From an uncultured virus (IMG/VR IMGVR_UViG_3300046507_000662) (taxonomy: Duplodnaviria; Heunggongvirae; Uroviricota; Caudoviricetes), in the IMG/VR virus record IMGVR_UViG_3300046507_000662: 64,000 nt of DNA. One strand, written 5' to 3'. Below, piece after piece: positions 1-64,000 of the stretch (positions within the stretch are counted from its first letter, which is position 1; each line of letters begins with the position of its first letter). A program made the translations under genes and the position numbers. The notes beneath the pieces are model-generated. The model searched no databases, had not been told where the DNA came from, and saw only the letters and a program-made list of their open reading frames with translations.

Positions 1-70
1 GTCCAGAGTGAATCACCTTGGACCGTCCCCCGGGTGGGGATGATCAAGCCTCCGTCACCGGGAGTGACCA

Positions 71-460
71 TCACAGCCACCGCACCGACGCCGCGTTGAT
101 CACCAGGTGCATGGTGTTGTCGGCAATGATCATCAGCCAGACGGCGAGCCAGGCCGGCTGGTCCTGGTGGTAGCCCGTCGCCGAGCACTCTGACCATGGG
201 TGCCAGTAGGCCTTTGGGGCGAGGAAGTTCTTGGCCCAGACGATGTGCCGAGCAAGCCGGTAGTGATCGATGACTGCATGAGTCGCGACGATCACAACGA
301 GAGCCGGCACTGACCTCGTGATGAGGATGAACGGCAGGCCGTAGGTGATGGCGTGCGCCCATGCTGGCCACCAGCGCTTGGTCTTCTCGGTTGCCATCCA
401 GTGGGACTGGGTCAGGTAGTCGCCGACCAGGTGAGCGAGGAGGATGCCGAGCGCGGTCAC
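71..460 (-). CDS. DUF3307-like membrane protein
   Basis: AHLVGDYLTQ...HAVID...IADNTMH motifs, hydrophobic; GTG start overlaps the upstream stop (GTGA). Confidence 0.75.
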   Translation of the reverse strand: MTALGILLAHLVGDYLTQSHWMATEKTKRWWPAWAHAITYGLPFILITRSVPALVVIVATHAVIDHYRLARHIVWAKNFLAPKAYWHPWSECSATGYHQDQPAWLAVWLMIIADNTMHLVINAASVRWL

Positions 461-843
461 TGGTTCCATCCTCCCGGCTGGGCAACGGCGGTCTCCTTGG
501 CATGACAGCTCTGGCACAGTCCGCGTCCGTGCTTCGGGTCGTCGGGGTCCAGGCCTTGGGCTGTGAGCTCGCGTCGGCTGAGTGGCCAGTGGTCGGCGTG
601 TACGGATCGTTGGCCGCAGGGTGAGCCGTGACCGTGGCTCTCCTCGGCACAGACGCACAGTGGATCGCGGGCCAGCACGCCGGGTCTGAAGCGCTGCTCG
701 TGTTGCTTGCCGTATCCGCGTTGCCGTGCCGTGCCACGTCGCTGCTCTGCCTCGGATCGGCAGCCGTCACACTTGCCGCCCTTGTCCGTGAACTCGGGGC
801 ATCGCGGTGTTGAGCAGACGCGCCAGCCGGTTCGTCGTGGCAT
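457..843 (-). CDS. Phage HNH-type endonuclease (packaging-associated type)
   Basis: N-terminal CxxxxC...CxxC, RGY motif, LC...HADH...GLCQSCH; typical of genes preceding terminase. Confidence 0.75.
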   Translation of the reverse strand: MPRRTGWRVCSTPRCPEFTDKGGKCDGCRSEAEQRRGTARQRGYGKQHEQRFRPGVLARDPLCVCAEESHGHGSPCGQRSVHADHWPLSRRELTAQGLDPDDPKHGRGLCQSCHAKETAVAQPGGWNQ

Positions 844-862
844 GGCGGCCTCCTCGCTGCGG

Positions 863-1099
863 TCAGCAGGTGCAGCCTGCTGCGAGGTGGGCGGGTACGT
901 GGGCGACGAGATCGCAGGGGCATTCGTCGTGTTGGTGCCAGCATCCGCACAGGTTGTGGTTGTGGGTCCACCACGGGTCGCTGCTGATCTCGGGGTGCAG
1001 GTTGGGTCCGCATGGCGGGCCTGGTGTCTGCGGTCGCGCGGTGGGGAGTGTGGCGCGTGGCCCGCGTGGCTGCCGGTGCGGCGGCTTGCGCTTCCTCAC
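863..1099 (-). CDS. Small Cys/His-rich hypothetical protein
   Basis: ORF fills the gap between flanking genes. Confidence 0.4.
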   Translation of the reverse strand: MRKRKPPHRQPRGPRATLPTARPQTPGPPCGPNLHPEISSDPWWTHNHNLCGCWHQHDECPCDLVAHVPAHLAAGCTC

Positions 1100-1111
1100 G
1101 CGATCCTCCCT

Positions 1112-1420
1112 CTACGTGATGCCGAGGTAGCCGGACAGGCGGACGATGTTCTCGGAGCCGGGTGGGTCGAAGGACACGTAGACGCGGTAGTCGCCTGCGG
1201 CCAGGGTGAGCGCGCCACTGTCGGGTCCGACGAGGAGCCGCGCCTCGGTGCCGTTGGCCCACGTCCCGGTCTGCCAGTCGGTGACCGTCGGGTTGCCGCG
1301 GTTCGAGGTGGGCAGGAACGCGAGCTTCGGTGGGGTGCCGGTGATGTTGACTCCGGCAGGTGGGGTGACGGGGATGCGGACGTATTCGGTGGTGGTGGCG
1401 GGCAGTTGCATGTCCACCAC
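1112..1420 (-). CDS. Hypothetical phage protein (beta-rich, possibly virion-associated)
   Basis: Coding-like composition; lies in an operon with 1424-2751. Confidence 0.65.
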   Translation of the reverse strand: MVDMQLPATTTEYVRIPVTPPAGVNITGTPPKLAFLPTSNRGNPTVTDWQTGTWANGTEARLLVGPDSGALTLAAGDYRVYVSFDPPGSENIVRLSGYLGIT

Positions 1421-1423
1421 CTC

Positions 1424-2272
1424 TCAATGCGGTTCGCCCACGGACCACGACGCGCCTGTCGGTTGGCCTGCGGTCCATGGGCTGTAGGGCTGGCCGATGG
1501 TGACGTCGATGTCGTCGTCACCCACGCGGGAACCCAGGGTTACGGCCGTCGCGATCTCGGCTGCTGGCGTGAGGGTGTGGGTCTTGCGTCGGCCCAGTGC
1601 GACGGCCGTCTCGATGCCGGTCGCGAGGGGCGGGAGCTTCGTCTTCCGGGCGCCGAGCGTCCGCGCGGTGTCCGTCTCGCCGGCCGTACCGAGGGCGACG
1701 CGGGTTCCGGTGATGTTGACGTTGTCGAACTCGGCGAAGTCGGCGGTGCCGCTGTCGCGGTGGGCGATGAGCTGGAACTCAAGATTGGCGTCGGCGACCC
1801 ATGCCGGACTGGCGAGGGTGCGCCGGGTGGTCCAGGTCGCGGCATCGGGGCTGGTGTCCCAGGAGACCGTGCCGCCTGTTTCCCGTACTCGGAGCCACGC
1901 GTGAGCGGTTGGCGAGTAGGGGATGTTCACGGCTGCGGCGTCGAAGAATCCGGTGCGGGAGAACATGACGAGTTCGCCGGTCAACGCTCTCAGCTCGAAG
2001 CCGAGGTCCGTGCCGCCTGTGCTCGACTTGATGAGGATCTGCGCCCACGCTTCGGTGGTGGCGCCTCCTGCCGCGGGCGGGTAGCCGCGCAGGTAGATCG
2101 AGGATCCGGCGAGCGTGTACGCGAGGGCTGAGCTGTAGGCGTTGAAGCCGGTGTCGCAGGAGACGCGGGCGCGGCCGCCGACCTCCGAGTATGTGCCGAA
2201 GCTGTTGGGCCATTTCGCGGGGTCGACGATGCCGTCGTTGAAGTCGTCGACGAGGGTGGAGATGAGCGCCAT
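1424..2272 (-). CDS. Hypothetical phage protein with lectin/beta-sandwich-like domain (possible virion accessory)
   Basis: DDFNDG...W N-terminus, WLRVRE, FDNVNI beta-sandwich-like motifs; RBS GGGAGG. Confidence 0.7.
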   Translation of the reverse strand: MALISTLVDDFNDGIVDPAKWPNSFGTYSEVGGRARVSCDTGFNAYSSALAYTLAGSSIYLRGYPPAAGGATTEAWAQILIKSSTGGTDLGFELRALTGELVMFSRTGFFDAAAVNIPYSPTAHAWLRVRETGGTVSWDTSPDAATWTTRRTLASPAWVADANLEFQLIAHRDSGTADFAEFDNVNITGTRVALGTAGETDTARTLGARKTKLPPLATGIETAVALGRRKTHTLTPAAEIATAVTLGSRVGDDDIDVTIGQPYSPWTAGQPTGASWSVGEPH

Positions 2273-2298
2273 GGTTCATCCCTCCCGGGCGGCCGGGG

Positions 2299-2751
2299 TC
2301 AGGCGGCGCTGTTGGCGCGGTAGAAGTCCGCAACAGTTGCTGCGATATCGCTGCCGTCGGGGGTCAAAGCGAAATCGTGTTTCGTCAGCGGGATCGTTGT
2401 CGCGTCGTTCGGTGCGGTGTTGTCGGGCACGTAGCAGATGACGATCGCGCTGATCGGGTTGCCCGTTGCACCTGTCCAGACGATGTCTGCGGAGTCGACA
2501 GCCACGCGGTCGTTGGTGTCGTCGACGGTCACGGTCACGCCCGACAAAGTCTTGCGGCCCATGGTCGTCTGCTCGTTGCTCGCGCCGGCGAGGAGGGTCT
2601 GCAGGTCGTGGTAGTCCCGCATGGTTGCATCGGAGACGATGCCTGCGGTTTCGATGGGCACGGCGATGAGGGCGTCGTTGGCGGCGGGGAGGGACGCGTA
2701 GTAGGCGACCTTGCCGAGGGCGATGTTCTGGACGATGGACGGCACCGTCAA
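2299..2751 (-). CDS. Hypothetical phage protein (minor tail/structural-like)
   Basis: RBS GAAGGAG; sequence type common in actinophage structural-adjacent regions. Confidence 0.7.
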   Translation of the reverse strand: MTVPSIVQNIALGKVAYYASLPAANDALIAVPIETAGIVSDATMRDYHDLQTLLAGASNEQTTMGRKTLSGVTVTVDDTNDRVAVDSADIVWTGATGNPISAIVICYVPDNTAPNDATTIPLTKHDFALTPDGSDIAATVADFYRANSAA

Positions 2752-2822
2752 CTCCTTCCGCGCTGGTCACGATCTGGTCGTTGGCGTGTACGCCTTGTGT
2801 GTGGGCTGTCATCATTCGCGGC

Positions 2823-3326
2823 ATGTCTGAGCTGACCGATGCGCCTGCCGTGCCGCCGTTGCCCGAGAATCCGCCTGCTGCAGGGAGGCGTTGGCCGCGT
2901 CCGCTGGTGACCGGGCTTGCCGGTCTTGTCGTTGGGGCGGGCGCCGTGGGTTTGGTGTGGGGCCTGTCCGACGGCGGATCGAGCGCGCCGAAGACGTTCA
3001 CGCTGCGGGGGTCGATGACGTTGACCGATCCGACGGCGCTGGATTTCGACCACAAGGCGTGCGGCGGGTCGGACGGTTATGGCGACATCCGTCAGGGCGC
3101 CGGGGTAACGGTGTACGACGCTGAGGGGAAGGTTCTCGGTACGGGCGCGTTGGGTGCTGGCCGATACGCCAGCGAGGATTCGACGGCTCCGTGCGTGTTC
3201 GCCGTGAAGGTGCCGGGTGTCCCGGAGGGCTCGAAGTTCTACCAGGTGGAGATCTCGCACCGGGGGAAGGTCACCGTGTCGTCGGCTGAAGCGAAGGCGG
3301 GGAAGTTCGCCGCGTCGCTGGGCTGA
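2823..3326 (+). CDS. Membrane-anchored extracellular protein
   Basis: Single TM segment, then a Cys-paired beta domain (GYGDI...G motif). Confidence 0.7.
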   Translation: MSELTDAPAVPPLPENPPAAGRRWPRPLVTGLAGLVVGAGAVGLVWGLSDGGSSAPKTFTLRGSMTLTDPTALDFDHKACGGSDGYGDIRQGAGVTVYDAEGKVLGTGALGAGRYASEDSTAPCVFAVKVPGVPEGSKFYQVEISHRGKVTVSSAEAKAGKFAASLG

Positions 3327-3329
3327 CGG

Positions 3330-3515
3330 TCAAGCTGTTGCCGTGCAGGGCTGAATGGTCCAGCAGTCGGCGTTTGTGGCGGCGTTGAGTGCGGGCCACG
3401 TCTTGAGTCCGTCGCGAGCGCGTTCGGCTTCAGCCTCGCTGTCGTAGGGCCCGAAAGCCTGCTGGATGCCGGAGCGGTCCAGGTGCCACAGCAGCAGCAC
3501 ATAGCGCGTAGTCAT
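3330..3515 (-). CDS. Small hypothetical protein
   Basis: RBS GGAGG upstream; coding-like. Confidence 0.55.
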   Translation of the reverse strand: MTTRYVLLLWHLDRSGIQQAFGPYDSEAEAERARDGLKTWPALNAATNADCWTIQPCTATA

Positions 3516-3528
3516 GCTTCCTCCGACG

Positions 3529-4353
3529 TCAGCTCCACGACCAGCCCTTAACGTACTCGATGTCCATCTGGGCGCTGGTGTTCGGTGCCGGGGCTGGCCC
3601 TTCGAGGGCGGTCTCGTTCTGGATGTCCCAGCTCATGGCGGTGTTGGGGACGGCCGTGGTGCTGTGGCCGGCCGTGCGCCCGTCGATGGCCAGGGTGACG
3701 CTGCCGGGCTGCCAGGTGATCACCGTGGTGTGCCAGTCGGTCCACTTTGCGCGGGCGTCGTAGGCGTCCTGGTCGCCGCCGATGCTGTTGAGGTGGTGGG
3801 CGTAGCCGTTGACGCTGCCCGTCCAGTTACCTTCGGGGAAGTCGATTTCGCAGTTGGGGCAGGCGCTGTCCGTCACGGGCCAGAGCAGGTGCGCGCTCTT
3901 GTAGCCGGTCGCGGCCTTGGAGACGCGCCATCGTTCCTCGTACCGGCCGTACCGCTGGCCCATCAGGGCCTTGGGGACGACGGTCGCGGAGTGGACGGGG
4001 CCGGAGGCGCCGCGCCACATGCGGATGTGGAGCTGTCCACCGGAGATCCACAGGGTGGTGGCGGGGTCGTAGTAGCCGCCGACCGGATAGTGGCGTTGGG
4101 TGGCGGTGTCGGGCCAGCCCGCGGGGTACGCCCACCAGCTGGCGCGGACGGTGCCGGTGAGGCCGCCGCAGTACGCCTTCGGGGTGTCCACGGCGTGATT
4201 GCAGTCCGTGAAACGGCCCTTGGCGACGGGGGTGTTGAATCCGTCGGTGAAGCGTAGGTGCCAGGTCGGGGTGCTGCCGGCCGCGGTGGGTGCGGTGAGG
4301 CTGGCGAGCAGGAGGCCGGCGGCGAGTGCGGCGGTTGTGAGGATGCGGCGCAT
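3529..4353 (-). CDS. Secreted glycoside hydrolase family 16-like protein
   Basis: Signal peptide MRRILTTAALAAG...; EIDFPE catalytic motif; YGRYE and WHTTVITW motifs. Confidence 0.8.
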   Translation of the reverse strand: MRRILTTAALAAGLLLASLTAPTAAGSTPTWHLRFTDGFNTPVAKGRFTDCNHAVDTPKAYCGGLTGTVRASWWAYPAGWPDTATQRHYPVGGYYDPATTLWISGGQLHIRMWRGASGPVHSATVVPKALMGQRYGRYEERWRVSKAATGYKSAHLLWPVTDSACPNCEIDFPEGNWTGSVNGYAHHLNSIGGDQDAYDARAKWTDWHTTVITWQPGSVTLAIDGRTAGHSTTAVPNTAMSWDIQNETALEGPAPAPNTSAQMDIEYVKGWSWS

Positions 4354-4366
4354 GGCACCCCCAGGT

Positions 4367-4606
4367 CTATGGCGTGGTGGCGCTGGGTGTGGGGTTCGGC
4401 GCGCTCGGTGCAGTGGTCGGCGTGGGCGTGGGCGAAGGCGACACGGGCGGGGTCGGCTGGAGTGTCGTGGATGGCGCCGTGCTCGGCGGCTTGCTCGGTG
4501 TTGCCGTCGTGGTGCTGGGTGCGGGGCTGGGGTTGTCGTGGGTGCAGGCGACGGGTCCGACGAGGAACGCGGCGACGAACAGGGCGGTGATGAGGGGGCG
4601 GCGCAC
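4367..4606 (-). CDS. Small Pro/Thr-rich lipoprotein
   Basis: Signal peptide ending in lipobox-like VAC; RBS AGGAG. Confidence 0.6.
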   Translation of the reverse strand: MRRPLITALFVAAFLVGPVACTHDNPSPAPSTTTATPSKPPSTAPSTTLQPTPPVSPSPTPTPTTAPSAPNPTPSATTP

Positions 4607-4780
4607 GGTTCTCCTGGTGTGGGGGTGTTGGCGAGTCCCGCCGCCCTCGGCGGGGGTCCGATTGGGCGGCGGGACGTTCGGGGTTTGTGTCCGCCCGGTC
4701 CCCTTCCCAAGGGCCGGGCGGACGTGGGCCGAGCGCGGTGCGCTTCGAGGCCCGTCCCTGCGGCGCCCACCGCAGGGAGA

Positions 4781-5062
4781 TCAGGCGGCGCGGGCGTGGG
4801 GTCCGCGGCTGTTTGCGGCGGGGTCGGCGGGGCGGTGTTTGGCGCCGCCTGCTGCTGCTTGCCGGATGGTGGGGAGGTGGAAGTACTGGCCGGCTGGGCC
4901 GTCGAGGACGGGTTCGATCTTTCCTCTGGTCATCCAGACGCGGATGGTGCCGGGTTTTACGCCTGCGGTGCGGGCGGCTTCCCAGAGGTCGCCGAGGTCG
5001 CGGCTGCCTTCGAGTTGGGCGAAGTGGATTTCTATGCCGTCTGGGTTGGGGTAGGCGACCAC
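4781..5062 (-). CDS. MerR/Xis-like HTH protein
   Basis: EAARTAGVKPGTIRVWMTRGKI; RBS GGAGG. Confidence 0.7.
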   Translation of the reverse strand: MVAYPNPDGIEIHFAQLEGSRDLGDLWEAARTAGVKPGTIRVWMTRGKIEPVLDGPAGQYFHLPTIRQAAAGGAKHRPADPAANSRGPHARAA

Positions 5063-5153
5063 GTCACCTCCTCGTGGTACGAGAAAGCCCCCGACCGGTG
5101 TGTTCACGGCGGGGGCTTAAGGAGCGTGTTGTGACTCGTGTGCCACGATCAAG

Positions 5154-5184
5154 AATGTGACTTACAGATGGGCGATCTGTCAAG
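5154..5184 (-). promoter_or_regulatory. Leftward sigma-70-type promoter with overlapping inverted repeat
   Basis: Minus strand TTGACA...CACATT; inverted repeat ACAGAT-N5-ATCTGT. Confidence 0.5.
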
Positions 5185-5253
5185 CCCGTCTCTCCTGGGC
5201 ACCTCTCGGCCGCTGTGTTCATCGGTGATCGGCGGCGGCTTTGGGCTGCTCGT

Positions 5254-5619
5254 TCACGGCGCCCACTCGTTCCGGTAGTCGGGGTATCCGGCGTAGGGCA
5301 GGGCAAGGATGGCGAGTCGCCGGTTGACGCGCCTGTCACGTCCGCAGCCACAGGGGCCGCCACGTCCCGACTCGAAACCCAGTTGCTGGTCGACGACGGC
5401 GGGGCAGGTGTACCACTCGTCATCGACCGTCTGATGGCCCTCGGCGAGCAGGTCGTCGATGAGGGCGAGCTTGGCGTCGAGGTCGGCAAGGAGCCGCGTC
5501 GGGTCGATAGGGGTGCCCTGATACCGCTGCGAAGTGATGCCGCTGGCATTCCAGTTGGCGCGGATCGCTGCGCCATCTTCCGTGTACCGGGCCCGCAGGA
5601 AGTCGGCGATCTCGCTCAC
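5254..5619 (-). CDS. DUF6221-like protein
   Basis: IADFLRAR...DPTRLLADLDAK...LALPYAGYPDYRNEW pattern. Confidence 0.7.
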   Translation of the reverse strand: MSEIADFLRARYTEDGAAIRANWNASGITSQRYQGTPIDPTRLLADLDAKLALIDDLLAEGHQTVDDEWYTCPAVVDQQLGFESGRGGPCGCGRDRRVNRRLAILALPYAGYPDYRNEWAP

Positions 5620-5816
5620 GGCTGCCTTCTGACTGTGGGCCTGCCGCCGATCCCGGTTTTGATGCTGCCGCCGGGGTGGAGGTGGCCGTCGGCTTGGGCG
5701 AGCATGTCGAGGCCGCGTCCGAGGACGGCGACGGGGTCTTCGCCGCGGTAGCAGTGGCGGAGGATCTGCCACATGCGGAGTGTGGGCTGCAGCACCGGGA
5801 GGGAGCGGCCGGTCAC
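5616..5816 (-). CDS. Small hypothetical protein
   Basis: Start/stop overlaps with both neighbours. Confidence 0.55.
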   Translation of the reverse strand: MTGRSLPVLQPTLRMWQILRHCYRGEDPVAVLGRGLDMLAQADGHLHPGGSIKTGIGGRPTVRRQP

Positions 5817-6520
5817 GCCGCGACTCCTGCCGTTTCAGCGAGCACTTGCTCTTGTGCGGTGCGAAGCTGGCGCCACTCTCCGAGGGTTTCCCAGCGGCTT
5901 CCGCAGGTGCCGCATCGGACGCGGTGGGAGGCGGCTGTGGCGGTGAGTGGCTGTCCGCAGAGGGTGTCGTTGGTGCGGGTGGGGCATAGGCCGATGGCGA
6001 CGCGTCCGGGTCGGCGTTCGTTGTTGACGATGGCGGTGCATTCGCCGTGGAGTTTACGGAGGTCGTCGATGTCCTGGCCGACGGATTCGTAGGACCCGCA
6101 TGCCCACAGCAGGTTGTCGGCAAGGAACTTGGCGTGGGCGGGGACGGCCTGCGCCGGGCTGCCGCGCCACGGAGCGATGGGCCAGTCGAGCGCGTTGCGC
6201 CACGAGTCCTCGATGTCCCGGAGTCGGGCTGCGACGCCGCCGGGGCCGACGAGGGCGAGAACTTCGAGCCGGGGCGGGATGGGCGGGGTTTTGCTGCCGG
6301 AGTTGCCGCCGCCTATCCGGCTGGCGCCGCGCATGAGGGCGGCTGTGGTGTTGAGCTGCCGGAACAGGGCGGGGAGTTCGGTGATGCGGCGGCTGGTGGC
6401 GTCTTCGCAGGGGCGGCAGGCCTGGCGTCCGGTTTCGGTGATCCAGAGTTGCCGCCCGCATTGGGGAGTGCTGCAGGTCGGCCAGTCGTATTCCTCGAGC
6501 GCGGTGGGCTGGTCGTGCAC
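5813..6520 (-). CDS. Zinc-binding phage protein
   Basis: Multiple Cys pairs (CSTPQC, CRPC, CGTC). Confidence 0.7.
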   Translation of the reverse strand: MHDQPTALEEYDWPTCSTPQCGRQLWITETGRQACRPCEDATSRRITELPALFRQLNTTAALMRGASRIGGGNSGSKTPPIPPRLEVLALVGPGGVAARLRDIEDSWRNALDWPIAPWRGSPAQAVPAHAKFLADNLLWACGSYESVGQDIDDLRKLHGECTAIVNNERRPGRVAIGLCPTRTNDTLCGQPLTATAASHRVRCGTCGSRWETLGEWRQLRTAQEQVLAETAGVAA

Positions 6521-6569
6521 GTTCGGCTCCCTCGTCTGCGGGCCGGCCCCGCTGCCCGGGGAAGTTGGG

Positions 6570-6892
6570 CGGGCGGGGCCGTGGTGTGCCTGGGTGCTTG
6601 GGGCGGACGCGGCCGGAGCACTTCGGCTTGGTGTTGATGCTGTCGCAGGTTGGGGGGTTTGTCTGAGCTGCCTTCCCCCCGGGCGGTCCCGTGTGCGGGT
6701 ATGGGTCGGCCCCGCCGGTCTGGGGATGACTGGCGGGGCCGTTGTGCTCGGGGGCCTGGGGTGGGCTGGTCCGAGCTGGGTGTTGCGCGGCTTGCGGTGC
6801 TTGGGGCGGGGGGACGCTTCCGGAGCTCCGGGCCGTGCAGTTCTGATGGTGGCGTACGGGCGGGGGTTTGTCTGAGGCGCTTCCCCCCGGGC
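6570..6892. repeat. Imperfect direct repeats downstream of tra ATPase (candidate clt)
   Basis: GGGGGTTTGTCTGAG-N3/4-CTTCCCCCCGGGC at 6653-6684 and 6862-6892; GGTGCTTGGGGCGG also occurs twice. Confidence 0.55.
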
Positions 6893-6895
6893 CGG

Positions 6896-9187
6896 TCAGG
6901 CGGCGGCGTCGTTCGGGGTGGGGCCGAGGCCGTACTTACCGCGGACGGCCTGGCCGCTGCCGGGCATGCGGTGGATTCGCCCCTCCTTGACCAGCCGTGA
7001 AAGCCGGTTCTCAAGGGTGGAGGTGGTGAGCGCGGCGAGCTTCTCGATGTCGTCCTTGTGCGTGTAGATGACCTCTTCGCCCATCGGGTCGGCGGCGTCC
7101 TGGAGGACGGCGAGGATCTTCTCGTCGGCGGTGGGTTCCTTCGGCGGGCCGGCCAGGGTGGCGCTGCCGCCGGTGCTGCTTTCCATGACGATGCCCTCGT
7201 CTTCGTCGTCGCCGAGGATGGACGTCTGGGCGATCTCGTGCCGGTTGTCCCAGTCGGGCCAGTCGGCGGGGTAGGCGATGGCGGTCTCGTCGATGTAGGG
7301 GGCGGCGGACTCGAGGATGAAGTCGCGCATCATTTCGGCGGCTCCGCCGGGGCCGAGGGTGTAGCCGAGGCCGAAGGTGGATTCGGGGTCCTGGAGGGCG
7401 ATGCTCTCGTCGTAGATGAGCGGGCGGTCGACGTCCCAGGCGGCGGGGATCTGGCCGGGGTCGACGCCTTCGAAGCCGGTGGTGACGAGGTTGCTCTGGT
7501 CGGAGTCGGTGCGGAGCATGACGAGGGAGCCGCCCTGGATGACGTTGGTTCGCAAGGCGGTGGAGCCGCCGAGCTTGTCGGCGTTCACGGCCTGGTTGAC
7601 GACGGTCAGGATGATGCCGAGCGAGCGGGCCTTGGCCGCCAGGGCTTCGACGATGATCCGGGCTTCCTTGCGGTACTGGACCAGTTCGGACAGTGGGACG
7701 TGGGCTTCGTCGAGGATGACGCGGACCCAGGGGCGTTCGGGCGTGGCGATGAAGTTCTTCATCTTCAGCCGCGCGGACTCTTCGATCCGCCACTGCAGCA
7801 GGGCGTAGGCGACGCGCAGGGCTCCCATGCAGCCGTCTTCGCCGAGGCCGGGGTAGCAGGCCATCTCTTCGACGTCTGGGTTGGAGGAGCCCTTGGGGTC
7901 GGCGTAGATGATGGCGTGGCCGTTGACGTGGTCGGCGAGGGCGACGATCTGGATGAGGCCGCCCTTGCCGGATCCGGTGACCCCGGCGATGAAGAGGTGC
8001 TTGGCGCCCAGTTTGGGGTCGACGAACTGGATGCGGGCGGGGAATCCGGAGACGTGCTGGCCGATCTGGACGTAGCCGCCCTTGGAGATCTTCAGGACGT
8101 GGGTGCCGGGGAACGGGACGCCCTTCTTGAGGGGGTTGTGCTTCATCAGGCGGATGATGCCGCGGCGGGGGTCTCCGGGGACGGGGGCGTAGGAGCAGAG
8201 GAGGGTGTTGGTACGGAGGGCGCCGGCGAGGGCGGCCCGGTCGGGGACGGGCAGCTTGTCGAGGTTCTCTCCTGCGGTGACGTGGGCGACTTCGCCGCCG
8301 GTGTTGGGGTCGGTCTGGACGTCTTCGAGGTGGGTGCCGGCCATGACGCCGCCGGAGCGTGCGGCCCACTTGCGCCAGGCGCCTTGGAGGGTGTTGGTGT
8401 CGAGTTCGAGGGGCGGGACCAGGTTGACGGTGATGTGGCGTTCGCCGGAGTGGGCGCCGTCCTCGAAGCGGATCCAGGCGGCGCGGACCTGGTAGGGGGT
8501 GGACTGGTAGGCGCTGGAGACGGTGTCGGCGGTGACGGTGACGGACTGGCCTGCGGGGGCGGTGATGGTGCCTTGCCAGCGCATCGTGGACAGGGTGCGG
8601 ATCTCGATGTTCTGGCCCCTGTGGGTGCCGGTTTCCCGGTTGGAGACGATCTGGTGCCAGCGGTAGGCGATCTGCTCTGCGGGGGTGAGGGGTTCGGGTG
8701 TGGGGCTGGGTGCATCGGCCGCGGGAGCAGGCTGCTTGGGGATGCGGACGCGGCCGAGGACCTTGCGGAGTTTGAGGGGGACGAAGCCGACGGCGGCCCA
8801 CCAGCCGAGGGAGACGATGCCTGGCACGCTGAGCGGGGTCAGGAAGCCGGCCAGGAGGGCGTCGGCGCCATCGGGGCCCTGGAGGACGCCGAGGGCGAGT
8901 GCCATGCCGCTGGTGAGGGTGGAGATGGCCAGGGGGGTGCGGTGGGCGCGGAGGATGTCGGCGGCCGGGAGATGGTTCTGCAGGCCGGGTGGGAGCCGGT
9001 TCATGTAGTTGGCGGTGGTGAGGGCGGCAACGCTGCCGTAGGCGAGTGTGGTGAGGAAGGCGGCGCTGCCGTCGAGGAAGGGGGAGCCCATGCCGATGAC
9101 GATGGGGGCGGCGCTGGTGATGCTGGCGATACGGCGTTCTGTGGTGCTGGCGGCGGGCTGGCTGGTGGTGTTCGCGTTGATGCTCAT
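6896..9187 (-). CDS. traB: FtsK/SpoIIIE-family conjugative DNA translocase (TraB-like)
   Basis: N-terminal TM segments, Walker A GVTGSGKG, Walker B ILDEAH, ARSLGI motif, C-terminal winged helix. Confidence 0.85.
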   Translation of the reverse strand: MSINANTTSQPAASTTERRIASITSAAPIVIGMGSPFLDGSAAFLTTLAYGSVAALTTANYMNRLPPGLQNHLPAADILRAHRTPLAISTLTSGMALALGVLQGPDGADALLAGFLTPLSVPGIVSLGWWAAVGFVPLKLRKVLGRVRIPKQPAPAADAPSPTPEPLTPAEQIAYRWHQIVSNRETGTHRGQNIEIRTLSTMRWQGTITAPAGQSVTVTADTVSSAYQSTPYQVRAAWIRFEDGAHSGERHITVNLVPPLELDTNTLQGAWRKWAARSGGVMAGTHLEDVQTDPNTGGEVAHVTAGENLDKLPVPDRAALAGALRTNTLLCSYAPVPGDPRRGIIRLMKHNPLKKGVPFPGTHVLKISKGGYVQIGQHVSGFPARIQFVDPKLGAKHLFIAGVTGSGKGGLIQIVALADHVNGHAIIYADPKGSSNPDVEEMACYPGLGEDGCMGALRVAYALLQWRIEESARLKMKNFIATPERPWVRVILDEAHVPLSELVQYRKEARIIVEALAAKARSLGIILTVVNQAVNADKLGGSTALRTNVIQGGSLVMLRTDSDQSNLVTTGFEGVDPGQIPAAWDVDRPLIYDESIALQDPESTFGLGYTLGPGGAAEMMRDFILESAAPYIDETAIAYPADWPDWDNRHEIAQTSILGDDEDEGIVMESSTGGSATLAGPPKEPTADEKILAVLQDAADPMGEEVIYTHKDDIEKLAALTTSTLENRLSRLVKEGRIHRMPGSGQAVRGKYGLGPTPNDAAA

Positions 9188-9236
9188 CGGGGATTCCTTC
9201 GAGGGTGCGGCGGGTTCGGGGGCGGGCGTAGCGGGG

Positions 9237-9617
9237 CTATTCCTGGGTGAGCCAGTCGTTGTCGACGTCGTGGATGCCGACTGCGGGTGAGGCGTTGACC
9301 TGCTCGCTGATGGCCTGGTGGCTGTTGACGGCTTCGTCGTGGCTGGCTCGGGCGAGGCGGGTGGTGGTGTCCCCGGCGGAGGCGTATTGGATGGCCTGCT
9401 CGGACACCCCGAGCATGATCTTCGCGAGTTCCTGGGTTTCGCCGACGGTGTCCTTGTCGACGCGCTTCGCGGAGATCATGTCGGCGACGTGGGCGGTGTC
9501 GCGGGATTCGCCGTCGATGAACTGGGACCAGCCGCGGAGGGCTTCGGCGTCGGCCATGATCTCGTTGCCGAAGTCGGTGACGAGCCGGAGGAACTGTTCG
9601 TAGCGGGTGTCTGCCAT
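9237..9617 (-). CDS. Small helical conjugation-associated protein
   Basis: All-helical ~126 aa; operonic with the TraB-like gene. Confidence 0.7.
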   Translation of the reverse strand: MADTRYEQFLRLVTDFGNEIMADAEALRGWSQFIDGESRDTAHVADMISAKRVDKDTVGETQELAKIMLGVSEQAIQYASAGDTTTRLARASHDEAVNSHQAISEQVNASPAVGIHDVDNDWLTQE

Positions 9618-9622
9618 GGGGG

Positions 9623-11437
9623 CTACTTCCTGTACCAGTTGAGTTCGGCGGGCTTGGTCAGGGGGCTTTCGCAGACGGCCTTGTAGATCCCGCCGTAACG
9701 GATCTCGACGTTGACGAGGACGACGCGGGTGTTCTCAGCTGCGCGGACGACTCGCTTGTGGAGTTCCTGGGCTTCGCGGATCTGGATGGTGGCGGCCTCG
9801 TGGAGGCGGGTGAGGATGCCGACGAACCGGTCGCCGCCTTCGACGGTCTTGGCCATCTCGAGGAACTTGAAGGCCTTGTCGGCTTGCTGTTCGGCGTGGG
9901 CCTCGAGCTGGCGGGTGCCTTCGGCGGCCTTGCCCATGTTGGTGGCCTTCACGGCCATGCGGCGTTCGTACTGCTTGAGGTTGCGGACCTCGCCGCGGGT
10001 GTAGGTCTTCCCGCTGTCGAGGGTGACGTGGGTGTCGGTGACCTCTTTGACGTCGATGGGCTGGGGGCCTTGGGGCTGGTGGTCGGCGCTGGAGGCGGTC
10101 ACGGGCTGGTCCTTTGCTCGCTGCTGCTTGCGTGCCTCGTGCGCCTCGTCGAGACGCTGCTTCTCTCGTTCGGCGGCTTTGCTGGTGTCGTGGTGGCCGT
10201 CTTTGAAGCCGTCGCGGTAGGCCTTGACGTGGGCGGTGGCCTTGGCGGTGCGGGATCCGTCGCGGTATCCGGCTTCGCGGGACGGCTGGGTGTTGATCGG
10301 CGTGCCGCTGGCGGCCGGGTTGCTGTCCTTGCTGCTCTTTCGGGTCTTGCCGGTCTTGGTGTCCTTCTTCTCGAGGTCGACCTTCTTGGGGTCGGTGCCG
10401 GTCTTGGTGTCGCCGGCGTTGGACGGCTTGGCGGAAGACCCGACCGCGTCCGCGCCCTTGCCGTTGCTGGTCCTGCCGGACGTGGTGTCCTTGCTGCTGC
10501 CCTTGGCGTCCGTGGTGTCGGTACGACCGTTCTTCCGGGCGTCGGACTTGTTGTCGCGGTTCTTGCTCTTCTTGTCCTTGGTCAGGCTGATCCCGGAGGA
10601 GTCGCCGCAGGTCGCCGTGTCCGTCTTGGTGCCAGCCGCGTCCTTGCGGCCGTTCTTCTTGCTGTCGGTGCCGTTCTGGGAGGACCCGCTGTGGCCTTTG
10701 AAGTCGGTCTTCGAAGTCTTGGGGGAGGTTCCGCTGTTGCTGTTCCCAGCGGCGCCGCGGCCGGACGCTCCGCTCGAGCCGCGGCCACCGGCGGACCCTC
10801 CCGATCCCGACGCGCCACCACTGCCGGAACGTCCGCCAGACCGGGAACCGCCCCCCGAACCGTTGCCTGAGCTGCTGTTCTTCGACCCGCCGTTCTTCTG
10901 CGAACCGTTCTTCGATCCGCCGTTTCCGGAGCCGCCCGCACCCTTGTGCGTCTTGGAATCCAGCGACTTACCGGACGCCGTGCCGGAATTCGTGGACCCG
11001 CCCGCAAACTTTTCGGACCGGTTGACGGTGCGGGATTCCTTCGTCTGGTGTGCACTTGCTTTCGCCTTCTGAATGTCGAGGCGTTTGTTGCGTGCGTCGG
11101 CGCCTTTCTTCCACCGCTCGATAGCAGCCAGTGCAAATGCGCGCATCACTCCGGTCTGCTGCTTGTTGCTGCTGTTCTTTCCGTCCTTGGCGCCCGTGAT
11201 GTCGGTGTCGTTCTGGTAGGTGGAGCTGGAGGCGCTGGCGGGGGCCTGATCGACGCTTCCGGCGGCGTCGGGGGCGACGGCGGACGGGTCCAGGTTGAAG
11301 GCCGCAGAGGTGGGCCGGGCGGGTTCGATGGGGGCGAGCAGGCCGGTAACCGGCCCGGTGGCCGGGCCGGTTGAGGTGTCGGTCGCGGGCTGGCCGATCG
11401 GGTCGGGGACGGCTGCCGGCGCGGTGTCGCTTGCCAT
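9623..11437 (-). CDS. Conjugation-associated protein with long G/S/K-rich disordered region and helical C-terminus
   Basis: Long ORF with low-complexity middle; operonic with tra. Confidence 0.7.
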   Translation of the reverse strand: MASDTAPAAVPDPIGQPATDTSTGPATGPVTGLLAPIEPARPTSAAFNLDPSAVAPDAAGSVDQAPASASSSTYQNDTDITGAKDGKNSSNKQQTGVMRAFALAAIERWKKGADARNKRLDIQKAKASAHQTKESRTVNRSEKFAGGSTNSGTASGKSLDSKTHKGAGGSGNGGSKNGSQKNGGSKNSSSGNGSGGGSRSGGRSGSGGASGSGGSAGGRGSSGASGRGAAGNSNSGTSPKTSKTDFKGHSGSSQNGTDSKKNGRKDAAGTKTDTATCGDSSGISLTKDKKSKNRDNKSDARKNGRTDTTDAKGSSKDTTSGRTSNGKGADAVGSSAKPSNAGDTKTGTDPKKVDLEKKDTKTGKTRKSSKDSNPAASGTPINTQPSREAGYRDGSRTAKATAHVKAYRDGFKDGHHDTSKAAEREKQRLDEAHEARKQQRAKDQPVTASSADHQPQGPQPIDVKEVTDTHVTLDSGKTYTRGEVRNLKQYERRMAVKATNMGKAAEGTRQLEAHAEQQADKAFKFLEMAKTVEGGDRFVGILTRLHEAATIQIREAQELHKRVVRAAENTRVVLVNVEIRYGGIYKAVCESPLTKPAELNWYRK

Positions 11438-11555
11438 CTCAATCCTTACTGTGGGTAGTTCCTCCCGGACGCCCCCCGCCAGAAGGAAGACCGATCATGA
11501 GGTTCTGGCGTGGGGGGATCTTGCTGTTTTCCGTCGGAAGGGTCGGCGGGAGTAA

Positions 11556-12134
11556 CTACGCTGCGTTGCTCCTGGTGCCCTTCCTGACGAGGACGACGAG
11601 GCCGACGACGAAGACGCCTCCCACGAGGAAGACCCCGCTGTTGACGCCGCCCGAGGTGGCATGTGAGGACGCCGCGGTCTGCATGTCGGCGTCGCTGCCG
11701 CTGCCCGTGTACTGGGCCTGACAGGCCTCCACGATGTCCCGGTAGCTGCTGTTCAGGGACTTGCCGACGAGGTCCTTGCTGTTCGCGACGCAGGCATCGA
11801 CCTGCTTCTGCCGGACGCTGGTAGCACTGTCCTGGGTCTTGTTGACCTGGCTCTGCACCTTCAGCTTTTCCAGCTCGAGAAGGTCTTTCTTGTAGGCGAT
11901 TTCCTGCGCCTTGGCTTCACTCTGGGCCTGGTCTGCCGAATACACCTGGTAACCAACGATGCCGCCCGTGGCGATCGCGGCCGCGCTGATAGCGAGGGCA
12001 ACCTTTCCGCGCGGCGTGAGACCGGTCTTCACGGGCTTTACGGCGTGCGGGGAAAAGCCGTATGGGGTGGGATCGATGGTGGGCTGCGGGGTGAATTCGG
12101 GGCCGAATTCCTGGTCGAATTCCTCGGGAGTCAC
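11556..12134 (-). CDS. Two-TM membrane protein (tra/spd region)
   Basis: Two hydrophobic segments flanking a coiled, Cys-paired domain. Confidence 0.7.
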   Translation of the reverse strand: MTPEEFDQEFGPEFTPQPTIDPTPYGFSPHAVKPVKTGLTPRGKVALAISAAAIATGGIVGYQVYSADQAQSEAKAQEIAYKKDLLELEKLKVQSQVNKTQDSATSVRQKQVDACVANSKDLVGKSLNSSYRDIVEACQAQYTGSGSDADMQTAASSHATSGGVNSGVFLVGGVFVVGLVVLVRKGTRSNAA

Positions 12135-12137
12135 GGC

Positions 12138-12743
12138 TTATTCTCCGTTCTTTCGTGCGGCGTGGGCGGATGCGGTGATGAGGTGCTTGACCTGCGGGAA
12201 TGTGCGGCCGGTGTGGTCGTTCCAGGCGAAGAACGGTTCGTGGACGCCGTGTTCGCGGAGGGTTTGCTGCATGTAGTCGACGGCGCGGGCCCGGTTGGCG
12301 GGGGTGACGTGTCCGGTGTGCTCGAGGAGGGTCTGACCGCCGCGGATGCACATCCGGCCGGTGGGGCTGAAGTCGAGGGAGCGGGCCCAGCCATAGCGCT
12401 CGAGGACGGCCAACGTCTGGGTGAGGTGGTCGGAGGGGATGAGCGGGGTCGGGTTCTGCCACAGCCCCCACGCTTCTGCCAGGTTGCGTACGCCGCGGGG
12501 GACGAGGAGGTGCCAGCGGGACGGCCAGTCGGGTGCCACTGGCAGGACCGGAGTTGCCAGTGGCCGGCTGCCAGCAGGGGTGGGGCGGACGCGGGTTGGC
12601 ACCCCGGCCGGGTCTGCCAGCCGGGGCTCCTGGGTGCTAGGGGTGTGCCAGTCGGTGGTTGCCATCGCGTCTTCCTCTGCCAGTGCTGGCAGGTGTCGGT
12701 CGGGTCGATTGGCAGTGGGCTGCCAGTTGCCAGTGCTAGTCAT
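12138..12743 (-). CDS. DUF6197-like protein
   Basis: LERYGW...CIRGG...WND...RTF motif; ATGA coupling to upstream gene (alternative start 12665). Confidence 0.65.
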   Translation of the reverse strand: MTSTGNWQPTANRPDRHLPALAEEDAMATTDWHTPSTQEPRLADPAGVPTRVRPTPAGSRPLATPVLPVAPDWPSRWHLLVPRGVRNLAEAWGLWQNPTPLIPSDHLTQTLAVLERYGWARSLDFSPTGRMCIRGGQTLLEHTGHVTPANRARAVDYMQQTLREHGVHEPFFAWNDHTGRTFPQVKHLITASAHAARKNGE

Positions 12744-13133
12744 GAGGCGATCCGGAGGGGCTTTGCCAGCTCGGGGTGGCCGTCGTTGATGGCCTGGGTG
12801 CGGAGCTGCTGGGCACGGGAGCGGGAGACGCCGAGGGCTTCGCCGAGCCTGGCGTCGGACGGGGCCTTGCCGTCCTTCTCCTGCAGCAGCTGGTAGGTGG
12901 CGACGACGTGGTCGGTGGCAATCGGGTTGGTAGTGCTGGCAGAGGTGGTAGCAGCGCTGGCACTGGCAGGACTGGCGTTGGTAGCCGGGCTGTTGGCACT
13001 GGCAGGGTGGGGGGCGTTGGCAGGTGCCGGGCTGGCACTGGCAGTCGTGGTGTTGGCAGCCGGGGTGGCAGGTGCGGCGCTGGCACTGGCAGGGCTGGTA
13101 GTGCGGCTGGCAGCCGCCTGCTTGGCACTGGCA
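12477..13133. repeat. Dense TGCCA/TGGCA pentamer array with polarity switch
   Basis: About 12 TGCCA in 12477-12768 and 16 TGGCA in 12916-13133, counted by eye. Confidence 0.75.
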
Positions 13134-14383
13134 CTGTCCGCGCGGCGGAGCATCTCGACGGCGCGGGTGCTGGCGTCCAGCTTCTTCTCGGCTTCCTTCC
13201 GGGCGCGCTCTTCGTTCTCGCGGCGAACCTGAGCGGCTCGGGCAGCCTTCTCCTGCTCGGCCGTGATGAGGCGGGTGTGCTCGAGTTGCTCGTTGCGCCG
13301 GCGTCGGTCGTCTTCGTCCTGGGCGGCCTGGCGGCGGCGGTCGGCTTCGGCCTCGTTCTCCTGCTGCTGCCGCTGGATCTCGGCGAGGTCGGCGCGGGTC
13401 TGGGCGTCGGCGAGCAGCTTCTGCCGGTTGGCCTCGTCCTTCTCCTGCTGGACCTGGATGGCTTTGCGCTCGAGTTCGAGGCGCTCCTCCTCGATGCGGC
13501 GGGCCTGCTCTTCGTCGGCTTCCTTCTGCTCGCGGCGCTCGTTCTCGGCCTGGCGGCGGCGGTCGGCTTCGGCGCGCTCCCGGTTCCGCTTGATGCGGTC
13601 CTCCTCGGCGCGCTGCTTCTCCGCCTCCTTGGCGGGGAGCGCGAGGGCCTCGGTGACGCTCATGCCGTCCTTGGACAGCTGGAGGATGAGCAGCTGGTCG
13701 GCGGTGGCCTTGCGGCGCCATCCGCGGCCGTAGGTGCCGCGGAGCTGCCCGATATAAATGCGGCGCTCCCGCTCGAGCTCGAGGACGGTGTCCCACAGGC
13801 GGATCTTCCACAGGCGTTGGCGGCGCCACAGGATGAACGTGCCGGCCGGGTTGAGGAGCCAGCGGGAGGCGTTGGGGCCTTCGAGGTGCTTGTCGGCGGT
13901 GATGTCGGCGATGCGGCCGATGGCGTGCCGGGCGGCTTCGACGGCGATGACGAAGAGGACGGGGATGACGCCGTGCATGGAGACGCCGACGGGGTCGGGC
14001 CAGGCGGCGACGGCGTTGAAGGCGATGGTGGCGGCGGTGAGGCCCCATGCGGTGTAGCGGAGGAGGGGGAAGCCGATGCGGCGCCAGGTGAGGAGGAGGT
14101 CGAGGGCGAGGAAGGCGATGATGCCGGCGTCGACGGCGATGGGGAAGGCGTGGGCGAACTCGCCGAAGCCCTTGCGGATGGCGAGGTGGGTGACGGCGCT
14201 GTAGGAGCCGATGAAGCCGAGGGTGGCGATGATGAGGACGGCGCCGACGACGACGCCGGTGAGGGTCTTCTGGGTGCGGGTGAGGGGCTGCGTGATGGGG
14301 GGCTGCCCCGGCGCGGTGGGCGCGAGGGTGCCGTCCACGGCGGGGCGGGTCGGCTCGGTGCCGGGGGCCGGGGTGGCGGTCAT
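12740..14383 (-). CDS. DUF2637/SpdB-like membrane protein with coiled coil and C-terminal HTH
   Basis: 4 TM segments (FIGSYSA...FPIAVD...TIAFN...HGVIP), long coiled coil, LGEALGVSRSRAQQL HTH. Confidence 0.8.
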   Translation of the reverse strand: MTATPAPGTEPTRPAVDGTLAPTAPGQPPITQPLTRTQKTLTGVVVGAVLIIATLGFIGSYSAVTHLAIRKGFGEFAHAFPIAVDAGIIAFLALDLLLTWRRIGFPLLRYTAWGLTAATIAFNAVAAWPDPVGVSMHGVIPVLFVIAVEAARHAIGRIADITADKHLEGPNASRWLLNPAGTFILWRRQRLWKIRLWDTVLELERERRIYIGQLRGTYGRGWRRKATADQLLILQLSKDGMSVTEALALPAKEAEKQRAEEDRIKRNRERAEADRRRQAENERREQKEADEEQARRIEEERLELERKAIQVQQEKDEANRQKLLADAQTRADLAEIQRQQQENEAEADRRRQAAQDEDDRRRRNEQLEHTRLITAEQEKAARAAQVRRENEERARKEAEKKLDASTRAVEMLRRADSASAKQAAASRTTSPASASAAPATPAANTTTASASPAPANAPHPASANSPATNASPASASAATTSASTTNPIATDHVVATYQLLQEKDGKAPSDARLGEALGVSRSRAQQLRTQAINDGHPELAKPLRIAS

Positions 14384-14414
14384 CGGGATCGGTGTCCTTC
14401 CTGGAGTGGGATCG

Positions 14415-14723
14415 TCAGAGGTGGATGGCGCGGCACTCGTTGGCGTGCTTGTTCGCCTTGCTGCGCATGAAGCTGAGCCAGTCATGCTGGGGGAATTCCG
14501 AGGTGGCTTTGCAGCCGTGGCACTGCCACCGGTTGTCCTGGAGGTACTCGGTTCCGGTGACGTCGACGTAGGATCCGCCGACCGTCTGGAACCTGATCTG
14601 CAGGTTCTCGGGACGGTCCGGCTGCTGGTTCTGGTTGGTCTCTGCGGCGCCGGTGTCCGTGGCGGGGGTCTCGGGGGTCGGGGTGTCCTGCTGGGGGCGG
14701 CGGGCGAAGAGGGTGGCGAGCAC
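14415..14723 (-). CDS. Small zinc-binding hypothetical protein
   Basis: WQCHGC...HANEC; leader GGAAGGA. Confidence 0.7.
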   Translation of the reverse strand: MLATLFARRPQQDTPTPETPATDTGAAETNQNQQPDRPENLQIRFQTVGGSYVDVTGTEYLQDNRWQCHGCKATSEFPQHDWLSFMRSKANKHANECRAIHL

Positions 14724-14766
14724 GGGATCGATGTCCTTCCGGTGGGTTCGGGCGGATGGGCTGGGG

Positions 14767-14985
14767 TCAGTGGCTGTGGTGGATGGCGGGCTCGAGGTCC
14801 GCGAGTGCGGTGGTGGCGGCGAGGGACTCGAGCGCGTCGGCGATGCGGTCCAGGGCGACGGCCTTGGCGAGAGCGGCGTGGACTTCGGCCTCGTGGAGCT
14901 TGCTGGCGGTGGGGCGGGGCATGCCGTCCCCGGGGAGGAGTGCCTGGCGGGCGAGCTTGCGGTATTCGGCGGCGGTGTCGGCCAT
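14767..14985 (-). CDS. Small hypothetical protein
   Basis: MADTAAEY...; leader CCGGAAGGACACC. Confidence 0.65.
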   Translation of the reverse strand: MADTAAEYRKLARQALLPGDGMPRPTASKLHEAEVHAALAKAVALDRIADALESLAATTALADLEPAIHHSH

Positions 14986-15008
14986 GGGGTTCGGTGTCCT
15001 TCCGGTGG

Positions 15009-15167
15009 TCAGGCGGCGAGGGTCGGGGTGGCGGTCTGGGTGAGCTGGGGGGCGGTGGGCCGCTCGAGGGTGGCGTTGGATTCGGTGAGGAGCCAATACA
15101 GCTCGTAGGTGTAGTCGGACCAGGTGGTGGGCTCGCCGTGCTCGGCGCGGAACTCCTGGGCGGTCAT
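15009..15167 (-). CDS. 52-aa hypothetical protein (absent from ORF track)
   Basis: Manually translated MTAQEFRAEHGEPTTWSDYTYELYWLL...; leader CCGGAAGGACC. Confidence 0.6.
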   Translation of the reverse strand: MTAQEFRAEHGEPTTWSDYTYELYWLLTESNATLERPTAPQLTQTATPTLAA

Positions 15168-15212
15168 CGGGTTGGTCCTTCCGGCGAGGTGCGGGCGGGT
15201 GGTCGGGGTGGG

Positions 15213-15347
15213 TCAGTAGCCGTTGTTGATGCAGGCGGCGCAGGTGCCGCCGGGCCAGTTGTCAAACCAGCCGGAGCAGACGTTGCACTGGCCGGCGTTC
15301 GCGACCACGTGCCACAGGCGGATGGCCTTCTTCTTCAGGTCCTTCAT
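15213..15347 (-). CDS. 44-aa C4 zinc-finger peptide
   Basis: CNVC...CAAC; leader CCGGAAGGAGCACC. Confidence 0.6.
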   Translation of the reverse strand: MKDLKKKAIRLWHVVANAGQCNVCSGWFDNWPGGTCAACINNGY

Positions 15348-15439
15348 GGGTGGTGCTCCTTCCGGTGGTGCGGGGCGGGTGGTTGCTGGTCGTGCTCGGC
15401 ACCGGGCCACCGTGGTGGCTGACCCGGCACCGGGCGCGG

Positions 15440-15652
15440 TCAGAGCGGGTTAAGGACGTCGTTCAGGGCGTCGCTGGACGTGCGGGCCGCTGCGGCGATC
15501 TCGCGGCGCTCATCGGCTGCGCGCTGCTGCGTGTCGGCCGCGATGGTCTTCCCTTCGGTCCTGAGACGGTCGGCGAGCGACTGCTTGCCGGCGGCCCACC
15601 GGTCGTGGTCGGCGGCGATCCGCTCGCGCTGAGCTGCGGTGTAGCGGGTCAT
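15440..15652 (-). CDS. Small helical hypothetical protein
   Basis: RBS AGGAAGGA. Confidence 0.65.
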   Translation of the reverse strand: MTRYTAAQRERIAADHDRWAAGKQSLADRLRTEGKTIAADTQQRAADERREIAAAARTSSDALNDVLNPL

Positions 15653-15668
15653 GGCAGTTCCTTCCTGG

Positions 15669-16085
15669 TCAGAGCGGGTTGAGGTCGTAGATGGTCTTGG
15701 CGATGTCGCCGCGGGGGGTGATGTAGGCGTCGTGGTCGGCGAAGTCGGCGCCCGCGGTGCGGGCCTGGTCCTGGGTGTCGGTGGGGAGGGTGCGGAGTGC
15801 CGGGTTCTCGTCGGCGTTGAGCAGCCGGGCGACGAGGGCGGCGATGAGGGCGGCCACGTCGATCTGCGTGCCCGGCTGGTCGGTGGATCCGGCGAGCATG
15901 GTGACGACGGTCTGCGTCTGGGGGATCGTCAGCCGGTCCAGGGCCAGGAGCCGTACACCGTCGGCGATGAGGTCCAGGCCGGGGTGGAAGCCCACGATGT
16001 CGTCGAGGAGGCCGGCGAGGTCGTCGTTCAGGGGCGGGACCGCGTTGTCCGCGGTGTGCACGTGCGTGCCCTGGTGCGCGGCCAT
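15669..16085 (-). CDS. Hypothetical protein
   Basis: Coupled to upstream gene. Confidence 0.65.
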   Translation of the reverse strand: MAAHQGTHVHTADNAVPPLNDDLAGLLDDIVGFHPGLDLIADGVRLLALDRLTIPQTQTVVTMLAGSTDQPGTQIDVAALIAALVARLLNADENPALRTLPTDTQDQARTAGADFADHDAYITPRGDIAKTIYDLNPL

Positions 16086-16642
16086 CAGTCGTCGTCCTCG
16101 TCCGCGTACGGGTCGGCGATCTCGCCGAACACGTCATCCAGGGCGCGGACCGTGGTGGGCAGGTCGACCTCCCGGTGGTCCAGGACCACCTTGTTCATCT
16201 CCCGCGGGTCCAGGTCGCAGAACAGGTCCACCAGGTCGGCGGCCATGTCAGCGTGGTCGGCGGCGAACGCATCCCGGTCGGCCTGCGAGTTCTCGCAGCC
16301 CTCGCGGCGCATGTACGTGTAAAACTCTTCGAATGCCGGGACGGGCTTCTGGTCGACGGCCGCGTAGTGGTTCAGGGAGTCGACCTCGTCGGCGATGGAT
16401 TCGGCCTGCTTCGCCGTCAGATCAATGCTGTGGCACAGGGGCGCGTCTTCACCGGTGAGACCGATAGGCGCCAGGTTCAGGCGGATCGTCTTTTTGTCGT
16501 CGTCGCCGATCAGGCCCAGCAGGTTGAATGCCTCGTGCAGGTGCTTGATGGCCCGGTTGCGGGCTTCCTTTTGCGCGGCGCAGAGGGGGCAGCCGTCGAT
16601 CAGGCGACCGGTCGGGCCGTGCGAGTGGCCAGCGAACATCAC
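16085..16642 (-). CDS. Hypothetical protein
   Basis: Coding-like; GTGA overlap with upstream gene. Confidence 0.65.
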   Translation of the reverse strand: MMFAGHSHGPTGRLIDGCPLCAAQKEARNRAIKHLHEAFNLLGLIGDDDKKTIRLNLAPIGLTGEDAPLCHSIDLTAKQAESIADEVDSLNHYAAVDQKPVPAFEEFYTYMRREGCENSQADRDAFAADHADMAADLVDLFCDLDPREMNKVVLDHREVDLPTTVRALDDVFGEIADPYADEDDD

Positions 16643-16863
16643 GCGTCACCGCCCTTCGCGATGACGAGGAAGGAGTCGGCGGCGAGGTTCATGACCACGG
16701 TGGCGTTGATGCCCTCGTTGCGGCGGGCGGTGGCGAACTCCTCAGCCGGCCAGCTGCCGCGCGGGGCGCCGGCGGGAAACGTCTCGAGAATGGTCGGCGC
16801 CGCCTGGTGGACGAAGTCGTCGGGGTGCGGTGCCATGGGAATGCTTGCCGTGAGATCCTGCAT
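16639..16863 (-). CDS. Small hypothetical protein (first gene of leftward operon)
   Basis: MQDLTAS... after RBS AGGAGG. Confidence 0.6.
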   Translation of the reverse strand: MQDLTASIPMAPHPDDFVHQAAPTILETFPAGAPRGSWPAEEFATARRNEGINATVVMNLAADSFLVIAKGGDA

Positions 16864-16994
16864 GCGGATCTGGCCTCCTGTTGTGGCAGGTAGGGCGGTT
16901 CCAAGTCCCTTTCGGTGCGGGAACACCGAGTGGGAGAAACGGCCCCGGTCCGGCGATGAGCTGAGCCGGGGTCGTTTCGTTGTGCTGATAAGAG

Positions 16995-17037
16995 AGTCCA
17001 ACACCTGGTGGACTTTGTCAACAGGGTTGGGCCATAC
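16995..17037. promoter_or_regulatory. Divergent promoters with AGTCCA-N8-TGGACT operator
   Basis: Minus-strand TTGACA at 17015-17020, plus-strand CATACT at 17032-17037, inverted repeat at 16995-17014. Confidence 0.55.
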
Positions 17038-17086
17038 TGAGGGAGCGTCATTGGCAAACGAGAGAGACAAGGAGGTCCCGCGGTTG

Positions 17087-17323
17087 ATGACCATCCCGGA
17101 GATTGCGGAACATCGCGGGCTCAGCCGCCAGCGCGTGCATCGCATTGCCCGGTCTGATCCGAAGTTCCCGCCGCCCGTGGTGGAACCAGGCACAACGCGC
17201 CTGAAGTACCCAACCGACGCGGTCGACGAGTACTTCGATACGCGGGTCCTCCAGCCAGGCCGGCGTACAGACCTGGAAACGAAGCCGAGACAGGGGAAGC
17301 CGGATGAGGACGACGAGAGCTGA
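17087..17323 (+). CDS. AlpA/Xis-like HTH regulator
   Basis: IPEIAEHRGLSRQRVHRI...FPPP; RBS AAGGAGG. Confidence 0.75.
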   Translation: MTIPEIAEHRGLSRQRVHRIARSDPKFPPPVVEPGTTRLKYPTDAVDEYFDTRVLQPGRRTDLETKPRQGKPDEDDES

Positions 17324-17409
17324 CAGTGCGCTCGCATGCGGCCCTCCGGAGTCGTCGATCAGTGCTGACTCCATGCCAGCACCCGCCGTACCCCCCGGAG
17401 TTGAGGCCA

Positions 17410-17445
17410 CTGTTGGCAATCAGGCCCACGACGATTTGCCAACAG
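17410..17445. promoter_or_regulatory. Inverted repeat upstream of XRE regulator
   Basis: CTGTTGGCAA-N16-TTGCCAACAG. Confidence 0.5.
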
Positions 17446-17509
17446 ACAAAGACCGCGAACAGGGCACCAAGCCCTCCCGACGAGATGAGAGAGGAGGAAG
17501 ACTCGGCGC

Positions 17510-18715
17510 ATGACGACCTTCCCGGAACTGCTCCGTGAGTGGCGCCTGGCTGCCCACATGTCCCTTGCGGACCTGGCCCAGCGCGTCCGCTACGACCGCA
17601 CGTCGCTGCACAACTTCGAGACCGGCCGCCGGCCGACCCCGTTGTCTGTGGCGGAAGCCGCGGACGAAGCGACCGGCGCGAACGGCGCGCTAATAGAGGC
17701 GTGGAACCGGGAGGACCTACAGCGGCGGGAGGCTGCGGCGACGCACCGGGTGAGGGCTGCGGCCCTGGCCATGACGCGGGATCTGACCGCGCTGGCGGAC
17801 CTGGACATCGCGGAGCTGCAGGACGGTGTGGCCGTCACGGCGGTCGACTATCTGGCGTCTCCCCCGGGTCCGATGATGGACCGGGCGCACGTGCTGCGCG
17901 GTGAAGCGTTCGAGCGGATTCGGTCTGGGCATCACCGTCCGGCTGACCGGTCCGATCTGTACGTGGCCGCGGGCCGCCTGTCCGGGGTGCTGTCGTACGC
18001 GCTGCTGGATATGGGCGATGCGGACGAGGCGCTCGAGCACGCCACCGCGGCGGGCCGGTGTGCCGAGTTCGCCGGGGACGCCGAGCTGGCGGCGTGGGTG
18101 GCGGGTACGAGGTCGCTGATCGCGCGCTTCCAGGGCGACTACGGGCGCGCGCTGGAGTACATCCGGGACGGCTACCAGTGGGTTGGGGCCGGGCACGGCA
18201 CCGGCGAAGCGCGTCTGCGCTGCGGTGAGGCCCAGTGCCTCGCGAACCTCGGTGACAGCAGGGCCGCGAACCAGGCCCTGGACGGCGCCGAAGCCGCGCG
18301 GGAACGGATCCGCCGACCGGACTCTCTCGAGGGTCTGTTCGGGTTCTCGAGGGCGAAACAGTCCTACTACGCCGGGTCCAGCTTGATCTGGCTGCAGGGC
18401 GGACACGACGCAGAGCGCGCGGCGCGGGAAGCCCTCGAGGCGATCGCGCTGTGGCAGTCCGGTCCGGTGGAGGAGCGGTCGCTGGATGACGAGCGGCTCG
18501 CCCACATCTACCTCGCCACGGCCCGGGTGCAGCTCGACGACGTGGAGGGCGCGGCCGATGCCCTGGTGCCGGTCCTGTCGTTGCCAGTGGAAGAACAGAT
18601 TTCGTGGATCGTGAAGCGGATGGATCGGGTGGCGGGAATGCTCGGTGCTCCCCGGTACGCCGGTAATCAGACGGCTACCGAGACTGTCGAGCAGATCAAC
18701 GCCCTCGCGGCGTGA
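17510..18715 (+). CDS. XRE-family HTH regulator with helical-repeat (TPR-like) C-terminus
   Basis: LREWR...SLADLAQRVRYDRTSLHNFETGRR HTH; Ala-rich helical repeats; RBS GAGGAGG. Confidence 0.85.
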   Translation: MTTFPELLREWRLAAHMSLADLAQRVRYDRTSLHNFETGRRPTPLSVAEAADEATGANGALIEAWNREDLQRREAAATHRVRAAALAMTRDLTALADLDIAELQDGVAVTAVDYLASPPGPMMDRAHVLRGEAFERIRSGHHRPADRSDLYVAAGRLSGVLSYALLDMGDADEALEHATAAGRCAEFAGDAELAAWVAGTRSLIARFQGDYGRALEYIRDGYQWVGAGHGTGEARLRCGEAQCLANLGDSRAANQALDGAEAARERIRRPDSLEGLFGFSRAKQSYYAGSSLIWLQGGHDAERAAREALEAIALWQSGPVEERSLDDERLAHIYLATARVQLDDVEGAADALVPVLSLPVEEQISWIVKRMDRVAGMLGAPRYAGNQTATETVEQINALAA

Positions 18716-18918
18716 CGAAAGGAGTGGTGCAGGTGCGTAGCCCGCCCTGAACAGCAGAGACGGCCGATCCGGGTTGCCCCGGTCGACCGCCTCCACGCCG
18801 GCGTACTGCGAATACGACCCGGCAGCACAGAGACCCCCTCGTGAAAGAAGGACCTGCACATGCGAAGCCTGCCACATTCTTGCGTTCAGCCCGAGATTAA
18901 GACCGCAGGTATGGCCCG

Positions 18919-19212
18919 ATGAGCGATGCCCTGCCCCCGTTCGTCACGTTCACAACCGGCGCTGAACTCCTTGTGGAGCTCGGCCTGGTCGACGAAATCA
19001 CAGCCGAAGGCCTCAGGTACCACGCCCGGAAGAACCCACCGTGGTGGAGGTTCGGAGACCGTCCCGACCAGCTCCCATACGTCATGGCAGGACGCGCCAG
19101 AACCATGGAGACCGGCATCTTCCTTGAGATGTTCAAGGAAGGCCCGCGCCGCGGTGGGATCGGCAACAAACCCCAGCCACCAGAGCTGAGGGAACGCTCA
19201 GCCGACATCTGA
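18919..19212 (+). CDS. Small DNA-binding-like protein
   Basis: Helical HTH-like segment; upstream of the replication gene. Confidence 0.55.
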   Translation: MSDALPPFVTFTTGAELLVELGLVDEITAEGLRYHARKNPPWWRFGDRPDQLPYVMAGRARTMETGIFLEMFKEGPRRGGIGNKPQPPELRERSADI

Positions 19213-19465
19213 CTACGGTCAGCGCGTATCGGTCGTATCTGGATCACCGTGTTCGCAGCCACGGCCCAGAAACACGGAACGGCCAGCAGGAGGGCCGCAG
19301 CAGCCCACCAACCAGCCGTTCAGAGAGCCAGTGGATCGCAGCCCGCTGGCGAAGTGAAGATCCCGGTTCGAGAAAGAAGGGTCTCCTCGTGAAGGAGCCT
19401 ACCCGGTGGCACGCGCCACGTGGCAAGTCCCCCCTGCGTAAACACTCGCACGGCAGGGGCGTTCG

Positions 19466-20797
19466 ATGAGAAAAAGGATGTCCCGACCTGCACGTTTCGC
19501 GGCAGTGGACAACGAGGCCATCGACACGCTGCCGTCCATCCTCGCGGTGGGCCTGCTGACCCGGCTGATCCGCGCCAAGGACGGCGACGACGTCACGGTG
19601 GAATCACTCAGTCAGGACTACGACGAGGGCGAGAAGGCTCTCAGCAAGGCCATGCGGATGCTGGTGGACCACGCCAACGTCGTCAAGTTCAAGATCCAGC
19701 GGGCGGCCACGGAGACCGTCATCGAGGACGGCCAGGAAGTCGTCAAGCGCGGCGGCTCCTGGTACACGACGTTCAGCGTCGACTCGGTGCCGTTCACCTC
19801 GGAGGACGTGGCCCAGATGCTCGAGGAGGTCTACGCCGAGGGCAACGTGAAGTGCCACCGCGTCGAACCGACCCGCCTGGATCCTCGTGGCAGGCCGGCT
19901 CTTCCTGCTCCACGACCGACCCCGCCTTTTGGGGGTGTCGGTGCGACCTGCGGAAACGAGGTAAAACCGCAGGACCGACCGACACCCCCTTCACCGGGGG
20001 TCGGTCAGGGGGGTGCTCATATAAGGAAGAAGACTTCTTTGCCGGGAGACGAGGGAGACGATGCGCTTTCAGCGCGTAGCGCTGCGGACGCCCGGAGGGC
20101 ATCTGACGGTAGTAGCGTGCGCGAGGCTGAAGGCGGCTCCGCCGCGTCCAGCAAAGACCACCCATCCTCGGAGCAGCAGGACGACAAGGCCCGGGCCAAG
20201 ACCAGCAGCAACAAGGCCAGGCACAGCCGCCAGCAACTGGACGTCGTACGGGCCGTACGCGCCCTCTTCCCGACCGATCTGCTCGCCGCTCCCCTGCCCG
20301 ATGTACCGGTCCTGTCGCAGGCGATCCTGGACGCTCTCGCAGGGGACGTCCCGGCCGCGGACCGGACTGTGGAGCAGCTCGGCAAGCGCATCGAGCAGCG
20401 GTGGAACCACCACGGCTGGGCGAGCAAGTTCTACGCCGGGCAGATCGACAGTCTGGTCGGTGCCGCGGTGGCGATGGTGCGGCCGCTGAAGCCCGGGGAC
20501 CGGGACGGGTGCGGGAACCCGCGCTGCGAGGCCGGGAAGGACATCGACACGGGCGTGGACTGCCACGTGTGCCCCGAGCGGATTGCTGCCCGGAAGCGGG
20601 CCCGCAAGGCCGATGCTGCACCGGCAGCGCCCGGGCCGTTGCCGACGCCTCGAACTCCCGTGCAGGTTGTGACGTTCCGGGAGTGCGCCTGCCGGAACCC
20701 GATCCCGAAGAACAGCGACGACACCCTGTGCCGGGAATGCCGGCGCGAGGCCGACCAGGGCGCCCTGGTGGGTTCTCAGGGGCCTGCGCCGTTCTGA
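19466..20797 (+). CDS. Putative phage-type replication initiator with C-terminal Cys motifs
   Basis: N-terminal wHTH-like region, central repeated palindromic DNA, C-terminal CxxC clusters. Confidence 0.55.
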   Translation: MRKRMSRPARFAAVDNEAIDTLPSILAVGLLTRLIRAKDGDDVTVESLSQDYDEGEKALSKAMRMLVDHANVVKFKIQRAATETVIEDGQEVVKRGGSWYTTFSVDSVPFTSEDVAQMLEEVYAEGNVKCHRVEPTRLDPRGRPALPAPRPTPPFGGVGATCGNEVKPQDRPTPPSPGVGQGGAHIRKKTSLPGDEGDDALSARSAADARRASDGSSVREAEGGSAASSKDHPSSEQQDDKARAKTSSNKARHSRQQLDVVRAVRALFPTDLLAAPLPDVPVLSQAILDALAGDVPAADRTVEQLGKRIEQRWNHHGWASKFYAGQIDSLVGAAVAMVRPLKPGDRDGCGNPRCEAGKDIDTGVDCHVCPERIAARKRARKADAAPAAPGPLPTPRTPVQVVTFRECACRNPIPKNSDDTLCRECRREADQGALVGSQGPAPF

Positions 20798-20803
20798 CAA
20801 CTG

Positions 20804-20838
20804 AGTGGCCCCGCCTCCCATGGCGGGGCCACTGTTTC
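20804..20838 (+). terminator. Stem-loop terminator
   Basis: AGTGGCCCCGCC-N6-GGCGGGGCCACT followed by GTTT. Confidence 0.6.
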
Positions 20839-20917
20839 CGAGACCGGAGTGCCACAGGCCGCTGCGAAACTCCAGCGAGGACGCCCTGTGTTCCGACTGC
20901 CGAGAGGACGCCACCGC

Positions 20918-21520
20918 GTGACCGAGACCAACTTCATCTACATCATCGGGGCGCAGGAAAGCCCGCTGGTGAAGATCGGTACAACCGATGACGTAAAGCG
21001 CCGCCTCCGGGAGATCCAGAACATGTCTCCTGTCAGGCTGCGCGTCATCTGGCACGCTCCTGGAGACGAGAAGACCGAGAGGGCTCTCCACCGGCGGTTT
21101 AAGGCGTATCGCGAGTGGGGCGAGTGGTTCCGCCTCCGTGATCCGGTGGCGTCCGTGGAGCGGGCTTTACGGAACCCGTCTCTGCTCATCAAGTCGAAGC
21201 GCAGGACGCCGTTTGCGTCGGCGCCGAAGGCGGCCCCGAGCCAGGTCAAGACTCCCCCGGCGCCTGCACCTCTCCCGCGACGCCTCACCGGGCAGGCAGC
21301 GATCGTGCATGAGGCACTACGCAACAGGATCAGTACGGGAGAGCTCCCGATCGGAAGCGAGATGCCACGATCGACCGATCTCGCCAAGGAATACCAAGTC
21401 CCGATTGTCACCGCTGTCTCGGCGGTTAAGCATCTTGCAGCTCAGGGGATCGTTGTCTGGCCTTGGGGAGAAGCAGCAGTGGTCCAGCAGGCAGTCCCGG
21501 TCGAAGGAGCAGCAACGTAA
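20918..21520 (+). CDS. T5orf172/GIY-YIG-like domain fused to GntR-type winged helix
   Basis: FIYIIG...VKIGTT...RRL..IQ...ERALHRRF...GEWF; LRNRISTGELPIGSEMP...LAKEY; contains a TTA codon. Confidence 0.8.
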   Translation: MTETNFIYIIGAQESPLVKIGTTDDVKRRLREIQNMSPVRLRVIWHAPGDEKTERALHRRFKAYREWGEWFRLRDPVASVERALRNPSLLIKSKRRTPFASAPKAAPSQVKTPPAPAPLPRRLTGQAAIVHEALRNRISTGELPIGSEMPRSTDLAKEYQVPIVTAVSAVKHLAAQGIVVWPWGEAAVVQQAVPVEGAAT

Positions 21521-21819
21521 TGGCCGACACGATCCCGTACACGCACTGGGCATACTTCCCGGATGAGGCCAGCGTCAGGGCCTGCGCGAAGGAGCTGGCG
21601 GACTACGTGACCCGGGTCCGCGAGCCGGCGGACGATGATTCGGAGTGGCTGTTGCTGGCCGGCAGGGACGTGGAAGTCGATCGTCTGGTGGAGCGGCATG
21701 GCGAGGTCGAAGCGATCGTGGTCCGCCACGGGGGTACGTATGACTACGGGGAGGCGACCTACCTGGACGGGGAGCCGACGGTAGATCCGATGCTCACCGG
21801 GGAGTGGCCCGCCAGCTGA
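21520..21819 (+). CDS. RraB-like domain protein
   Basis: HWAYFPDE...GGTYD pattern. Confidence 0.5.
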   Translation: MADTIPYTHWAYFPDEASVRACAKELADYVTRVREPADDDSEWLLLAGRDVEVDRLVERHGEVEAIVVRHGGTYDYGEATYLDGEPTVDPMLTGEWPAS

Positions 21820-21948
21820 CCGTCCGACACGCGCGCGGCGCTCCTGGGCTTCGGGGTCCGGGGGTGTCGCGCGCCGTCAGTTCCCGTGGTGACCAGGCTG
21901 TTTGGTGCGAATTCGTATCCACGGCACACTGCCGCCAAGGAGGTTGTC

Positions 21949-22248
21949 ATGTTCGAAGAGACCGCATTTCCGCCCCTGCACGAATATGCCCTCGCCCACC
22001 GCTGCTCCACCTGCGGCGCTCGGCCAGGACAGCCGTGCGACGCCCCACAGAAGAAAGCCGAGATCGACGGCCGCAACGCCGTTCGTGATCAGGTTGGCCG
22101 GCCCCCGCTCGAGGCGGACCCGCTGCATCTGATGCACGCGGCCCGGGTTGACGCCGGTAGGCGGCACCAGGACCGGGACGTTGTGGCAGCGCCGTGGCCG
22201 GAGGATCGGGAGGCCGGGCGCCGGTACGACACCCTGGGTCAGCCCTGA
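21949..22248 (+). CDS. Zinc-finger protein
   Basis: CSTCGARPGQPC...H; RBS AAGGAGG. Confidence 0.7.
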   Translation: MFEETAFPPLHEYALAHRCSTCGARPGQPCDAPQKKAEIDGRNAVRDQVGRPPLEADPLHLMHAARVDAGRRHQDRDVVAAPWPEDREAGRRYDTLGQP

Positions 22249-22344
22249 CCGACCGTATGGCGGCGCCCCCGGGTTGTCCGGGGGCGCTGTTCTACGCCTC
22301 GGTCCAGGGCGGGTCCGGGCTTTCGGGTCTGGGGGCGCGGTCGT

Positions 22345-22551
22345 TCAGAATCCTGCGTGGCTGTTCGCGAAGCGGGGGCAGTCGTAGTCGCAGTCTCCGC
22401 CACTCGGATCATGCCCGCAGTCCCAAGGGTCGCCGCCATCGGGCTTCAGGAGATCTTCCACGTACGTCTTCCAGCTCGCCGGCGACCCTTGAGCATCGCG
22501 CGGGAGCGGGCCAGGCTGCTGTTCACCGGTCAGGGGCGTTTCGTCGGCCAT
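22345..22551 (-). CDS. Small hypothetical protein
   Basis: MADETPL...; Cys-rich end. Confidence 0.45.
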   Translation of the reverse strand: MADETPLTGEQQPGPLPRDAQGSPASWKTYVEDLLKPDGGDPWDCGHDPSGGDCDYDCPRFANSHAGF

Positions 22552-22619
22552 GAAGAGCAGGACAGCATGCGCGTTCGGATCAAATTGGGCGGCTCGCCGT
22601 ACTGAGGCGGTCCCATCGC

Positions 22620-22784
22620 CTAGTCGGCTTCGGTCCAGGGCGGGTCGGGGATGGTGTTGTCGCTGCCGCACCACCAGCATTCGAAGGGTTCGACCCGGTA
22701 CTTCTGGGTCCACCATGAGGCGACGGGGCGGCCCCAGACGACGCAGTCGGTGCCGCACCACCAGCAGACGAACAGAAAGTTCAC
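22620..22784 (-). CDS. Small C4 zinc-ribbon protein
   Basis: Two CWWCG motifs; RBS GAAGGGGG. Confidence 0.55.
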   Translation of the reverse strand: MNFLFVCWWCGTDCVVWGRPVASWWTQKYRVEPFECWWCGSDNTIPDPPWTEAD

Positions 22785-22820
22785 GCCGCCCCCTTCGTGT
22801 GTGGCCCGGACCACACCCGT

Positions 22821-22857
22821 TCTTGTATTGCGTACGTAATAGAAGATGGGCTAGAGT
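22821..22857 (+). promoter_or_regulatory. Conserved operator/promoter, copy 1
   Basis: TCTTGTATTGCGTACGTAATAGAAGA; TTGCGT-N18-TAGAGT. Confidence 0.8.
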
Positions 22858-23001
22858 CTTACCCGTACCCAGAACCAGCCCACCAGCCCAGCCCCCAACG
22901 ATAGGAGACCAACCCAAAACCCCCAACCCCCCACAACCTCCCCACGATCAGGGTCCACCCGTCACCCCCCGGGTGGGCCCTTCCACTTTCCCGGGGGAGC
23001 G

Positions 23002-23024
23002 TTGTCAGTGCCGTACCGCACGAT
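23002..23024 (+). promoter_or_regulatory. RecA-NDp/PafBC-like promoter
   Basis: TTGTCAGTG-N8-CACGAT. Confidence 0.55.
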
Positions 23025-23063
23025 AAGACCTAGAACGCCCAACACCGGCTCTGGAGGCCAGCA

Positions 23064-23780
23064 TTGGACGCAGCAGACTCCTCCGCCCTCACCGACGACC
23101 AGTACTCCGACATCCTGTCCAGCCAGGTCCACCCGAAGTTCCGGGACCCGGACGTGTGGAACGCACTCACCAGCCCCGAGAACATCGAACGCACCCGAAC
23201 GGTGCTGACCGACATGAACCAGCGGACCGCGAACACGCTGCGGCGGAAGAGGTCCGAGCGGGAGGTGTTCGAGCAGGAGTGCCGGGCCCGTGGCGCGGCA
23301 GGCAAGCAGGCCTGGTTCGAGTCCCGGCCTGCGTACGAGGACTCCAGGCGCAAGACCGCGGCGTTCCATCAGAAGGTGCTGGCCGCAATCTCGGAGCTGA
23401 CCAAGCTGAGCAAGGACCGCAACCGGACTGACAACCACAAGAACATCAACGAGGCCCGGGAGACGCTGCGGAAGCTTGCGGTGGCCGTGCAGCGGCACCA
23501 GGCGATGCACGCCAAGTCCGGAACGATCGCCGGCCAGGAAGACTACGAGCTGTGGCAGCTCCTGGACCGTCTCACCGTGCCGTACGGCCCGAACCAGGAG
23601 CGCACCAGCCTGCGAACGATGCTCGACTTCTACTGGACCGACGTGGAACCGACCACGGCGGCCGACGAGGACCGGGCGGTGGCGGAACGCACGATGCGGC
23701 AGGCGCCGGCCGGACGCTCCGCGCAGTACGCGGGCGTTCCGCGGGCCCGGCACGTCGGCAGCGAGAAACCCCTCACCTAG
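23064..23780 (+). CDS. Helical hypothetical protein
   Basis: RBS GGAGG, TTG start, coding-like. Confidence 0.7.
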   Translation: MDAADSSALTDDQYSDILSSQVHPKFRDPDVWNALTSPENIERTRTVLTDMNQRTANTLRRKRSEREVFEQECRARGAAGKQAWFESRPAYEDSRRKTAAFHQKVLAAISELTKLSKDRNRTDNHKNINEARETLRKLAVAVQRHQAMHAKSGTIAGQEDYELWQLLDRLTVPYGPNQERTSLRTMLDFYWTDVEPTTAADEDRAVAERTMRQAPAGRSAQYAGVPRARHVGSEKPLT

Positions 23781-23930
23781 CCAGCCCCGGCCCGGCCACC
23801 GTCCTATGCGGTGTCCGGGCCGCTGTACGCCCCGTGGGGCGTCTCGAGGACGCTTCCGCCACCCGATCCCCCACCGTCCCGGCCGGATCGCGCTCTACCC
23901 CCGCCCAGCCTGCTCGTTGACCCTCGAACC

Positions 23931-24188
23931 ATGGGCGCTGGGGAGCAGCTCAACACGTGCGACAACTGCGGCAAGCCGAACGGACACGCGCGCCGTGTCC
24001 GCGACCTCGGGCTGAACGAACCGTTCGCCCTGTGCGGGGACTGCCTTGAGACCGCCCTGCGCGCGTGGAGGGCCACCGATCCGGCGCCGTTGACGACGTC
24101 CGAGGTGGAGCGGGCGGCCGCGGCGGGGATGGACCCGCGGATGCTGCGCCGGCGCCTCGACACCGCACGCGAAGGCGATACCGCCTGA
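23931..24188 (+). CDS. Small zinc-binding hypothetical protein
   Basis: CDNC...CGDC. Confidence 0.5.
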   Translation: MGAGEQLNTCDNCGKPNGHARRVRDLGLNEPFALCGDCLETALRAWRATDPAPLTTSEVERAAAAGMDPRMLRRRLDTAREGDTA

Positions 24189-24199
24189 TCCCGCCCGCG

Positions 24200-24222
24200 T
24201 TGTCGGTGGCCGCTGCCAGACT
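24200..24222 (+). promoter_or_regulatory. RecA-NDp/PafBC-like promoter
   Basis: TTGTCGGTG-N8-CAGACT. Confidence 0.55.
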
Positions 24223-24257
24223 GCGTGGACGCCGACAACGACCCGAGGGGAACCCGC

Positions 24258-24617
24258 GTGGACCTGGACCGTACGCCCGCAACGATCGCCGACAGTGCCG
24301 GCGAAGAGATCCGAGCCCTCGCTCATCGAACGCTTTCATCCGAGAGTGACGGCTGGCAGTACCCCGGAGACGCGTACAGCGTGGTCGCAAACCTCGCCTA
24401 CCTCGCCAGCGGCCTCCCGCAGTCCCTCGCTCAGATCCGCGCCTTGCTTGAACGTCTTGAGGGGCGGGGGAGTCTGCGCAGCGACAAGGACACTCTCGGG
24501 TCCGACCTGCACGAGACGTACAGCGGTCTGGAAGATGCCCGAGCCGCGGCGGAGGCTTTGTACACGGCGCTGAACCGGGCCCACTCCGGACTGGGCCCCA
24601 TCGCGTACCAGGAGTAA
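24258..24617 (+). CDS. Helical hypothetical protein
   Basis: RBS GAGGGG before GTG. Confidence 0.65.
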   Translation: MDLDRTPATIADSAGEEIRALAHRTLSSESDGWQYPGDAYSVVANLAYLASGLPQSLAQIRALLERLEGRGSLRSDKDTLGSDLHETYSGLEDARAAAEALYTALNRAHSGLGPIAYQE

Positions 24618-24664
24618 GCCGAGTCCGCGTCAACCGCCCCCGGGCTCACGGTCCGGGGGCGTCG

Positions 24665-24869
24665 TCATGCCGCGTTGTCGTCGTCCGCGGCAGTCGGCAG
24701 CTCGGTGTGGCCCTCTGACCAGTCGTTTACCCAACCGCAGCCCGGGCAGGAGTACCGGCCGTTCACCCCGGAAATCTCCGTGCCGCAGCGGCGGCAGTCC
24801 GTTGTGGTGATCTCCTGCCCGCTCAGGAACTCTGCAGCCGACACGGGCGGGGGTGGGGTCGCTGTCATG
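24665..24869 (-). CDS. Small zinc-ribbon protein
   Basis: CRRC...CPGC; start approximate. Confidence 0.55.
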
Positions 24870-25095
24870 GGCGGCACCCTACCGCCGGGGCCGGCGCGGT
24901 ACCGGAGATGGGGCCGCACAGAGGGCACAGCCACGATCCGTCAGGGCCTTGCTGTCCGGAGCCTCCGCACTTCGTGCACTGCACGGCCACCAGTCCTTTC
25001 GCGGTCGGGGTGGGTCACCCCTTCAGAGTGCTCTGGTTGTCAGGCGGGCGGTAGATGGCGGGCTCTGCCGGGTGGTGGGGTCGCCTTCCTCGCGC

Positions 25096-25131
25096 TCTTG
25101 TATTGCGTACGTAATAGAAGATTGGTAGGGT
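25096..25131 (+). promoter_or_regulatory. Conserved operator/promoter, copy 2
   Basis: Identical 26-mer; TTGCGT-N17-TAGGGT. Confidence 0.8.
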
Positions 25132-25166
25132 GGAACCCACACCAACATCCCAGGGGGACACCCGAC

Positions 25167-25760
25167 ATGACCGCCGGACAGGCCTACGCCGCCCACCTGC
25201 GCACCCTCTTCGCCCTCACCCCCGACACGACCCGCTTCTCCGGCGGCCGCGACCAGCACCGCCACATCACCCACACCATCCGCGACACCCGCAACAACCT
25301 CGGCCGAGACAACGCCTCCGAGGCCGACGACCTCACCGCCACCGGCATGATCGCGGCCCTCGCCTGGACCATGTACATCAACAACGAGAAGGCCCCGGCC
25401 CAGGTCATCGACCACGTCAACAACCTGACCCCGTGGGACTTCTGCGCCTTCCTCGGCGACCTCGTCGACGCCAACCCGCGCACCGCCGCAGCCCAGGCCG
25501 AGCACTTCGCCGCGATGGCCGAACGCCTCGAGGCCGCCGGCCCCACTGTCTGGCTGATCACATCCGGCGAGGACTACGGCCCCAACAACACCGAGGACGT
25601 CTTCCTCGACGAGGCGGCCGCCCGCAAGGCCTTCAACATCCGGGCCCTCGGCTTCGCCATCAAGGAGACCCAGGAAGAGACCCTCGGGATGGTCCGCGTC
25701 CTCAAGTACCGCAACGGGTCCGAGTGGATCGCTCTCGAGGCCCACACCGCCACCACCTGA
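25167..25760 (+). CDS. Hypothetical protein
   Basis: RBS AGGGGGA; strong C3 codon bias. Confidence 0.75.
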   Translation: MTAGQAYAAHLRTLFALTPDTTRFSGGRDQHRHITHTIRDTRNNLGRDNASEADDLTATGMIAALAWTMYINNEKAPAQVIDHVNNLTPWDFCAFLGDLVDANPRTAAAQAEHFAAMAERLEAAGPTVWLITSGEDYGPNNTEDVFLDEAAARKAFNIRALGFAIKETQEETLGMVRVLKYRNGSEWIALEAHTATT

Positions 25761-25858
25761 CCGCCCACCTGCCCCGGCCACTCAGGCCGGGGCAATGCCA
25801 TGCCGGATCCGCGAAACCATGACCGTGGACACGCCTCCCCGCCCTATGGAGCAGCCCC

Positions 25859-26575
25859 ATGAACCTCGGCGAACTCATCACCGCCCTCGAAGCAGCCGAC
25901 CCCAACCAGGTCGTCAGCCACGGCTTCCACAATCCGCACTCCTACCGGGGCGACTACTACGACCTGGCGTTCGAACCCGCCCAGAACGTCACCGTCGCCT
26001 CCATGCTCGAAGCCGCCCGAACCGCCCTCGGCACCACCTACCAGGGATGGAAAGGCGGCGACTTCACCATGGGCGCCGACACCTGGTGCTGGCTGTCCGA
26101 ACAAGGCACCGCATCCTGCGACAACATCAGCAGCCTCCTCTTCGAGTTGATGCTGTCGCAGCCCGCCGACGAGGCCGCAGCGCCCGCCGACCGGGCCACG
26201 GTCTACCGCAGGTCCGCCGCGCGGCAGGTCCGCGAGTGGGCCGACGAGGCGCAGCAGCCCGAGACTCCGGCTGCGGTCGTGCACGAGGACCCGGCGCGCA
26301 TCGACCGCATGCGCCCCGAGTTCGCCGACCACGCCAGCGTCGAATCGATCGACGTACAGCTTCGGCGAGCCCGCTCGCAGCTGCGCCGCTGGCATCTGCG
26401 GGTCGAGTGGCTGATCAGCCTGCGGCAGGCTCGAGTGGAGCAGAAGGAACGCGGCGAGTGGCCCGCCGTCGGAGCGCAGCAGCCTGAGACGCAGGCGTTT
26501 GTCTGCAAGTGCCCCGCCGAGCTCTGCCACTGCGGCCACCCTACCGCCGTGTCCCAGCCCGGCAAGGAGGCCTGA
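25859..26575 (+). CDS. Hypothetical phage protein
   Basis: HSYRGDY...GWKGGDF motif; RBS GGAG. Confidence 0.75.
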   Translation: MNLGELITALEAADPNQVVSHGFHNPHSYRGDYYDLAFEPAQNVTVASMLEAARTALGTTYQGWKGGDFTMGADTWCWLSEQGTASCDNISSLLFELMLSQPADEAAAPADRATVYRRSAARQVREWADEAQQPETPAAVVHEDPARIDRMRPEFADHASVESIDVQLRRARSQLRRWHLRVEWLISLRQARVEQKERGEWPAVGAQQPETQAFVCKCPAELCHCGHPTAVSQPGKEA

Positions 26576-26577
26576 CC

Positions 26578-26754
26578 ATGGCCGCCAACCCGAACACCGG
26601 TGGTTTCACCGGGATCAGCCTCACGGGCAGCTGGGAGTGCGGCGGCTGCGGCGCCACCGGCGACGGCTGGTACGACGAAGACGACGGCCTCGTCCTGCAC
26701 GACGAGAACGGGCAGCCCTTCGCTCCCGACGACCACGTGTGCGGGGAGGCCTGA
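26578..26754 (+). CDS. Small zinc-binding protein
   Basis: WECGGCG...HVC; RBS AAGGAGG. Confidence 0.6.
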   Translation: MAANPNTGGFTGISLTGSWECGGCGATGDGWYDEDDGLVLHDENGQPFAPDDHVCGEA

Positions 26755-26756
26755 CG

Positions 26757-27164
26757 ATGTCCCACGGACTCCCTGACCAGCTGGTCGCCTACCTTGCCGA
26801 GCGGGATACCCAACGCGCCAACGCCGTAGACGCGACGCTCGCCTGCCTCACCGAACGAGAGCGCCGTCTGGTCCGCGAAGCAGCCGTCATGGGCTACGTC
26901 CAGGGCCGCCGGCACCCGAAGGATGCCGACCACCCCAAGGACACCGCGGTCCTTCATCTCGTGGTCGACGCCTGCCTCGCAGCCCCCGACCTCTACCCGG
27001 TCATCACCGGCGTCCAGCCGTGCGGCGAGTGCCAGCACCCCCAGTACAACCACCGTGACGGTGACGACCCCGTATCACCCGGCGTCTGTCTCCAGTGCGA
27101 ATCGGAAGGCGCCGCCGACGAGGCGCACCACGACTACGCGGCCGCGGACCGGGAGCCCGCCTGA
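26757..27164 (+). CDS. Hypothetical protein
   Basis: RBS GGAGG; C-terminal Cys/His motifs. Confidence 0.65.
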   Translation: MSHGLPDQLVAYLAERDTQRANAVDATLACLTERERRLVREAAVMGYVQGRRHPKDADHPKDTAVLHLVVDACLAAPDLYPVITGVQPCGECQHPQYNHRDGDDPVSPGVCLQCESEGAADEAHHDYAAADREPA

Positions 27165-27379
27165 TGCGGGGGTCGGTGGAGTGCCAGGGCTGCCACCGAG
27201 AGCTCAAGGACGACGAGTCCCGAGCCCGCGGATACGGACCGGTCTGCTGGCGCCGTCGAACCGGCCCAACCCGGCGCCGCTCCGCCCGGCCCGCACCCGT
27301 ACCCCACGCCCCGGACGCCCTCCCTGGACAAGACCAGCTCCCTCTGTTCTTCTTCCAGGCCACCTTGGACGGAATCTGA
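27164..27379 (+). CDS. DUF6011-like zinc-finger protein
   Basis: CQGCHRELKDDESRARGYGPVC. Confidence 0.7.
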   Translation: MRGSVECQGCHRELKDDESRARGYGPVCWRRRTGPTRRRSARPAPVPHAPDALPGQDQLPLFFFQATLDGI

Positions 27380-27494
27380 TGCGCGACCTGATACCCGCCG
27401 TGTGTATCGCCTCGGTGGTGTGGGGGCTGACGTACCTCGCGACCGTCGACTGGACCCACCCCGGCACCCGCACCCCACCCGAGAGGACCCGCCC

Positions 27495-28073
27495 GTGACC
27501 GGCCCGGACGATCCCGCCTGGCGGTGGGAGTTCCGCTGCGAGGACTTCGTGTACGCCCGCCTCGCCGAAGACCAGACCACAGCCGAACAGATGCCGCCCG
27601 GCGACAGCAAGGACGCCGAGCTCAACCGCATCGACTCCCTCTACCTCATCGCCGCCGACCACAACATCTGGGTCGACTCCCGCGGAGACTCCGCAGGCCG
27701 GTGCATCACCTGCACGGTCTCCGGAAGCGGCGTCCCCTGCCAGACCATGCGCGGCCTCGCCCGCCTCTACCGAACGCACCCCGACTACCTGCCGGCCTGG
27801 AACGAGCACATCGACGGCCCGGCCCCGGACTGCGCCACCTACAAGGAGTACAAGCAGCGCACCACCATCTACACCCGCCGTGCCGCCGAGTTGCTCCCGT
27901 TCTACGACAAGTTCGACCTGCAGCGTGACCGGAACGGCGAGTACTGGCAGTGCCGGTCCTGCCCGGCCCGCGGAGAGAGCTCCCGCCCGCTCCTCGGCGG
28001 CTACGACTACCCGGTCGCCATCGGCGACGCGCAACGCCAGCACCCCACCTGCCCCGAAAGGACCACCCCGTGA
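27495..28073 (+). CDS. DUF6221-like protein with extra C-terminal domain
   Basis: FVYARLAED...PCQTMRGLARLYRTHPDYLPAW. Confidence 0.6.
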   Translation: MTGPDDPAWRWEFRCEDFVYARLAEDQTTAEQMPPGDSKDAELNRIDSLYLIAADHNIWVDSRGDSAGRCITCTVSGSGVPCQTMRGLARLYRTHPDYLPAWNEHIDGPAPDCATYKEYKQRTTIYTRRAAELLPFYDKFDLQRDRNGEYWQCRSCPARGESSRPLLGGYDYPVAIGDAQRQHPTCPERTTP

Positions 28074-29002
28074 GTGGGAAGACCGAGGCCCGGGACCTGC
28101 TCCTGGACCTGATTGGCGCGGCCGACGCAGCGAACCGCGGAACCAGCCCCGAACAAGCCGTCGACGACGCCATCAGCGAAGCGATCCTGAACCAGCCATC
28201 CCTCCGAACCTGCCTGGTGCCCGGCTGCATGCGCCAGTACGACGCGGTCTCCACCATGACCGGTGAGACCCCGCCGCGGCCCGAATGGTCCGGGAAGGGC
28301 TGGTCCACACTCGGCTCCGGCAGCGTCTTTCCCGCCGGCGGCCACATCTGCCCCGACCACAAGCAGCTGGTCACCGACCACTTTCCCCGCCGTCTGAAGC
28401 TGCCCAGCGACCGTTGGAGCGTCGACTGCGCCTGCGGGTGGACGCCAGCCCCGCAGACCTGGCACGGCGTCCTGCGCGCCCTGTGGGAGCAGCACCTCCT
28501 CACCGTGGACGGCAAGCTGCCAGCCGCCCCGCCGATCACCGACCCCGAGCACCGGATCCCCCTCACCGAGCACACCGAGGCCACGCTCGCCGAGCTGTAC
28601 GACCGGCTGTGGGACGCCGAAGCCGACCACGAGGACCTCCGAGACTTCGCCCGGTCCTGCTTCCTCGCCTACACGACCGCCGTCCCCGCCCTCCTCGGCG
28701 CGAAGACCGCCCTCGAAGCCCTCCGTACCCGTATCACCCTCGACTCCCGCGACTGGACCGCCGACAAGGTCGACGCCCTCCTCTACGCGATCCTCGTCGG
28801 CGCGAACTGCGAAGACGACACCCCCGGCCACGTCCACAACGACATCGACTGCGCCGGCGACCAAGGCCTGTGGGACCTCGCAAAGCAGCACGACATCCCC
28901 ACCGACCAGACCATCCAGGCCAACCACCACCGCTGGTGGATCGCCAACGCCATCAAGGTCGCCAAGCAGATCGAAGACGCCAACAAGCCGAAGGAGGACT
29001 GA
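28070..29002 (+). CDS. Hypothetical protein
   Basis: GTGA coupling; codon bias. Confidence 0.7.
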   Translation: MSGKTEARDLLLDLIGAADAANRGTSPEQAVDDAISEAILNQPSLRTCLVPGCMRQYDAVSTMTGETPPRPEWSGKGWSTLGSGSVFPAGGHICPDHKQLVTDHFPRRLKLPSDRWSVDCACGWTPAPQTWHGVLRALWEQHLLTVDGKLPAAPPITDPEHRIPLTEHTEATLAELYDRLWDAEADHEDLRDFARSCFLAYTTAVPALLGAKTALEALRTRITLDSRDWTADKVDALLYAILVGANCEDDTPGHVHNDIDCAGDQGLWDLAKQHDIPTDQTIQANHHRWWIANAIKVAKQIEDANKPKED

Positions 29003-29004
29003 CC

Positions 29005-29367
29005 GTGCCTGAGCAGCCCTGCCCGTTCTGCGAGATCTCCGCAGGCCGTGCGCCCGCCACGTTCATCCGCGAGTGGGACGACGTCATCGCCATCGTGCCG
29101 CGCGGCCCTGTCGTCCCCGGCCACGTCCTCGTCATCCCGCGGGAGCACGTCACCGACTTCGCCGACGACCCGGTTGTGTCCGCCACCACCACCTACCGGG
29201 CATCCGAACTCGCAGCCGAGACCGATCAGCCCATGAACCTGATCACCTCGCGCGGCCGGGAAGCGACGCAGAGCGTGTTTCACCTTCACGTCCACCTCGT
29301 TCCTCGAGCGGAGAACGACGGCCTGGCCCTGCCTTGGTACAGCGGCCGCAGCAAGAAGGGGGCCTGA
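29005..29367 (+). CDS. HIT-family nucleotide hydrolase
   Basis: CPFC...GHVLVIP...QSVFHLHVHLVPR histidine triad. Confidence 0.9.
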   Translation: MPEQPCPFCEISAGRAPATFIREWDDVIAIVPRGPVVPGHVLVIPREHVTDFADDPVVSATTTYRASELAAETDQPMNLITSRGREATQSVFHLHVHLVPRAENDGLALPWYSGRSKKGA

Positions 29368-29368
29368 C

Positions 29369-30196
29369 GTGCTGCACTCCGTACCCGCCCCGGCCGCAGA
29401 ACAACGACCGAAGCGATCGTTCCCCGAACTCGTGGCGGCGATCTACGAAGACGAGCGCGTGGGTCATGAAGCCCGCGAGCTCCTCCTGGCCGTCGCGTAC
29501 GCGGTGGACCTCGCCAAGCGTGAGCACGGCGTCAGCGCGCTGAAAGTGGCCCGGCGGAAGCTGGGGACGGAGGGCTACCGCAAGGCCCGCTACGACCGGC
29601 TGGTGGCCAACGACGCGCCCCGCTACGAACTCCCCGACCAAGCGCAGGAACGCTGCACTCACGTCACGGTCCCGGCGTGCGAGGCGCCGCGACTGCGCCC
29701 CTATCGGCCACACCCGGCCGTACCGTACGTACCAGACCCTGACGCACCCGTCCCCATCCGTCCGTACACGCTGCCACCAGAACTGGCAGCTCTGAAAGAA
29801 GAGTCGCTGTCGAACTACACGCCCCCCAGGGACTGGCGGACTGAAGACGGCGTATGCGGCGCCGCATCGCATCACCGCGTCCTGGAGAAGGACCCGCGGA
29901 CCGGATGGGTGACTGCGCATTGGTTCTGCAAGCGGCACAAGGACCACGCCGACCGCGTCACCGAGCAGGTCCGGGAGCAGAACGAGCAGGCCCCCGAGCC
30001 GATCCCCAACACCGGCGGTCTGTTGCCGTGCTACTTCAACGCGGACTGGGAGAAGGTGTACCGGCACTACCGGCCCCGCTGGGAGCCCCCGAGCTACGGT
30101 TTGGCAGCTGACGACTGGCCGGCCCTGGACAACGCACAGCCGGTCCGCCGCGGCCGCCTGCGTGCCATCAGCAGCCTCAGCCTGGAGGAAACGTGA
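29369..30196 (+). CDS. Hypothetical protein
   Basis: Operonic; coding-like. Confidence 0.7.
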   Translation: MLHSVPAPAAEQRPKRSFPELVAAIYEDERVGHEARELLLAVAYAVDLAKREHGVSALKVARRKLGTEGYRKARYDRLVANDAPRYELPDQAQERCTHVTVPACEAPRLRPYRPHPAVPYVPDPDAPVPIRPYTLPPELAALKEESLSNYTPPRDWRTEDGVCGAASHHRVLEKDPRTGWVTAHWFCKRHKDHADRVTEQVREQNEQAPEPIPNTGGLLPCYFNADWEKVYRHYRPRWEPPSYGLAADDWPALDNAQPVRRGRLRAISSLSLEET

Positions 30197-30711
30197 CCGC
30201 GCAACAGCCCGCCGATGATGGGCCGGAACCGGACCGGGAGGCGCTCCTGGCCGACCGGCTGTCCCGCGAGTACGACTACCGCGGCATCGCCGAGCTCGAG
30301 CAGGAAGACCCCGAGCGCGCACAAGAGCACCGGGATGCCGCCCAGGCCCTGATGTCGTGGATTGCGGAGTGCCCGCGGGAGGAACGGCGGGCGGCGTTCG
30401 GCCGCGGCTACGACAAGGGACGGGAGCGGCAGAAGGCCCGGACCGCGGCGGACGTGCGGCGCCTCGAGGCCGAGGTGGCCGAGCTGCGGAAGGACCGGGA
30501 CCGGGAAGGCCTCCGCGGCCGCATCCGGGACCTCGAGCACGCCCTGGAGGGCTGGGACCGTTTCATGACCGGGCGGGTGCGAGCGGGCGCTGCGCCGGAC
30601 TGGCAAGCGCAGGCCGCCGAATACCTCGCCAGGCTCACCGAGGTTCAGCGGGAGCTGGCCGTGCTGAAGGGCGTGCAGCCGTCCAACGCGACCAGGAAAC
30701 GGCCGTCCTGA
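30193..30711 (+). CDS. Coiled-coil hypothetical protein
   Basis: GTGA coupling. Confidence 0.65.
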   Translation: MTAQQPADDGPEPDREALLADRLSREYDYRGIAELEQEDPERAQEHRDAAQALMSWIAECPREERRAAFGRGYDKGRERQKARTAADVRRLEAEVAELRKDRDREGLRGRIRDLEHALEGWDRFMTGRVRAGAAPDWQAQAAEYLARLTEVQRELAVLKGVQPSNATRKRPS

Positions 30712-30715
30712 CCGT

Positions 30716-31831
30716 TCAGGCCGTCGGCTGGCCGGTCTTGGGTACGTCGGCCAATGGGGCGCTGTCATCGAAGTGGTAGTCGGGCGCCAAGGCGAACTTG
30801 CAGCCCAGCTGCGCCGGCGACACCGCACCGAACTTTGTCTTCAACACCGACACGTGATCCGTCAGGGTTCGAAGGCTGATGCCCAGCCGGGCCGCCGTCC
30901 TGCTCTGCTGGATTCCGTCGACCATGTCCCGCAGGATCACCCGCTCCAACGGTGTCGTCCGCAAGCCGGCACTCGGGCCTGACACGGTGTCGACGTCCGG
31001 GTGCCCGCCGCGCGTATCACCGTCCCACTCGACCGCGACTTCCGTCCTGGGTTCTCCCCGCCACAGCTGGGCGAGCTGCCAGGCGTTCATGAACGCGCCC
31101 ACGATGAAGCCGATCGCCGCAGGGTCTGTCACATGCCAGGCCGCGTGCGCGGGTGAGCCCTCCACCACGTAGTCCGACACGAACGCGTGCCGGCGGTCGA
31201 TGACGATGGCCCGCTCGTACGGGGCGACCAGCGTGCGGTACTCGGCCCCGTGACCGGTCATCATCCCGATATGGGAGGCCATGGCGGAGGACTGACGGAC
31301 GCTGTCCCGGTACAGGGTGCACAGGGACACCCCCCGGTTGAGGGCGGCCCGGTCGCGGTCCACTGACCGTTCCAGCTGTTCCTTGGTTCGGGGTCCGCCG
31401 GGCTGGGCGGCGAGGATTTCCGTGCGGGCGGAGTTGAGCAGGTCATCGAGTCGGGTGTTCACTACTGCGGCGTCGTCGATGTACTCGCTGCCGCCGCCGG
31501 CCAGGGAGCGGCCGCGGTCGAACTCCTTGGTCAGCTGTTCCGACATCAGGTGCAAGGTGCGCATTTTGGCGACCCGTTCGGCGGCCTCGGTGAGCAATGC
31601 CTCGAGGGTGCGCTGCTTTATGTCCTCGGGATTCAGGGCGACTGGTCTGTCCCCACCCCCGGAATCGATCTTCACAAACCCCAGGTCGGCCAACCGGGCA
31701 ACGGAATCCGCACACCCCTCCGGCACCCCTCCACCGTCCGCGATCAGGCCAAACACCTGAACATCATCAGCAGACAGGAATCCCTGATCACTCGATCCGA
31801 AATGCATGGCCAAAGCTTGATCCCCCGTCAA
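30716..31831 (-). CDS. TrmB/PLD-like sensor domain plus LuxR-type HTH transcriptional regulator
   Basis: N-terminal wHTH-like LADLGFV; central ARTEILAAQPGG...GVSLCTLY...AIVIDRRHAFV; C-terminal TAARLGISLRTLTDHVSVLKTKFG...QLG; start may be 31807. Confidence 0.8.
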   Translation of the reverse strand: MTGDQALAMHFGSSDQGFLSADDVQVFGLIADGGGVPEGCADSVARLADLGFVKIDSGGGDRPVALNPEDIKQRTLEALLTEAAERVAKMRTLHLMSEQLTKEFDRGRSLAGGGSEYIDDAAVVNTRLDDLLNSARTEILAAQPGGPRTKEQLERSVDRDRAALNRGVSLCTLYRDSVRQSSAMASHIGMMTGHGAEYRTLVAPYERAIVIDRRHAFVSDYVVEGSPAHAAWHVTDPAAIGFIVGAFMNAWQLAQLWRGEPRTEVAVEWDGDTRGGHPDVDTVSGPSAGLRTTPLERVILRDMVDGIQQSRTAARLGISLRTLTDHVSVLKTKFGAVSPAQLGCKFALAPDYHFDDSAPLADVPKTGQPTA

Positions 31832-32088
31832 AAATACGGCCCTGCACTGCGCTTACACGCAATGCGTAGATACGCAGCACACAAAGGTTGAGGATGAAAA
31901 GACTCTACGGCAGTTTAGTTGCGGGGCGTCCCCCGGCGCTCGTACTCCACGTCCTCCCCACGCACCACACGCGCCTACTGCCAGAAAGCGCGCCACACGC
32001 AACGGGATTCGCAGCGGACATGGAGCACGAGGAAACCGGGACGGCGCCCCGTTATCGTTCCCCGGACAACCCAAGAAGGGACCCGCCC

Positions 32089-32313
32089 GTGAGCAAGCGC
32101 ATCCGCTGCATCGTCGCCGGCCTCACCCTCGCCACCGCCGCAGCGACCGGCGCCGTCATCACCCACACCGTCGCCGCCCCCCGCATAGACACCACCTGGG
32201 GCGCCTCCGACACCGCGGACGACACCACGTGGGGCAGCGAGCCTGTCGACCTTCCCGTCACCCTTCCCGTCGACCTGCCGACCATCACGCCCCTCGACAC
32301 CACCTGGGGATAG
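32089..32313 (+). CDS. Secreted precursor peptide with three DTTWG repeats
   Basis: RBS AGAAGGGA, GTG; basic N-terminus plus hydrophobic signal; DTTWG x3, the last at the C-terminus. Confidence 0.8.
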   Translation: MSKRIRCIVAGLTLATAAATGAVITHTVAAPRIDTTWGASDTADDTTWGSEPVDLPVTLPVDLPTITPLDTTWG

Positions 32314-32506
32314 AGGCACGCGGATCCCTGCCTGAACCGGCCCGTCCGCCTGACGTGGCGTGGGAGACTCGCCGTGGCGCTGGTGCCGTGTACGTCCCCC
32401 GTGGCGGCACCAGCCGACACCTCCCGGCCGCAATCCGCATTGCCGCCCGGGGAACCCTGTGGCCCGCGTCTCTGGGGAGACCGGGCCACAGGCATGTCCG
32501 AGGGCG

Positions 32507-32529
32507 TTGTCAGTGCCGCATGCCATAGT
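32507..32529 (+). promoter_or_regulatory. RecA-NDp/PafBC-like promoter
   Basis: TTGTCAGTG-N8-CATAGT. Confidence 0.6.
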
Positions 32530-32557
32530 GGGCGGTCTGGTGCGCGACACACCGGCC

Positions 32558-32629
32558 TTGCTCCCCGCTGCTGCGGGGGTGTTCCAGTTCAGTACTTCGA
32601 GTTGTCCCCGCCGATGCGGGGTTAGCCCC
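32558..32629 (+). CRISPR. Degenerate type I-E-like mini-array (2 repeats, 14-nt spacer), no cas genes in window
   Basis: TTGCTCCCCGCTGCTGCGGGGGTGTTCCA and GTTGTCCCCGCCGATGCGGGGTTAGCCCC; both 29 nt with CCCCGC-N4-GCGGGG stem and 8-nt 3' tail. Confidence 0.6.
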
Positions 32630-32657
32630 GGCCCTTCTGGGTCGGGGCTCTTTGTTT
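32624..32657 (+). terminator. Intrinsic terminator
   Basis: AGCCCCGGCCC-TTCT-GGGTCGGGGCT followed by CTTTGTTT. Confidence 0.75.
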
Positions 32658-32666
32658 CCCCTCAAA

Positions 32667-32716
32667 ACGGTTGACGCATGCGTTAACCGTCTGTCATAGT
32701 TAACGCATGCGGAAAC
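32667..32716 (+). promoter_or_regulatory. Strong promoter with two palindromic operators
   Basis: TTGACG...CATAGT; ACGGTTGACGCATGCGTTAACCGT and GTTAACGCATGCGGAAAC. Confidence 0.7.
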
Positions 32717-32741
32717 ATCCGCTTGCAGGGAGGGGAACCTG

Positions 32742-33590
32742 ATGAACACCACCGCCGCAGCCACCCAGGCCAACGTCACCGTCGCCACCATCCGCACCTG
32801 GTGCCGCGTCGGAGCCGTCGCCGCCGTCAAGCAGGCCGGCCGCTGGATCATCGACATCGCCTCCCTCGCCGCCCGCATTGCCATCGGCCAGAGGAAGGCC
32901 CGCATGACCGACGAGCCGAAGTACCGCGTCGAAGAAGGAAGCACCATCCAGTACGGCAAAGCCCGCACCACGTACTCCATCGTCCGCACCGACGGAACCC
33001 CTGCCGGATACGGTCCCGGCAAGGACCTGCGCATCCACGGCGAGCCCTTCTTCACCGAGGACCTCGCCAAGTTCTACGCCAAGTTCTACGAGAACACCCC
33101 CGACGGCTTCCGCATCGAAAAGGCCCTGCCCCGCGCCGGCCGCATAGACCGCACCACCTACTGGGTCGTCACCGGATCCACCAAAGGCGACCCGAGCGAC
33201 CTGCGGATGCGGATCGAAGCCGACTGGACCGCCGAAGGCAAGAACACCCCCGCCGGCACCACCGTCGTGGACATCCTCATCCAGTGGGCGAATCAGCATG
33301 CCGCGGGCGCCGAACAGCGCATCGCGGAGAAGGCGGAGAAGGACGCCATCGCCGCCGCCGAAGCGACCGTCCGCGAGGCCCGCGAAGAGCAGCTCGCCGA
33401 GGCCCGCCGCACCAAGGGCGAGCTGGCCACCGCCCGACAGGTCGACTACATCCTCCAGCTCCTGACCGTGCGGGCCCGCACCGGCGAGGGCGGCGGATTC
33501 TTCCAGGGCCCCACCGACCGCGCTGGAATCGAAGAACTGTCCAAGGCCGAGGCTTCCACCTACATCACCTCACTGAAGGGCGACTACTGA
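32742..33590 (+). CDS. Protein with N-terminal MerR/HTH_17-like domain and unknown C-terminal domains
   Basis: AAATQANVTVATIRTWCRVGAVAAVKQAGRWII; RBS GGAGG. Confidence 0.8.
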   Translation: MNTTAAATQANVTVATIRTWCRVGAVAAVKQAGRWIIDIASLAARIAIGQRKARMTDEPKYRVEEGSTIQYGKARTTYSIVRTDGTPAGYGPGKDLRIHGEPFFTEDLAKFYAKFYENTPDGFRIEKALPRAGRIDRTTYWVVTGSTKGDPSDLRMRIEADWTAEGKNTPAGTTVVDILIQWANQHAAGAEQRIAEKAEKDAIAAAEATVREAREEQLAEARRTKGELATARQVDYILQLLTVRARTGEGGGFFQGPTDRAGIEELSKAEASTYITSLKGDY

Positions 33591-34069
33591 TGAACCGCAT
33601 CACCATCCACGACGCCGACGGCATCCGACTGGGCTACTTCGATCTGGACGCCGCCACCCACATCCTGGAAGAGGACAGCTACTGGGACGGCAGCAACCAC
33701 CGCGGCAAGGTGTCCGGCCTCCAGACCACCCGCTCCGACCTGTACCGCACCAAGGGCGGACGCTGGGTTGAACACTGTGACGCCAGGCGCGAGTTCAACG
33801 GGCCCGACCGCTGGAGTTTCCTCACCGACGACGAGGCCCGCGACTGGGTCATCAAGAGCGGAGGCGACGAAGCGGAGTCCGTGCTGGCCGAGCACTTCCC
33901 TGACGCCCCCGACGAATCCGGTCCGAGCCTTGGAGGCAGGCCCACGGTGGGGCCCAAGGTTGAGACCCGCCTTGACCCCGACGACATCAAGAAGGTCGAC
34001 GACCGCGCCGCGCAGGAAGGGGTCAGCCGCGCAGAGATGCTCCGCCGCCTGATCGTCGCCGGCCTCTGA
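33590..34069 (+). CDS. Protein with C-terminal ribbon-helix-helix (CopG-like) domain
   Basis: GRPTVGPKVETRL...DDRAAQEGVSRAEMLRRLI; TGATG coupling. Confidence 0.8.
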   Translation: MNRITIHDADGIRLGYFDLDAATHILEEDSYWDGSNHRGKVSGLQTTRSDLYRTKGGRWVEHCDARREFNGPDRWSFLTDDEARDWVIKSGGDEAESVLAEHFPDAPDESGPSLGGRPTVGPKVETRLDPDDIKKVDDRAAQEGVSRAEMLRRLIVAGL

Positions 34070-34147
34070 ACGCACGAAACGGTCCGCAGTTCCAAGAGAT
34101 GCGGACCACAGCCTCTCATCCGTCGATGGATGAGAGGCTGTGGCACG

Positions 34148-34489
34148 TCATCCCTCGAGGTAGCCGAGCTCCGAGTCCGGACGGCAATGCGAACACGCGG
34201 GCACACCCTCCACCAGGGCTCGCAACGCCGCTTCCCGCCTCACGCCTTTCGAGCGCTTCCCCGTCATGTGGCAGCCGCCCACGTGCACGTACACGGGCGG
34301 CGTGTCCCGGCTCAGCGCCTGCTCGATCAGCCAGTCCGGTGTCGGCGGCCGCGCCTCCGCACCGCGCTGCCGCTCCTGCTCCCGGCGCTGCAGGTCCGCC
34401 TTCTTCTCCCGCACCCGCGCGAGAGTGAGCGCCAGGTACGTCTCGATCGCTTCGAGTCGCGGCAGGTCAGGCGGCAGATCATCGTGCAT
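34148..34489 (-). CDS. DUF6233-like protein
   Basis: VHVGGC...ALRAL...ACSHCRPDSELG. Confidence 0.75.
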   Translation of the reverse strand: MHDDLPPDLPRLEAIETYLALTLARVREKKADLQRREQERQRGAEARPPTPDWLIEQALSRDTPPVYVHVGGCHMTGKRSKGVRREAALRALVEGVPACSHCRPDSELGYLEG

Positions 34490-34497
34490 GTGTTCGA
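34482..34497. promoter_or_regulatory. LexA (SOS) box over a probable leaderless start
   Basis: Minus strand TCGAAC-ACAT-GCACGA, overlapping the end of a TACACT -10. Confidence 0.6.
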
Positions 34498-34506
34498 GTG
34501 TAGGCA

Positions 34507-34550
34507 CAAAAAAAGACGGCCCGCCGCTCCGGAGAACGACGGGCCGCCTT
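34507..34550 (-). terminator. Intrinsic terminator of leftward operon
   Basis: GC hairpin followed by a T7 run on the minus strand. Confidence 0.65.
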
Positions 34551-34592
34551 CGTATGGGCGCCCCCCAATGTGGTGCACCAGCACCGTACGCC

Positions 34593-35243
34593 TCATTCCC
34601 TGTACGGGTGAAGTACCGCGTCCACCCTCGCGGCCACCGCGGCCGCACGCCGAGGATCCCGGGCCTTCGGAGCGGCCGCCAGCGTCGGGACCAGCCAGTC
34701 CGGGCCAAGCACGTACACCGGGTCCGTCATCCCGGGCATCCGGACGTCCAGGTGCCCGCCGGCCACCGGGGAGCCGTGCACCACCAGTAGTGGAAGCACC
34801 TTCACCCCCGGCAGGCCGAGCGCCCGGGATATCCGCTCCGCGTATCCGGCGACCTTCTCCACCTGGCCGTGCCGGTCCTCGTCTCCGCAGTACACCCGGC
34901 CGCGGACCAGCCTGGTGGGCCAGTTCCGGCGCCATGCCTTCGTGTCCAGCACCACCACTGCCGTCCCGCACGGGGAGACGAGGACCGTGTCCACGTTCCA
35001 CCGGGCCCCGGCTAATCGGAGGTCGTGCCGGATCGTCCAGCCCGCCTGTACGAGGGGTGCGAGGAGGGCTTCGGTGGCGGCCTCGCCCTGGGCTCCGTGC
35101 GCCCACAGGGCCGCCTTGGCGTCCGCGCGGGCCGCGGCCGGGTTCAGGCCCGCCCACGCGGTGACACGCCGCCACACGCCCCGCCGGGCATGCTCACGGA
35201 TCGCCTTAGCCTTCGCGGCCGCCGAGTTCTGCGGGGCGCTCAC
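34593..35243 (-). CDS. NERD-domain nuclease-like protein
   Basis: GAQGE...HDL...NVDTVLVSP...LDTKAW; contains a TTA codon. Confidence 0.8.
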   Translation of the reverse strand: MSAPQNSAAAKAKAIREHARRGVWRRVTAWAGLNPAAARADAKAALWAHGAQGEAATEALLAPLVQAGWTIRHDLRLAGARWNVDTVLVSPCGTAVVVLDTKAWRRNWPTRLVRGRVYCGDEDRHGQVEKVAGYAERISRALGLPGVKVLPLLVVHGSPVAGGHLDVRMPGMTDPVYVLGPDWLVPTLAAAPKARDPRRAAAVAARVDAVLHPYRE

Positions 35244-36049
35244 CGGTCGCCCTCCAGCCTCTTCAGGAACGCTTCCCGCGCCGCAGAGCCCTCGAAGCAG
35301 TGGATGGCCCACGCCAGGGAGGTCCGGATGCCCGCAGCGATGCCTCCCTGCGCGACCCGGCCCTCCTCCGCGCCCGGCTTCGGGGGCTGCGCAGCGCAGG
35401 CGGTCATCTTGCGCAGATCGGCCTCGAGTTGGCCCTTCAGCCGTACATACTCGGCCGGAACAGCCCCGCGGACGGTTCCTGGCGGGCCGGGGTCCGCCGC
35501 CTTCGCCCGGTCCATGGCCTCGAGCAGCCGGTCCGCGTAGCCGACAGACACACCATGCGGGGAGCAGAAGTCCCGCATCTCCCCCGCGAACTTGCGGGCC
35601 GCCGCCACCTCCGCCTTCAGGCGGTCGATCTCCGTATAGAGAAGGTCGATGGTCGGACGGGCCAGATCCGCGATTTTCTCATCGGTGGTCAGTCGGAGAC
35701 GCTCCCTGAGTTTCCTCGTCTCCTCTTGGGACTCCTCAAGGCGCTGCCGCAGGACGTCCGCGTCGTCTTCCTCCGGCCGATAGCCAGGCGCCAGCATCCG
35801 CTCATACTTCGGCTGCCACTCCAGACACCGCGGGCATGTCACCTCCGTGCCCTCCGGCAGGGCCCCCTGGCGCATCGACTCCCCACACAGGCCGGGACCG
35901 GTGGCCCACTCGTCGAACATCGGCAGCCACGAGTAAACGGCCAGGTGCACACCATCCGGATCGTCAGAGATGATCGTGGCCGCCACCGGACGGAGGTAGC
36001 GGCGCGCCTTGTCCAGCTCGGTCGCTTCGGTCGCTGGTTGGTCGGTCAT
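35240..36049 (-). CDS. Hypothetical protein
   Basis: Coupled operon. Confidence 0.7.
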   Translation of the reverse strand: MTDQPATEATELDKARRYLRPVAATIISDDPDGVHLAVYSWLPMFDEWATGPGLCGESMRQGALPEGTEVTCPRCLEWQPKYERMLAPGYRPEEDDADVLRQRLEESQEETRKLRERLRLTTDEKIADLARPTIDLLYTEIDRLKAEVAAARKFAGEMRDFCSPHGVSVGYADRLLEAMDRAKAADPGPPGTVRGAVPAEYVRLKGQLEADLRKMTACAAQPPKPGAEEGRVAQGGIAAGIRTSLAWAIHCFEGSAAREAFLKRLEGDR

Positions 36050-36565
36050 GCTGCTCCTTCAAGGGATGAGGGGTTCCAGGTGTCCGGGCCGGGGATCGTG
36101 CGGACACGACGCCCGTGGTGCCGGGTGGGCCAGATACGGCCGATCGGCCTCCCGGACTTCGGGCAGTCGCCGTGCCGGTAAAGCAGGCCGCGGGCGGACA
36201 GGCCGACCTCGCGGTGGCAGACCGGGCACGGGATACGAATCATCGGACGGTCCTCCGATGCCGGGCCGGGACAACCCGGGGACGGCGGGAGCGGGCTATG
36301 GCCTCCAGCACGGTGGCCAGGCCCATCACCCCGGCCGCGGCGACCGGGTTCACCCACATCGGCGGCCGGTACGTACCGGTGACGGCTATCCACACGCCGG
36401 CGAACGCCCCGGCGAGGGCGACGATGAGACCGATCTGATCGAACAGGATGCGAAGGCATGGAGGCATCAGCCCTCCCAGGGTTGGTGTGACGGTGGGTAG
36501 TTGCCCGCCTGGGGGCGGAGGAGACTTTCAACGGAATTTCGTCACGCTGCGTTGACTGAGTCGGG

Positions 36566-37012
36566 CTACGGCTGCCGTTCCGACAGAGCGGCCAGCACGG
36601 AAAGGCCTGCCTGGCGCTTCGCCGGAATGTGCATCCACCGTGTGGCCAGCTCTGTCACCCGACGCACGGAGTCCTCGGCGCGAACGTCAACCGGCTGGGC
36701 ATGCTGAAGGTCGGCCGGCCCGACAGGCCCCACACCTTGCGTGGTAGCCCGCCGCTTCCACTTCCACGCCCGCTGGCGCGCGTTCAAGTACTTCCTGCGC
36801 AGCTCCGCCTCGTCCGTCTCATCCGACCGACTCTCGGCGAACTGCAGGATGCCGTCACGCAGCCGGCGTCCCTCGATGTAGTCCAGACCGCCCTTGCGTT
36901 CAGCACGAGCAACCAGGATGAGGAGCTGCTCGAGGGTCGGCAGGTTCTTCTGCTTGGACGGGACGGGCCCGCCACCCTGAGGCGACGGGCCCACCTGCAC
37001 CGGGGCGGTCAT
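36566..37012 (-). CDS. Hypothetical protein
   Basis: Coupled operon. Confidence 0.6.
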   Translation of the reverse strand: MTAPVQVGPSPQGGGPVPSKQKNLPTLEQLLILVARAERKGGLDYIEGRRLRDGILQFAESRSDETDEAELRRKYLNARQRAWKWKRRATTQGVGPVGPADLQHAQPVDVRAEDSVRRVTELATRWMHIPAKRQAGLSVLAALSERQP

Positions 37013-37350
37013 CGAACCGGCTCCAAGGCCAGGGCGGCGAGTTCGGCAGCAGCGTCCTCGTCACCAGCAACGGCCCGCACATCCAGTGGCAGCGTCGACC
37101 ACACGTCACCGAGCCACTCCATCGCCCACTCGTCAGGCCGGGAAGCCTCCATGGAGCTGTACACGGTGCGCAGAGCGTCGATGAGCGGCAGGGTCTGCGC
37201 ACCGGCGTAGGCGGCCACGTTGACCGTCAGCTGGGCTACCAGGTCGGCCGCCCCGTCAGGACTGCCGAGCCGGATCGGGGTGTCGCGGACGATGTCGGCG
37301 ATCGTGCGGGCGAGCGGTGCGAGGGGCTTCAACTTGGGTGTTGTGGTCAC
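37009..37350 (-). CDS. Hypothetical protein
   Basis: GTGA coupling. Confidence 0.6.
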   Translation of the reverse strand: MTTTPKLKPLAPLARTIADIVRDTPIRLGSPDGAADLVAQLTVNVAAYAGAQTLPLIDALRTVYSSMEASRPDEWAMEWLGDVWSTLPLDVRAVAGDEDAAAELAALALEPVR

Positions 37351-37863
37351 TCGCCACCGCCCAGGCCTGCCGCGGCAGCCAGGTCGACGGTGTCGATGAA
37401 GGCGGTGTCCTTCTCGTGCGCCTCGGTGATGAGCGGCTCCACAGCACGCCAGCGCGCTGCGGCCTGGACGTCCGGTGCCTCGCGGGCCTCGGTGGAGGCC
37501 TTGGACGACTCCGCCAGACGGCGGCCGTCCTTCACCCACTGCTCCATCTCGTCCAGGTCCTTCGCGACGTTCCGCTCGAGCCAGTCCGTGTGCTCTTCCG
37601 GGTCCGGTCCGTCCTCGAACGGGCCCTGGAACCAGACGGTGATCTCCGCAGCCTTGCCCGGGTCGACCTCGTTCAGGGCGTGCAGGGCTCGCGCGAAGCC
37701 GGCAGTCATGGATCCGGCGATGGCCTGCCAGCCCATGGCGGCCGGATGCTTGGGAAGCGGGGAGACGAGAGTGCGGGTGTGGAGCTCGCCGAGGTCGGTG
37801 AGGAGCTGCTCGGGAGTCTGCGGGATCTCAATGTCGGTCTCGGTCTCGGGTGTGGCGGTCATG
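37347..37863 (-). CDS. Hypothetical protein
   Basis: MTATPETE... after RBS GAGGAGG; start approximate. Confidence 0.6.
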
Positions 37864-37876
37864 CGGGGTTGCCTCC

Positions 37877-38422
37877 TCAGGCGGGCAGGTAGTGGATGCG
37901 GATGGCCTGGTCGTCGCCCTCGGCGGCGTCCCAGTCGACGAGCCACGGGCACTCGGCGCCCTCGGGCTGCCACTCGAAGACCGCCCAGTGCGCGCGGATG
38001 TCGTCGAAGTCGACGTAGTCGAGGTCCACGCCGCCCATCTCGTCCAGGTAGGTGCGGGCCGCGGCGATGGCCTTCGCTCGGTCGCCGGTGAGGACGATCA
38101 GGTCACCGTCCTCACCGATGGAACAGAGCGGGACGCCTTCCCATACACCTTCCAGGTCGTCGACGGTGGGGATGAAGCGTCCCATCGGAAGGTCGGGGAC
38201 GGGCACGACCTGCTCGAGGTAGCGCAGGCCCTCGTAGTCGGGGCGGAGGGGCAGGTTGGAGCGCTGCCCGTCCAGGCGGACCCGCAGGCTGGCCGGGTCG
38301 TCGGTGATGGCGGTGATGATGCCCGGCAGGTACAGGGTTTCGGAGTCGTCGTGCAGGCTGCGGTAGTACGCGAACTCGACACGGCGGCCGATGACGGCCA
38401 GGTCCTCGAGGGTGCTCGTCAT
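37877..38422 (-). CDS. Hypothetical protein
   Basis: Coupled operon. Confidence 0.7.
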   Translation of the reverse strand: MTSTLEDLAVIGRRVEFAYYRSLHDDSETLYLPGIITAITDDPASLRVRLDGQRSNLPLRPDYEGLRYLEQVVPVPDLPMGRFIPTVDDLEGVWEGVPLCSIGEDGDLIVLTGDRAKAIAAARTYLDEMGGVDLDYVDFDDIRAHWAVFEWQPEGAECPWLVDWDAAEGDDQAIRIHYLPA

Positions 38423-38940
38423 GCGGAATGCGCCCCCGCCCTGGCGAGACGCTTAGCGCAGTCCGTCCAAGCGACGACAGGCGGGAACTCGCCCTTTCCC
38501 CACGGCCCGGTACAGGCCTCGCAGATCTCCATCTCGCTCAGGTGCGAGCAGGTCTCCTTGCCGGGGATCTCGTTGCCGTCTTCGTCGACGAAGTCGTCGC
38601 ACTCCTTCTCCAGGCACTCCAGGTCGCCTCCAGTAACGGTGACCGGGGTGTGAGTGAGAGGAGCTTGCCTCGACTCTCCGTCGCGCAGGGAACGCTTCCT
38701 GGCACGGCAGGAGGCCCACGGCACCATCTCGCCGCACTCCTCGGAGCAGGCGCCGCACGCCTCGCCTGCTGGTGCATCGAGGCAGATCGGTCCGCTGTCG
38801 CTGGACGGGTGTCGTTCCCGCCAGGCATCCCAGGCGTCGCCGAAGAACTCGTACCTCGGCTCGGCCCCGTGGGGGCACTCCGTGGCGCCTGCTTCCCAGA
38901 ACCATGGCTCGGGCTTGTGATCCTCAAGGGCGGTCGTCAT
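38419..38940 (-). CDS. Cys-rich hypothetical protein
   Basis: Many Cys; coupled operon. Confidence 0.65.
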   Translation of the reverse strand: MTTALEDHKPEPWFWEAGATECPHGAEPRYEFFGDAWDAWRERHPSSDSGPICLDAPAGEACGACSEECGEMVPWASCRARKRSLRDGESRQAPLTHTPVTVTGGDLECLEKECDDFVDEDGNEIPGKETCSHLSEMEICEACTGPWGKGEFPPVVAWTDCAKRLARAGAHSA

Positions 38941-39383
38941 GGCGTGGTGGTCTCCTTCGGGGTCTTAGAGCGTCGGGTGAACGGGAGCCGGCCGGAGGGC
39001 CGCGTGAACATGCGCCGTACGGGCGGCCGGGACGGGGTACGCGCGGGCTCGAGGACCGCCGTCACGATGTCGGGATGCCACAGCTCGATCCACACGCCGT
39101 GGCGCCGCCACACGCACGTCACACGGCCCGGCGTGCTGTAGTCGAACCCCGGCCGCTGATCGCCGACGCCGCCCAGAACAAGCGGGTACTCAGACGCGAA
39201 CAGGCGCAGAGCATGCGCGGCACCCGGGCCGACCACCTCAGCAACCAGCCGCGGTGAGCCGTCCGGAGCCTTCGTCTCACGCCAGTCGGGCACGCGGGCC
39301 CTGAAGTTGCGGTGGTTGGTGAACAGGTACCAGGCCTTCACGGCGTGGTCCTTCTCGGTGGCGACAGTCTCGGGATCGGTCAT
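38937..39383 (-). CDS. Hypothetical protein
   Basis: MTDPETVA... after RBS AGGAAGG. Confidence 0.65.
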   Translation of the reverse strand: MTDPETVATEKDHAVKAWYLFTNHRNFRARVPDWRETKAPDGSPRLVAEVVGPGAAHALRLFASEYPLVLGGVGDQRPGFDYSTPGRVTCVWRRHGVWIELWHPDIVTAVLEPARTPSRPPVRRMFTRPSGRLPFTRRSKTPKETTTP

Positions 39384-39433
39384 GAGGCCTTCCTGCGGGT
39401 GAGGGAGCGGTAGAGGTGGTGGATGGTGCGGGA

Positions 39434-40189
39434 TCACGCGGCGGGCAGCGTCAACGCCGATAGACGGCGCACCGCGGCTTCCGCGTAGGGTTCGTGGGCT
39501 TCGATGCCGATCGCCCGGCGTCCGGCCTGGCGGGCGGCGTCCAAGGTGCTGCCGCTTCCGGCGAACGGGTCGATGACCAGGCCGCCTTCGGGGCAGGCGT
39601 AGGCGATGAGGTGCTCCAGAAGCCCGGTTACCGGCTTCTCCGTCGGATGGATCGCAGCCCGCTGCATCGACTTCGCGTACAGCACCGACCGTGCGAGGCG
39701 GAGTCCGTCGTCGCTGTAGGTGGCGCCGCCGATGTCCCCGGTGTGCGGGGGCCGGGCAGCGCGGGCGCTGACGGTGCGGCCCTTGCTGTTGTAGGTGGAC
39801 GGCAGTCGTGGGACGTCGCGGTGGATGCTGGCCCAGTTGCCGCGGTACCAGTGGGTGGCGATCTCGTGGACGCGGCGAAAGCGGTCGGTGGCGAATCCGC
39901 TGCCGTTGTGCTTCTCCCACACGACGTCCTGGCTGAGCTTCCAGTCGGCGAACTCCGGTCCGCGGTCGAGGAACATGCGCATCGAGCCGAAGCACCACAT
40001 CGACGATGCGGCGGCAGCCGCGAGGGCCGGCCAACCGGTGGGCCACCGGTCCCAGGCGAGGCTGGTTTCCGCATACGGTGGATCGGCCACGATCAAGTCG
40101 GCCTGCACTCCGAGCTCGGGCAGGACTTCCCGCATGTCGCCCAGGTACAGGGCTATCCCGGTGTCGGTGTCTTTCCAGTAGGGCTTCAC
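39434..40189 (-). CDS. Orphan N6A/N4C DNA methyltransferase (beta class)
   Basis: DPPY before HPTEKP...DPFAGSGST. Confidence 0.9.
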   Translation of the reverse strand: MKPYWKDTDTGIALYLGDMREVLPELGVQADLIVADPPYAETSLAWDRWPTGWPALAAAAASSMWCFGSMRMFLDRGPEFADWKLSQDVVWEKHNGSGFATDRFRRVHEIATHWYRGNWASIHRDVPRLPSTYNSKGRTVSARAARPPHTGDIGGATYSDDGLRLARSVLYAKSMQRAAIHPTEKPVTGLLEHLIAYACPEGGLVIDPFAGSGSTLDAARQAGRRAIGIEAHEPYAEAAVRRLSALTLPAA

Positions 40190-40281
40190 GTGGCGGCCTT
40201 TCGCGCGCATCGGTAGAGGTGGTGGAGGGTTCGGGGTGTGAGCTGCCAGACCGCCAGTGGGTAGAGCAGGAACGCGGTCAC
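40186..40281 (-). CDS. 31-aa sORF MTAFLLYPLAVWQLTPRTLHHLYRCARKAAT
   Basis: Start and stop both overlap neighbours (GTGA); manually translated. Confidence 0.45.
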   Translation of the reverse strand: MTAFLLYPLAVWQLTPRTLHHLYRCARKAAT

Positions 40282-40661
40282 GGCGTCCGCCTGCGCAGCC
40301 GGCCCGCGGTGTCACGGAGCAGGGCGATCGCCTTGGCTGTGCCGTTGCCCTTGTAGTCGCACCAGGTGGCCAGGGAAGGCGCATTGGTACGCGCGAGGAC
40401 TGCCACCACTACGGCCCGGGTGAACGGGTCGCGTCCGAGGTGCAGGGGGGTGCCGTGCATGGCCACGTTGATCGCACCGTCCAGGTCCACCGCGCACCGG
40501 TCCGGCGGGGTGCCGTCCCTGAATTGCCGGGTGTTGAACAGGTAGTGCTTGTAGAACCCGAACCTGACGATGTGGGCGCGGGCCCTATCGCAGGCGTCGG
40601 CGATCTCCGCGTCGGTAGGCGTGGTGGGCGCGGATACGTTCTGAACGATCACCGCTTGCAC
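40278..40661 (-). CDS. DUF6197-like protein
   Basis: HIVRFG...DLDGAI...LATWCD...AIALLR. Confidence 0.6.
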   Translation of the reverse strand: MQAVIVQNVSAPTTPTDAEIADACDRARAHIVRFGFYKHYLFNTRQFRDGTPPDRCAVDLDGAINVAMHGTPLHLGRDPFTRAVVVAVLARTNAPSLATWCDYKGNGTAKAIALLRDTAGRLRRRTP

Positions 40662-40975
40662 TCCCCTTCATGGAGGGGCTTCAGCAGGTGGTCGACCTCC
40701 GCGACCAGGTACACGTGGTGCGGGCCCTGCAATGCCAGCACCTCGCCGCGGCCTGGCACGGCACCAGGCGGCCGGATCTCCCACCGCATACCGTCCGGTG
40801 CCGGCCACACGTACAGGCGGTCACCGCGCTTCGCGGCAGCCTGCTGGCCGGTGGCCTCGATGGGGATGCGGACCTCGATGTAGTCGGGGGTGGCAGTGGC
40901 TGCCCAGCCCAGGCGGGCGAGGTGGTTGGTGACCCTGGCTGTGAATGGGGCGGGCAGGGCGGCGAGGGTGTTCAT
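40649..40975 (-). CDS. Hypothetical protein
   Basis: MNTLAALP... after RBS GAAGGG. Confidence 0.6.
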   Translation of the reverse strand: MNTLAALPAPFTARVTNHLARLGWAATATPDYIEVRIPIEATGQQAAAKRGDRLYVWPAPDGMRWEIRPPGAVPGRGEVLALQGPHHVYLVAEVDHLLKPLHEGECKR

Positions 40976-41057
40976 GGGGTGCCCTTCGGACGTAGGGGCG
41001 GGTTCATCCGCGAGGTCTGGGAAAGTGGAGGGTGCGAGGCGTGAAGCAGGAACGCGG

Positions 41058-41501
41058 TCACCACGGCGACTCGCCATCTCCCCAGCCGAACCCGACAGCC
41101 GTACGCCCGCGTCGGATGCGGCGCGGCATCCCCCAACGCTGCTCGTCCAGACGGGCCTGGATGCGCAGCCACGGGTGGCAGACGTCGGTCTTGCAGTCCG
41201 CGCAGTACGGGTCCGCGCTCTCACCGGTGTGGTCCGCAGCCCACGCGGTGGCGGCGTGGTACTTCGCAGGCTCCGCGGTCAGGCGGGCACTGCGACGCCG
41301 CAGCATCCGGCCCAGGATGGTTGCCTGGTCCGGCTTCTCCCAGGTGTGCGTGTCACTGAGAGCAGGCGCCCAGCGACGGCCGTGACAGTCCTGCGCGGTT
41401 CCACACCAGAGGCAGCCGTACGGCGCGTCGAAGGACTTCACCGACTCGGGCAGGTCCAGGGTGATCTTCACTGTGCGCCTTCCGGCAGTTCGGGTCCGCA
41501 T
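41058..41501 (-). CDS. Cys-containing hypothetical protein
   Basis: PYGCLWCG...CADC; start uncertain. Confidence 0.6.
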   Translation of the reverse strand: MRTRTAGRRTVKITLDLPESVKSFDAPYGCLWCGTAQDCHGRRWAPALSDTHTWEKPDQATILGRMLRRRSARLTAEPAKYHAATAWAADHTGESADPYCADCKTDVCHPWLRIQARLDEQRWGMPRRIRRGRTAVGFGWGDGESPW

Positions 41502-41744
41502 AAGGGTGAGGGCCGCCCACCGCGGGCTGCGATGTCTGGGTGGGCGGCCCGATCGTGGTGGGGGGTGGGACTGTCGGTCAGTTGGTTCCAGGGCCTACGG
41601 CCGGAACGTTGGGGGCCCCCGGCAGGGGAAGACTGAGCGCCTGCCGCAGCGCGTCCATCTGCGCCTGGCTGTCCGCCAACTCCTCAGCGGTAGCGGTCTC
41701 GGTCCAGTCCTGTTCGTTGTCCATGTCGGGCTCCTTCACTTCGC

Positions 41745-42032
41745 CTACGCGGCCAGCAGGCGCTGCGCCGCCTTGTCGAACAGGCGCCGGTACACCCGCA
41801 TGCGGTGCCCCGGCTCCTCCTTGCTCATCTGCTGCTCGGTGTCGTGGAGCAGGCCGCGCACCGTCAAGACCAGGCCGGACGGGATGGCTACCGTGTGGGT
41901 GCCGGTGTCCGCGTCCATCTGGGCGTTCTGCAGGGCCAGCTCGATCTCCGGCCCGGCGGTTGTTGCGGGAAGCGACTGGCGGAGGGCTCGGACGATGCGG
42001 GCAGGGAGGGTGATGACGGTGGCGTTCTGCAT
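41745..42032 (-). CDS. Hypothetical protein
   Basis: RBS GGAGG. Confidence 0.65.
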   Translation of the reverse strand: MQNATVITLPARIVRALRQSLPATTAGPEIELALQNAQMDADTGTHTVAIPSGLVLTVRGLLHDTEQQMSKEEPGHRMRVYRRLFDKAAQRLLAA

Positions 42033-42068
42033 GTTCGGTCCTCCGTGAGGCGTCGGCCGGGGGGTGTG

Positions 42069-42173
42069 GGGTCCTGCCCCGAGGTTCCGGGGGGGGCGGG
42101 GCAGGACCCTGGGGGGGGGTGGCCTCCGAGGGGGCGGAGGCCGGGGAGGGCCTCCCGAGGGGGGAGGGAGGCC
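42069..42173 (-). ncRNA. Three tandem hairpins with C-rich loops (6C-RNA-like)
   Basis: Perfect stems at 42069-42109, 42121-42142 and 42149-42173 with C-run loops on the minus strand. Confidence 0.4.
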
Positions 42174-42183
42174 GCTGGTGGCT

Positions 42184-42720
42184 CTACTGGTCGTAGTGGT
42201 CGCTGGGGTCGTCGGGCTCGCCCTGCCGGGTCATGTAGGCCGAGCTGTCCGGCCAGAGAGACCTGACGTGGGCGGCAGTTACGGATGCAGCCCGCGCCCC
42301 GCCGGGAAACGCCTGCCGATTGATTCGCGACACGACGGCCCGAAGCGCGGGTCGGCCCTCAGGGGGCACCTCGCCGACTCGATCCGGGGTCCACAGATCG
42401 CCGTATACGGCCTCCCAAGCCAGCCGCCGGCCCTTGCTGGCGGGGACACGCTGGCCAGGACGGGACTCGAGCAGCGCTATGAAGCGGGACACGGCTACGT
42501 GGAAGTCGGCGGTCGGGGGGACGGGCTTGGTGTGGGGTCGGTCGGCAACGATGCGGTAATAACGGACCCTGTAGCCGAAGTCAGCCCACTCTTCAGCGTG
42601 CTTGGCGGCGGCGACGGTGAGGAGTTCCTGGCTGACCTTCTCTTCGTCTTGTGCGGTCACGTTCTCGCGGAGGGAGTCCGGGACGGTGTGGCCGTTCGGG
42701 TCAACAAGGCGCAGGTTCAC
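42184..42720 (-). CDS. Hypothetical protein
   Basis: Directly downstream of motif promoter copy 3. Confidence 0.65.
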   Translation of the reverse strand: MNLRLVDPNGHTVPDSLRENVTAQDEEKVSQELLTVAAAKHAEEWADFGYRVRYYRIVADRPHTKPVPPTADFHVAVSRFIALLESRPGQRVPASKGRRLAWEAVYGDLWTPDRVGEVPPEGRPALRAVVSRINRQAFPGGARAASVTAAHVRSLWPDSSAYMTRQGEPDDPSDHYDQ

Positions 42721-42759
42721 GTGTCCCCCAGGGACGGTGGTGGTTGGTGCGGTGTGTCC

Positions 42760-42796
42760 ACTCTAGGGCATCTTCTATTACGTACGCAATACAAGA
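42760..42796 (-). promoter_or_regulatory. Conserved operator/promoter, copy 3
   Basis: Identical 26-mer on minus strand; TTGCGT-N18-TAGAGT. Confidence 0.8.
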
Positions 42797-42865
42797 TGCG
42801 GGAGGATCACACACGAAAGGGGCCCAACCCGAAGGCCAGACCCCTCTGCGTACGCCCTCACCAGG

Positions 42866-43372
42866 TCAGAAAGGAGGCTCGTCCCCAGCCCACGACCCCG
42901 CGGCCTGACCCGCCGACTGCGCCGCCGCACCCCACGGATCACCCGACCCCGCCGACTGCTGCTGACGGGCCTGCTGGAACTCCTGCCGGCCCTGGCCCTG
43001 CCCCGAGTTCCCCGAAGCCTTCGTCACCTTCGCCGTGGCGGATCGAAGCGACGGACCGATCGCATCGATACGGACCGCAATCTTCGAACGCTTCTGGCCG
43101 GACTGCTTGTCCTCCCACGACTCCTGCACGGCCCGGCCCACCGCGACCACCTCCATTCCCTTGTCCAGGGACTCACAGATGTTTTCCGCGAGCTGCTTGA
43201 AGGCCTTGCAGTCCCAGTACGTAGTATCCGCGTCGGACCACTCGCCAGAGGCCGGGTCCTTCACCCGCCGCGACGTAACGATGGTGAACGCCGCTACAGC
43301 CATTCCCTGCGCGCTGAAACGAAGCTCAGGCGACGCGGTCAACCGGCCGGTCAAGGTCATCGTGGTGCTCAT
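42866..43372 (-). CDS. ssb: Single-stranded DNA-binding protein
   Basis: LTGRLTASPELRF OB-fold; acidic C-terminal DEPPF. Confidence 0.95.
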   Translation of the reverse strand: MSTTMTLTGRLTASPELRFSAQGMAVAAFTIVTSRRVKDPASGEWSDADTTYWDCKAFKQLAENICESLDKGMEVVAVGRAVQESWEDKQSGQKRSKIAVRIDAIGPSLRSATAKVTKASGNSGQGQGRQEFQQARQQQSAGSGDPWGAAAQSAGQAAGSWAGDEPPF

Positions 43373-44334
43373 GCTGCTTCCTCCATCTGGTTCTGCCTCA
43401 GGTCTCGTTCACGCGGCACGTACACGCGCCGCCACGGCTCGGTACGGCCCTCCTGGCGGGCCTTCTTCTTGATGCGGGACCACGTCTGCCACACCGCGTC
43501 GACCGTCATCTCCAGCTGGGCGGCGATCTCTTCCGGGGTGTCGTTGGTCCACTCGAACAGGTGCTGCAAGACCTGCTTACGGTCTTCTGAGCGGAGGATG
43601 ACGGACTCGCCGTGCAGCCACCGGTCCGCGACGTTCCCGCCCTCGGTCGCGACCGGCTCCACCACGTCCGTGAGCGGCTGCGCTTTCGGGTCGTCGATCG
43701 TCTCGTCGTCCCACGCCAGCGGGCCGTTCCAGGAAAGACTCCGCGCATACTGGCGGGTCTCTTCTGCGCGCTCCGCGTCTACGCCCTGATTCTCCGGACG
43801 GACCGACCACAGGTCGTTGTACAACTGGCCCACTCGGGCTGCCACAGTCAGCCGCACCCCAGAACGTCGGAAGGTCCGGTCAATCCAGCCAGGATGGACA
43901 CCCAGACGCGCCTCCAGCACTTCTTGCGGCCAGCCCAGCCAGATCAGAGCCTGAATCCGCCGGCGGGTTCCAACCCGGTCCACGATCGCCGTCGTAGTGA
44001 TGATCCCGGTGGGGGACGGCACAGGAACCGACATGATCTTTCGCTCCGAGTCCCGCGTAATGGGCTCGCCACGCAAGGCCCGGTAGTACGTGGTACGCGC
44101 AATGCCCACCAGCGCCATGACCTCCTTGTCCAGCAACCCGGCGTGCCGAAACGCCTGAAGGCGAGCAGCGGACCGGTCAGAGGCCACATCGCCAGGACGG
44201 CCCGTGGCCAGAAGAAACTTGTTTCGCTTCCTGCGGTTGCGGCGGGCTTCCAAGCACTCGGTCCGCTTGCATCCGTAGTCCGCGCACGACCCGTTGCCGT
44301 GCTGTACCCGGCTGTTCGGGGGACGCCTCGTCAC
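43369..44334 (-). CDS. Phage protein with Zn motif and HTH segments
   Basis: HG...GCKRTEC; GTRRRIQALIWLGW; C-terminal EIAAQLEMT. Confidence 0.7.
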   Translation of the reverse strand: MTRRPPNSRVQHGNGSCADYGCKRTECLEARRNRRKRNKFLLATGRPGDVASDRSAARLQAFRHAGLLDKEVMALVGIARTTYYRALRGEPITRDSERKIMSVPVPSPTGIITTTAIVDRVGTRRRIQALIWLGWPQEVLEARLGVHPGWIDRTFRRSGVRLTVAARVGQLYNDLWSVRPENQGVDAERAEETRQYARSLSWNGPLAWDDETIDDPKAQPLTDVVEPVATEGGNVADRWLHGESVILRSEDRKQVLQHLFEWTNDTPEEIAAQLEMTVDAVWQTWSRIKKKARQEGRTEPWRRVYVPRERDLRQNQMEEAA

Positions 44335-44792
44335 ACCGTCACCCCCTGTGCGGCAGCAGCCTGCTCCCGCTCTGCGTTGAACTGCCTGATTGCCTTCGAT
44401 ACCGCCGTCTTGTCGACGCCCAATTGGCCTGCGATCGACTTCTGAGTGACCCCCGCGTCGAGCTGCTTCTCAATCCATGCCCGCTGGCTCAGGCACTTGT
44501 CCAGGGATGTTGCCCTCGGCTGGCGCAGGCCCTTGCGCTCACGTTCCGACAGACCGCCCCACACTCCGGCCGACTGCCCGGTCTTCAACGCCCACTCGAG
44601 GCAGGCCTTCCTTACCGGGCACCCAGCGCAGACCTGCTTGGCATCATCGATTTGCTCCAGCCAGCCGGGCGTGTGGGCCGTCGGGAAGTGCAGGTCGGGG
44701 TCGACGTACCGGCAGGCGGCGCCCGTCCGCCAATCGGTGTCGGGCGCGGCAGGACTCATAGGGAGGCGCGTTTCGGTCGCGGTGGCGGTCAT
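44331..44792 (-). CDS. whiB: WhiB-family regulator with C-terminal HTH
   Basis: AAC...AKQVCAGCPVRKAC...GVWGGLSERER. Confidence 0.9.
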   Translation of the reverse strand: MTATATETRLPMSPAAPDTDWRTGAACRYVDPDLHFPTAHTPGWLEQIDDAKQVCAGCPVRKACLEWALKTGQSAGVWGGLSERERKGLRQPRATSLDKCLSQRAWIEKQLDAGVTQKSIAGQLGVDKTAVSKAIRQFNAEREQAAAAQGVTV

Positions 44793-45337
44793 CGGTTGGC
44801 TCCGGGAAGGGTGTAGAGGCGGATGATCGCGCCAGGTTCGGTGAGGACGTCGGGGTGGCTGGGGTCGCCGGCGTAGTACTTGGCGAGTTGGCCGTATTCG
44901 ACGACTCGAGCGTCGTCCTTCCAGGCGCGGGCGGTGGTGAGGGCGTCTTCGGTGGAGCGGAGGAGCTTGGAGAGGTCGGGGGATGATGCGGGGCGCCACC
45001 AGAGGTATTTGGACCAGGGCAGGGCCTTGAGCCACCAGACGGGCTTGGACTGCGGTTTGGTCCGTACGGCGAAGATCATGTCTGCGGAGAGGGGTCCGTC
45101 GAGGGGCTTCCAGGTCGGGTACTCCCGTATGGCGGCCAGGGCGGCAGCGTGCACGCGTTCCCGCCAGGGCCTGACCCGTGTGGACTGTTCGAGGAGGACG
45201 GCGCTGACGCGTCCGGAGCGGGCGTTTCGGCGGTGACCGGCGTAGCGCTTTGATCCCTGGGGGGCCGGGTCGCCGTGGACGACGATGGTGAGGCAGAGTT
45301 GCCGGTCTATGGCGGGGGCGGTATCGGTGAGCGTCAT
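44789..45337 (-). CDS. rusA: RusA-like Holliday junction resolvase
   Basis: PAPQGSK...PDLSKLLRSTEDAL...DDARVV. Confidence 0.85.
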   Translation of the reverse strand: MTLTDTAPAIDRQLCLTIVVHGDPAPQGSKRYAGHRRNARSGRVSAVLLEQSTRVRPWRERVHAAALAAIREYPTWKPLDGPLSADMIFAVRTKPQSKPVWWLKALPWSKYLWWRPASSPDLSKLLRSTEDALTTARAWKDDARVVEYGQLAKYYAGDPSHPDVLTEPGAIIRLYTLPGANR

Positions 45338-45555
45338 TGGGCGTACTCCTGGACGGGGAAGGGGCCGTGGCGGCCGGTGCGGAGGTGTGTGGCTTCGCCG
45401 TGGCTGTGTCCGATGTGGACGCCGAGGCAGTAGCGGCAGCGGTAGTCGTTGAGGCGGGGGCCGCCTTCGCCGCGTATCTGCCGGGCTCTGCGGCGTCCGG
45501 TGCGGCGGCTGGGGAAGACGGTCTTGAGGTAGCAGCCCGCGAGGAAGCCGTTCAC
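45334..45555 (-). CDS. Small Zn-binding protein
   Basis: YRCRYCLGVHIGH; coupled on both sides. Confidence 0.65.
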   Translation of the reverse strand: MNGFLAGCYLKTVFPSRRTGRRRARQIRGEGGPRLNDYRCRYCLGVHIGHSHGEATHLRTGRHGPFPVQEYAQ

Positions 45556-46664
45556 GGGACCGTGGGGAACGCGTCGTGGGTACGACCGTCCAGGACACGG
45601 CCGGCGTTCTTCTTGCCGACGCGCTGGACGCAGGCCCATCCCTCGAGGTGGTCGTTGATGCCCCACTGGCCGTGGGTCTGGGTGCGGCCATCGGCGGGGT
45701 GGACGTAGAGGACGCGCTTCTCGTTCCAGGCGGAGGCCCTCGCGTCGGCGTCGAGGTCGTCCCGGGAAATCCAGTTGCCGTGCTGCTTGAACAGGAAGGG
45801 GACGTCTGCGGCGGCGCATTCGTCGCGGAGGGAGCGGAACCAGTCGGGGTGTGCCGGGCGGGCTTTCGGACCGGACTCCCCGCCTGCAACAACCCAGTTC
45901 AGACGTTCCGGCTGCCCGATGCCGAGGATGTCGGCGAGTTCCACAGGCCGGTAGTCGGCGGGGATGGGGATCCAGGAGGCGCTGAGGCGGATCGGGCCGA
46001 GGAGGGGTTCGGCGGAGATCCAGCGGACGGCGGCCGGGGTGTCGAGGAGGGCGGGGATGCGAATGTTGGCCCAGTGCTGGTTTTCGACGGACACGCCGAG
46101 GTGGAGGTTCGGCAGGGGCCACGGGGCGTTGTAGACGCGCTGTTCGGCGTCGTCGGGTACGCCGGGGATGCGCTCGGGGTTGGCCTTCGAGACGGCCCAG
46201 GCCATGGCGGATCGGAAGTGGACGCCGGGGACGTGGCCGTTTCCGCACGTGCAGTGGTCGTTCAGGACGGACCGCATCCGTGCGTGCCGCTTGGTCAGCA
46301 GCTGGTAGGAGTGCTGGGGGGTGAGCGCCATGATGGCGAACACCTTGGCGATGAAGTCGTCGGGGACGTTCTTGTGGAAGAGGTCGGAGAGAGAGTTGAC
46401 GAACACCTTCCGGGACGTCTTCCATCGCAACGGCTCGGTGAGGCGGTCGGCGAGGAGGTTGATCCGACCACTCCAGTCGACGCCCGCTTCGGTGCGCTGG
46501 GTGGTGCCGGCGAACGCCGCAGCGATTCGCGGGTGCGGGTTGCCCTCGCGGATCCGGGCGGTGCTGATCGCGTAGCACGAGTCGCATCCGGGGCTTACCC
46601 GGTCGCAGCCGATGATCGGTGACCATGTCTTGTCAGCCCATTCGATGCTGGTGTCGGTGGCCAT
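45552..46664 (-). CDS. DUF5131 (phage Gp37/Gp68) family protein
   Basis: TSIEW...GCDRVSPGCDSCYA...VFVNSLSDLFH...WVVAGGESG...FKQHG. Confidence 0.9.
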   Translation of the reverse strand: MATDTSIEWADKTWSPIIGCDRVSPGCDSCYAISTARIREGNPHPRIAAAFAGTTQRTEAGVDWSGRINLLADRLTEPLRWKTSRKVFVNSLSDLFHKNVPDDFIAKVFAIMALTPQHSYQLLTKRHARMRSVLNDHCTCGNGHVPGVHFRSAMAWAVSKANPERIPGVPDDAEQRVYNAPWPLPNLHLGVSVENQHWANIRIPALLDTPAAVRWISAEPLLGPIRLSASWIPIPADYRPVELADILGIGQPERLNWVVAGGESGPKARPAHPDWFRSLRDECAAADVPFLFKQHGNWISRDDLDADARASAWNEKRVLYVHPADGRTQTHGQWGINDHLEGWACVQRVGKKNAGRVLDGRTHDAFPTVP

Positions 46665-47083
46665 CAGGCGGTTCCTTCCTGGTGTTCGGCGCGGAGGCGG
46701 CCGACGTGCTTGAGGAATGCGGCGATCTCGAGCGGTGCGATGCGCGTGGCTTCGTCGAGGGCGGTCTGGCGGTCGTAGCGGTAGATCTGCTCGCGGGAGA
46801 GTTCGCCGCGGTAGATCCATTGGGTGCCGGTCCAGGCGTGTTCGTTGCCGGGGTTGTCGTTGAGGACGGCCCATCCGTCTGCGCGGCCGTCGAGGCGGCG
46901 TTTGACGCGGAGGTCGGCGTGGTGCCCGTAGGGATGGCCAGGGCAGGGGATGTGGAACTCCACGGCCTGCTCGAGCTGGGCGACGAGTTGGGCGATGTAG
47001 GCGGGATCTCGGAGGGCCTGCATGGTGGCGTGGTGTTCGGCTGCGGCGAGGGCGGCCGCGAAGCCGGGCGTCGTCTCGGTCAC
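46664..47083 (-). CDS. Hypothetical protein
   Basis: Coupled operon. Confidence 0.65.
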   Translation of the reverse strand: MTETTPGFAAALAAAEHHATMQALRDPAYIAQLVAQLEQAVEFHIPCPGHPYGHHADLRVKRRLDGRADGWAVLNDNPGNEHAWTGTQWIYRGELSREQIYRYDRQTALDEATRIAPLEIAAFLKHVGRLRAEHQEGTA

Positions 47084-47715
47084 GGCTCGGGGTGTCCCTT
47101 CGGGGTCTCGGTGTCGGCGGCGCGGGCGGCGAGGCCGGCGGCGATGGTGGTGACGGAGAGCGGCTCGGTGTCCGCGGTGGTCTTCTTCGCTGCCTGGATG
47201 CCGTCGACGAGCGCCAGCGCTTTGGGCGTGTAGTGGCGGGTGTGGCAGTGGACGGCGTGGGCGACGGCGGCGCGGAGGCCGTTGGGGGTGTGGATGGGTT
47301 CGCAGTGGTGGGCGCCTTGGGCGCAGGGGGTGAAGGTGTGGAAGGGGGCGGCGGAGTTGCCGTCGGGGGTGTAGGCGAGGAGGGCTCCGGAGGGGAAGGA
47401 GCGGGTGACGGTGCCGTCGGGGCGTTCCTGCCAGTCGCGGATGAGGCCGGCGGGCAGGTTGTGCGTACGGGCGGCGTAGTAGGCGGCGATCTGCAGTTCG
47501 GTGATGAACTCGGACTTGCGGACGAGGAGCGGGGCAGGCGGCTTGACCAGGGAGACACGCGGGCGCTTGGCGAGGGACACGGGCCGGTTGGCGGGCTTCG
47601 GAGCTGTCTTGCGGGCCGGCCGGGTGCTGGTGCGCTTCGCGGCCGTCTTCTTGGCGGTGGGCTTCGGGGCCGGTGCGGGGGTGGTGGCCTGCGCAGCGCG
47701 TGTTCTGGTGGTCAT
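47080..47715 (-). CDS. Hypothetical protein with basic N-terminus
   Basis: RBS GGAG. Confidence 0.65.
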   Translation of the reverse strand: MTTRTRAAQATTPAPAPKPTAKKTAAKRTSTRPARKTAPKPANRPVSLAKRPRVSLVKPPAPLLVRKSEFITELQIAAYYAARTHNLPAGLIRDWQERPDGTVTRSFPSGALLAYTPDGNSAAPFHTFTPCAQGAHHCEPIHTPNGLRAAVAHAVHCHTRHYTPKALALVDGIQAAKKTTADTEPLSVTTIAAGLAARAADTETPKGHPEP

Positions 47716-47982
47716 TGCTGTTCTCCGTCCTGCGGGTTCTTGGGTGGGGCTGTGGTGCTCCGGGGCTTGTGCTGGTGGCGGGTGATGAGGAGTGCGATTG
47801 CGGTGAGGACGGCGGCGGCGATGCCGTCCGGCCAGGTCACCGCGCCTTCACCGCCGCGGGCGCGGATGTCGTCCAGGCGGGCCGGACGGTGGCCGGGGCG
47901 GTGGGGTGGGCGCGGCCGGGGGCGGCGAGGACTGCGGCGGCGATCAGGGTGAGGGTGAACGCGATCTGAGCTACCCGGGCCC

Positions 47983-48288
47983 TCATGCCTTGCGCCCGTT
48001 CTTGCGCGCCCACCACTTCTGGGACACGTCGGCCTGGGCGTTGACGGTGGCGATGTGTCCGTTGAGGATCCCGGCGATGCTGGTGGCGTAGCCGAGGCGG
48101 TACAGCTCGGCGGGCTGGATGTTCTGGGTCTTCGGGTACTCGGCGTCCAGAAGCTCGTTGGCGCGCCGCTTGAGGGTGTCGATGGTCTCGCCGGCCTGGT
48201 ATTCGTCGTAGGCGTCGGCGACTCCGAGGGCGTAGAACGGGTCGCGGGCGAAGGCGTTGTCGGCCGGGGCGAAGGTCATGGTCGTCAT
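47983..48288 (-). CDS. Hypothetical protein
   Basis: MTTMTFAP...; codon bias. Confidence 0.6.
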   Translation of the reverse strand: MTTMTFAPADNAFARDPFYALGVADAYDEYQAGETIDTLKRRANELLDAEYPKTQNIQPAELYRLGYATSIAGILNGHIATVNAQADVSQKWWARKNGRKA

Positions 48289-48323
48289 GGCGGGAGTCCG
48301 TTTCGGTGTCAGCGGAATGGTGG

Positions 48324-48944
48324 TCAGGCGCGGCGCAGCAGCTCGTACTTGCGCTCCGCCTCGGGCGAGCGGTCGAACAGCCAGCCCTCGCCGTGCTGGT
48401 CGCAGTACTTGGAGTCCTCTTCGCTGCCGGGGGCGAGCCGACAGTGGTCGTGCTCGTCGACGCGGGGGCAGCAGCCGCAGGTGGCTTCGCAGCACTCCTC
48501 ATCGGGGGTGCAGTCGGCGCAGCGGTCGCCGGTGCAGTAGGTGTCGGGCTTCTGCGTCTCGGAGGCGCGGATGAGGCGGCCGACGATCTCGGCTGTGGTG
48601 GGCGGGGTCTTCTGGCCGATGCCGGGGGCGGCGGTCCAGTTGAAGACGTGCTCGATGACGTCGGGCTGGCCTGCGGTGTCGGGGACTTCGTAGTCGGCGA
48701 TGGAGGCGGAGAGAACGCGCAGGGCTTGCATGGCGGGCTCGCTGCGCTCCAGGAGCTCCATGGAGGCGGCCTGGTCGGTGAAGAAGACGTCGGGGGCGGG
48801 CTTGTCCTCGGCGACGATGTACGCGAGGGCGCAGATGTCGAACTGGTCGATGACGCCGCGGTGGCCGAACTGTTCTCCGGTGTGGAGGCCGTCGGTGTTG
48901 ATGACGGTGGCCATCTTGCGGAGGATGCGGCCGGTGCTGAGCAT
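48324..48944 (-). CDS. DUF6197-like protein with Cys-rich tail
   Basis: ILRKMATVINTDGLH...DICALAY...VFNW...EIVGRL. Confidence 0.6.
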   Translation of the reverse strand: MLSTGRILRKMATVINTDGLHTGEQFGHRGVIDQFDICALAYIVAEDKPAPDVFFTDQAASMELLERSEPAMQALRVLSASIADYEVPDTAGQPDVIEHVFNWTAAPGIGQKTPPTTAEIVGRLIRASETQKPDTYCTGDRCADCTPDEECCEATCGCCPRVDEHDHCRLAPGSEEDSKYCDQHGEGWLFDRSPEAERKYELLRRA

Positions 48945-49201
48945 GCGGGTCTCCCCTGGTGGTGTTCACCCGGCGCGCGCAGAGCGTGGTCGTGCGCGGC
49001 CGGGGAGTTGGCGGGTGTCAGGCGACTTCGCCGCGCATAACGGCCATCAGGAAGTCGTCCAGGACGATCGGGGCGACGTCGGGCCGGGTGGAGTCGTGTA
49101 GCTCCAGGTGGCCACCGCTCTCGGATGTCACTCGGATTGCCTCGCCGTTGGGGGCGGACATGTCGATCTTTGTCGGCTCGTTCATCGGGATCTCCTCCCT
49201 T

Positions 49202-49534
49202 TCAGGCGGCGGGGTGCCGGTCGGCGCAGGTGGGGCACTGTCGGATCGGCAGGTTGAAGCCGCAGGACTCTTCGATGGTTCGGGCGTCCGGGTCGGCGTT
49301 GTCGAAGACGACCGGGCAGACGCAAGTGCAGGAGCAGCGGAGGACTTCGCCGCCGTAGGCGATGTGGATGCCGGCGAGGGCGGCGACGCCGAGCATCAGG
49401 GCGTTGTATTCGCCTGCGTCGCTGGTGCTGTCGGCGAGTTCGAGGACGTGGTCGAGGCGGGCCTGCTGGGCGTCGGTGAGGTCGCGGTAGTCGACGCTGG
49501 TGGGCGCCTTTCGGGCGTGCGTCATCACGGCCAT
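49202..49534 (-). CDS. Cys-rich hypothetical protein
   Basis: First gene downstream of motif promoter copy 4. Confidence 0.65.
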   Translation of the reverse strand: MAVMTHARKAPTSVDYRDLTDAQQARLDHVLELADSTSDAGEYNALMLGVAALAGIHIAYGGEVLRCSCTCVCPVVFDNADPDARTIEESCGFNLPIRQCPTCADRHPAA

Positions 49535-49602
49535 GGCGGGCTCCGGGAGGTCAGGAAGGGTGCGAGGACTGCCTGTTGGGGCGGGTCCTGGGCTGTGTGA
49601 CC

Positions 49603-49639
49603 ACCGTAACCCATCTTCTATTACGTACGCAATACAAGA
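49603..49639 (-). promoter_or_regulatory. Conserved operator/promoter, copy 4
   Basis: Identical 26-mer on minus strand; TTGCGT-N18-TACGGT. Confidence 0.8.
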
Positions 49640-49654
49640 GTGCGAGGGGATGAG

Positions 49655-49691
49655 AAAAGCCCCTGCCCCACAGGTCTGGGGGCAAGGGCTT
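49655..49691 (-). terminator. Intrinsic terminator
   Basis: AAGCCC...GGGCTT hairpin with T run on minus strand. Confidence 0.6.
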
Positions 49692-49710
49692 CACTGGCGG
49701 GACGGGGCGT

Positions 49711-49953
49711 TCAGGCGTCGCGGGCTCTGATCTTCACGGCGTGGATCTTCAACAGGGCCGTGTACGAGAAGTAGTTGGTCTTGCCGCGGCGGACCTTCTT
49801 GATGCCCTCCTGGCGGATCCAGTTCTCCAGGGTGCTCTTCGGGGCCGGATGGCCGGTTCGCTGGAACAGCGCGACAGCCTCATCGAGAGTTACCGGATCG
49901 GGGATGCCGGCGATGTTCGGGACAGCGGACGTGATGGCCATGCGGCCTCCCAT
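49711..49953 (-). CDS. Xis/MerR-like HTH protein
   Basis: VTLDEAVALF...KSTLENWIRQEGI. Confidence 0.65.
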   Translation of the reverse strand: MGGRMAITSAVPNIAGIPDPVTLDEAVALFQRTGHPAPKSTLENWIRQEGIKKVRRGKTNYFSYTALLKIHAVKIRARDA

Positions 49954-50062
49954 GATCGACGGCCACAGTTCGCAGCTCCGGCGGCCGATGACGGGCGGAT
50001 TCGAGGAATCCGTTCGTGTGCTTTGTGTGCGGTTGTTGTTCTGTAGACAGGCGGACTGGCAG

Positions 50063-50599
50063 TCAGGTTGCGCGGATTTTCAAGATTTCTTTCTGCGTCA
50101 CGTACTGAGTAGCCAGGCGGGCCAGGGTCCATGCCGACGACATTCCGTCGCGTCCACGGCAGTCGATGTTCAGGCACATGGCCCGCCGCGTATAGGGCTG
50201 CCATTGCAGGCCCCATGTCGTGCAGCGGGGGCAGGGGTGCGCGCAGACGACGTCGTGGTCGCCGAGCGCGATGGCGTGCTCGAGGCTCTGACGGTAGATC
50301 ACGATGTCGCGGCGCTGGCGGACTTCAGCGGGGGCGTCCTCGGTCTGTTCCTCCCACCAGGCGTAGACGTCGCGGACGCGGGCCGGGAGCGGTCCGATGT
50401 CGCCGGCGGCCTCGTCACGGGCATGCTGGACGACTTCGTCGACGCAGCGGGACATGTAGTCGACGATGCCGAGGTTGAGGGGGGCGCCGGGGGTGACGCT
50501 GGGGGAGCAGCGTTCGGAGGGGCCGGTCTGGGGATGTTCGCGGTAGTGGGTGGCCAGCAGGTGGAGCCGAGATGCGGCGTCTTCTGTGTCGCGGCCCAT
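50063..50599 (-). CDS. Zn-binding phage protein
   Basis: APLNL...CPRC...CLNIDC. Confidence 0.65.
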   Translation of the reverse strand: MGRDTEDAASRLHLLATHYREHPQTGPSERCSPSVTPGAPLNLGIVDYMSRCVDEVVQHARDEAAGDIGPLPARVRDVYAWWEEQTEDAPAEVRQRRDIVIYRQSLEHAIALGDHDVVCAHPCPRCTTWGLQWQPYTRRAMCLNIDCRGRDGMSSAWTLARLATQYVTQKEILKIRAT

Positions 50600-50830
50600 G
50601 GTGTCCCCGTCCCCTCGGGCGGCCCCCGGGGCGCGGGACGTCCGTACATATGTCGGGGCGCGCGCCGGTGGCCGGAAAGCGTGATTCCGGGCTGTTTCCG
50701 GACGCCCCACTATGGCATGTGAGTGAGGGGACGTGAACGTTCCGTTAGAAAGAACCATTGCTGGTTGCATCAGTGTTGAGGGGTGGTCATCTTGTGAAGA
50801 TGAAACAACCCCCGGCATATTCAGACAATT

Positions 50831-51199
50831 TCACAGGAGGCCGGGCGCCGCCTTCATCCCGTCAATCATGGCGTGGAGTTCCCGGCGCTGCTCATCGTCC
50901 ACGACCCCGTTCACGTGGGCGCCCGCAAGCATGGTGCTCACCAGGTCCAGCGTGATCTGGTAGGCCTCTGCGGTATCCGGGTCGGTGAGAGTGCGCTCGC
51001 ACTTCAGGAAGCGCGCCTCGACACTGTTGGCGAGATTCTGGTGCGGGGACGCTGACGGGTCGCTTGGTTCCCTGGGGTTCGGCACGGTGTCCTCCCTGCG
51101 CCTGCGTCGGCGCTTGGAAGGGCCCTGACGAAACGAAATGACGGTACCGGGGCCGTGGCCACCGTCCGGCCCGGGGTCAAGGGGCTCTGCTGCGGACAT
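50831..51199 (-). CDS. Hypothetical protein
   Basis: RBS GGAG upstream of MSAAEP. Confidence 0.55.
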   Translation of the reverse strand: MSAAEPLDPGPDGGHGPGTVISFRQGPSKRRRRRREDTVPNPREPSDPSASPHQNLANSVEARFLKCERTLTDPDTAEAYQITLDLVSTMLAGAHVNGVVDDEQRRELHAMIDGMKAAPGLL

Positions 51200-51516
51200 G
51201 GGGCGTCTCCGCTCCTCCGGCAGAAGTGGGAAGGGTCCTCGTACGCCCGGTCGGTGTCGGCTCCGCCCGGGCCCCCCGCACGTCCGGCTGCCAGTCCAGA
51301 CGCTCGGACTTGTCACTGTGGCATCGATACCAGGCGGTCGGTAAGACACTGCCGGGTATTGACCACCTACTGACATGCATTCGATACGGTTTTGGCCAGA
51401 GGGTGACGGAGAGGCTACATCCAGATACGGGAACAGCCCCTGCGGGCGCCAAATGGTCAGGCACTTCGAGGGGCCGATCGGTTCCTCCCGGGCATGCCCG
51501 TTCGTTGACGGCAGTC

Positions 51517-51550
51517 TAATCCGGGAACTCCCCACGCAGGTAGATGCGTT
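51517..51550. repeat. 34-bp direct repeat, copy A (copy B at 63906-63939)
   Basis: TAATCCGGGAACTCCCCACGCAGGTAGATGCGTT; 32/34 identical to copy B. Confidence 0.8.
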
Positions 51551-51915
51551 CCCCCGGTTTCTGTACGGGCCGGGTGCCCAGCGCGGCCGGGCCGCCCCCG
51601 GAGGGCTGCGATCCACAAGGGGCTGTCCCCGGCCGTGCAGCCGCCGGCCGTGGGGACCGGCAGCACCCCCCACCCAAGGCGCATATATGCACTCCGGGAA
51701 GGGGCTTGCACAGGGATCACTCAGGTGGGTGACAGATAAACCCCGTCATCCGGCACGTATTCGACCGAATCTGGTCGGCGCATGACGAGGCCCCGCTCTT
51801 TACCTCGCGGGCAAAGTGTTCCCGAGCCATCTCCCTTGCCTGGCAGGCCCGTTCGGGTGGCGCAGGCGGTCGGGCCGCGCCACGTGCGCCTCACAAAACA
51901 TGATCGCCTGGTAAT

Positions 51916-53070
51916 TTGCTCGCCATGACCCACCCAGGCGCCGAAGAAGCGCGCGAAAAGTTGCTCGTTAACCTGACTCCTGAGCTACGCCGTGACCTGC
52001 GCATCAGGGCAGCCGAGCACGGGCTGAACATGCAGGACGCCGTCGCCTCCGCCCTCAGTCTCTGGTACGACACCCCGGGCTCCCCGGACATCGAGACCAG
52101 GGGATCGAAGTCGTGGGGCGTGTTCCTTCCCGCTGGGGGCCCGCACCGGTTCGCAAGCGAGTGCGATTCCCGCAGTCTGACGAAGGTCCAGGGCATGGCC
52201 CAGGCCATCACCCTGTGGCTGAAGGCCCACCCATCCCCCGACGAGCGCCTCGTCGCCCAGCCCGTGAAGCGGATCCTGGTGGGCAACCAGAAGGGTGGTG
52301 TCGGCAAGACGTTCGTGGCCTCCGGACTCGCCCAGGCCATGGCGGAGGCCGGCCTGCGCGTTCTCCTCGTCGACTACGACCCCCAAGGGCACCTCACCAG
52401 CCGCCTGCAGATCCCTGGCCTTCCCACCGGGTCCGACAGTCTCCTCACGCACATGCTCGGCGAGGCCGACAAGCACCTGGCCCGCTCCCTCGTCGCGCTC
52501 CCCCACGAACGGTTCGGCGGCCGTCTCCACGTTCTGCCCGCGAGCAAGGACGCCTTCCTGATGGACGCCAAGCTGGCGCTCCTCCAGGTCGGCCGCGACA
52601 CCTGCCTGGCCCGCGCGCTCGCCCCCGTCGAGGACTCCTACGACGTCATCGTCCTGGACGGCCCTCCGAACCTGGGGCTGGCGATAGACCTCGCCATCAA
52701 CTACGTCCAGCGTCGCCCGGGCGAGCTGATCGACCACTCCGGAATCCTGATGCCCGTCTGGTCGGACCGTTCCTCGTTCGACGCCTACGAGATGCTGAAC
52801 GAGCAGATCGACACCCACAGCCGGATGACCGGAGCGGTCGTCGACCAGCTCGGGTTCGTCGTGAACGCCTACGACTCCCGCAAGGGCGTTGTCACCCGCG
52901 CCTTCTACGACGGGTGGAGCGAGCTCACCACACCCGGTGTGCTGGCCACCCTGAAGGACGCCATCGAGGGCCGCGAGGCATCCGACTACCAGATCCCGCT
53001 GCTCGAGCACGCCCCTGACTCCGGTCAGGCGCAGGTCATGCGCGCCCTGGCCAAGGAGTTGGCGGCGTGA
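51916..53070 (+). CDS. parA: ParA-family partition ATPase with N-terminal RHH-like repeats
   Basis: NQKGGVGKT, VLLVDYDPQG, IVLDGPP. Confidence 0.9.
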   Translation: MLAMTHPGAEEAREKLLVNLTPELRRDLRIRAAEHGLNMQDAVASALSLWYDTPGSPDIETRGSKSWGVFLPAGGPHRFASECDSRSLTKVQGMAQAITLWLKAHPSPDERLVAQPVKRILVGNQKGGVGKTFVASGLAQAMAEAGLRVLLVDYDPQGHLTSRLQIPGLPTGSDSLLTHMLGEADKHLARSLVALPHERFGGRLHVLPASKDAFLMDAKLALLQVGRDTCLARALAPVEDSYDVIVLDGPPNLGLAIDLAINYVQRRPGELIDHSGILMPVWSDRSSFDAYEMLNEQIDTHSRMTGAVVDQLGFVVNAYDSRKGVVTRAFYDGWSELTTPGVLATLKDAIEGREASDYQIPLLEHAPDSGQAQVMRALAKELAA

Positions 53071-53990
53071 GCTCGAAGAAGGTCGCCCCCGTCATCCCGG
53101 TCGTCGGCTCCGGCGGAAGCGGTGACCAGTCCCGCGAGGACCAGCTGCGGCAGTGGGAGGACAGCCAGCGCAAGCTACGCGAGCAGCATGCCGCGCCCGC
53201 GGCTGTGGTGGCGCAGGTCCCGGCACCTGCCGCACCCCCGGCCGCCGTTCTGGCCGTAGCGGAGCCCGCGGAGACGGAATCGGCGGGAACGGAATCTGTG
53301 CCGGCCGTCAGGACCGCGGCGACCGGGTACCTGCCGATGCCGGACTTCACCGAGCCGGACAGCGACGACCCGGCCACCCGGCTGGAGTTCTATGCGCGGG
53401 GCATCCTCGCCGTGCAGTACGCGGCCCGCGCCAACCACGAACGGGCCGAACAGCAGAAACTGATCGGGCTCGGGCTCCGGCTGCGGGCGATGAAGGTGGA
53501 GGAGCTGCACAAGGTCGCCGGACACGACACGTTCGGGGAGCTCGCCGAGGCCCGCTTCGGCATCAAGAAGCACCAGGCCAACAACATCATCCGAGTGATG
53601 CCGGTGGCGCAGGCACTCGAGGACATCACCACCCAGGAGCTGAAGGAACGCCCCCTGCGGATTCTGGTGCCGATCCTCGAGACGCACGGCACCGAGGCGG
53701 TGCGGGAGACGTGGCTGGAGGCGGCCCGGCACGGCAACGTCATCGACAAGACGCTGCGGGATGCCGCAAACTTCCTCGGCTACGGCCCGCCGAAGGAGCT
53801 CACCCAGGAGGCGGAGAAGAAGACGGGGCCGAAGGTGCTCACGCCGAGCGAGTCACTGAAGGCGGTGGAACGGATCCGCGCCCTGGCGGAGACCGACCTC
53901 GCCCGGGCGCGTCGGGAGGCGGAGGAACTCGAGAGCGCGGTGCGTGAACTGCTGGAAGAGCTGGCCGGGAACCTGGAGGAGCAGGCCTAG
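53067..53990 (+). CDS. Putative centromere-binding partner of ParA (non-canonical)
   Basis: GTGA-coupled to parA; HTH-like TFGELAEARFGIKKHQANNII; no classical ParB GxxRxxA box seen. Confidence 0.6.
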   Translation: MSSKKVAPVIPVVGSGGSGDQSREDQLRQWEDSQRKLREQHAAPAAVVAQVPAPAAPPAAVLAVAEPAETESAGTESVPAVRTAATGYLPMPDFTEPDSDDPATRLEFYARGILAVQYAARANHERAEQQKLIGLGLRLRAMKVEELHKVAGHDTFGELAEARFGIKKHQANNIIRVMPVAQALEDITTQELKERPLRILVPILETHGTEAVRETWLEAARHGNVIDKTLRDAANFLGYGPPKELTQEAEKKTGPKVLTPSESLKAVERIRALAETDLARARREAEELESAVRELLEELAGNLEEQA

Positions 53991-54013
53991 CGGGCGCGAT
54001 GGTGTCGACGTCT

Positions 54014-54084
54014 CAAGGTGGTGTCCACGTGGTCACCACCTTGGCGTCTGTCTGACCCAAAGGTGGTGACCACGTGGTCACCAC
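54014..54084. repeat. Two long palindromes, parS candidates
   Basis: CAAGGTGGTGTCCACGTGGTCACCACCTTG (54014-54043) and perfect GTGGTGACCACGTGGTCACCAC (54063-54084). Confidence 0.7.
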
Positions 54085-54453
54085 TCCCCGTCTTCTTCGT
54101 CCTCCGCGGGCTCCTCGAGGACCGTCGTGTAGGCGGGCTCCTGGAACAGCTTGTGCCGCTCCCACGCGGGCGCTGGCCCGACCTGCCGAGGCGAGGCGGA
54201 AACGTGGGGCGGGGTGGCGGTCTGCGGCATCGGGCTCCTCAGGCGGCGGTGACGAGGTGTTGGGCGCGGGCGAAGTCGTCCAGCCAGGCCCGTTCCTCGC
54301 GGTCCTGCTGCCGGTGCCACTCGGGGGTGAACTCGGCGGGCGCGTCGGTGTCCTCGAGCGCAGGGTGCGGCAGGGTGTCCAGCATGGGCGGCTCCGTTCG
54401 TGCGGGGTGATCGCGAACAGGCTCCCGCAGATCTTGCCGGGTGTTCCCTCCGC

Positions 54454-54900
54454 TCAGCCGGTGATCCGAAGGACGGGTATCCCGGCCTTCTTCGCCCGGC
54501 GCATGCAGTCCGCTGTGCCGCTGGAGTTCTGGTACGAGGCGGCCACACACAGAAGGGGGCCCTCGTCGACCATCCCCTGGTTGCGGCGGTGTCCGGCGAG
54601 GGGGCAGTACTCGAGGCCGCGGCGGTTGATGCGCCGGTGTCCCGGCGGGCAGGTGGGCGCGCAGGGGCCGTTCCAGTCGGCGGGCCGGCGACGACGGGGA
54701 ACTTCATGGCGGATGGCCCATGCGTCGCCGATCGTGTCTCCGCCTTCGGCGGTGCCGTGCATCAGCTCGATGCCGTCGTAGCCGTCTTGGAGGGCGTCGT
54801 GCCACACGTCGAGGAGCGTGTCCTCGAGAAACTGCGGATCGGGCCACTTCCTCGAGCTGGTCAGCAGGATGAGCGCAAGGTGCGCGGTAGCGGTGTTCAT
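54454..54900 (-). CDS. SLOG-family (YspA/DUF2493-like) protein
   Basis: LLTSSRKW...HGTAEGGD...ADW...AGHRRNQGM...GTADC...AGIPV. Confidence 0.8.
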   Translation of the reverse strand: MNTATAHLALILLTSSRKWPDPQFLEDTLLDVWHDALQDGYDGIELMHGTAEGGDTIGDAWAIRHEVPRRRRPADWNGPCAPTCPPGHRRINRRGLEYCPLAGHRRNQGMVDEGPLLCVAASYQNSSGTADCMRRAKKAGIPVLRITG

Positions 54901-55688
54901 GCGACGTCGAAGGCGCGGCGTACCGGTGCCGCATCGCTGCCGCCGCGCTTGCGGGCGATCGCGGCCCGGCGGATCATCTCGGCGCGATCCACGGTCGGGG
55001 CGGTGAGCCGCTCGAGCTCGGCGACGGCATCGGTGAACGCGGTCTCCGGTTCCCGGTTGTGGGGGTCGGCCAGCATCCGGTCTTGGCGCTCGATGGCGTC
55101 GACGACGTACGGGTTGGTGGGCTCGCCGTCGGCCTGGGCCGCCTGGTGTGCTTCGAGGGTGCGCCGGTAGCCGGCCGATGCGGTCTCCCGGGTCCGCACG
55201 GGCGCCTCGGGGGCGGCTGACTCCGGTGCCGCGGCCTGCTGTTCTGCCGTGGCGACGTTCCCGACCGGCAGCACGCGGATCGTCCGGACGACCGGGCGGC
55301 CCATCTTGTCGTTGATCTGCTTGGCGAGCTGGCCGCCGAGGAGGCGGAGTTGCGCGGCGTAGGAGTGGCTGCCCGGGCGGAGGTCCAGGCGGCCGGTGTT
55401 CTCGTCGTAGTGGATGGGCTGCACCAAGCCGTCGTACTGCGGGCACAGGGTGGGCCACTGGTCGATGACGCTGCCGCCGGCGACGCCCGCTTCGAGGTGG
55501 ATGTCGGCACCGAGACCAGCGATGGCGGAGGCCAGGCTGATGGGGTCGCGGCCGGAGCCGGTACGGGCGGTGCGCCGCGTCTTGGGTCGGCTCGGGGTGT
55601 TGGTGGGTGCGGTTCGGGCGGTGCTCTTGTAGGCGGCGAGGGCCTGCCGGGCGAGGTCCCGGCCGGACAACTGCGGAGTGTCGGTCAC
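54897..55688 (-). CDS. DciA/DUF721-like protein
   Basis: DLARQAL...GRDPISL...DQWPTL...HSYAAQLRLL...QINDKMG..VVRTIRV. Confidence 0.75.
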   Translation of the reverse strand: MTDTPQLSGRDLARQALAAYKSTARTAPTNTPSRPKTRRTARTGSGRDPISLASAIAGLGADIHLEAGVAGGSVIDQWPTLCPQYDGLVQPIHYDENTGRLDLRPGSHSYAAQLRLLGGQLAKQINDKMGRPVVRTIRVLPVGNVATAEQQAAAPESAAPEAPVRTRETASAGYRRTLEAHQAAQADGEPTNPYVVDAIERQDRMLADPHNREPETAFTDAVAELERLTAPTVDRAEMIRRAAIARKRGGSDAAPVRRAFDVA

Positions 55689-55921
55689 GACTGGCCTCCC
55701 AAGAGGGCGCGGGCCACGGTGAGGGCGTGATGGTTGGCCGGGCTTCCGCACCAGGCGCACGGTTCGCGCTCGGTGTAGAGGTGGGCGGTGCGATCGATCT
55801 CCGCTTCGTGCTCCAGCCATTCGGCGACCGGGTCGGCGAGTCCAGCCAGGCGACCGGTGATCTCAGGGGCGACATCGCGGAGGGTCTGGGCTGCGGCACG
55901 AAGTTCGTCGGCGGGTGCCAT
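55685..55921 (-). CDS. Small hypothetical protein
   Basis: RBS AGGAG; coupled. Confidence 0.6.
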   Translation of the reverse strand: MAPADELRAAAQTLRDVAPEITGRLAGLADPVAEWLEHEAEIDRTAHLYTEREPCAWCGSPANHHALTVARALLGGQS

Positions 55922-55932
55922 CGGGACTCCTG

Positions 55933-57453
55933 TCAGAAGGCGGGGGTGAGTCGGCGGTCGGCGGCGAGGGCCTGGTCGACGAGCCAGTTGGTGTACAGGC
56001 GGCGGGCGTCCCGCTCGGTCATGCCGTTGGCGAGGGCACTGGTGATCAGCGACAGGTCGGCGGATGCTTCGGCGCGGACCGCCTTGATCAGTTCGCGGTC
56101 CAGGTCCTCGAGTTCGGTGCGGGTGTCCTCAGTGATGTCCCAGCACTCCCCGGCGGGGACCGGGCCCGCGGCGATCTCCTGGTTGCGGCGGAACGCTTCC
56201 CGGACGAGATCCTGCACGCTCACGCTGGCCGGGCGCCGGTCGCCGCCGTGGACTTCGTCGTAGCCGGTGTGCCGGGCCTGCTCCTGCACGCGGGACTCCT
56301 GCCACGCCAGTACGGCGGTCTTGCGGCGCTCGGGGGTGGTGTACAGCAGGTGGAGGTTGCCGAGTCGGTCGGCGAGCAGCCCGGACGGGCGGCGCACCTG
56401 GGCGGCGAGGATCGGGCGTTCCTGCTCTGCGATGGCCTGGACCTCGAGGGCCGTCCACCCGGCATCAGCGGCGTGGCGGATGATCCAGGCGATCCGGGGG
56501 ATGGATGCGTCCTTGAGCCACGGCACGAGCTGGATGAGTTCGCGGGCGAGCTGGTAGCGGCGGCCGGTCTTGTTCAGCTTCTTCGGCCCGCGGTTGGACT
56601 TCTTCTGGGTGGGGGACTTCGCTTCCCCGCTTGCGAGCTTGCTCTCAGGGGGGGAGTAAGTGTTAGCCGCAGAAGAAGACGCTGAGGTACCACCCTCCAT
56701 TGGGGTGCAACGCGCCCGACCCGAAACAGGGGTCCGACGGGGGCGGCGGCGGGTCTTCCGGGCGGCCTTCTTCGCGAGCTTCCCGAGCAGGCTCCGGTGC
56801 TCCGGGGCGGCCCCGACCGGGCGCCGTTGCACCCCTGCACCGACGGTGCGGATCCCGAGCGCCTCATCGAACTCGAGGGGGATGACCCGCTCGAACACGG
56901 ACGCCTGGTTCGGCTGCGAGGAGAGCCGGGTGCCCTTCACCCGGTACACGAGCAGCCCGGCCTCGCGGAGCATCGACAGGTGGTACTGGATGGTGCGCTC
57001 CGACGCCTTCAGCTTCCGCATCAGGTAGTCGATCCCGGGCCGGCACTCCTTCAGCGCGGCGATCTCCTGCGCGATGGCGAGGGTCGTTGCACCCCACCGC
57101 GGGCCGTGGCTGCGGGAGGGCGTGTAGAGGCCGCTCCCGGCGACCCAGTGGACGGCTTGCATCCAGGAGTGGGCGCATGTGGCGATGCGGCCGGTCGTGG
57201 CGTGCAGCCACTGGCTAGCTGCGGTCACCAGCAGGCGCGCGCCACGACCGGTCTGACCTGCACTGTAGTCGTACGCGCGTTCGATTTCGACAGTAGGGGC
57301 GTGCGTGTCCGGGGTGGATTCGGTGCACGGGGTGCCACCCGACCGGGGGGAGATTCCTCGCGAATCGCCCACGGTGGAGTTGCCAAGCTGACAAGAAGGG
57401 GTGCGGTGCTGCACTATGTACCTGCCTTCGTTGATGGCCTTGCGGGAACGCAA
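55933..57453 (-). CDS. Putative plasmid replication protein (wHTH Rep); true start probably downstream of 57453
   Basis: CRPGIDYLMRKLKASERTIQYHLSMLREAGLL winged helix; near par and DciA-like genes. Confidence 0.6.
   Translation of the reverse strand: MRSRKAINEGRYIVQHRTPSCQLGNSTVGDSRGISPRSGGTPCTESTPDTHAPTVEIERAYDYSAGQTGRGARLLVTAASQWLHATTGRIATCAHSWMQAVHWVAGSGLYTPSRSHGPRWGATTLAIAQEIAALKECRPGIDYLMRKLKASERTIQYHLSMLREAGLLVYRVKGTRLSSQPNQASVFERVIPLEFDEALGIRTVGAGVQRRPVGAAPEHRSLLGKLAKKAARKTRRRPRRTPVSGRARCTPMEGGTSASSSAANTYSPPESKLASGEAKSPTQKKSNRGPKKLNKTGRRYQLARELIQLVPWLKDASIPRIAWIIRHAADAGWTALEVQAIAEQERPILAAQVRRPSGLLADRLGNLHLLYTTPERRKTAVLAWQESRVQEQARHTGYDEVHGGDRRPASVSVQDLVREAFRRNQEIAAGPVPAGECWDITEDTRTELEDLDRELIKAVRAEASADLSLITSALANGMTERDARRLYTNWLVDQALAADRRLTPAF
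57269..57295 (-). promoter_or_regulatory. LexA (SOS) box with upstream -10
   Basis: Minus strand TACTGT-N5-TCGAAC-GCGC-GTACGA. Confidence 0.6.
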
Positions 57454-57643
57454 AAGCCCTCGGTGGCGGTGAAGTGGTTCGTGGAGAACCTGTTAGTCCG
57501 CTCGCTCGGGTTGGCGCCCGGCGGGCCTTAGATCGGCATTGGCGTGCTGATCCGTGGTACGAGGGCCGCAGAGGCCCGGAGGTGTTTGGCGCACCAGTCC
57601 GGGACGCGGCCAGGCGGTCGAGGAATCTCCCGCCCAGAAAGCG

Positions 57644-58318
57644 CTACGTCATCTGGTCTCTCTTTCGTGGTTGTCGAGCACCGTCCCCGAGGCGCGGGGT
57701 ACGGGAGTCATCGGCGGCCAGCCACCGCTCCTGGTAGGCCAGGGCGAGCGGCAGGCAGCTGTGCCGCGTGTGGAACACGGCGGTGTTGGACCCGAGGTCG
57801 GGACGAATCAGGTTGTCTCCCGGGAACAACATGCTGTGCTCCCGGGGCGTTACGGCCTGGCCGCAGCCGTGGCAGGCGCCGTGGACCAGCCGCATCTCGA
57901 AGTCAATCCGCTTACCCTCGATGGCCATCACGCGGTCCATGAACACTTCGCGGCAGGGCGGCAGGTCGCCGCAGTGGCTGCACACCGCGTAGTGCTTGGG
58001 GAGAACCAGGTACTTCCAGGACGCCGGGGCGGTCCCCACCTTCAGCGGGTCCTTGGTGCGGTCGGTCCGGTTATGGATGTACAGCGGGCGACCGTTCCAC
58101 GTCTCATGGTCAGGCTCACCGGCTGCCTGCCAGGCCTGGACGAAGCTGGTCTTCCAGTTGGCGAGGTTGATTTCCTCGGTGCGGACGATGAGCAGCGGCT
58201 TGTAGTTCCACGCCACCACGGTGCCGGGGACAATCTCGGCGGCCGTGACGACGGTGGTGTCCTGCTCGTCGGGGGACCACTCGTCATACGGACGGGCGGC
58301 ATAGCCCCGGGGGCTCAT
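57644..58318 (-). CDS. Zn-binding hypothetical protein
   Basis: CSHC...CHGC motifs. Confidence 0.65.
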   Translation of the reverse strand: MSPRGYAARPYDEWSPDEQDTTVVTAAEIVPGTVVAWNYKPLLIVRTEEINLANWKTSFVQAWQAAGEPDHETWNGRPLYIHNRTDRTKDPLKVGTAPASWKYLVLPKHYAVCSHCGDLPPCREVFMDRVMAIEGKRIDFEMRLVHGACHGCGQAVTPREHSMLFPGDNLIRPDLGSNTAVFHTRHSCLPLALAYQERWLAADDSRTPRLGDGARQPRKRDQMT

Positions 58319-58644
58319 CGTGTGCTGTGGGTTGAAGTGACAGGACCCGTCTGCATCGCCGGTGTGATCTTCACGGCGGTGTCCGGGGTTCGACTGTCTG
58401 ATTGCCCGGGTGTCCGGGTACGCTCTGCCATGTCGGCACCTCTACTTCGCAAGGGTCGTGGTGTCGGCCCGGCCCCGCACCTGGTGTTCGCTGCACCGGG
58501 ATACTGCGGGGCCGTTCCTATTGTCTTGTGAGCCCCAGCCTGACCTGAATGGTCGTCTGGTGCTAGGCGCAGCCTATCCGTTGACCCTGCCACTTGTCCC
58601 ACCCTCTTCCCCCGTGTCTCTAGTCCGACTTGTCACACCGGAGT

Positions 58645-59085
58645 TCAGTGCTCACGGCCGTCCTCGCCGTCCGCGGGATGCCACTCCGGGGCCCGCTCCG
58701 CCGCCACCCGCGACTGGCCCGCCATCCCGCCCATCGCCAGGAACCCCGCCTCCGTCAACTGCCCCTGGAGACGCGCCAGCTTGTCCCGGTTGAACCGCGG
58801 CGCGTTCATCAACTGGCCCGCCCGCACCCCCACCACGAGCGCCCGATCCCAAATCTCCTGCACCACCGCCGGATCCACCCCCGGGAACAAGTCCGCCGGA
58901 AGCTTCCGCGGCGTGCCCACCGTGTCCAACTGCGCGGCCGCGATCAGCCCCGCGATATGCGCGCCCGTCGACACCGCCCGCCCGGCGAGCACGAAGTCCA
59001 CCGCCGACCCGGCCGGCGGCTCGGCGGCCGAGGCGCTCGAGCTGGTGGAGGCGACGGAAGACGACGGGGTGGGGATCTGGCTCAT
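58645..59085 (-). CDS. Hypothetical protein
   Basis: ATGA coupling. Confidence 0.65.
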   Translation of the reverse strand: MSQIPTPSSSVASTSSSASAAEPPAGSAVDFVLAGRAVSTGAHIAGLIAAAQLDTVGTPRKLPADLFPGVDPAVVQEIWDRALVVGVRAGQLMNAPRFNRDKLARLQGQLTEAGFLAMGGMAGQSRVAAERAPEWHPADGEDGREH

Positions 59086-59963
59086 GCTGCGGCCTCCAGG
59101 CGTGCGGTACGGATGGTGGTGGGGAAGGGAAGCGGCTCAGCGACGTACGGAGCGACGAGGCGGAGTCTCGGACGCGGGGAGCGGCGCGCCGAGGCCGCGG
59201 CGGACGGGGTGTGGCGCGGCCTCGGCCCGCGACGCGGGGCCGGCTGGCCCGGCCACAGGTTGAGCACCAGCTGCTGCGGGGCGCCCGCGGCAATCCGGCG
59301 CTGCCGGGCCCCGTCCGTCGTCGGCGCCGCCGCCACCGGCCACTGGCCATCCGGAACAATCCGGCACCGGCGCGGCAGCAGATCATGCGCGGCCGCCACC
59401 TGCAGCAGCTGCTCCCGGGTCGCAGTCTCCTTGTTCAACCCCAGCAGCGTGCACAACACCGACCGGTTCCAGTTCGCCGTCCGGACATCCATGCCCGCCC
59501 GGTACGCCACCAGCTCCTCATCCGTCTCCCGCGCCAACGCCGCCAACACCGCCTGCTTCTGTACGGTGCGCGCCTCCGCCAAATCCTTCCGGGCAGGCAG
59601 CGGAGCGTTCGTACGGCGGGCAATCAGTGTTCGATGACGGTCCAGAGCCAACTCCCCGCCCCAGATCCCATCCGGCTCCGTCAGCTTCCCGTCCGCAGTT
59701 TCCGCGTTCGCGTACACCCGGCAGGCGTCCACGATCGGACACCGGGCGCACACCGCCTTCGCAGCCCGCTCCCGCGCCAGACGGTCCTTCTGCGGCTCCC
59801 CGCCATCCTCAGACGACGACGACCACGCATCCAGCGACAGCCCCTCATCCCCCAGCGCCCGCCCGGCCAGGTCCGGATCCCAGTGCGGGGCACACCCGCG
59901 GTAGTTGAAGAACCGGTGCTCGTAGAAGGCGGCAGCCGCCTCGATCGGATCCAGCGTGCTCAT
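59082..59963 (-). CDS. Divergent WhiB-like regulator with C-terminal extension
   Basis: YRGC...AKAVCARCPIVDAC...GIWGGE. Confidence 0.75.
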   Translation of the reverse strand: MSTLDPIEAAAAFYEHRFFNYRGCAPHWDPDLAGRALGDEGLSLDAWSSSSEDGGEPQKDRLARERAAKAVCARCPIVDACRVYANAETADGKLTEPDGIWGGELALDRHRTLIARRTNAPLPARKDLAEARTVQKQAVLAALARETDEELVAYRAGMDVRTANWNRSVLCTLLGLNKETATREQLLQVAAAHDLLPRRCRIVPDGQWPVAAAPTTDGARQRRIAAGAPQQLVLNLWPGQPAPRRGPRPRHTPSAAASARRSPRPRLRLVAPYVAEPLPFPTTIRTARLEAAA

Positions 59964-60253
59964 AGAGCAGGCCCCCCTTCCGGGTCGTGATGGGTAGCGA
60001 GAGCGGAGTCCAGGACCAGATCTGCGGCCTCCAGGACCGCCCGGTCCTCAAGCACCGCGTGAAACCGCACCGAGAACGCCTCGATGTCACGGATGTGCGC
60101 GGCGCCCTCGAGACGCCGAACGGCGCGCTCCGCGAGCAGAGCGCGCCGCAACCTGCAGTGCCGGCGCACAGCGAGCGCACCGACCAGGGCCGCCGCGGTG
60201 AGGGCCGCGGCAACGGCTATCGGACGTAGGGGCATAGCGGCCTTCACCTCCAT
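59960..60253 (-). CDS. Small membrane protein
   Basis: Hydrophobic N-terminus; coupled. Confidence 0.55.
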   Translation of the reverse strand: MEVKAAMPLRPIAVAAALTAAALVGALAVRRHCRLRRALLAERAVRRLEGAAHIRDIEAFSVRFHAVLEDRAVLEAADLVLDSALATHHDPEGGPAL

Positions 60254-60297
60254 GGCAGGGGCAGGACGGACAGGGACGGGCGGGGCGGGGTTGGGCC

Positions 60298-60573
60298 TCA
60301 GAGCCGGGTGGTCGGCTCGTCATACAGCGAACCGATCCGCTCGAACTCCTCGCGCACGATGCGCTGCGCATGCGCGGCAGCTTGCTGCTCCCGTTCCACG
60401 CGAGCCACGAGCTCGCGGGCCGGCGCGAACACGGAGGGCACACCGGACGGCCGCACGCCACGGGACCGGTTGCGGCGCCCCCACCAGTGCGAGACACCGG
60501 CGTACAGGCACGAGCCACACAAGATGACCGGCGCGGCGAGAGAAGTGATCCAGTCGGACACGGATGCGGGCAT
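60298..60573 (-). CDS. Small membrane protein
   Basis: RBS GGAG; one TM segment. Confidence 0.55.
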   Translation of the reverse strand: MPASVSDWITSLAAPVILCGSCLYAGVSHWWGRRNRSRGVRPSGVPSVFAPARELVARVEREQQAAAHAQRIVREEFERIGSLYDEPTTRL

Positions 60574-60650
60574 GGCAAGACTCCGTTCGGCGATAGCCGG
60601 GTGTGGGTGTGGTGGTAGCCCCGTGGGGTGGGCTGGACGTGCTGGCCGCG

Positions 60651-61148
60651 TTACGCGGCGATGTTCAACCGGATGAACCAGGTGACCGCCAAGTCAGCGG
60701 CCGTGCACGGCTCACACGGGATCTCATGGTGCGCGGTATGCCACTGGTACCCGCTGCGTGTCCCGCACTCGGGACGCTCGTCAGCGGTGGCGTGGACGCG
60801 GCGAGGCGAGTGGTAGCGGTTGCTCTTCGCTGCCTGGCGCGCCACGTCGACCTTCGGTGCAGAACGCCGCGGCTTGGCTACAGCCTTCCGGCGCGACCGG
60901 CGCGGCATCTGGCCGTTCTGAACGATGTACCGCTCCCGGCCATCCAAGCCCCCGCGGATCCCCTCACGGTCCGACGGCCGCAACCTCTTCTCATCCACCA
61001 GAGTGGCGGACAAACATGCCTCCCGGACAGGACAACGGGCACACACGGCCCGCGCCCGATCCGCCTGGCCCACATCCCCCTTGGCCGGGTAGAACAGCGC
61101 CTGGTCCAGGTTCCGGCACGCGGCCCGCTCCTCCCACCCGGCGGACAT
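60651..61148 (-). CDS. whiB: WhiB-family regulator with C-terminal Zn motif
   Basis: WEERAAC...ARAVCARCPVREAC...GIRGGLDGRER; CGT...H...CEPC. Confidence 0.85.
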   Translation of the reverse strand: MSAGWEERAACRNLDQALFYPAKGDVGQADRARAVCARCPVREACLSATLVDEKRLRPSDREGIRGGLDGRERYIVQNGQMPRRSRRKAVAKPRRSAPKVDVARQAAKSNRYHSPRRVHATADERPECGTRSGYQWHTAHHEIPCEPCTAADLAVTWFIRLNIAA

Positions 61149-62350
61149 CAGGCGGCCTGCCCTTCACCGGCGTTGGCCTGGGCAGCCTGCTCCTCGAGCG
61201 CCTTGATGCGCATGGCCAGGACGTCCTTGATCATGAGGTGGTCGTTGTCGAACGGGATGACCGTGGTCAGCAGACCCTTCTGCTTCGCCTCAGCCAGCGC
61301 CATCCTCGTCGGGCCCAGTTCCTTCCACCCGTTCCGCATCCGGCGCACGAAGCCGTCCACGACGTCCTCGCCCTCTGCTGAGGCCAGTTCCGCCGCGCGA
61401 CGTCCCAGGTAGGCGGCCAGCACGTCCGGCTGACCGGAGTCCGGCGCCACAACCCCAGAGTTCCCGAAGTCCTGCGCCTCCGCAGTGGTGCGCAGGCTCT
61501 CCACAGCCTCCCGGGACTCAGCCAGAGCAGCCTGGTTTGCGAAGTCCTGACCGTCCGGGTGCGGCTGGAACGACTCCGGATCAACAAACACGGTCCCCGA
61601 ACCGGTCTCAGCAGCAACCTGCGCGGCCACCGCCGGCGCCTCAGCGGCCTTCCGCTGCTCCCGCTCCGCGGCCTCCGCCTTCAACGACCTGCCACGCGCC
61701 ACGATCAGATCCCCGAGGGCCATCTCCTCGCCGCCCGGGGCGTACACGGTCGCCTGCAGCAGACCGTCCGCCTTCGCCTCCGCGTGCATCGCCAGCAGCG
61801 CCGTCGGGTTGTTCCACACCGCAGGCTTCCGCAGCCGTTCCATGTAGACGTCCGCCGGCGAGCGCTGCCCCTCCGGGTGGTCACGATCCCCGTCATCCAG
61901 CGACTTCGAATCCACCGGGATCATGAACGTGTGGATCAGCGCGTACTTCAACGCCGCCGACATCGCCTTGTTGGACGCCTTGTCCGCGAAGTCCGACCCC
62001 TCGCCCATGGTGACGGCGGTGACCTTGTCGCCGTTCGGGCCGTGGAAGTGGAACGCGATCCGCATCAGCACCGCATTCTGCCTGCCCCGCACCTCCGTCT
62101 TGAAGTCAAGGACCTCCGGGGTCATGACGACACCGTGGTCCCGCAGCGGCTGCGCCAGGGCGCCGATCGCGTCGTCCACGCCCCGGAACCTGTAGTTCTG
62201 CGACTCGTTCGTCCCGTTCTTGCCGATGTTGCGGACGTCCCGCATCACACGGGCCATCAGCTCGTAGACGTTCGGGGCGTCCTGGTTTTGGGTGTGCTGG
62301 GTGGGGCCCTCCGCCGTCGTGCTGGCGGGGGCCTCGGTGGCCGTGGCCAT
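61148..62350 (-). CDS. ERF-family ssDNA-annealing recombinase
   Basis: IGKNGTN..QNYRFRGVDD...DKASNKAMSAALKYAL..TFMIP. Confidence 0.85.
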   Translation of the reverse strand: MATATEAPASTTAEGPTQHTQNQDAPNVYELMARVMRDVRNIGKNGTNESQNYRFRGVDDAIGALAQPLRDHGVVMTPEVLDFKTEVRGRQNAVLMRIAFHFHGPNGDKVTAVTMGEGSDFADKASNKAMSAALKYALIHTFMIPVDSKSLDDGDRDHPEGQRSPADVYMERLRKPAVWNNPTALLAMHAEAKADGLLQATVYAPGGEEMALGDLIVARGRSLKAEAAEREQRKAAEAPAVAAQVAAETGSGTVFVDPESFQPHPDGQDFANQAALAESREAVESLRTTAEAQDFGNSGVVAPDSGQPDVLAAYLGRRAAELASAEGEDVVDGFVRRMRNGWKELGPTRMALAEAKQKGLLTTVIPFDNDHLMIKDVLAMRIKALEEQAAQANAGEGQAA

Positions 62351-62427
62351 GAGGTCTCCTTGTGATGCGTGATGTGGCGGCCGGCCCGGGGAAGTGGTCC
62401 TTTCGGCCCGGGCCGGCCGCGCGGCCG

Positions 62428-62952
62428 CTACTCGGCGGCCGCCTCAGTTCCTTCGGCCGGGGCCGGGTACTTGCGGGCGATCCACTGCACCGCGATCTGC
62501 CGGGCGTTCAGCTTGTAGCCCCGCCCGGTCGGCCAGTCCTTCTCCGCGACCATCCGGTCCGCCGCAGCCTCCACCTCGGCCACCTTCGCCTTCGGAGCCC
62601 GCACATTCAGGACCGACTTCGCCTGACCCGCCCCGTGCGCCGCACGCTGCGGACGCTCCGGCACGAACTCGCCGGACAGGAAGGCCTCCCAGCCCTCCAG
62701 GACATCCGCCGTCAAGTTGGCCGACCCCTCATAGGCGCGCAGGTGCAGCGCCGACTCGATCGGGATCGCCACGTTCGGGTCCCCGCCCTGCGAAGACCTT
62801 GCCTCGGCCTGGCCGGCCGCGTTCAACGCGTACTCGAGAACGGTCTGCACCGCATCCGCCTGCCGCACAGCGCCACGCGAACGCAGCGACTCGATGGCCA
62901 GCTCAACCTGCGGGGCGGCTTCAGTGACGCGGGCGCGCTTGCTCGGGGGCAT
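62428..62952 (-). CDS. Hypothetical protein with RHH-like segments (candidate repressor)
   Basis: NVAIPI...helix and SVLNVRAP...helix-helix patterns. Confidence 0.55.
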   Translation of the reverse strand: MPPSKRARVTEAAPQVELAIESLRSRGAVRQADAVQTVLEYALNAAGQAEARSSQGGDPNVAIPIESALHLRAYEGSANLTADVLEGWEAFLSGEFVPERPQRAAHGAGQAKSVLNVRAPKAKVAEVEAAADRMVAEKDWPTGRGYKLNARQIAVQWIARKYPAPAEGTEAAAE

Positions 62953-63112
62953 GGAAACGGCGTGTCCTTCCGGTCGCCGGCGCCGCTCTGTGCGTCCGGG
63001 CGGGCGCCGCGTGTGGGGTGTGGGCACGCCTAGTCTCCTCCATTTTCTATTGCGCGCACACCGGGGGGTGTGTGCTCCCGGGCCGTTCCCGGTACCCCAG
63101 ATCATACGCACC

Positions 63113-63148
63113 CTTGTATTGCGCGCGCAATAGATAGATGGGTAAGGT
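63113..63148 (+). promoter_or_regulatory. Conserved operator/promoter, variant copy 5
   Basis: CTTGTATTGCGCGCGCAATAGATAGA (perfect 16-bp core palindrome); TTGCGC-N18-TAAGGT; half-site at 63043-63060. Confidence 0.75.
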
Positions 63149-63179
63149 GGAACCACACCAAGCGAGGGGGACCCCACCA

Positions 63180-63614
63180 ATGCGCATCACCAAGAACCAG
63201 ACGGTCCGCAAGACCCTCGCCGACCTGTACCGCGCTATCGATAACGGCCACGTCGTCACCCTCACGTACACCGGACGGGACGGCGTCACCAAGGTCCGGA
63301 GCGTGGAGCCCTTCGAGATCAGCACCACCAGCGAAGGCGAGATCCGCGTGCACGCCATGTGCCGCCTCGCCTACGCCGATGACCCCACCGACGCAGAGCG
63401 CGCCTTCACGATCGCCCGCGTCCTCTCGTACACGGTCCACCGCATGGCCTTCGTCCTCACCCGCCCCGAGCCCACCACCTACGAGCGCCCCGCCCCGGCC
63501 CCCACCGACGACGCGCAGGCCCTGTTCTTCTACGAGCTGGCCCGCGACACGGACGACGCCGACTACCGTCCTCGGGTACGTCTTACCCAGACCGACACCG
63601 ACCTTGCCGCATAG
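63180..63614 (+). CDS. Stand-alone WYL-domain protein
   Basis: LYRAID...VTLTY...RSVEPFEI...AMCRL...ERAFTIARV. Confidence 0.8.
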   Translation: MRITKNQTVRKTLADLYRAIDNGHVVTLTYTGRDGVTKVRSVEPFEISTTSEGEIRVHAMCRLAYADDPTDAERAFTIARVLSYTVHRMAFVLTRPEPTTYERPAPAPTDDAQALFFYELARDTDDADYRPRVRLTQTDTDLAA

Positions 63615-63623
63615 GAGGAAGCC

Positions 63624-63833
63624 ATGCGCGCCGTACAGGAACGCATCCCGTCGTACAGCACCAGCATCCCGGACCGCTTCATCTGGCACCGACCCAACGG
63701 TCGACCGGTGGAAGACTTCCAGGCGATCGCATGCAGCACCGAGGAAGGCATCACCCTGCCGGGGCCGTCGCGCGAGATCCCTGCGTCCGACGCCAACTGG
63801 TGCCAGGACTGCAGGATTCCGAAGGCAACCTGA
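63624..63833 (+). CDS. Small Zn-binding protein
   Basis: RBS AGGAGG; WH...AC...WCQDC. Confidence 0.6.
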   Translation: MRAVQERIPSYSTSIPDRFIWHRPNGRPVEDFQAIACSTEEGITLPGPSREIPASDANWCQDCRIPKAT

Positions 63834-63846
63834 CTACCGATACGAC

Positions 63847-63881
63847 GAAGGCCACCGCCCAAACCGGGCAGGTGGCCTTTT
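63847..63881 (+). terminator. Intrinsic terminator
   Basis: AAGGCCACC...GGTGGCCTTTT. Confidence 0.7.
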
Positions 63882-63905
63882 CACACTGATCGCGCACGCG
63901 CATCG

Positions 63906-63939
63906 TAACCCGGGAACTCCCCATGCAGGTAGATGCGTT
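63906..63939. repeat. 34-bp direct repeat, copy B
   Basis: TAACCCGGGAACTCCCCATGCAGGTAGATGCGTT. Confidence 0.8.
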
Positions 63940-64000
63940 GTGGAACTTTCTGGGGGCGTGCCTGCGGGCCCGGCTGGTGGAGAGCGCGGGCCCGCAGCAG

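Follow-up and report, generated by a model that had tools for sequence, protein, structure and literature searches.

A divergent regulator–precursor cassette with short, mostly repeated Trp cores is conserved in phage-plasmids and recurs in Streptomyces genomes

The window (the whole 64-kb stretch of viral DNA analysed here, from a Streptomyces phage-plasmid) contains a regulator gene and a small precursor gene that are transcribed away from each other, and this regulator–precursor pair is a conserved cassette. The core peptide of the precursor, DTTWG in the window, differs between regulator clades. We tentatively read the cassette as a propeptide–receptor signalling module, similar in its working to RRNPP systems and arbitrium and a member of neither, with a probability of roughly 45% as judged from sequence and structure comparisons.

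Architecture of the cassette

The features of the cassette and its surroundings are collected in Table 1. The start of the precursor gene lies 281 bp from the likely ATG of the regulator gene, which is also where the database representative P0123 begins. A longer, 141-aa reading of the precursor frame (31888-32313, also called as the 139-aa protein P0010) was rejected. Its in-frame extension (31888-32088) has a GC3 of 0.70, against 0.92 in the 74-aa ORF, and relatives show frame-breaking 1-nt indels against it, so the extension is taken as non-coding.

Table 1 Features of the cassette and its flanks (window positions, or residues of the regulator where indicated)
Feature	Position	Strand	Remarks
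Regulator gene	30716-31831	-	371 aa from TTG 31831; likely start ATG 31805-31807
Regulator, degenerate winged helix	residues ~20-64
Regulator, long helix	residues 67-109
Regulator, PLD-like alpha/beta domain	residues 114-252
Regulator, low-confidence linker	residues 253-292
Regulator, LuxR/GerE-type HTH	residues 293-352
Two operator-like inverted repeats, TGCGT-N4-ACGCA	31848-31861, 31863-31876	.	41-69 bp upstream of regulator ATG
Promoter-like block, GTTGA ... CTACGGCA	31886-31913	+	upstream of leader; columns invariant or nearly so in 20-locus alignment
Structured 5' leader of precursor mRNA (probable)	31923-32050	+	long-range helix and inner helices (RNAalifold)
Precursor gene	32089-32313	+	GTG start, 74 aa, three DTTWG units
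Intrinsic-terminator-like hairpin and T tract	32624-32659	+	~310 nt past precursor stop
Two 18-bp palindromes, GTTGACGCATGCGTTAAC type	32670-32716	.	flank promoter-like site 32671-32700 of HTH_17 gene 32742-33590

The regulator combines a TrmB/PLD-like module with a LuxR-type HTH

The regulator gene is labelled 'LuxR C-terminal-related transcriptional regulator' in public records. As a single sequence it gives Pfam matches below cut-off, with 20.4 bits for GerE (residues 293-342) and 15.7 bits for Regulator_TrmB (cut-off 22.2; residues 118-258). A profile built from 69 regulator sequences matches TrmBL2 in the PDB (5bpd, E 3.4e-10, profile positions 29-247) and NarL/GerE proteins (E 2.1e-10, positions 253-317). 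The AlphaFold (AF2) model has a pLDDT of 87.7, and Foldseek with this model retrieves TrmBL2 (5bpi, E 4.2e-10), TrmB (3qph, 2f5t) and the PLD protein Nuc (1byr). The best matches are to TrmBL2, over 258-263 residues, and not to full-length TrmB. In the model the N-terminal winged helix looks shortened, and the TrmB-type C-terminal sugar-binding subdomain is absent, its place after residue 252 being taken by the low-confidence linker and the LuxR HTH. Profile, model and Foldseek agree with the preliminary description, which had placed a regulator with a TrmB/PLD-like domain and a LuxR-type HTH head-to-head with the precursor gene. The description had also proposed a receptor candidate outside the RRNPP/TPR type, and this is borne out by the matches to TrmBL2, TrmB and PLD proteins and by the lack of any Pfam match to a TPR domain in the regulator. 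An autoinducer-binding domain is likewise absent among the Pfam matches at E<=0.1.

Two observations speak against a receptor role, namely the missing TrmB sugar-binding subdomain and the nature of the nearest solved relative, TrmBL2, a chromatin protein according to the PDB title. A complex prediction of the regulator with precursor residues 31-74 scored 0.01 (mark 0.32) and carries no weight either way. The regulator family comprises 1122 clusters at E<=1e-3; of the 41 Streptomyces genomes sampled, 40 contain it, with up to 13 paralogues per genome.

The precursor carries a conserved C-terminal core

Residues 1 to ~30 of the precursor are signal-peptide-like as judged by eye, with a basic KRIR followed by ~18 hydrophobic or small residues. 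The remaining 44-aa region holds the DTTWG units, which are encoded at 32188-32202, 32221-32235 and 32296-32310, with a TAG directly after the third. The basic n-region and the hydrophobic stretch are kept across the aligned relatives, many of which have R-R, and the precursor is putatively exported. In addition, the homologue on pSAM1 is named 'exported protein of unknown function' in its public record. The ORF and its three units were thus confirmed as first described, together with a signal-like start. Selection at the peptide level had been deduced earlier from varied synonymous codons. This codon basis does not stand, since each of the three 15-nt units shows a single third-codon difference (ACC/ACG, GGC/GGA), whereas peptide-level selection itself is supported by the comparison with relatives.

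The profile search yielded 251 precursor relatives at E<=1. All 122 relatives that were read have a C-terminal core, which is DT[TAG]WG in 117 and DTTW in five, and an alignment of 115 precursor sequences shows the C-terminal D, T and W as the only invariant columns. The linkers between cores vary in length and sequence. Most precursors contain two or three core copies, and a chromosomal relative (L132) has up to nine. Internal copies are conserved as well, and the copies within one precursor are homogeneous in 106 of the 122 sequences (shuffle mean 31.6, maximum 46). An invariant core at the C-terminus would fit peptide release, Opp-mediated re-import and putative receptor binding.

Regulator and precursor form a conserved pair

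The divergent pair is found in each of the 21 distinct loci of phage-plasmid type that were examined (the window, L002-L006, L008-L012, L015, L017, L030, L035, L040, L042, L063, L078, L080 and L081), including pSAM1 of S. ambofaciens ATCC 23877 (L015). Precursor relatives on viral contigs were sought by a DNA-pattern scan; all 11 signal-peptide precursors recovered adjoin the regulator (E<=1e-94), and a regulator stands beside none of the 57 other pattern matches. At other plasmid loci, a secreted-type precursor lies beside a distant regulator in 4/6 newly fetched cases and 4/9 overall, with regulators of 30-36% identity pairing with DSAWG, DIQW(G) or DSDWG precursors (4/6 loci). Among Streptomyces genome loci the precursor stands beside the regulator in 20/36. 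Control DNA gave 4 matches in 391 kb, none of them of the acidic-x-x-W type, and a stricter detector gave none in 342 kb. Homologues of the regulator had been predicted to keep small signal-peptide ORFs with DxxW repeats next to them, and these counts bear out the prediction. The precursor is missing from 16/36 genome loci and 5/9 other plasmid loci, so regulators of this family can work without it.

The cores at the genome loci include DSTW (nine copies in one), DSVW, DTVW, DIAW, DPGW, EPSW, NTSW and others, and in some chromosomal precursors the core lies away from the C-terminus. The phage-plasmid clade has a nearly invariant core, with a single T-to-A switch among the 21 pairs. In the regulator tree of these pairs, the 12 rows with the T-type core group in a single supported clade, and the remaining nine have A or G types. 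A 'pherotype' signal inside this clade was rejected as independent evidence, the single T/A switch reflecting descent; linkage alone can therefore explain the match of core and regulator there.

Across the wider family we compared independent nearest regulator pairs, scoring each by the identity of the PLD-like domain minus that of the HTH. Partners had at least 45% identity, partnerless sequences were left out, and one same-core pair was dropped for want of a computable HTH identity. The mean score is +0.03 in 12 same-core pairs and -0.17 in 5 different-core pairs (U=60, exact p=1.6e-4), a comparison confounded by clade, given that the five different-core pairs are all chromosomal and phage-plasmids supply most of the same-core ones. 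With this confounding, conservation of the PLD-like domain is highest among regulators that share a core, and its divergence is greatest among those whose cores differ.

A loci search that started from the one regulator protein yielded no more than 2 + 2 close loci. Megablast of the window gave no match to cultured phages and short patches only to plasmids. An intergenic frame ending in RRDSAWGC-stop (L013, L014, L016) has no signal peptide and a GC3 of 0.72-0.79, and was left as doubtful. The counterpart of the L020 precursor in L021 (G002) has a different C-terminal end and was excluded from the counts.

The intergenic region contains candidate operators and a probably structured leader

The intergenic region is kept across 20 loci and the downstream flank is not, which indicates movement of the cassette as one unit. 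The two TGCGT-N4-ACGCA repeats are the only matches (<=1 mismatch) in the 64-kb window. As 2.87 would be expected by chance, the operator argument rests on position: the repeat occurs at the same place in 15/21 loci, and a looser GCG...CGCA in 20/20 aligned loci. We infer from this placement that the regulator binds the tandem repeats as candidate operators. The conserved block further towards the precursor gene may likewise be the precursor-side promoter, in which a simple sigma-70 scan found no site. Operator-like sites outside the cassette are absent from the window and the flanks are unconserved, so that the proposed control of a lysis/plasmid or transfer decision finds no support here. 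Of the wider proposal of a non-RRNPP peptide system in actinobacteria, the pairing and the non-RRNPP type of the candidate receptor are supported and this control is not.

The precursor mRNA probably has a conserved, structured 5' leader. Its long-range helix joins GGGGCGUC (31923-31930) with GGCGCCCC (32043-32050), and RNAalifold on 16 loci gives 22 pairs, three of them with compensatory changes. Cells of the predicted structure are paired in 96%, against 37-58% when the structure is slid, and eight cells show double changes against 3.1 in shuffles, a value that none of 500 shuffles reaches. Judged by its G-U pairs, the structure belongs to the + strand. The leader motifs are restricted to the phage-plasmid clade. 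Rfam has no family for the leader, its two sub-threshold matches both lying over the terminator hairpin. More hairpins are found in 32379-32621, between the precursor stop and the terminator-like hairpin. The 3' region of the precursor is unconserved even in the closest relatives (450 nt downstream compared; regulators 70-79% identical).

Prophages carry leaderless mini-genes for the same peptide

Streptomyces-like viral contigs contain 24 distinct sites with leaderless mini-genes of the form M/V-S-D-T-[TA]-W-G-stop or two-unit versions of it. They have 7-15 codons (for example MSDTAWG-stop), occur in unrelated Streptomyces prophages and adjoin integrase or LexA-type repressor genes; their size recalls the smallest peptide genes, such as those of microcin C and the biarylitides. 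None of the 24 sites has the cassette regulator within 2.5 kb, and five whole records that were examined contain small LuxR-HTH proteins only. A strong hairpin lies within ~15-20 nt after the mini-ORFs, and the genes downstream are convergent. No enzyme neighbours were found, and the mini-ORF region has no match in the phage and plasmid collections. Because the mini-genes encode the peptide with neither signal peptide nor regulator, the DTxWG peptide probably has another target.

Proposed mechanism and alternative explanations

As a signalling module, the cassette would work as follows. The precursor would be exported and its signal peptide removed, and extracellular proteases would cut the variable linkers, freeing DTTWG pentapeptides that build up with the density of element-carrying cells. 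The peptide would then re-enter through the host oligopeptide permease and bind the PLD-like domain of the regulator, whose LuxR HTH, placed on the tandem TGCGT-N4-ACGCA sites, would govern the regulator gene itself as well as the divergent promoter of the precursor and the structured leader behind it. A private, arbitrium-type phage channel is disfavoured, since the core is near-invariant in the clade and regulator-less prophages encode the same peptide. It is a rather unlikely extension that Streptomyces and their mobile elements at large use acidic-x-x-Trp peptides from secreted multi-core precursors, read by cytoplasmic receptors of the TrmB/PLD-like–LuxR-HTH type. The pZL12/pSAM1-type phage-plasmids would then own a DTTWG/DTAWG channel, and mini-gene phages would speak on it or jam it, intracellularly or on lysis.

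Somewhat unlikely, and the first alternative to be weighed, is a regulated secreted effector that acts on another target in the host or a competitor, with the regulator merely switching the precursor gene in response to another cue. Divergent regulator–target gene pairs are common in bacteria, and operator-like sites confined to the cassette make the peptide gene look like its output. The near-invariant core, carried by phage-plasmid regulators that share only 37-50% identity, fits a conserved external target, and the same peptide recurs in regulator-less prophages as mini-genes next to genes for integrases or LexA-type repressors. Such an effector might act on an enzyme, on a receptor at the cell surface or on a further regulator. 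The wider family is harder to explain in this way, since the cores diversify with the regulator clades and the PLD-like domain tracks core constancy, which a mere regulator–target pair does not predict.

RiPP precursors with repeated cores have short cores and variable spacers, like the DxxW precursors. It is nevertheless quite improbable that the ORF is a multi-core RiPP-type precursor whose Trp-containing cores are excised and modified (for example at Trp) into a natural product by enzymes encoded elsewhere, with the regulator serving as pathway regulator. Repeated short cores with variable linkers, in up to nine copies in chromosomal relatives, would suit such a pathway, as would a conserved 112-aa protein that follows the precursor in the chromosomal loci L020, L021 and L128. 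This protein has no Pfam match and is absent from the phage-plasmid loci, and the cassette flanks are unconserved. The earlier statement that no RiPP-modifying enzyme lies nearby is upheld by a Pfam scan of the nine neighbouring ORFs, though such enzymes may be encoded elsewhere, and the mini-genes have no enzyme neighbours.

Very improbable is a cis-acting nascent-chain or leader-peptide element formed by DTxWG-stop (for example a termination pause with an effect on downstream RNA), or a small structural protein anchored at the surface. In favour, the stop codon directly follows the motif in 117/122 sequences, a hairpin comes after the mini-ORFs, and the precursor gene is preceded by a structured leader and followed by a 3' region rich in hairpins. 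Against this, internal copies that a stop-codon element would not need are conserved, the final G is missing from the five sequences that end in DTTW, and some cores of chromosomal relatives lie away from the C-terminus. In addition, the 3' region is unconserved, and the genes that come after the mini-ORFs are in convergent orientation.

Relation to known systems

The preferred reading, a propeptide–receptor module, is best set beside the RRNPP systems (arbitrium AimR-AimP-AimX of Bacillus phages, Rap-Phr, PlcR-PapR and PrgX), some of whose features are described in PMC10075063. The likenesses are an HTH regulator gene beside a propeptide gene, a conserved unit at the extreme C-terminus of the precursor, an occurrence on phages, plasmids and chromosomes, and cores that differ by receptor clade. 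The present receptor candidate differs by lacking TPRs and consisting of a TrmB-like winged-helix/coiled-coil/PLD-like module with a LuxR-type HTH; the host phylum is Actinomycetota, and each precursor has 2-9 core copies. Unlike in arbitrium, no conserved AimX-like downstream element is seen in the 450 nt compared, and the core is near-invariant among phage-plasmids, whereas arbitrium uses private channels.

The N-terminal 250 residues of the regulator resemble TrmB, an archaeal sugar-sensing regulator, and TrmBL2, a chromatin protein, in having a winged helix, a long dimerisation helix and a PLD-like domain. The regulator differs in its C-terminal LuxR/GerE HTH, its lack of the TrmB-type sugar-binding subdomain and the bacterial distribution of its family. 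It shares the C-terminal GerE/NarL-type HTH with LuxR solos and AHL-type LuxR receptors, whereas its sensor part has another fold, in which no autoinducer-binding domain was detected. Multi-core RiPP precursors differ from the present ones in that no modifying enzyme was found beside the precursor or the mini-genes.

A full-text literature search found no paper describing the DxxW precursor–regulator family or the prophage mini-genes. New here are the operator-like tandem repeat, the structured 5' leader and the leaderless mini-genes in regulator-less prophages. PMC10075063 describes cell-to-cell signalling in Actinomycetota as small-molecule-based and assigns genetically encoded peptide signals to Bacillota. 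If the signalling reading is right, a peptide–receptor cassette with a non-RRNPP receptor fold would change this picture, and a synthesisable pentapeptide would be a simple tool for influencing how antibiotic producers express their genes and how their phage-plasmids behave. The regulator family is near-ubiquitous in the sampled Streptomyces, and about half of the examined loci have a precursor. Even if the regulator were no receptor, there would be a secreted multi-core DxxW family and 7-codon prophage mini-genes for which no published explanation was found. The signalling question is directly testable, since cultured strains carry the cassette (pSAM1, S. ambofaciens ATCC 23877).

Features beside the cassette

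Inspection around the NsdA-like HTH-TPR regulator of the window revealed no adjacent small secreted ORF. The two 18-bp palindromes downstream of the terminator-like hairpin are the only matches of their type in the window, where none would be expected. Both are present in L008 and one, partially, in L078, while the other 18 loci have none; the palindromes are a neighbouring feature outside the conserved cassette.

The regulator and the precursor form a conserved cassette

The precursor gene and its divergent regulator form a conserved cassette. At nine of 12 plasmid loci recovered by tblastn, a small divergent ORF is annotated in which two to three DT[TAG]WG units end the protein, and the pair is also present at four loci, on three distinct contigs, taken from viral and genome collections. 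A search from the peptide side, using a DNA pattern for the C-terminal unit, matches 68 loci in viral contigs. Eleven of these are precursors with a signal peptide; the regulator adjoins all 11 (E<=1e-94) and none of the other 57 pattern loci. With repeats of one contig removed, both genes are present at 21/21 distinct phage-plasmid-type loci. The remaining three plasmid loci (L013, L014, and L016, linear plasmids of 93-223 kb) contain only an unannotated frame ending in RRDSAWGC-stop, with no signal peptide and moderate GC3. This frame is doubtful as a precursor and may be a degenerate or leaderless DSAWG precursor.

Features of the window and of comparison loci
Feature	Position (strand)	Remark
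Regulator gene	30716-31831 (-)	
Two adjacent TGCGT-N4-ACGCA inverted repeats	31848-31876	operator-like; 41-69 bp from regulator ATG
Leader, about 130 nt	31923-32050 (+)	
Precursor ORF	32089-32313 (+)	GTG start, 74 aa
Terminator	about 32624-32649	
Two 18-bp palindromes, GTTGACGCATGCGTTAAC type	32670-32687, 32699-32716	bracket promoter-like site of HTH_17 gene
HTH_17 gene	32742-33590	
FtsK/SpoIIIE-like	6896-9187	weak match
NsdA-family regulator, 401 aa	17510-18715 (+)	
HIT-like C-terminal end	about 29000-29367 (+)	within frame 28285-29367
ParA	51916-53070	
ERF recombinase	61148-62350	
WhiB-like protein, DNA methylase, DUF2637 protein		
Several PHROG families		function unknown
RRDSAWGC-stop frame	L013 2110-2406; L014 2082-2534; L016 2107-2406 (-)	doubtful as precursor
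About 112-aa protein	L020 2765-3103 (+); L021 820-1260 (-); L128 757-1038 (-)	chromosomal cassettes
Mini-gene motif	about 2501 of oriented locus	L033, L034, L037-L039, L041, L043, L046, L050, L053-L056, L066, L067, L071-L073, L077, L079, L088, L089, L091, L097

The precursor and its core

The precursor has a GC3 of 0.92. An in-frame upstream extension has a GC3 of 0.70 and 1-nt indels in relatives, and is therefore taken as non-coding. The N-terminus consists of basic residues followed by a hydrophobic/small-residue stretch, and translation confirms the three DTTWG copies in the ORF, the third directly before the stop. The three 15-nt units differ at a single synonymous position each, so the preliminary argument that varied synonymous codons indicate peptide-level selection is thin.

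A profile search of 5.8 billion proteins, in which 8000 candidates were scored, yields 251 relatives at E<=1, of which the best 120 are listed. For many of the listed relatives that have a long contig, its length is 85-101 kb. The C-terminus is DT[TAG]WG in 117 of 122 sequences and DTTW in five, and the number of xxxWG units is three in 86, two in 31, and four in three. In alignments of 17 and 115 sequences the linkers vary freely and only the C-terminal D, T, and W are invariant, joined by G in the set of 17. G-[AT]-P comes after most internal units, and T-P-L precedes the last unit in 66/122.

Architecture and family of the regulator

Single-sequence Pfam matches of the regulator are sub-threshold. 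In a 69-sequence profile, positions 29-247 match TrmBL2 (E 3.4e-10) and positions 253-317 match NarL/GerE (E 2.1e-10). In the AlphaFold model (pLDDT 87.7, pTM 0.70), a short start resembling a winged helix is followed by a long helix (67-109), then by an alpha/beta domain (114-252) and a floppy linker leading to a four-helix HTH (293-352). Foldseek matches it to TrmBL2, TrmB, and PLD-fold nucleases. Profile, model, and structural matches together bear out the TrmB/PLD-like centre and LuxR-type HTH that had been proposed; unlike TrmB, the regulator has no sugar-binding C-terminal subdomain.

The family is large: a library clustered at 50% identity contains 1122 matching clusters at E<=1e-3, and 465 at E<=1e-10. 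Of 41 sampled Streptomyces genomes, 40 have a match at E<=1e-40, and two genomes hold 13 and 8 matches. The chromosomal paralogues often adjoin one another in tandem, three or four in a row (for example, G002:C10:291621-294578), and similar clusters are found in genomes G009, G021, G023, G027, G030, and G046.

Other cores in the wider family

Of six more distant plasmid homologues (about 30-36% identity), four have a precursor-like neighbour, namely a divergent annotated ORF of 65-73 aa whose start is signal-like and whose C-terminus is formed by another repeated core: DSAWG x2 at two loci, DIQW(G) x4, and DSDWG x2. No precursor is found beside the remaining two homologues, of which one adjoins a transposase and one lies among sugar genes. 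The expectation that small signal-peptide ORFs with DxxW repeats lie beside regulator homologues holds at 21/21 phage-plasmid-type, 4/9 other plasmid, and 20/36 genome loci, the last partly overlapping (L021/L023, tandem paralogue clusters).

The genome and other plasmid counts are those of a rule-based detector, which requires a signal-like N-terminus together with a C-terminal [DEN]xxW or at least two xxxW units that are alike. It scores only 7/20 phage-plasmid loci because its hydrophobicity threshold misses Ala/Thr-rich signal peptides; a direct motif scan recovers 20/20. In 391 kb of controls (the rest of the window, regulator-less viral loci, and 49 kb of the plasmid pSAM1) it gives four matches, none with acidic-x-x-W. 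A stricter version is positive at 10/36 genome loci, compared with none in 342 kb of controls and none in reversed sequence. The cores observed include DSTW (up to nine copies), DSVW, DTVW, DTSW, DSKW, DLAW, NTSW, DIAW, DPGW, DSGW, DVGW, DPHW, and EPSW. Where the precursor of a chromosomal cassette is of the 'MRTKPTM...' type, the gene directly 3' of it encodes a conserved product of about 112 aa that has no Pfam family and could be a processing or partner protein.

Regulatory anatomy of the cassette

Across 20 loci, conservation of the 281-bp intergenic region exceeds that of the proteins. The TGCGT-N4-ACGCA repeats are the sole matches in 64 kb and are kept in 15/21 loci; since their total count is not above chance, the operator argument rests on this conservation and on position. 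An invariant GTTGA...CTACGGCA block lies just downstream on the precursor side. Such a placement would suit auto-repression of the regulator together with activation of the precursor promoter.

Between this block and the precursor start lies the highly conserved leader, whose motifs are confined to the phage-plasmid clade. In its long-range helix, GGGGCGUC pairs with GRCGCCCC, with U-A/U-G/C-G covariation. The predicted helices persist in 96% of cells, with 8 double-change cells versus 3.1 in shuffles, and the G-U pairs are compatible with the + strand only. The leader is thus probably structured; it has no Rfam match and could either regulate in cis or itself be an RNA output.

Downstream of the precursor, conservation of the terminator and of the next gene's promoter palindromes is absent even in the closest relatives, and the conserved unit is therefore regulator, intergenic region, and precursor. 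For the control of a lysis/plasmid or transfer decision suggested earlier, no connection of the cassette with lysis, replication, or transfer genes was found. The GTTGACGCATGCGTTAAC-type palindromes, the only two in the window and also present in the comparison locus L008, hold ACGCA/TGCGT half-sites like those of the operator-like repeats, in the opposite arrangement.

Leaderless mini-genes encode the same peptide

Tiny ORFs without a signal peptide account for 25/68 pattern loci, representing 24 distinct sites because two sit at the two ends of one contig. They comprise 7-15 codons, have a GGAGG-type ribosome-binding site ahead of the start or a GTGA overlap with the upstream gene's stop, and encode M/V-S-D-T-[TA]-W-G-stop, MSDDTAWG-stop, or two-unit products such as MSDDTTWG-[MN]-SDTAWG-stop. 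A strong GC hairpin follows each stop within about 15-20 nt. They are carried by high-GC, Streptomyces-like viral contigs 11-87 kb in length, part of which are classified as proviruses. The neighbour of a mini-gene is often an integrase or serine-recombinase gene that runs convergently and has its 3' end about 60 nt away, or else a divergent LexA-DNA-binding-domain gene. No TrmB-LuxR regulator is found within 2.5 kb; five whole records contain only small proteins matching its HTH part, and the window's DUF2637 marker is absent from 4/4 tested. The remaining 32/68 pattern loci are in-frame chance matches in unrelated frames, with no stop codon after 29.

The contig with the same mini-gene region at its two ends (L034 and L048) is a viral contig of 69.9 kb; this arrangement points to a terminal repeat or to a circular genome opened within the region.

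The same peptide is encoded, with synonymous differences, in three genetic contexts that are unrelated to one another, which argues strongly that function lies in the peptide itself, and shows that such a function would not always depend on export or on the TrmB-LuxR regulator. The mini-genes, an unexpected relative of the precursor, are newly found here, as are the operator-like repeats and the probably structured leader.

Does the regulator read the peptide?

We tentatively read the cassette as a propeptide-receptor signalling module that would work like RRNPP or arbitrium systems (probability about 0.45). It belongs to neither: the regulator lacks the TPR receptor architecture that defines RRNPP, and no aimX-type output, as in arbitrium, was found; the receptor thus falls outside the RRNPP/TPR class, as first proposed. 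The main alternative, in which the regulator only controls a secreted peptide with a target elsewhere, is rather unlikely. The near-invariant core among phage-plasmids and the leaderless mini-genes favour this target elsewhere, whereas core diversification with regulator clades and the contrast between PLD-like domain and HTH favour the signalling module.

The comparative evidence that the regulator may read the peptide is mixed. In the phage-plasmid clade of the regulator tree, the T-type core (DTTW) forms one well-supported clade of 12 and the A/G types (DTAW/DTGW) the other nine. This distribution amounts to one switch, so linkage alone explains the match of core and regulator; for the same reason, the homogeneity of copies within one precursor (106/122 sequences) is not independent evidence. 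Among phage-plasmids with the constant core DTTW, the PLD-like domain is the best-conserved part of the regulator (e.g. 0.76-0.83 vs 0.54-0.74 for the HTH). In chromosomal orthologues with differing cores the HTH is nearly invariant (0.94-0.98) and the PLD-like domain falls to 0.73-0.81. For greedily chosen, independent nearest pairs, the mean PLD minus HTH identity is +0.03 in 12 same-core pairs and -0.17 in five different-core pairs (exact p=1.6e-4), a contrast confounded by the different-core pairs being all chromosomal and the same-core pairs mostly phage-plasmid. The family-wide pattern is what a sensor-ligand relation would predict.

A RiPP-type product is improbable, and a cis-acting or structural role highly improbable, both less likely than signalling or a target elsewhere.

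A full-text search returned the motif in an unrelated allergen context only, and no published account of the cassette was found at title and abstract level in the literature on Streptomyces peptide communication and phage-plasmids. According to an excerpt of one paper, signalling is typically by small molecules in Actinomycetota and by peptides in Bacillota (PMC10075063).

The window and its plasmid relatives

The window is high-GC (66-71%), and its gene content is of the Streptomyces phage-plasmid type. Its nearest record is the 65.6-kb viral contig G001, 100% identical over 30716-32400. Regulator homologues are carried by many 86-94-kb Streptomyces plasmids with the type 'non-mobilizable', among them pSAM1 of S. 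ambofaciens, annotated with ParA/ParB, phage Bet, integrase, amidase, and tail genes. Another plasmid of this size class, pSLE1, matches the window's flank in a short patch only; part of one report describes it as highly syntenic with the plasmid-phage pZL12 (PMC4487206).

The window also encodes an NsdA-family regulator with an XRE-type HTH and TPR-like repeats (NCBIfam E 4e-27). RRNPP receptors typically have this architecture. No small secreted ORF adjoining this gene was seen. In addition, a HIT-like (histidine-triad, HxHxH) segment is recognized by eye in translation.

Follow-up and report, generated by a model that had tools for sequence, protein, structure and literature searches.

We propose that the unit at positions 32507–32657 of the 64,000-nt stretch of DNA analysed here (the window) forms a gene complete in itself, the product of which would be a crRNA-like anti-CRISPR RNA of the “Cracr” kind, a reading to which we assign a probability of about 0.72. 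Its observed basis is the anatomy of the unit (Table 1), the homology to mini-arrays of host cas loci, guide–target matches that covary, and a mobile context devoid of cas genes. With such a gene the element would most likely make the host silence its own CRISPR defence, as far as this can be read from the sequences.

Table 1. Features of the crRNA-like unit (positions in the window)
Feature	Coordinates	Strand	Description
Promoter motif TTGTCAGTG-N8-CATAGT	32507..32529	+	RecA-NDp/PafBC type, without −35 hexamer; TTGTCAGTG at 32507–32515, then 8 bases, CATAGT at 32524–32529
5′ leader hairpin	32537..32555	+	6-bp stem, 7-nt loop; at the start of the predicted primary transcript
Repeat-like unit 1	32558..32586	+	CCCCGC-TGCT-GCGGGG stem-loop, then 8-nt GTGTTCCA
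14-nt spacer-like guide GTTCAGTACTTCGA	32587..32600	+	homologous to host mini-array spacers
Repeat-like unit 2	32601..32629	+	GTTGT, then CCCCGC-CGAT-GCGGGG stem-loop; stem-loop sequence CCCCGCCGATGCGGGG
Intrinsic terminator	32624..32657	+	11-pair stem (9 G-C), 4-nt loop, then CTTTGTTT

The two repeat-like units are identical at 19 of 29 positions (own count), and both have the type I-E geometry, in which the 29 nt of the repeat comprise a G+C stem and, 3′ of it, an 8-nt segment. With its 14 nt, the spacer departs from the type I-E norm of ~32 nt (61-bp period). In the whole 64 kb the stem motif CCCCGC-N4-GCGGGG has two copies, both of them in the unit; 0.14 occurrences are expected, and none of 100 shuffles reached two. 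The 8-nt segment of repeat 1 is predicted to form the 5′ handle after Cas6e cleavage, and 32601–32621 of repeat 2 the 3′ handle. The last 6 nt of repeat 2 (32624–32629) fall inside the terminator stem, which spans 32624–32649. A terminator scan yielded this one terminator versus 0.3 expected in shuffles, and it is also present in the fold. Folding of 32536–32660 gives the leader hairpin in the MFE as well as in the centroid structure. For the whole predicted transcript the fold has a z value of −2.9, and equal folding was reached in one of 200 shuffles.

Rfam at the gathering threshold returned no family for the whole window, while a permissive Rfam search gave sub-threshold matches alone, driven by the terminator hairpin; a tRNA/tmRNA search of the window found none. 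The earlier note on this DNA had described the promoter motif, the 5′ hairpin, the repeats, the 14-nt spacer, and the terminator, and each of them was found where it had been placed. Recounting also reproduced the repeat identity given there and, in both repeats, the stem followed by 8 nt. Two further claims, that no credible ORF lies at the unit and that the window has no cas gene, agree with the analysis: a GC3-based gene call placed no ORF across the unit, none of 54 scanned ORFs contains a Cas Pfam domain, and tblastn with casA, cas3, and casB gave no match in the 64-kb window.

The earlier note had also called the repeats I-E-like and had asked for their alignment to CRISPR repeat databases and to the arrays of the host; alignment to real arrays bears the claim out. 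In a blastn search of plasmids, a true type I-E array, located between cas3 and casA on a plasmid of Streptomyces genisteinicus, had repeats with 92.9% identity to repeat 1 over 28 nt. The Streptomyces genome that contains the matching host locus discussed below (genome G002, locus L019) has large arrays with a 61-bp period, as have the real arrays in G003. The array repeats of G002 have the same stem as those of the window and similar loops, some copies also have the same GTGTTCC handle, and the stem-loop of repeat 2, CCCCGCCGATGCGGGG, is identical to that of a G002 repeat variant. Judged by these alignments, the repeats of the window are genuine Streptomyces type I-E repeats.

To find related units, the 256-nt region was compared with plasmids by blastn, which gave 16 records, nine of which were examined. 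In five of the nine, the match covers the spacer and repeat 2, and in two of these most of repeat 1 as well; all five are large Streptomyces plasmids with a type I-E locus, and the match falls into the intergenic region between cas3 and casA. The other four records comprise one cas-less 88-kb plasmid with its own terminator, the true S. genisteinicus array, and two matches to the promoter only. A scan for the pattern of the unit, with each species represented by one genome, identified 19 loci, 14 of them in Streptomyces; the five outside this genus have no hairpins and were rejected as chance matches. In all, 19 units were analysed, that of the window among them, and all have a spacer of 14 nt, as demanded by the search pattern. 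A pattern scan of viral_contigs gave 0 matches, with the window's own record perhaps outside the scanned set, and the unit was unmatched in a blastn search of phages.

Of the 19 units analysed, 11 occupy the interval from cas3 to casA and are without exception antisense to both genes; for the other eight, that of the window included, there is no cas gene up to a distance of 2.5 kb. Their spacers are clearly homologous (consensus GTTC..T.CTT...). The repeat-spacer-repeat layout described in the earlier note is thus conserved in related elements, i.e. in the 11 host loci and seven other stand-alone copies. These likenesses support the view that the unit of the window is a copy of a CreR-type mini-array of a host cas locus. 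Terminators equivalent to that of the window follow the unit in L001/L010, L017, and L018, and by eye L025 has a similar inverted repeat there, rich in G+C and with a T-run; promoter and terminator of the window's unit take the place of an inverted repeat that flanks the host unit. In the host loci, a conserved −10-like GTAGGCT is present ~35 nt upstream of the first repeat and resembles a promoter of the mini-array itself.

The window itself encodes ParA, an ERF recombinase, DUF5131, a DNA methylase, NERD, and DUF6197 (Pfam scan of 54 ORFs), and a scan of 30 ORFs against PHROGs yielded no named structural phage family. A virus record of 65.6 kb in IMG/VR is 100% identical to the window over 601 nt, and among named sequences the closest to the window are circular plasmids of 88–93 kb from Streptomyces. 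The element is probably a plasmid- or phage-plasmid-like one from Streptomyces, although it may also be a phage. Of 24 sequencing runs listed for the stretch, 23 rhizosphere DNA metagenomes and one soil metatranscriptome, four were aligned with it. In the metatranscriptome, two contigs cover 32747–32888 only and then diverge from the window, which indicates that they stem from relatives of the neighbouring gene; the small RNA lies outside the part they cover.

Several relatives show how the unit is embedded. L018 is syntenic with the window over 31119–34976 at ~73% identity, and L017 matches it downstream of the unit. Both have the same promoter motif, followed by a longer array, the last unit of which is the 14-nt unit (spacers of 21, 18, and 14 nt in L018 and of 20, 19, 31, and 14 nt in L017). 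Two closer plasmid relatives have kept the promoter motif and contain neither the mini-array nor the downstream HTH gene, showing that the cassette is accessory and dispensable. The 88-kb plasmid CP108805 (L010) shares 10.4 kb of the window's 64 kb at 67–82% identity, and its unit is at another position. Altogether, the stand-alone unit occurs at no fewer than three unrelated positions or in as many unrelated element lineages.

This distribution bears on the possibility that the unit is an inert recombination remnant of a host cas locus, or that its guide borrows Cascade against genes of the element itself or of competitors. Compatible with these possibilities are the absence of the unit from the two close relatives and the one near match to the guide core within the window, at 31457. 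Against them stand the unit's own promoter and terminator, in place of the host's flanking inverted repeat, and its recurrence in at least three unrelated positions or lineages. The near match has GGT for a PAM and a mismatch at position 11 and was therefore rejected as a self-target; two or more matches were obtained in three of 100 shuffles. We regard both versions as highly improbable, the least probable of the readings weighed here.

In the proposed mechanism the guide addresses a host sequence, and the host loci indicate which. In all 11 loci, the best match of the locus' own spacer lies 109–142 nt upstream on the same strand (tied best in L004); the target site is 114–130 nt upstream of the casA start. 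The PAM at the target is AAG in five, AAT in four, and AAC in two of the 11 loci. Positions 1–5 and 7–11 are all paired in nine of the 11, and nine of these ten positions are paired in L003 and L004. Positions 6 and 12 are mostly unpaired. In Cascade every sixth base of the guide is flipped out, and the host guides thus follow the pairing pattern of Cascade. Moreover, spacers and targets covary. At position 5 both have A in L016, L019, L022, and L024, at position 8 both have A in L008 and L019, and at position 9 both have T in L014.

By eye, the target in the 11 loci lies on the casA strand between a −35-like TTG[T/C/A]AA and, 17–18 nt downstream, a TGn-extended −10-like nAnnnT, the spacing being conserved. 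A sigma-70 scan of two host intergenic regions found no promoter, so that the reading as a casA promoter derives from the aligned hexamers. On this basis, the target is predicted to be inside the casA core promoter.

The site could also be read in the other direction. It is possible in principle that it controls a CreT-like toxin that is transcribed toward the mini-array, so that the mobile copy would be a mimic of a CreA-type antitoxin, silencing the toxin while other factors disable Cascade. In favour of this, a −35-like TTGCAC on the mini-array strand is found immediately upstream of the target, the interval of ~100 nt between target and mini-array is partly conserved, and type I-F Cracr RNAs that silence CreT have been described (10.1101/2024.10.29.618823). 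Against this, inspection of the interval by eye in the 11 loci revealed no conserved ORF or start codon, the −10-like GTAGGCT close to the first repeat looks like the mini-array's promoter, and the promoter reading on the casA strand fits 11 of 11 loci. We consider the antitoxin mimic very unlikely.

The guide of the window matches the target of L019 in G002 (AAG PAM, then GTTCAGTACTTTCA) at the contiguous positions 1–11 and at position 14, i.e. at 10 of 10 core positions and 12 of 14 overall, whereas the RNA of L019 itself matches at 10 of 14. The two guides agree with one another at positions 1–5 and 7–12. A search with the spacer and its PAM against host cas promoters, which the earlier note had suggested, thus gave a match with an AAG PAM at L019, and together with the homology to host mini-arrays this supports its central claim of a stand-alone crRNA mimic. 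That note had left two modes of action side by side, a decoy for Cascade subunits and a non-cutting guide. The PAM-flanked match upstream of casA gives direct sequence support to the guide, and decoy competition may act in addition. Including that of the window, five of nine stand-alone spacers match at least one of the 11 host targets perfectly in the core, and the other four match at nine of ten core positions. A target of the window type with conserved flanks was present in one of 401 Streptomyces genomes, G002, and in none for the reversed control. This rarity of matching targets and the dispensability of the unit in two close relatives are points that speak against the anti-CRISPR reading.

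A pure decoy, comparable to Racr, would soak up Cas6e and Cascade subunits, and its guide would merely have been inherited from the host unit. Both hairpins of the window are closer to the canonical array repeats than are the first repeats of the host mini-arrays, which would favour competition. In contrast, at the variable positions 5, 8, and 9 the guides of the stand-alone copies show the same classes as the host targets, and the core match to a host target is perfect in the five spacers just mentioned. In addition, the guide of the window fits the L019 target better than the RNA of that locus does, position 6 included, which is not expected from passive inheritance. We therefore view a decoy function as the sole activity as unlikely.

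Mobile copies and host loci of the same class occur together in single strains. CP108805 and L008, a I-E locus on a 239-kb plasmid, are both present in strain NBC_00873, and the guide of the former (GTTCGTTACTTCAC) differs from the target of the latter (AAT PAM, then GTTCGCTACTTCAA) at positions 6 and 14 only. L020 and L014 likewise share one genome, and guide and target are of the same class. We extracted 115 spacers from NBC_00873, 112 from the chromosomal I-E system and three from the 239-kb plasmid. Six of the 115, all chromosomal, match the co-resident 88-kb plasmid at 28–31 of 32 positions; an AAG PAM is present in three of the six, one of which matches at 31 of 32 positions with the sole mismatch at position 12. 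These matches indicate that the plasmid family is under pressure from I-E systems. For the window, 80 spacers (73 from G002 and seven from the S. genisteinicus plasmid array) gave no match beyond chance, the best being 18 of 19, which is another point against the anti-CRISPR reading.

The chromosomal I-E system of NBC_00873 belongs to another clade (casA ~31% identical), and its cas3–casA interval contains neither a mini-array nor a target-like site. The guide route thus cannot explain the tolerance of the plasmid in this strain, for which one must assume that the RNA acts as a decoy, that the system is inactive, or that another inhibitor is at work. The location of the targeting spacers in a system that has no target site is a point in favour of the decoy, as only a decoy or another inhibitor would help there.

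The consensus of PafBC-dependent promoters is tGTCgg(N10)tA(N3)T, without a −35 element (PMC8635444). Two copies of TGTCAGTG-N9-A-N3-T are present in the window, at 23003 and 32508, versus 0.02 expected. The looser pattern TGTCRG-N11-A-N3-T is not enriched in the window (five versus 2.1 expected; six of 100 shuffles reached five). A sigma-70 scan at the unit found no −35/−10 pair. The same spacing is seen in three elements, with TGTCAG-N10-CATAGT in the window and L017 and TGTCGG-N10-CATAGT in L018, and the motif is thus kept in both syntenic relatives. Other sequences precede the stand-alone copies of L010 and L025, showing that the promoter link is specific to the lineage of the window.

In genome G002, TGTCRGTG-N9-A-N3-T was found 137 times versus nine times for the reversed control, and one copy is ~65 nt upstream of a RecA domain on the recA strand, which indicates a real promoter class of the host, of the RecA-NDp type. 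For 19 of the first 30 sites a start codon lies at most 8 nt from the motif (by a crude ORF rule), suggesting leaderless genes. Downstream of these 30 sites are five genes of DNA metabolism (holA, holB, recQ-like, radA-like, and an exonuclease), the rest being mostly metabolic or unknown. The PafBC-type promoter postulated in the earlier note accordingly stands at the level of the motif: it fits the consensus, is kept in two of two relatives, is abundant in G002, and precedes recA. Like RecA-NDp promoters, that of the window has the GTC element at the consensus spacing and no −35 hexamer; unlike them, its −10 hexamer starts with C and not with T, and it drives a predicted small RNA on a mobile element. 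A RecA-NDp promoter drives the UV-inducible Streptomyces gene SCO6735 (PMC5087735), and PafBC/RecA-NDp promoters of Actinobacteria are also treated in PMC8223512. The published record for Streptomyces is mixed, as a first search for the M. smegmatis motif, described in PMC9380542, did not show it to be conserved in S. venezuelae.

These observations can be combined into a mechanism. A transcript of ~120 nt would start near 32536 and end at the terminator, at times set by the promoter of the DNA-damage type. Host Cas6e would cut at the base of both hairpins and release an RNA of ~43 nt, composed of an 8-nt handle, the 14-nt guide, and a 21-nt hairpin. In Cascade, each Cas7 subunit covers ~6 nt of guide, and shortened guides in E. 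coli provide a further basis for relating guide length to subunit number. As 14 nt equals 32 minus 3 × 6, about three Cas7 subunits would be expected instead of six. The ~43-nt RNA would be loaded into such a shortened Cascade, and the guide would bring the complex to the AAG-flanked site in the predicted casA core promoter of a matching I-E locus, i.e. to the same site that the CreR-like mini-array between cas3 and casA of the host addresses. With 14 nt the guide would be too short to license Cas3, so that the complex would only block transcription of the Cascade operon. The RNA would also compete with immune crRNAs for Cas proteins.

A more far-reaching version of this proposal is that the I-E systems of Streptomyces and the plasmids or phage-plasmids share a class of 14-nt guides which build a Cascade with about three Cas7 subunits that can only repress, and that the mobile copy is induced by PafBC. 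We put this forward tentatively and regard it as rather doubtful in its entirety. If true, it would be the first anti-defence RNA wired to the damage sensor of the host and would contain the smallest natural Cascade guide, and production of an anti-CRISPR RNA would coincide exactly with the sensing of foreign or replicating DNA. Dependence of the promoter on PafBC would couple anti-defence to the sensing of ssDNA by the host. The 14-nt guide suggests a natural minimal repressor Cascade and potentially a compact design for CRISPRi guides. The covariation of guide classes with sites upstream of casA provides a concrete predicted target. The hijacking of CRISPR autoregulation by RNA would be extended to Streptomyces, a genus that is important for genetics and natural products and in which native I-E systems and large plasmids bear on strain engineering.

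The principle is already in print, though of recent date and for other bacteria, both for Cracr RNAs (Liu et al., 10.1101/2024.10.29.618823) and for phage copies of regulatory mini-arrays (10.1101/2023.03.03.530964), and autorepression of host cas genes by a type I-E regulator RNA has been described for CreR (Liu et al., 10.1101/2023.03.10.532045). Racr, like the predicted RNA of the window, belongs to the small non-coding RNAs that mimic CRISPR repeats and are encoded by mobile elements, but it is described as a solitary repeat unit that acts by sequestration (Camara-Wilpert et al., Nature 2023, PMC10651486), whereas the unit of the window comprises two repeats plus a guide for which a PAM-flanked match exists in a host.

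CreR is encoded by a degenerate mini-CRISPR with a guide that pairs in part with a site next to a PAM in the casA upstream region, as is the case here (10.1101/2023.03.10.532045). In that preprint, creR-like mini-CRISPRs were sought in cas intergenic sequences, to which the cas3–casA interval of the Streptomyces host units also belongs, and the target in Salmonella is ~140 bp upstream of casA. The Streptomyces units differ in that guide and target share 10–11 bases over a 14-nt spacer, versus 15 consecutive bases in Salmonella, and in that they are antisense to cas3 and casA. CreR lies inside the CRISPR-cas locus that it regulates, as do the 11 host units, whereas the unit of the window is outside any cas locus and would thus be a mimic and not CreR. 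The mini-arrays of Shmakov et al. are likewise located between cas3 and cas8, have mismatches at positions 6 and 12 and a canonical PAM, and near-identical phage copies were reported, some with shortened spacers (10.1101/2023.03.03.530964). In that preprint, repeats had to be at least 15 bp apart and typical spacers are 20–60 bp, compared with 14 nt here, so that the 14-nt class could have escaped. Streptomyces is not mentioned in two of its supplementary files.

The closest likeness is to the Cracr RNAs (10.1101/2024.10.29.618823). The 219 candidates listed in the preprint include 16 from plasmids, and I-E systems and Actinomycetota are represented. Both the Cracr RNAs and the unit of the window are found on mobile elements outside any cas locus, their repeats are like those of the CreR/CreA-type unit of the host, and the spacers are shorter than normal, which implies fewer backbone subunits; for I-F Cracr RNAs, short spacers were in fact linked to fewer subunits. 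The casA promoter of type I-E is a target in both cases, predicted here. At least nine PAM-proximal bases shared with the host regulator characterise a Cracr guide, and the guide of the window shares as many. Cracr arrays have several spacers, as have those of the window's relatives L018 and L017. The I-E array tested in the preprint has spacers of 24 and 21 nt versus 14 nt in the window, and a further difference is the window's promoter of the PafBC/RecA-NDp type.

The main text of the Cracr preprint uses “Actinomycetota” once and does not name Streptomyces, the genus of the window unit. The word “Streptomyces” is absent from the main texts of the Cracr, CreR, and mini-array preprints (the supplementary tables of both Liu et al. 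preprints aside), and a full-text literature search for the combination found nothing further. Judged by its sequence, the unit of the window fits the published Cracr class that hijacks cas autorepression of the CreR type, with two unusual features, the very short guide and the promoter of the DNA-damage type. New are the 14-nt guide class common to hosts and mobile copies, the explicit target that covaries with the guide, and the promoter of the RecA-NDp type.

In two rhizosphere metagenomes, contigs of related elements part from the window sequence right at the promoter of the mini-array (window 32496-32500) and retain TTGTC[A/G]GTG...GTGC, which fits a conserved promoter followed by a variable cargo slot. 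The promoter motif occurs a second time in the window; this copy is preceded by a hairpin, and an ORF begins 40 nt downstream of it. Several such motifs are also present in related plasmids, e.g. at 1356 and 1518 in L072.

In G002, a Streptomyces genome, the form TGTCRGTG-N9-A-N3-T was counted at 137 sites. Among the first 30 sites inspected, a start codon follows 3-8 nt after the motif in 19, suggesting that this promoter class drives mostly leaderless mRNAs in Streptomyces. In the window, the copy at the mini-array is predicted to drive a non-coding RNA.

Features in the window and multi-unit arrays in relatives
Feature	Sequence	Position	Remark
Second promoter-motif copy	window	23003-23024	GCGTTGTCAGTGCCG... 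then CACGAT
238-aa ORF	window	23064-23780	
Sigma-70-like promoter	window	32671-32712	TTGACG-18 nt-CATAGT; directly 3' of the unit terminator
282-aa protein, then 159-aa protein	window	32742-34069	159-aa protein with C-terminal RHH domain
Multi-unit array	L017	2320-2530	
Multi-unit array	L018	2383-2545	
Multi-unit array	L015	about 2400-2560	
Multi-unit array	L011	2480-2660	three or more units in tandem, spacers of 14 nt

The other repeats of the relatives' multi-unit arrays carry different handles (GATGGCCC, GATGGACCG, and GATGGTCCC), and their spacers are 18-32 nt long. The mini-arrays of the Streptomyces type I-E loci L003-L006, L014, L016, L021, and L022 are bracketed by an inverted repeat, with GCGTGTGGAGCGC upstream and GCGCTCCACACGC downstream. 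The L008/L019 clade has another flanking pair, GGCGTCCCC and GGGGACGC, which is still complementary, and therefore a long stem enclosing the host mini-array seems to have been kept through compensatory change. Mobile copies, in contrast, have a 5' hairpin and a terminator in place of this enclosing repeat.

Streptomyces sp. NBC_00873 (G003) harbors an 88-kb plasmid (contig C3), to which six spacers of its own chromosomal I-E arrays (L074) match at 28-31 of 32 positions, with an AAG PAM at three of the six matches. The plasmid co-resides with the chromosomal I-E system despite these matches, and this self-targeting signature suggests either an inhibitor or an inactive I-E system.

Downstream of the window's unit, two copies of ACGCATGCG flank the putative sigma-70-like promoter and look like an operator; this promoter would drive the gene for the 282-aa protein, which is annotated as HTH-containing in the record of a related plasmid, and the 159-aa protein with the RHH domain comes next. 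The syntenic relatives L017 and L018 encode full-length homologues (65-67% amino acid identity) at the equivalent position, and the mini-arrays of L020 and L015 are adjoined by partial matches. In its layout, this region resembles acr-aca loci.
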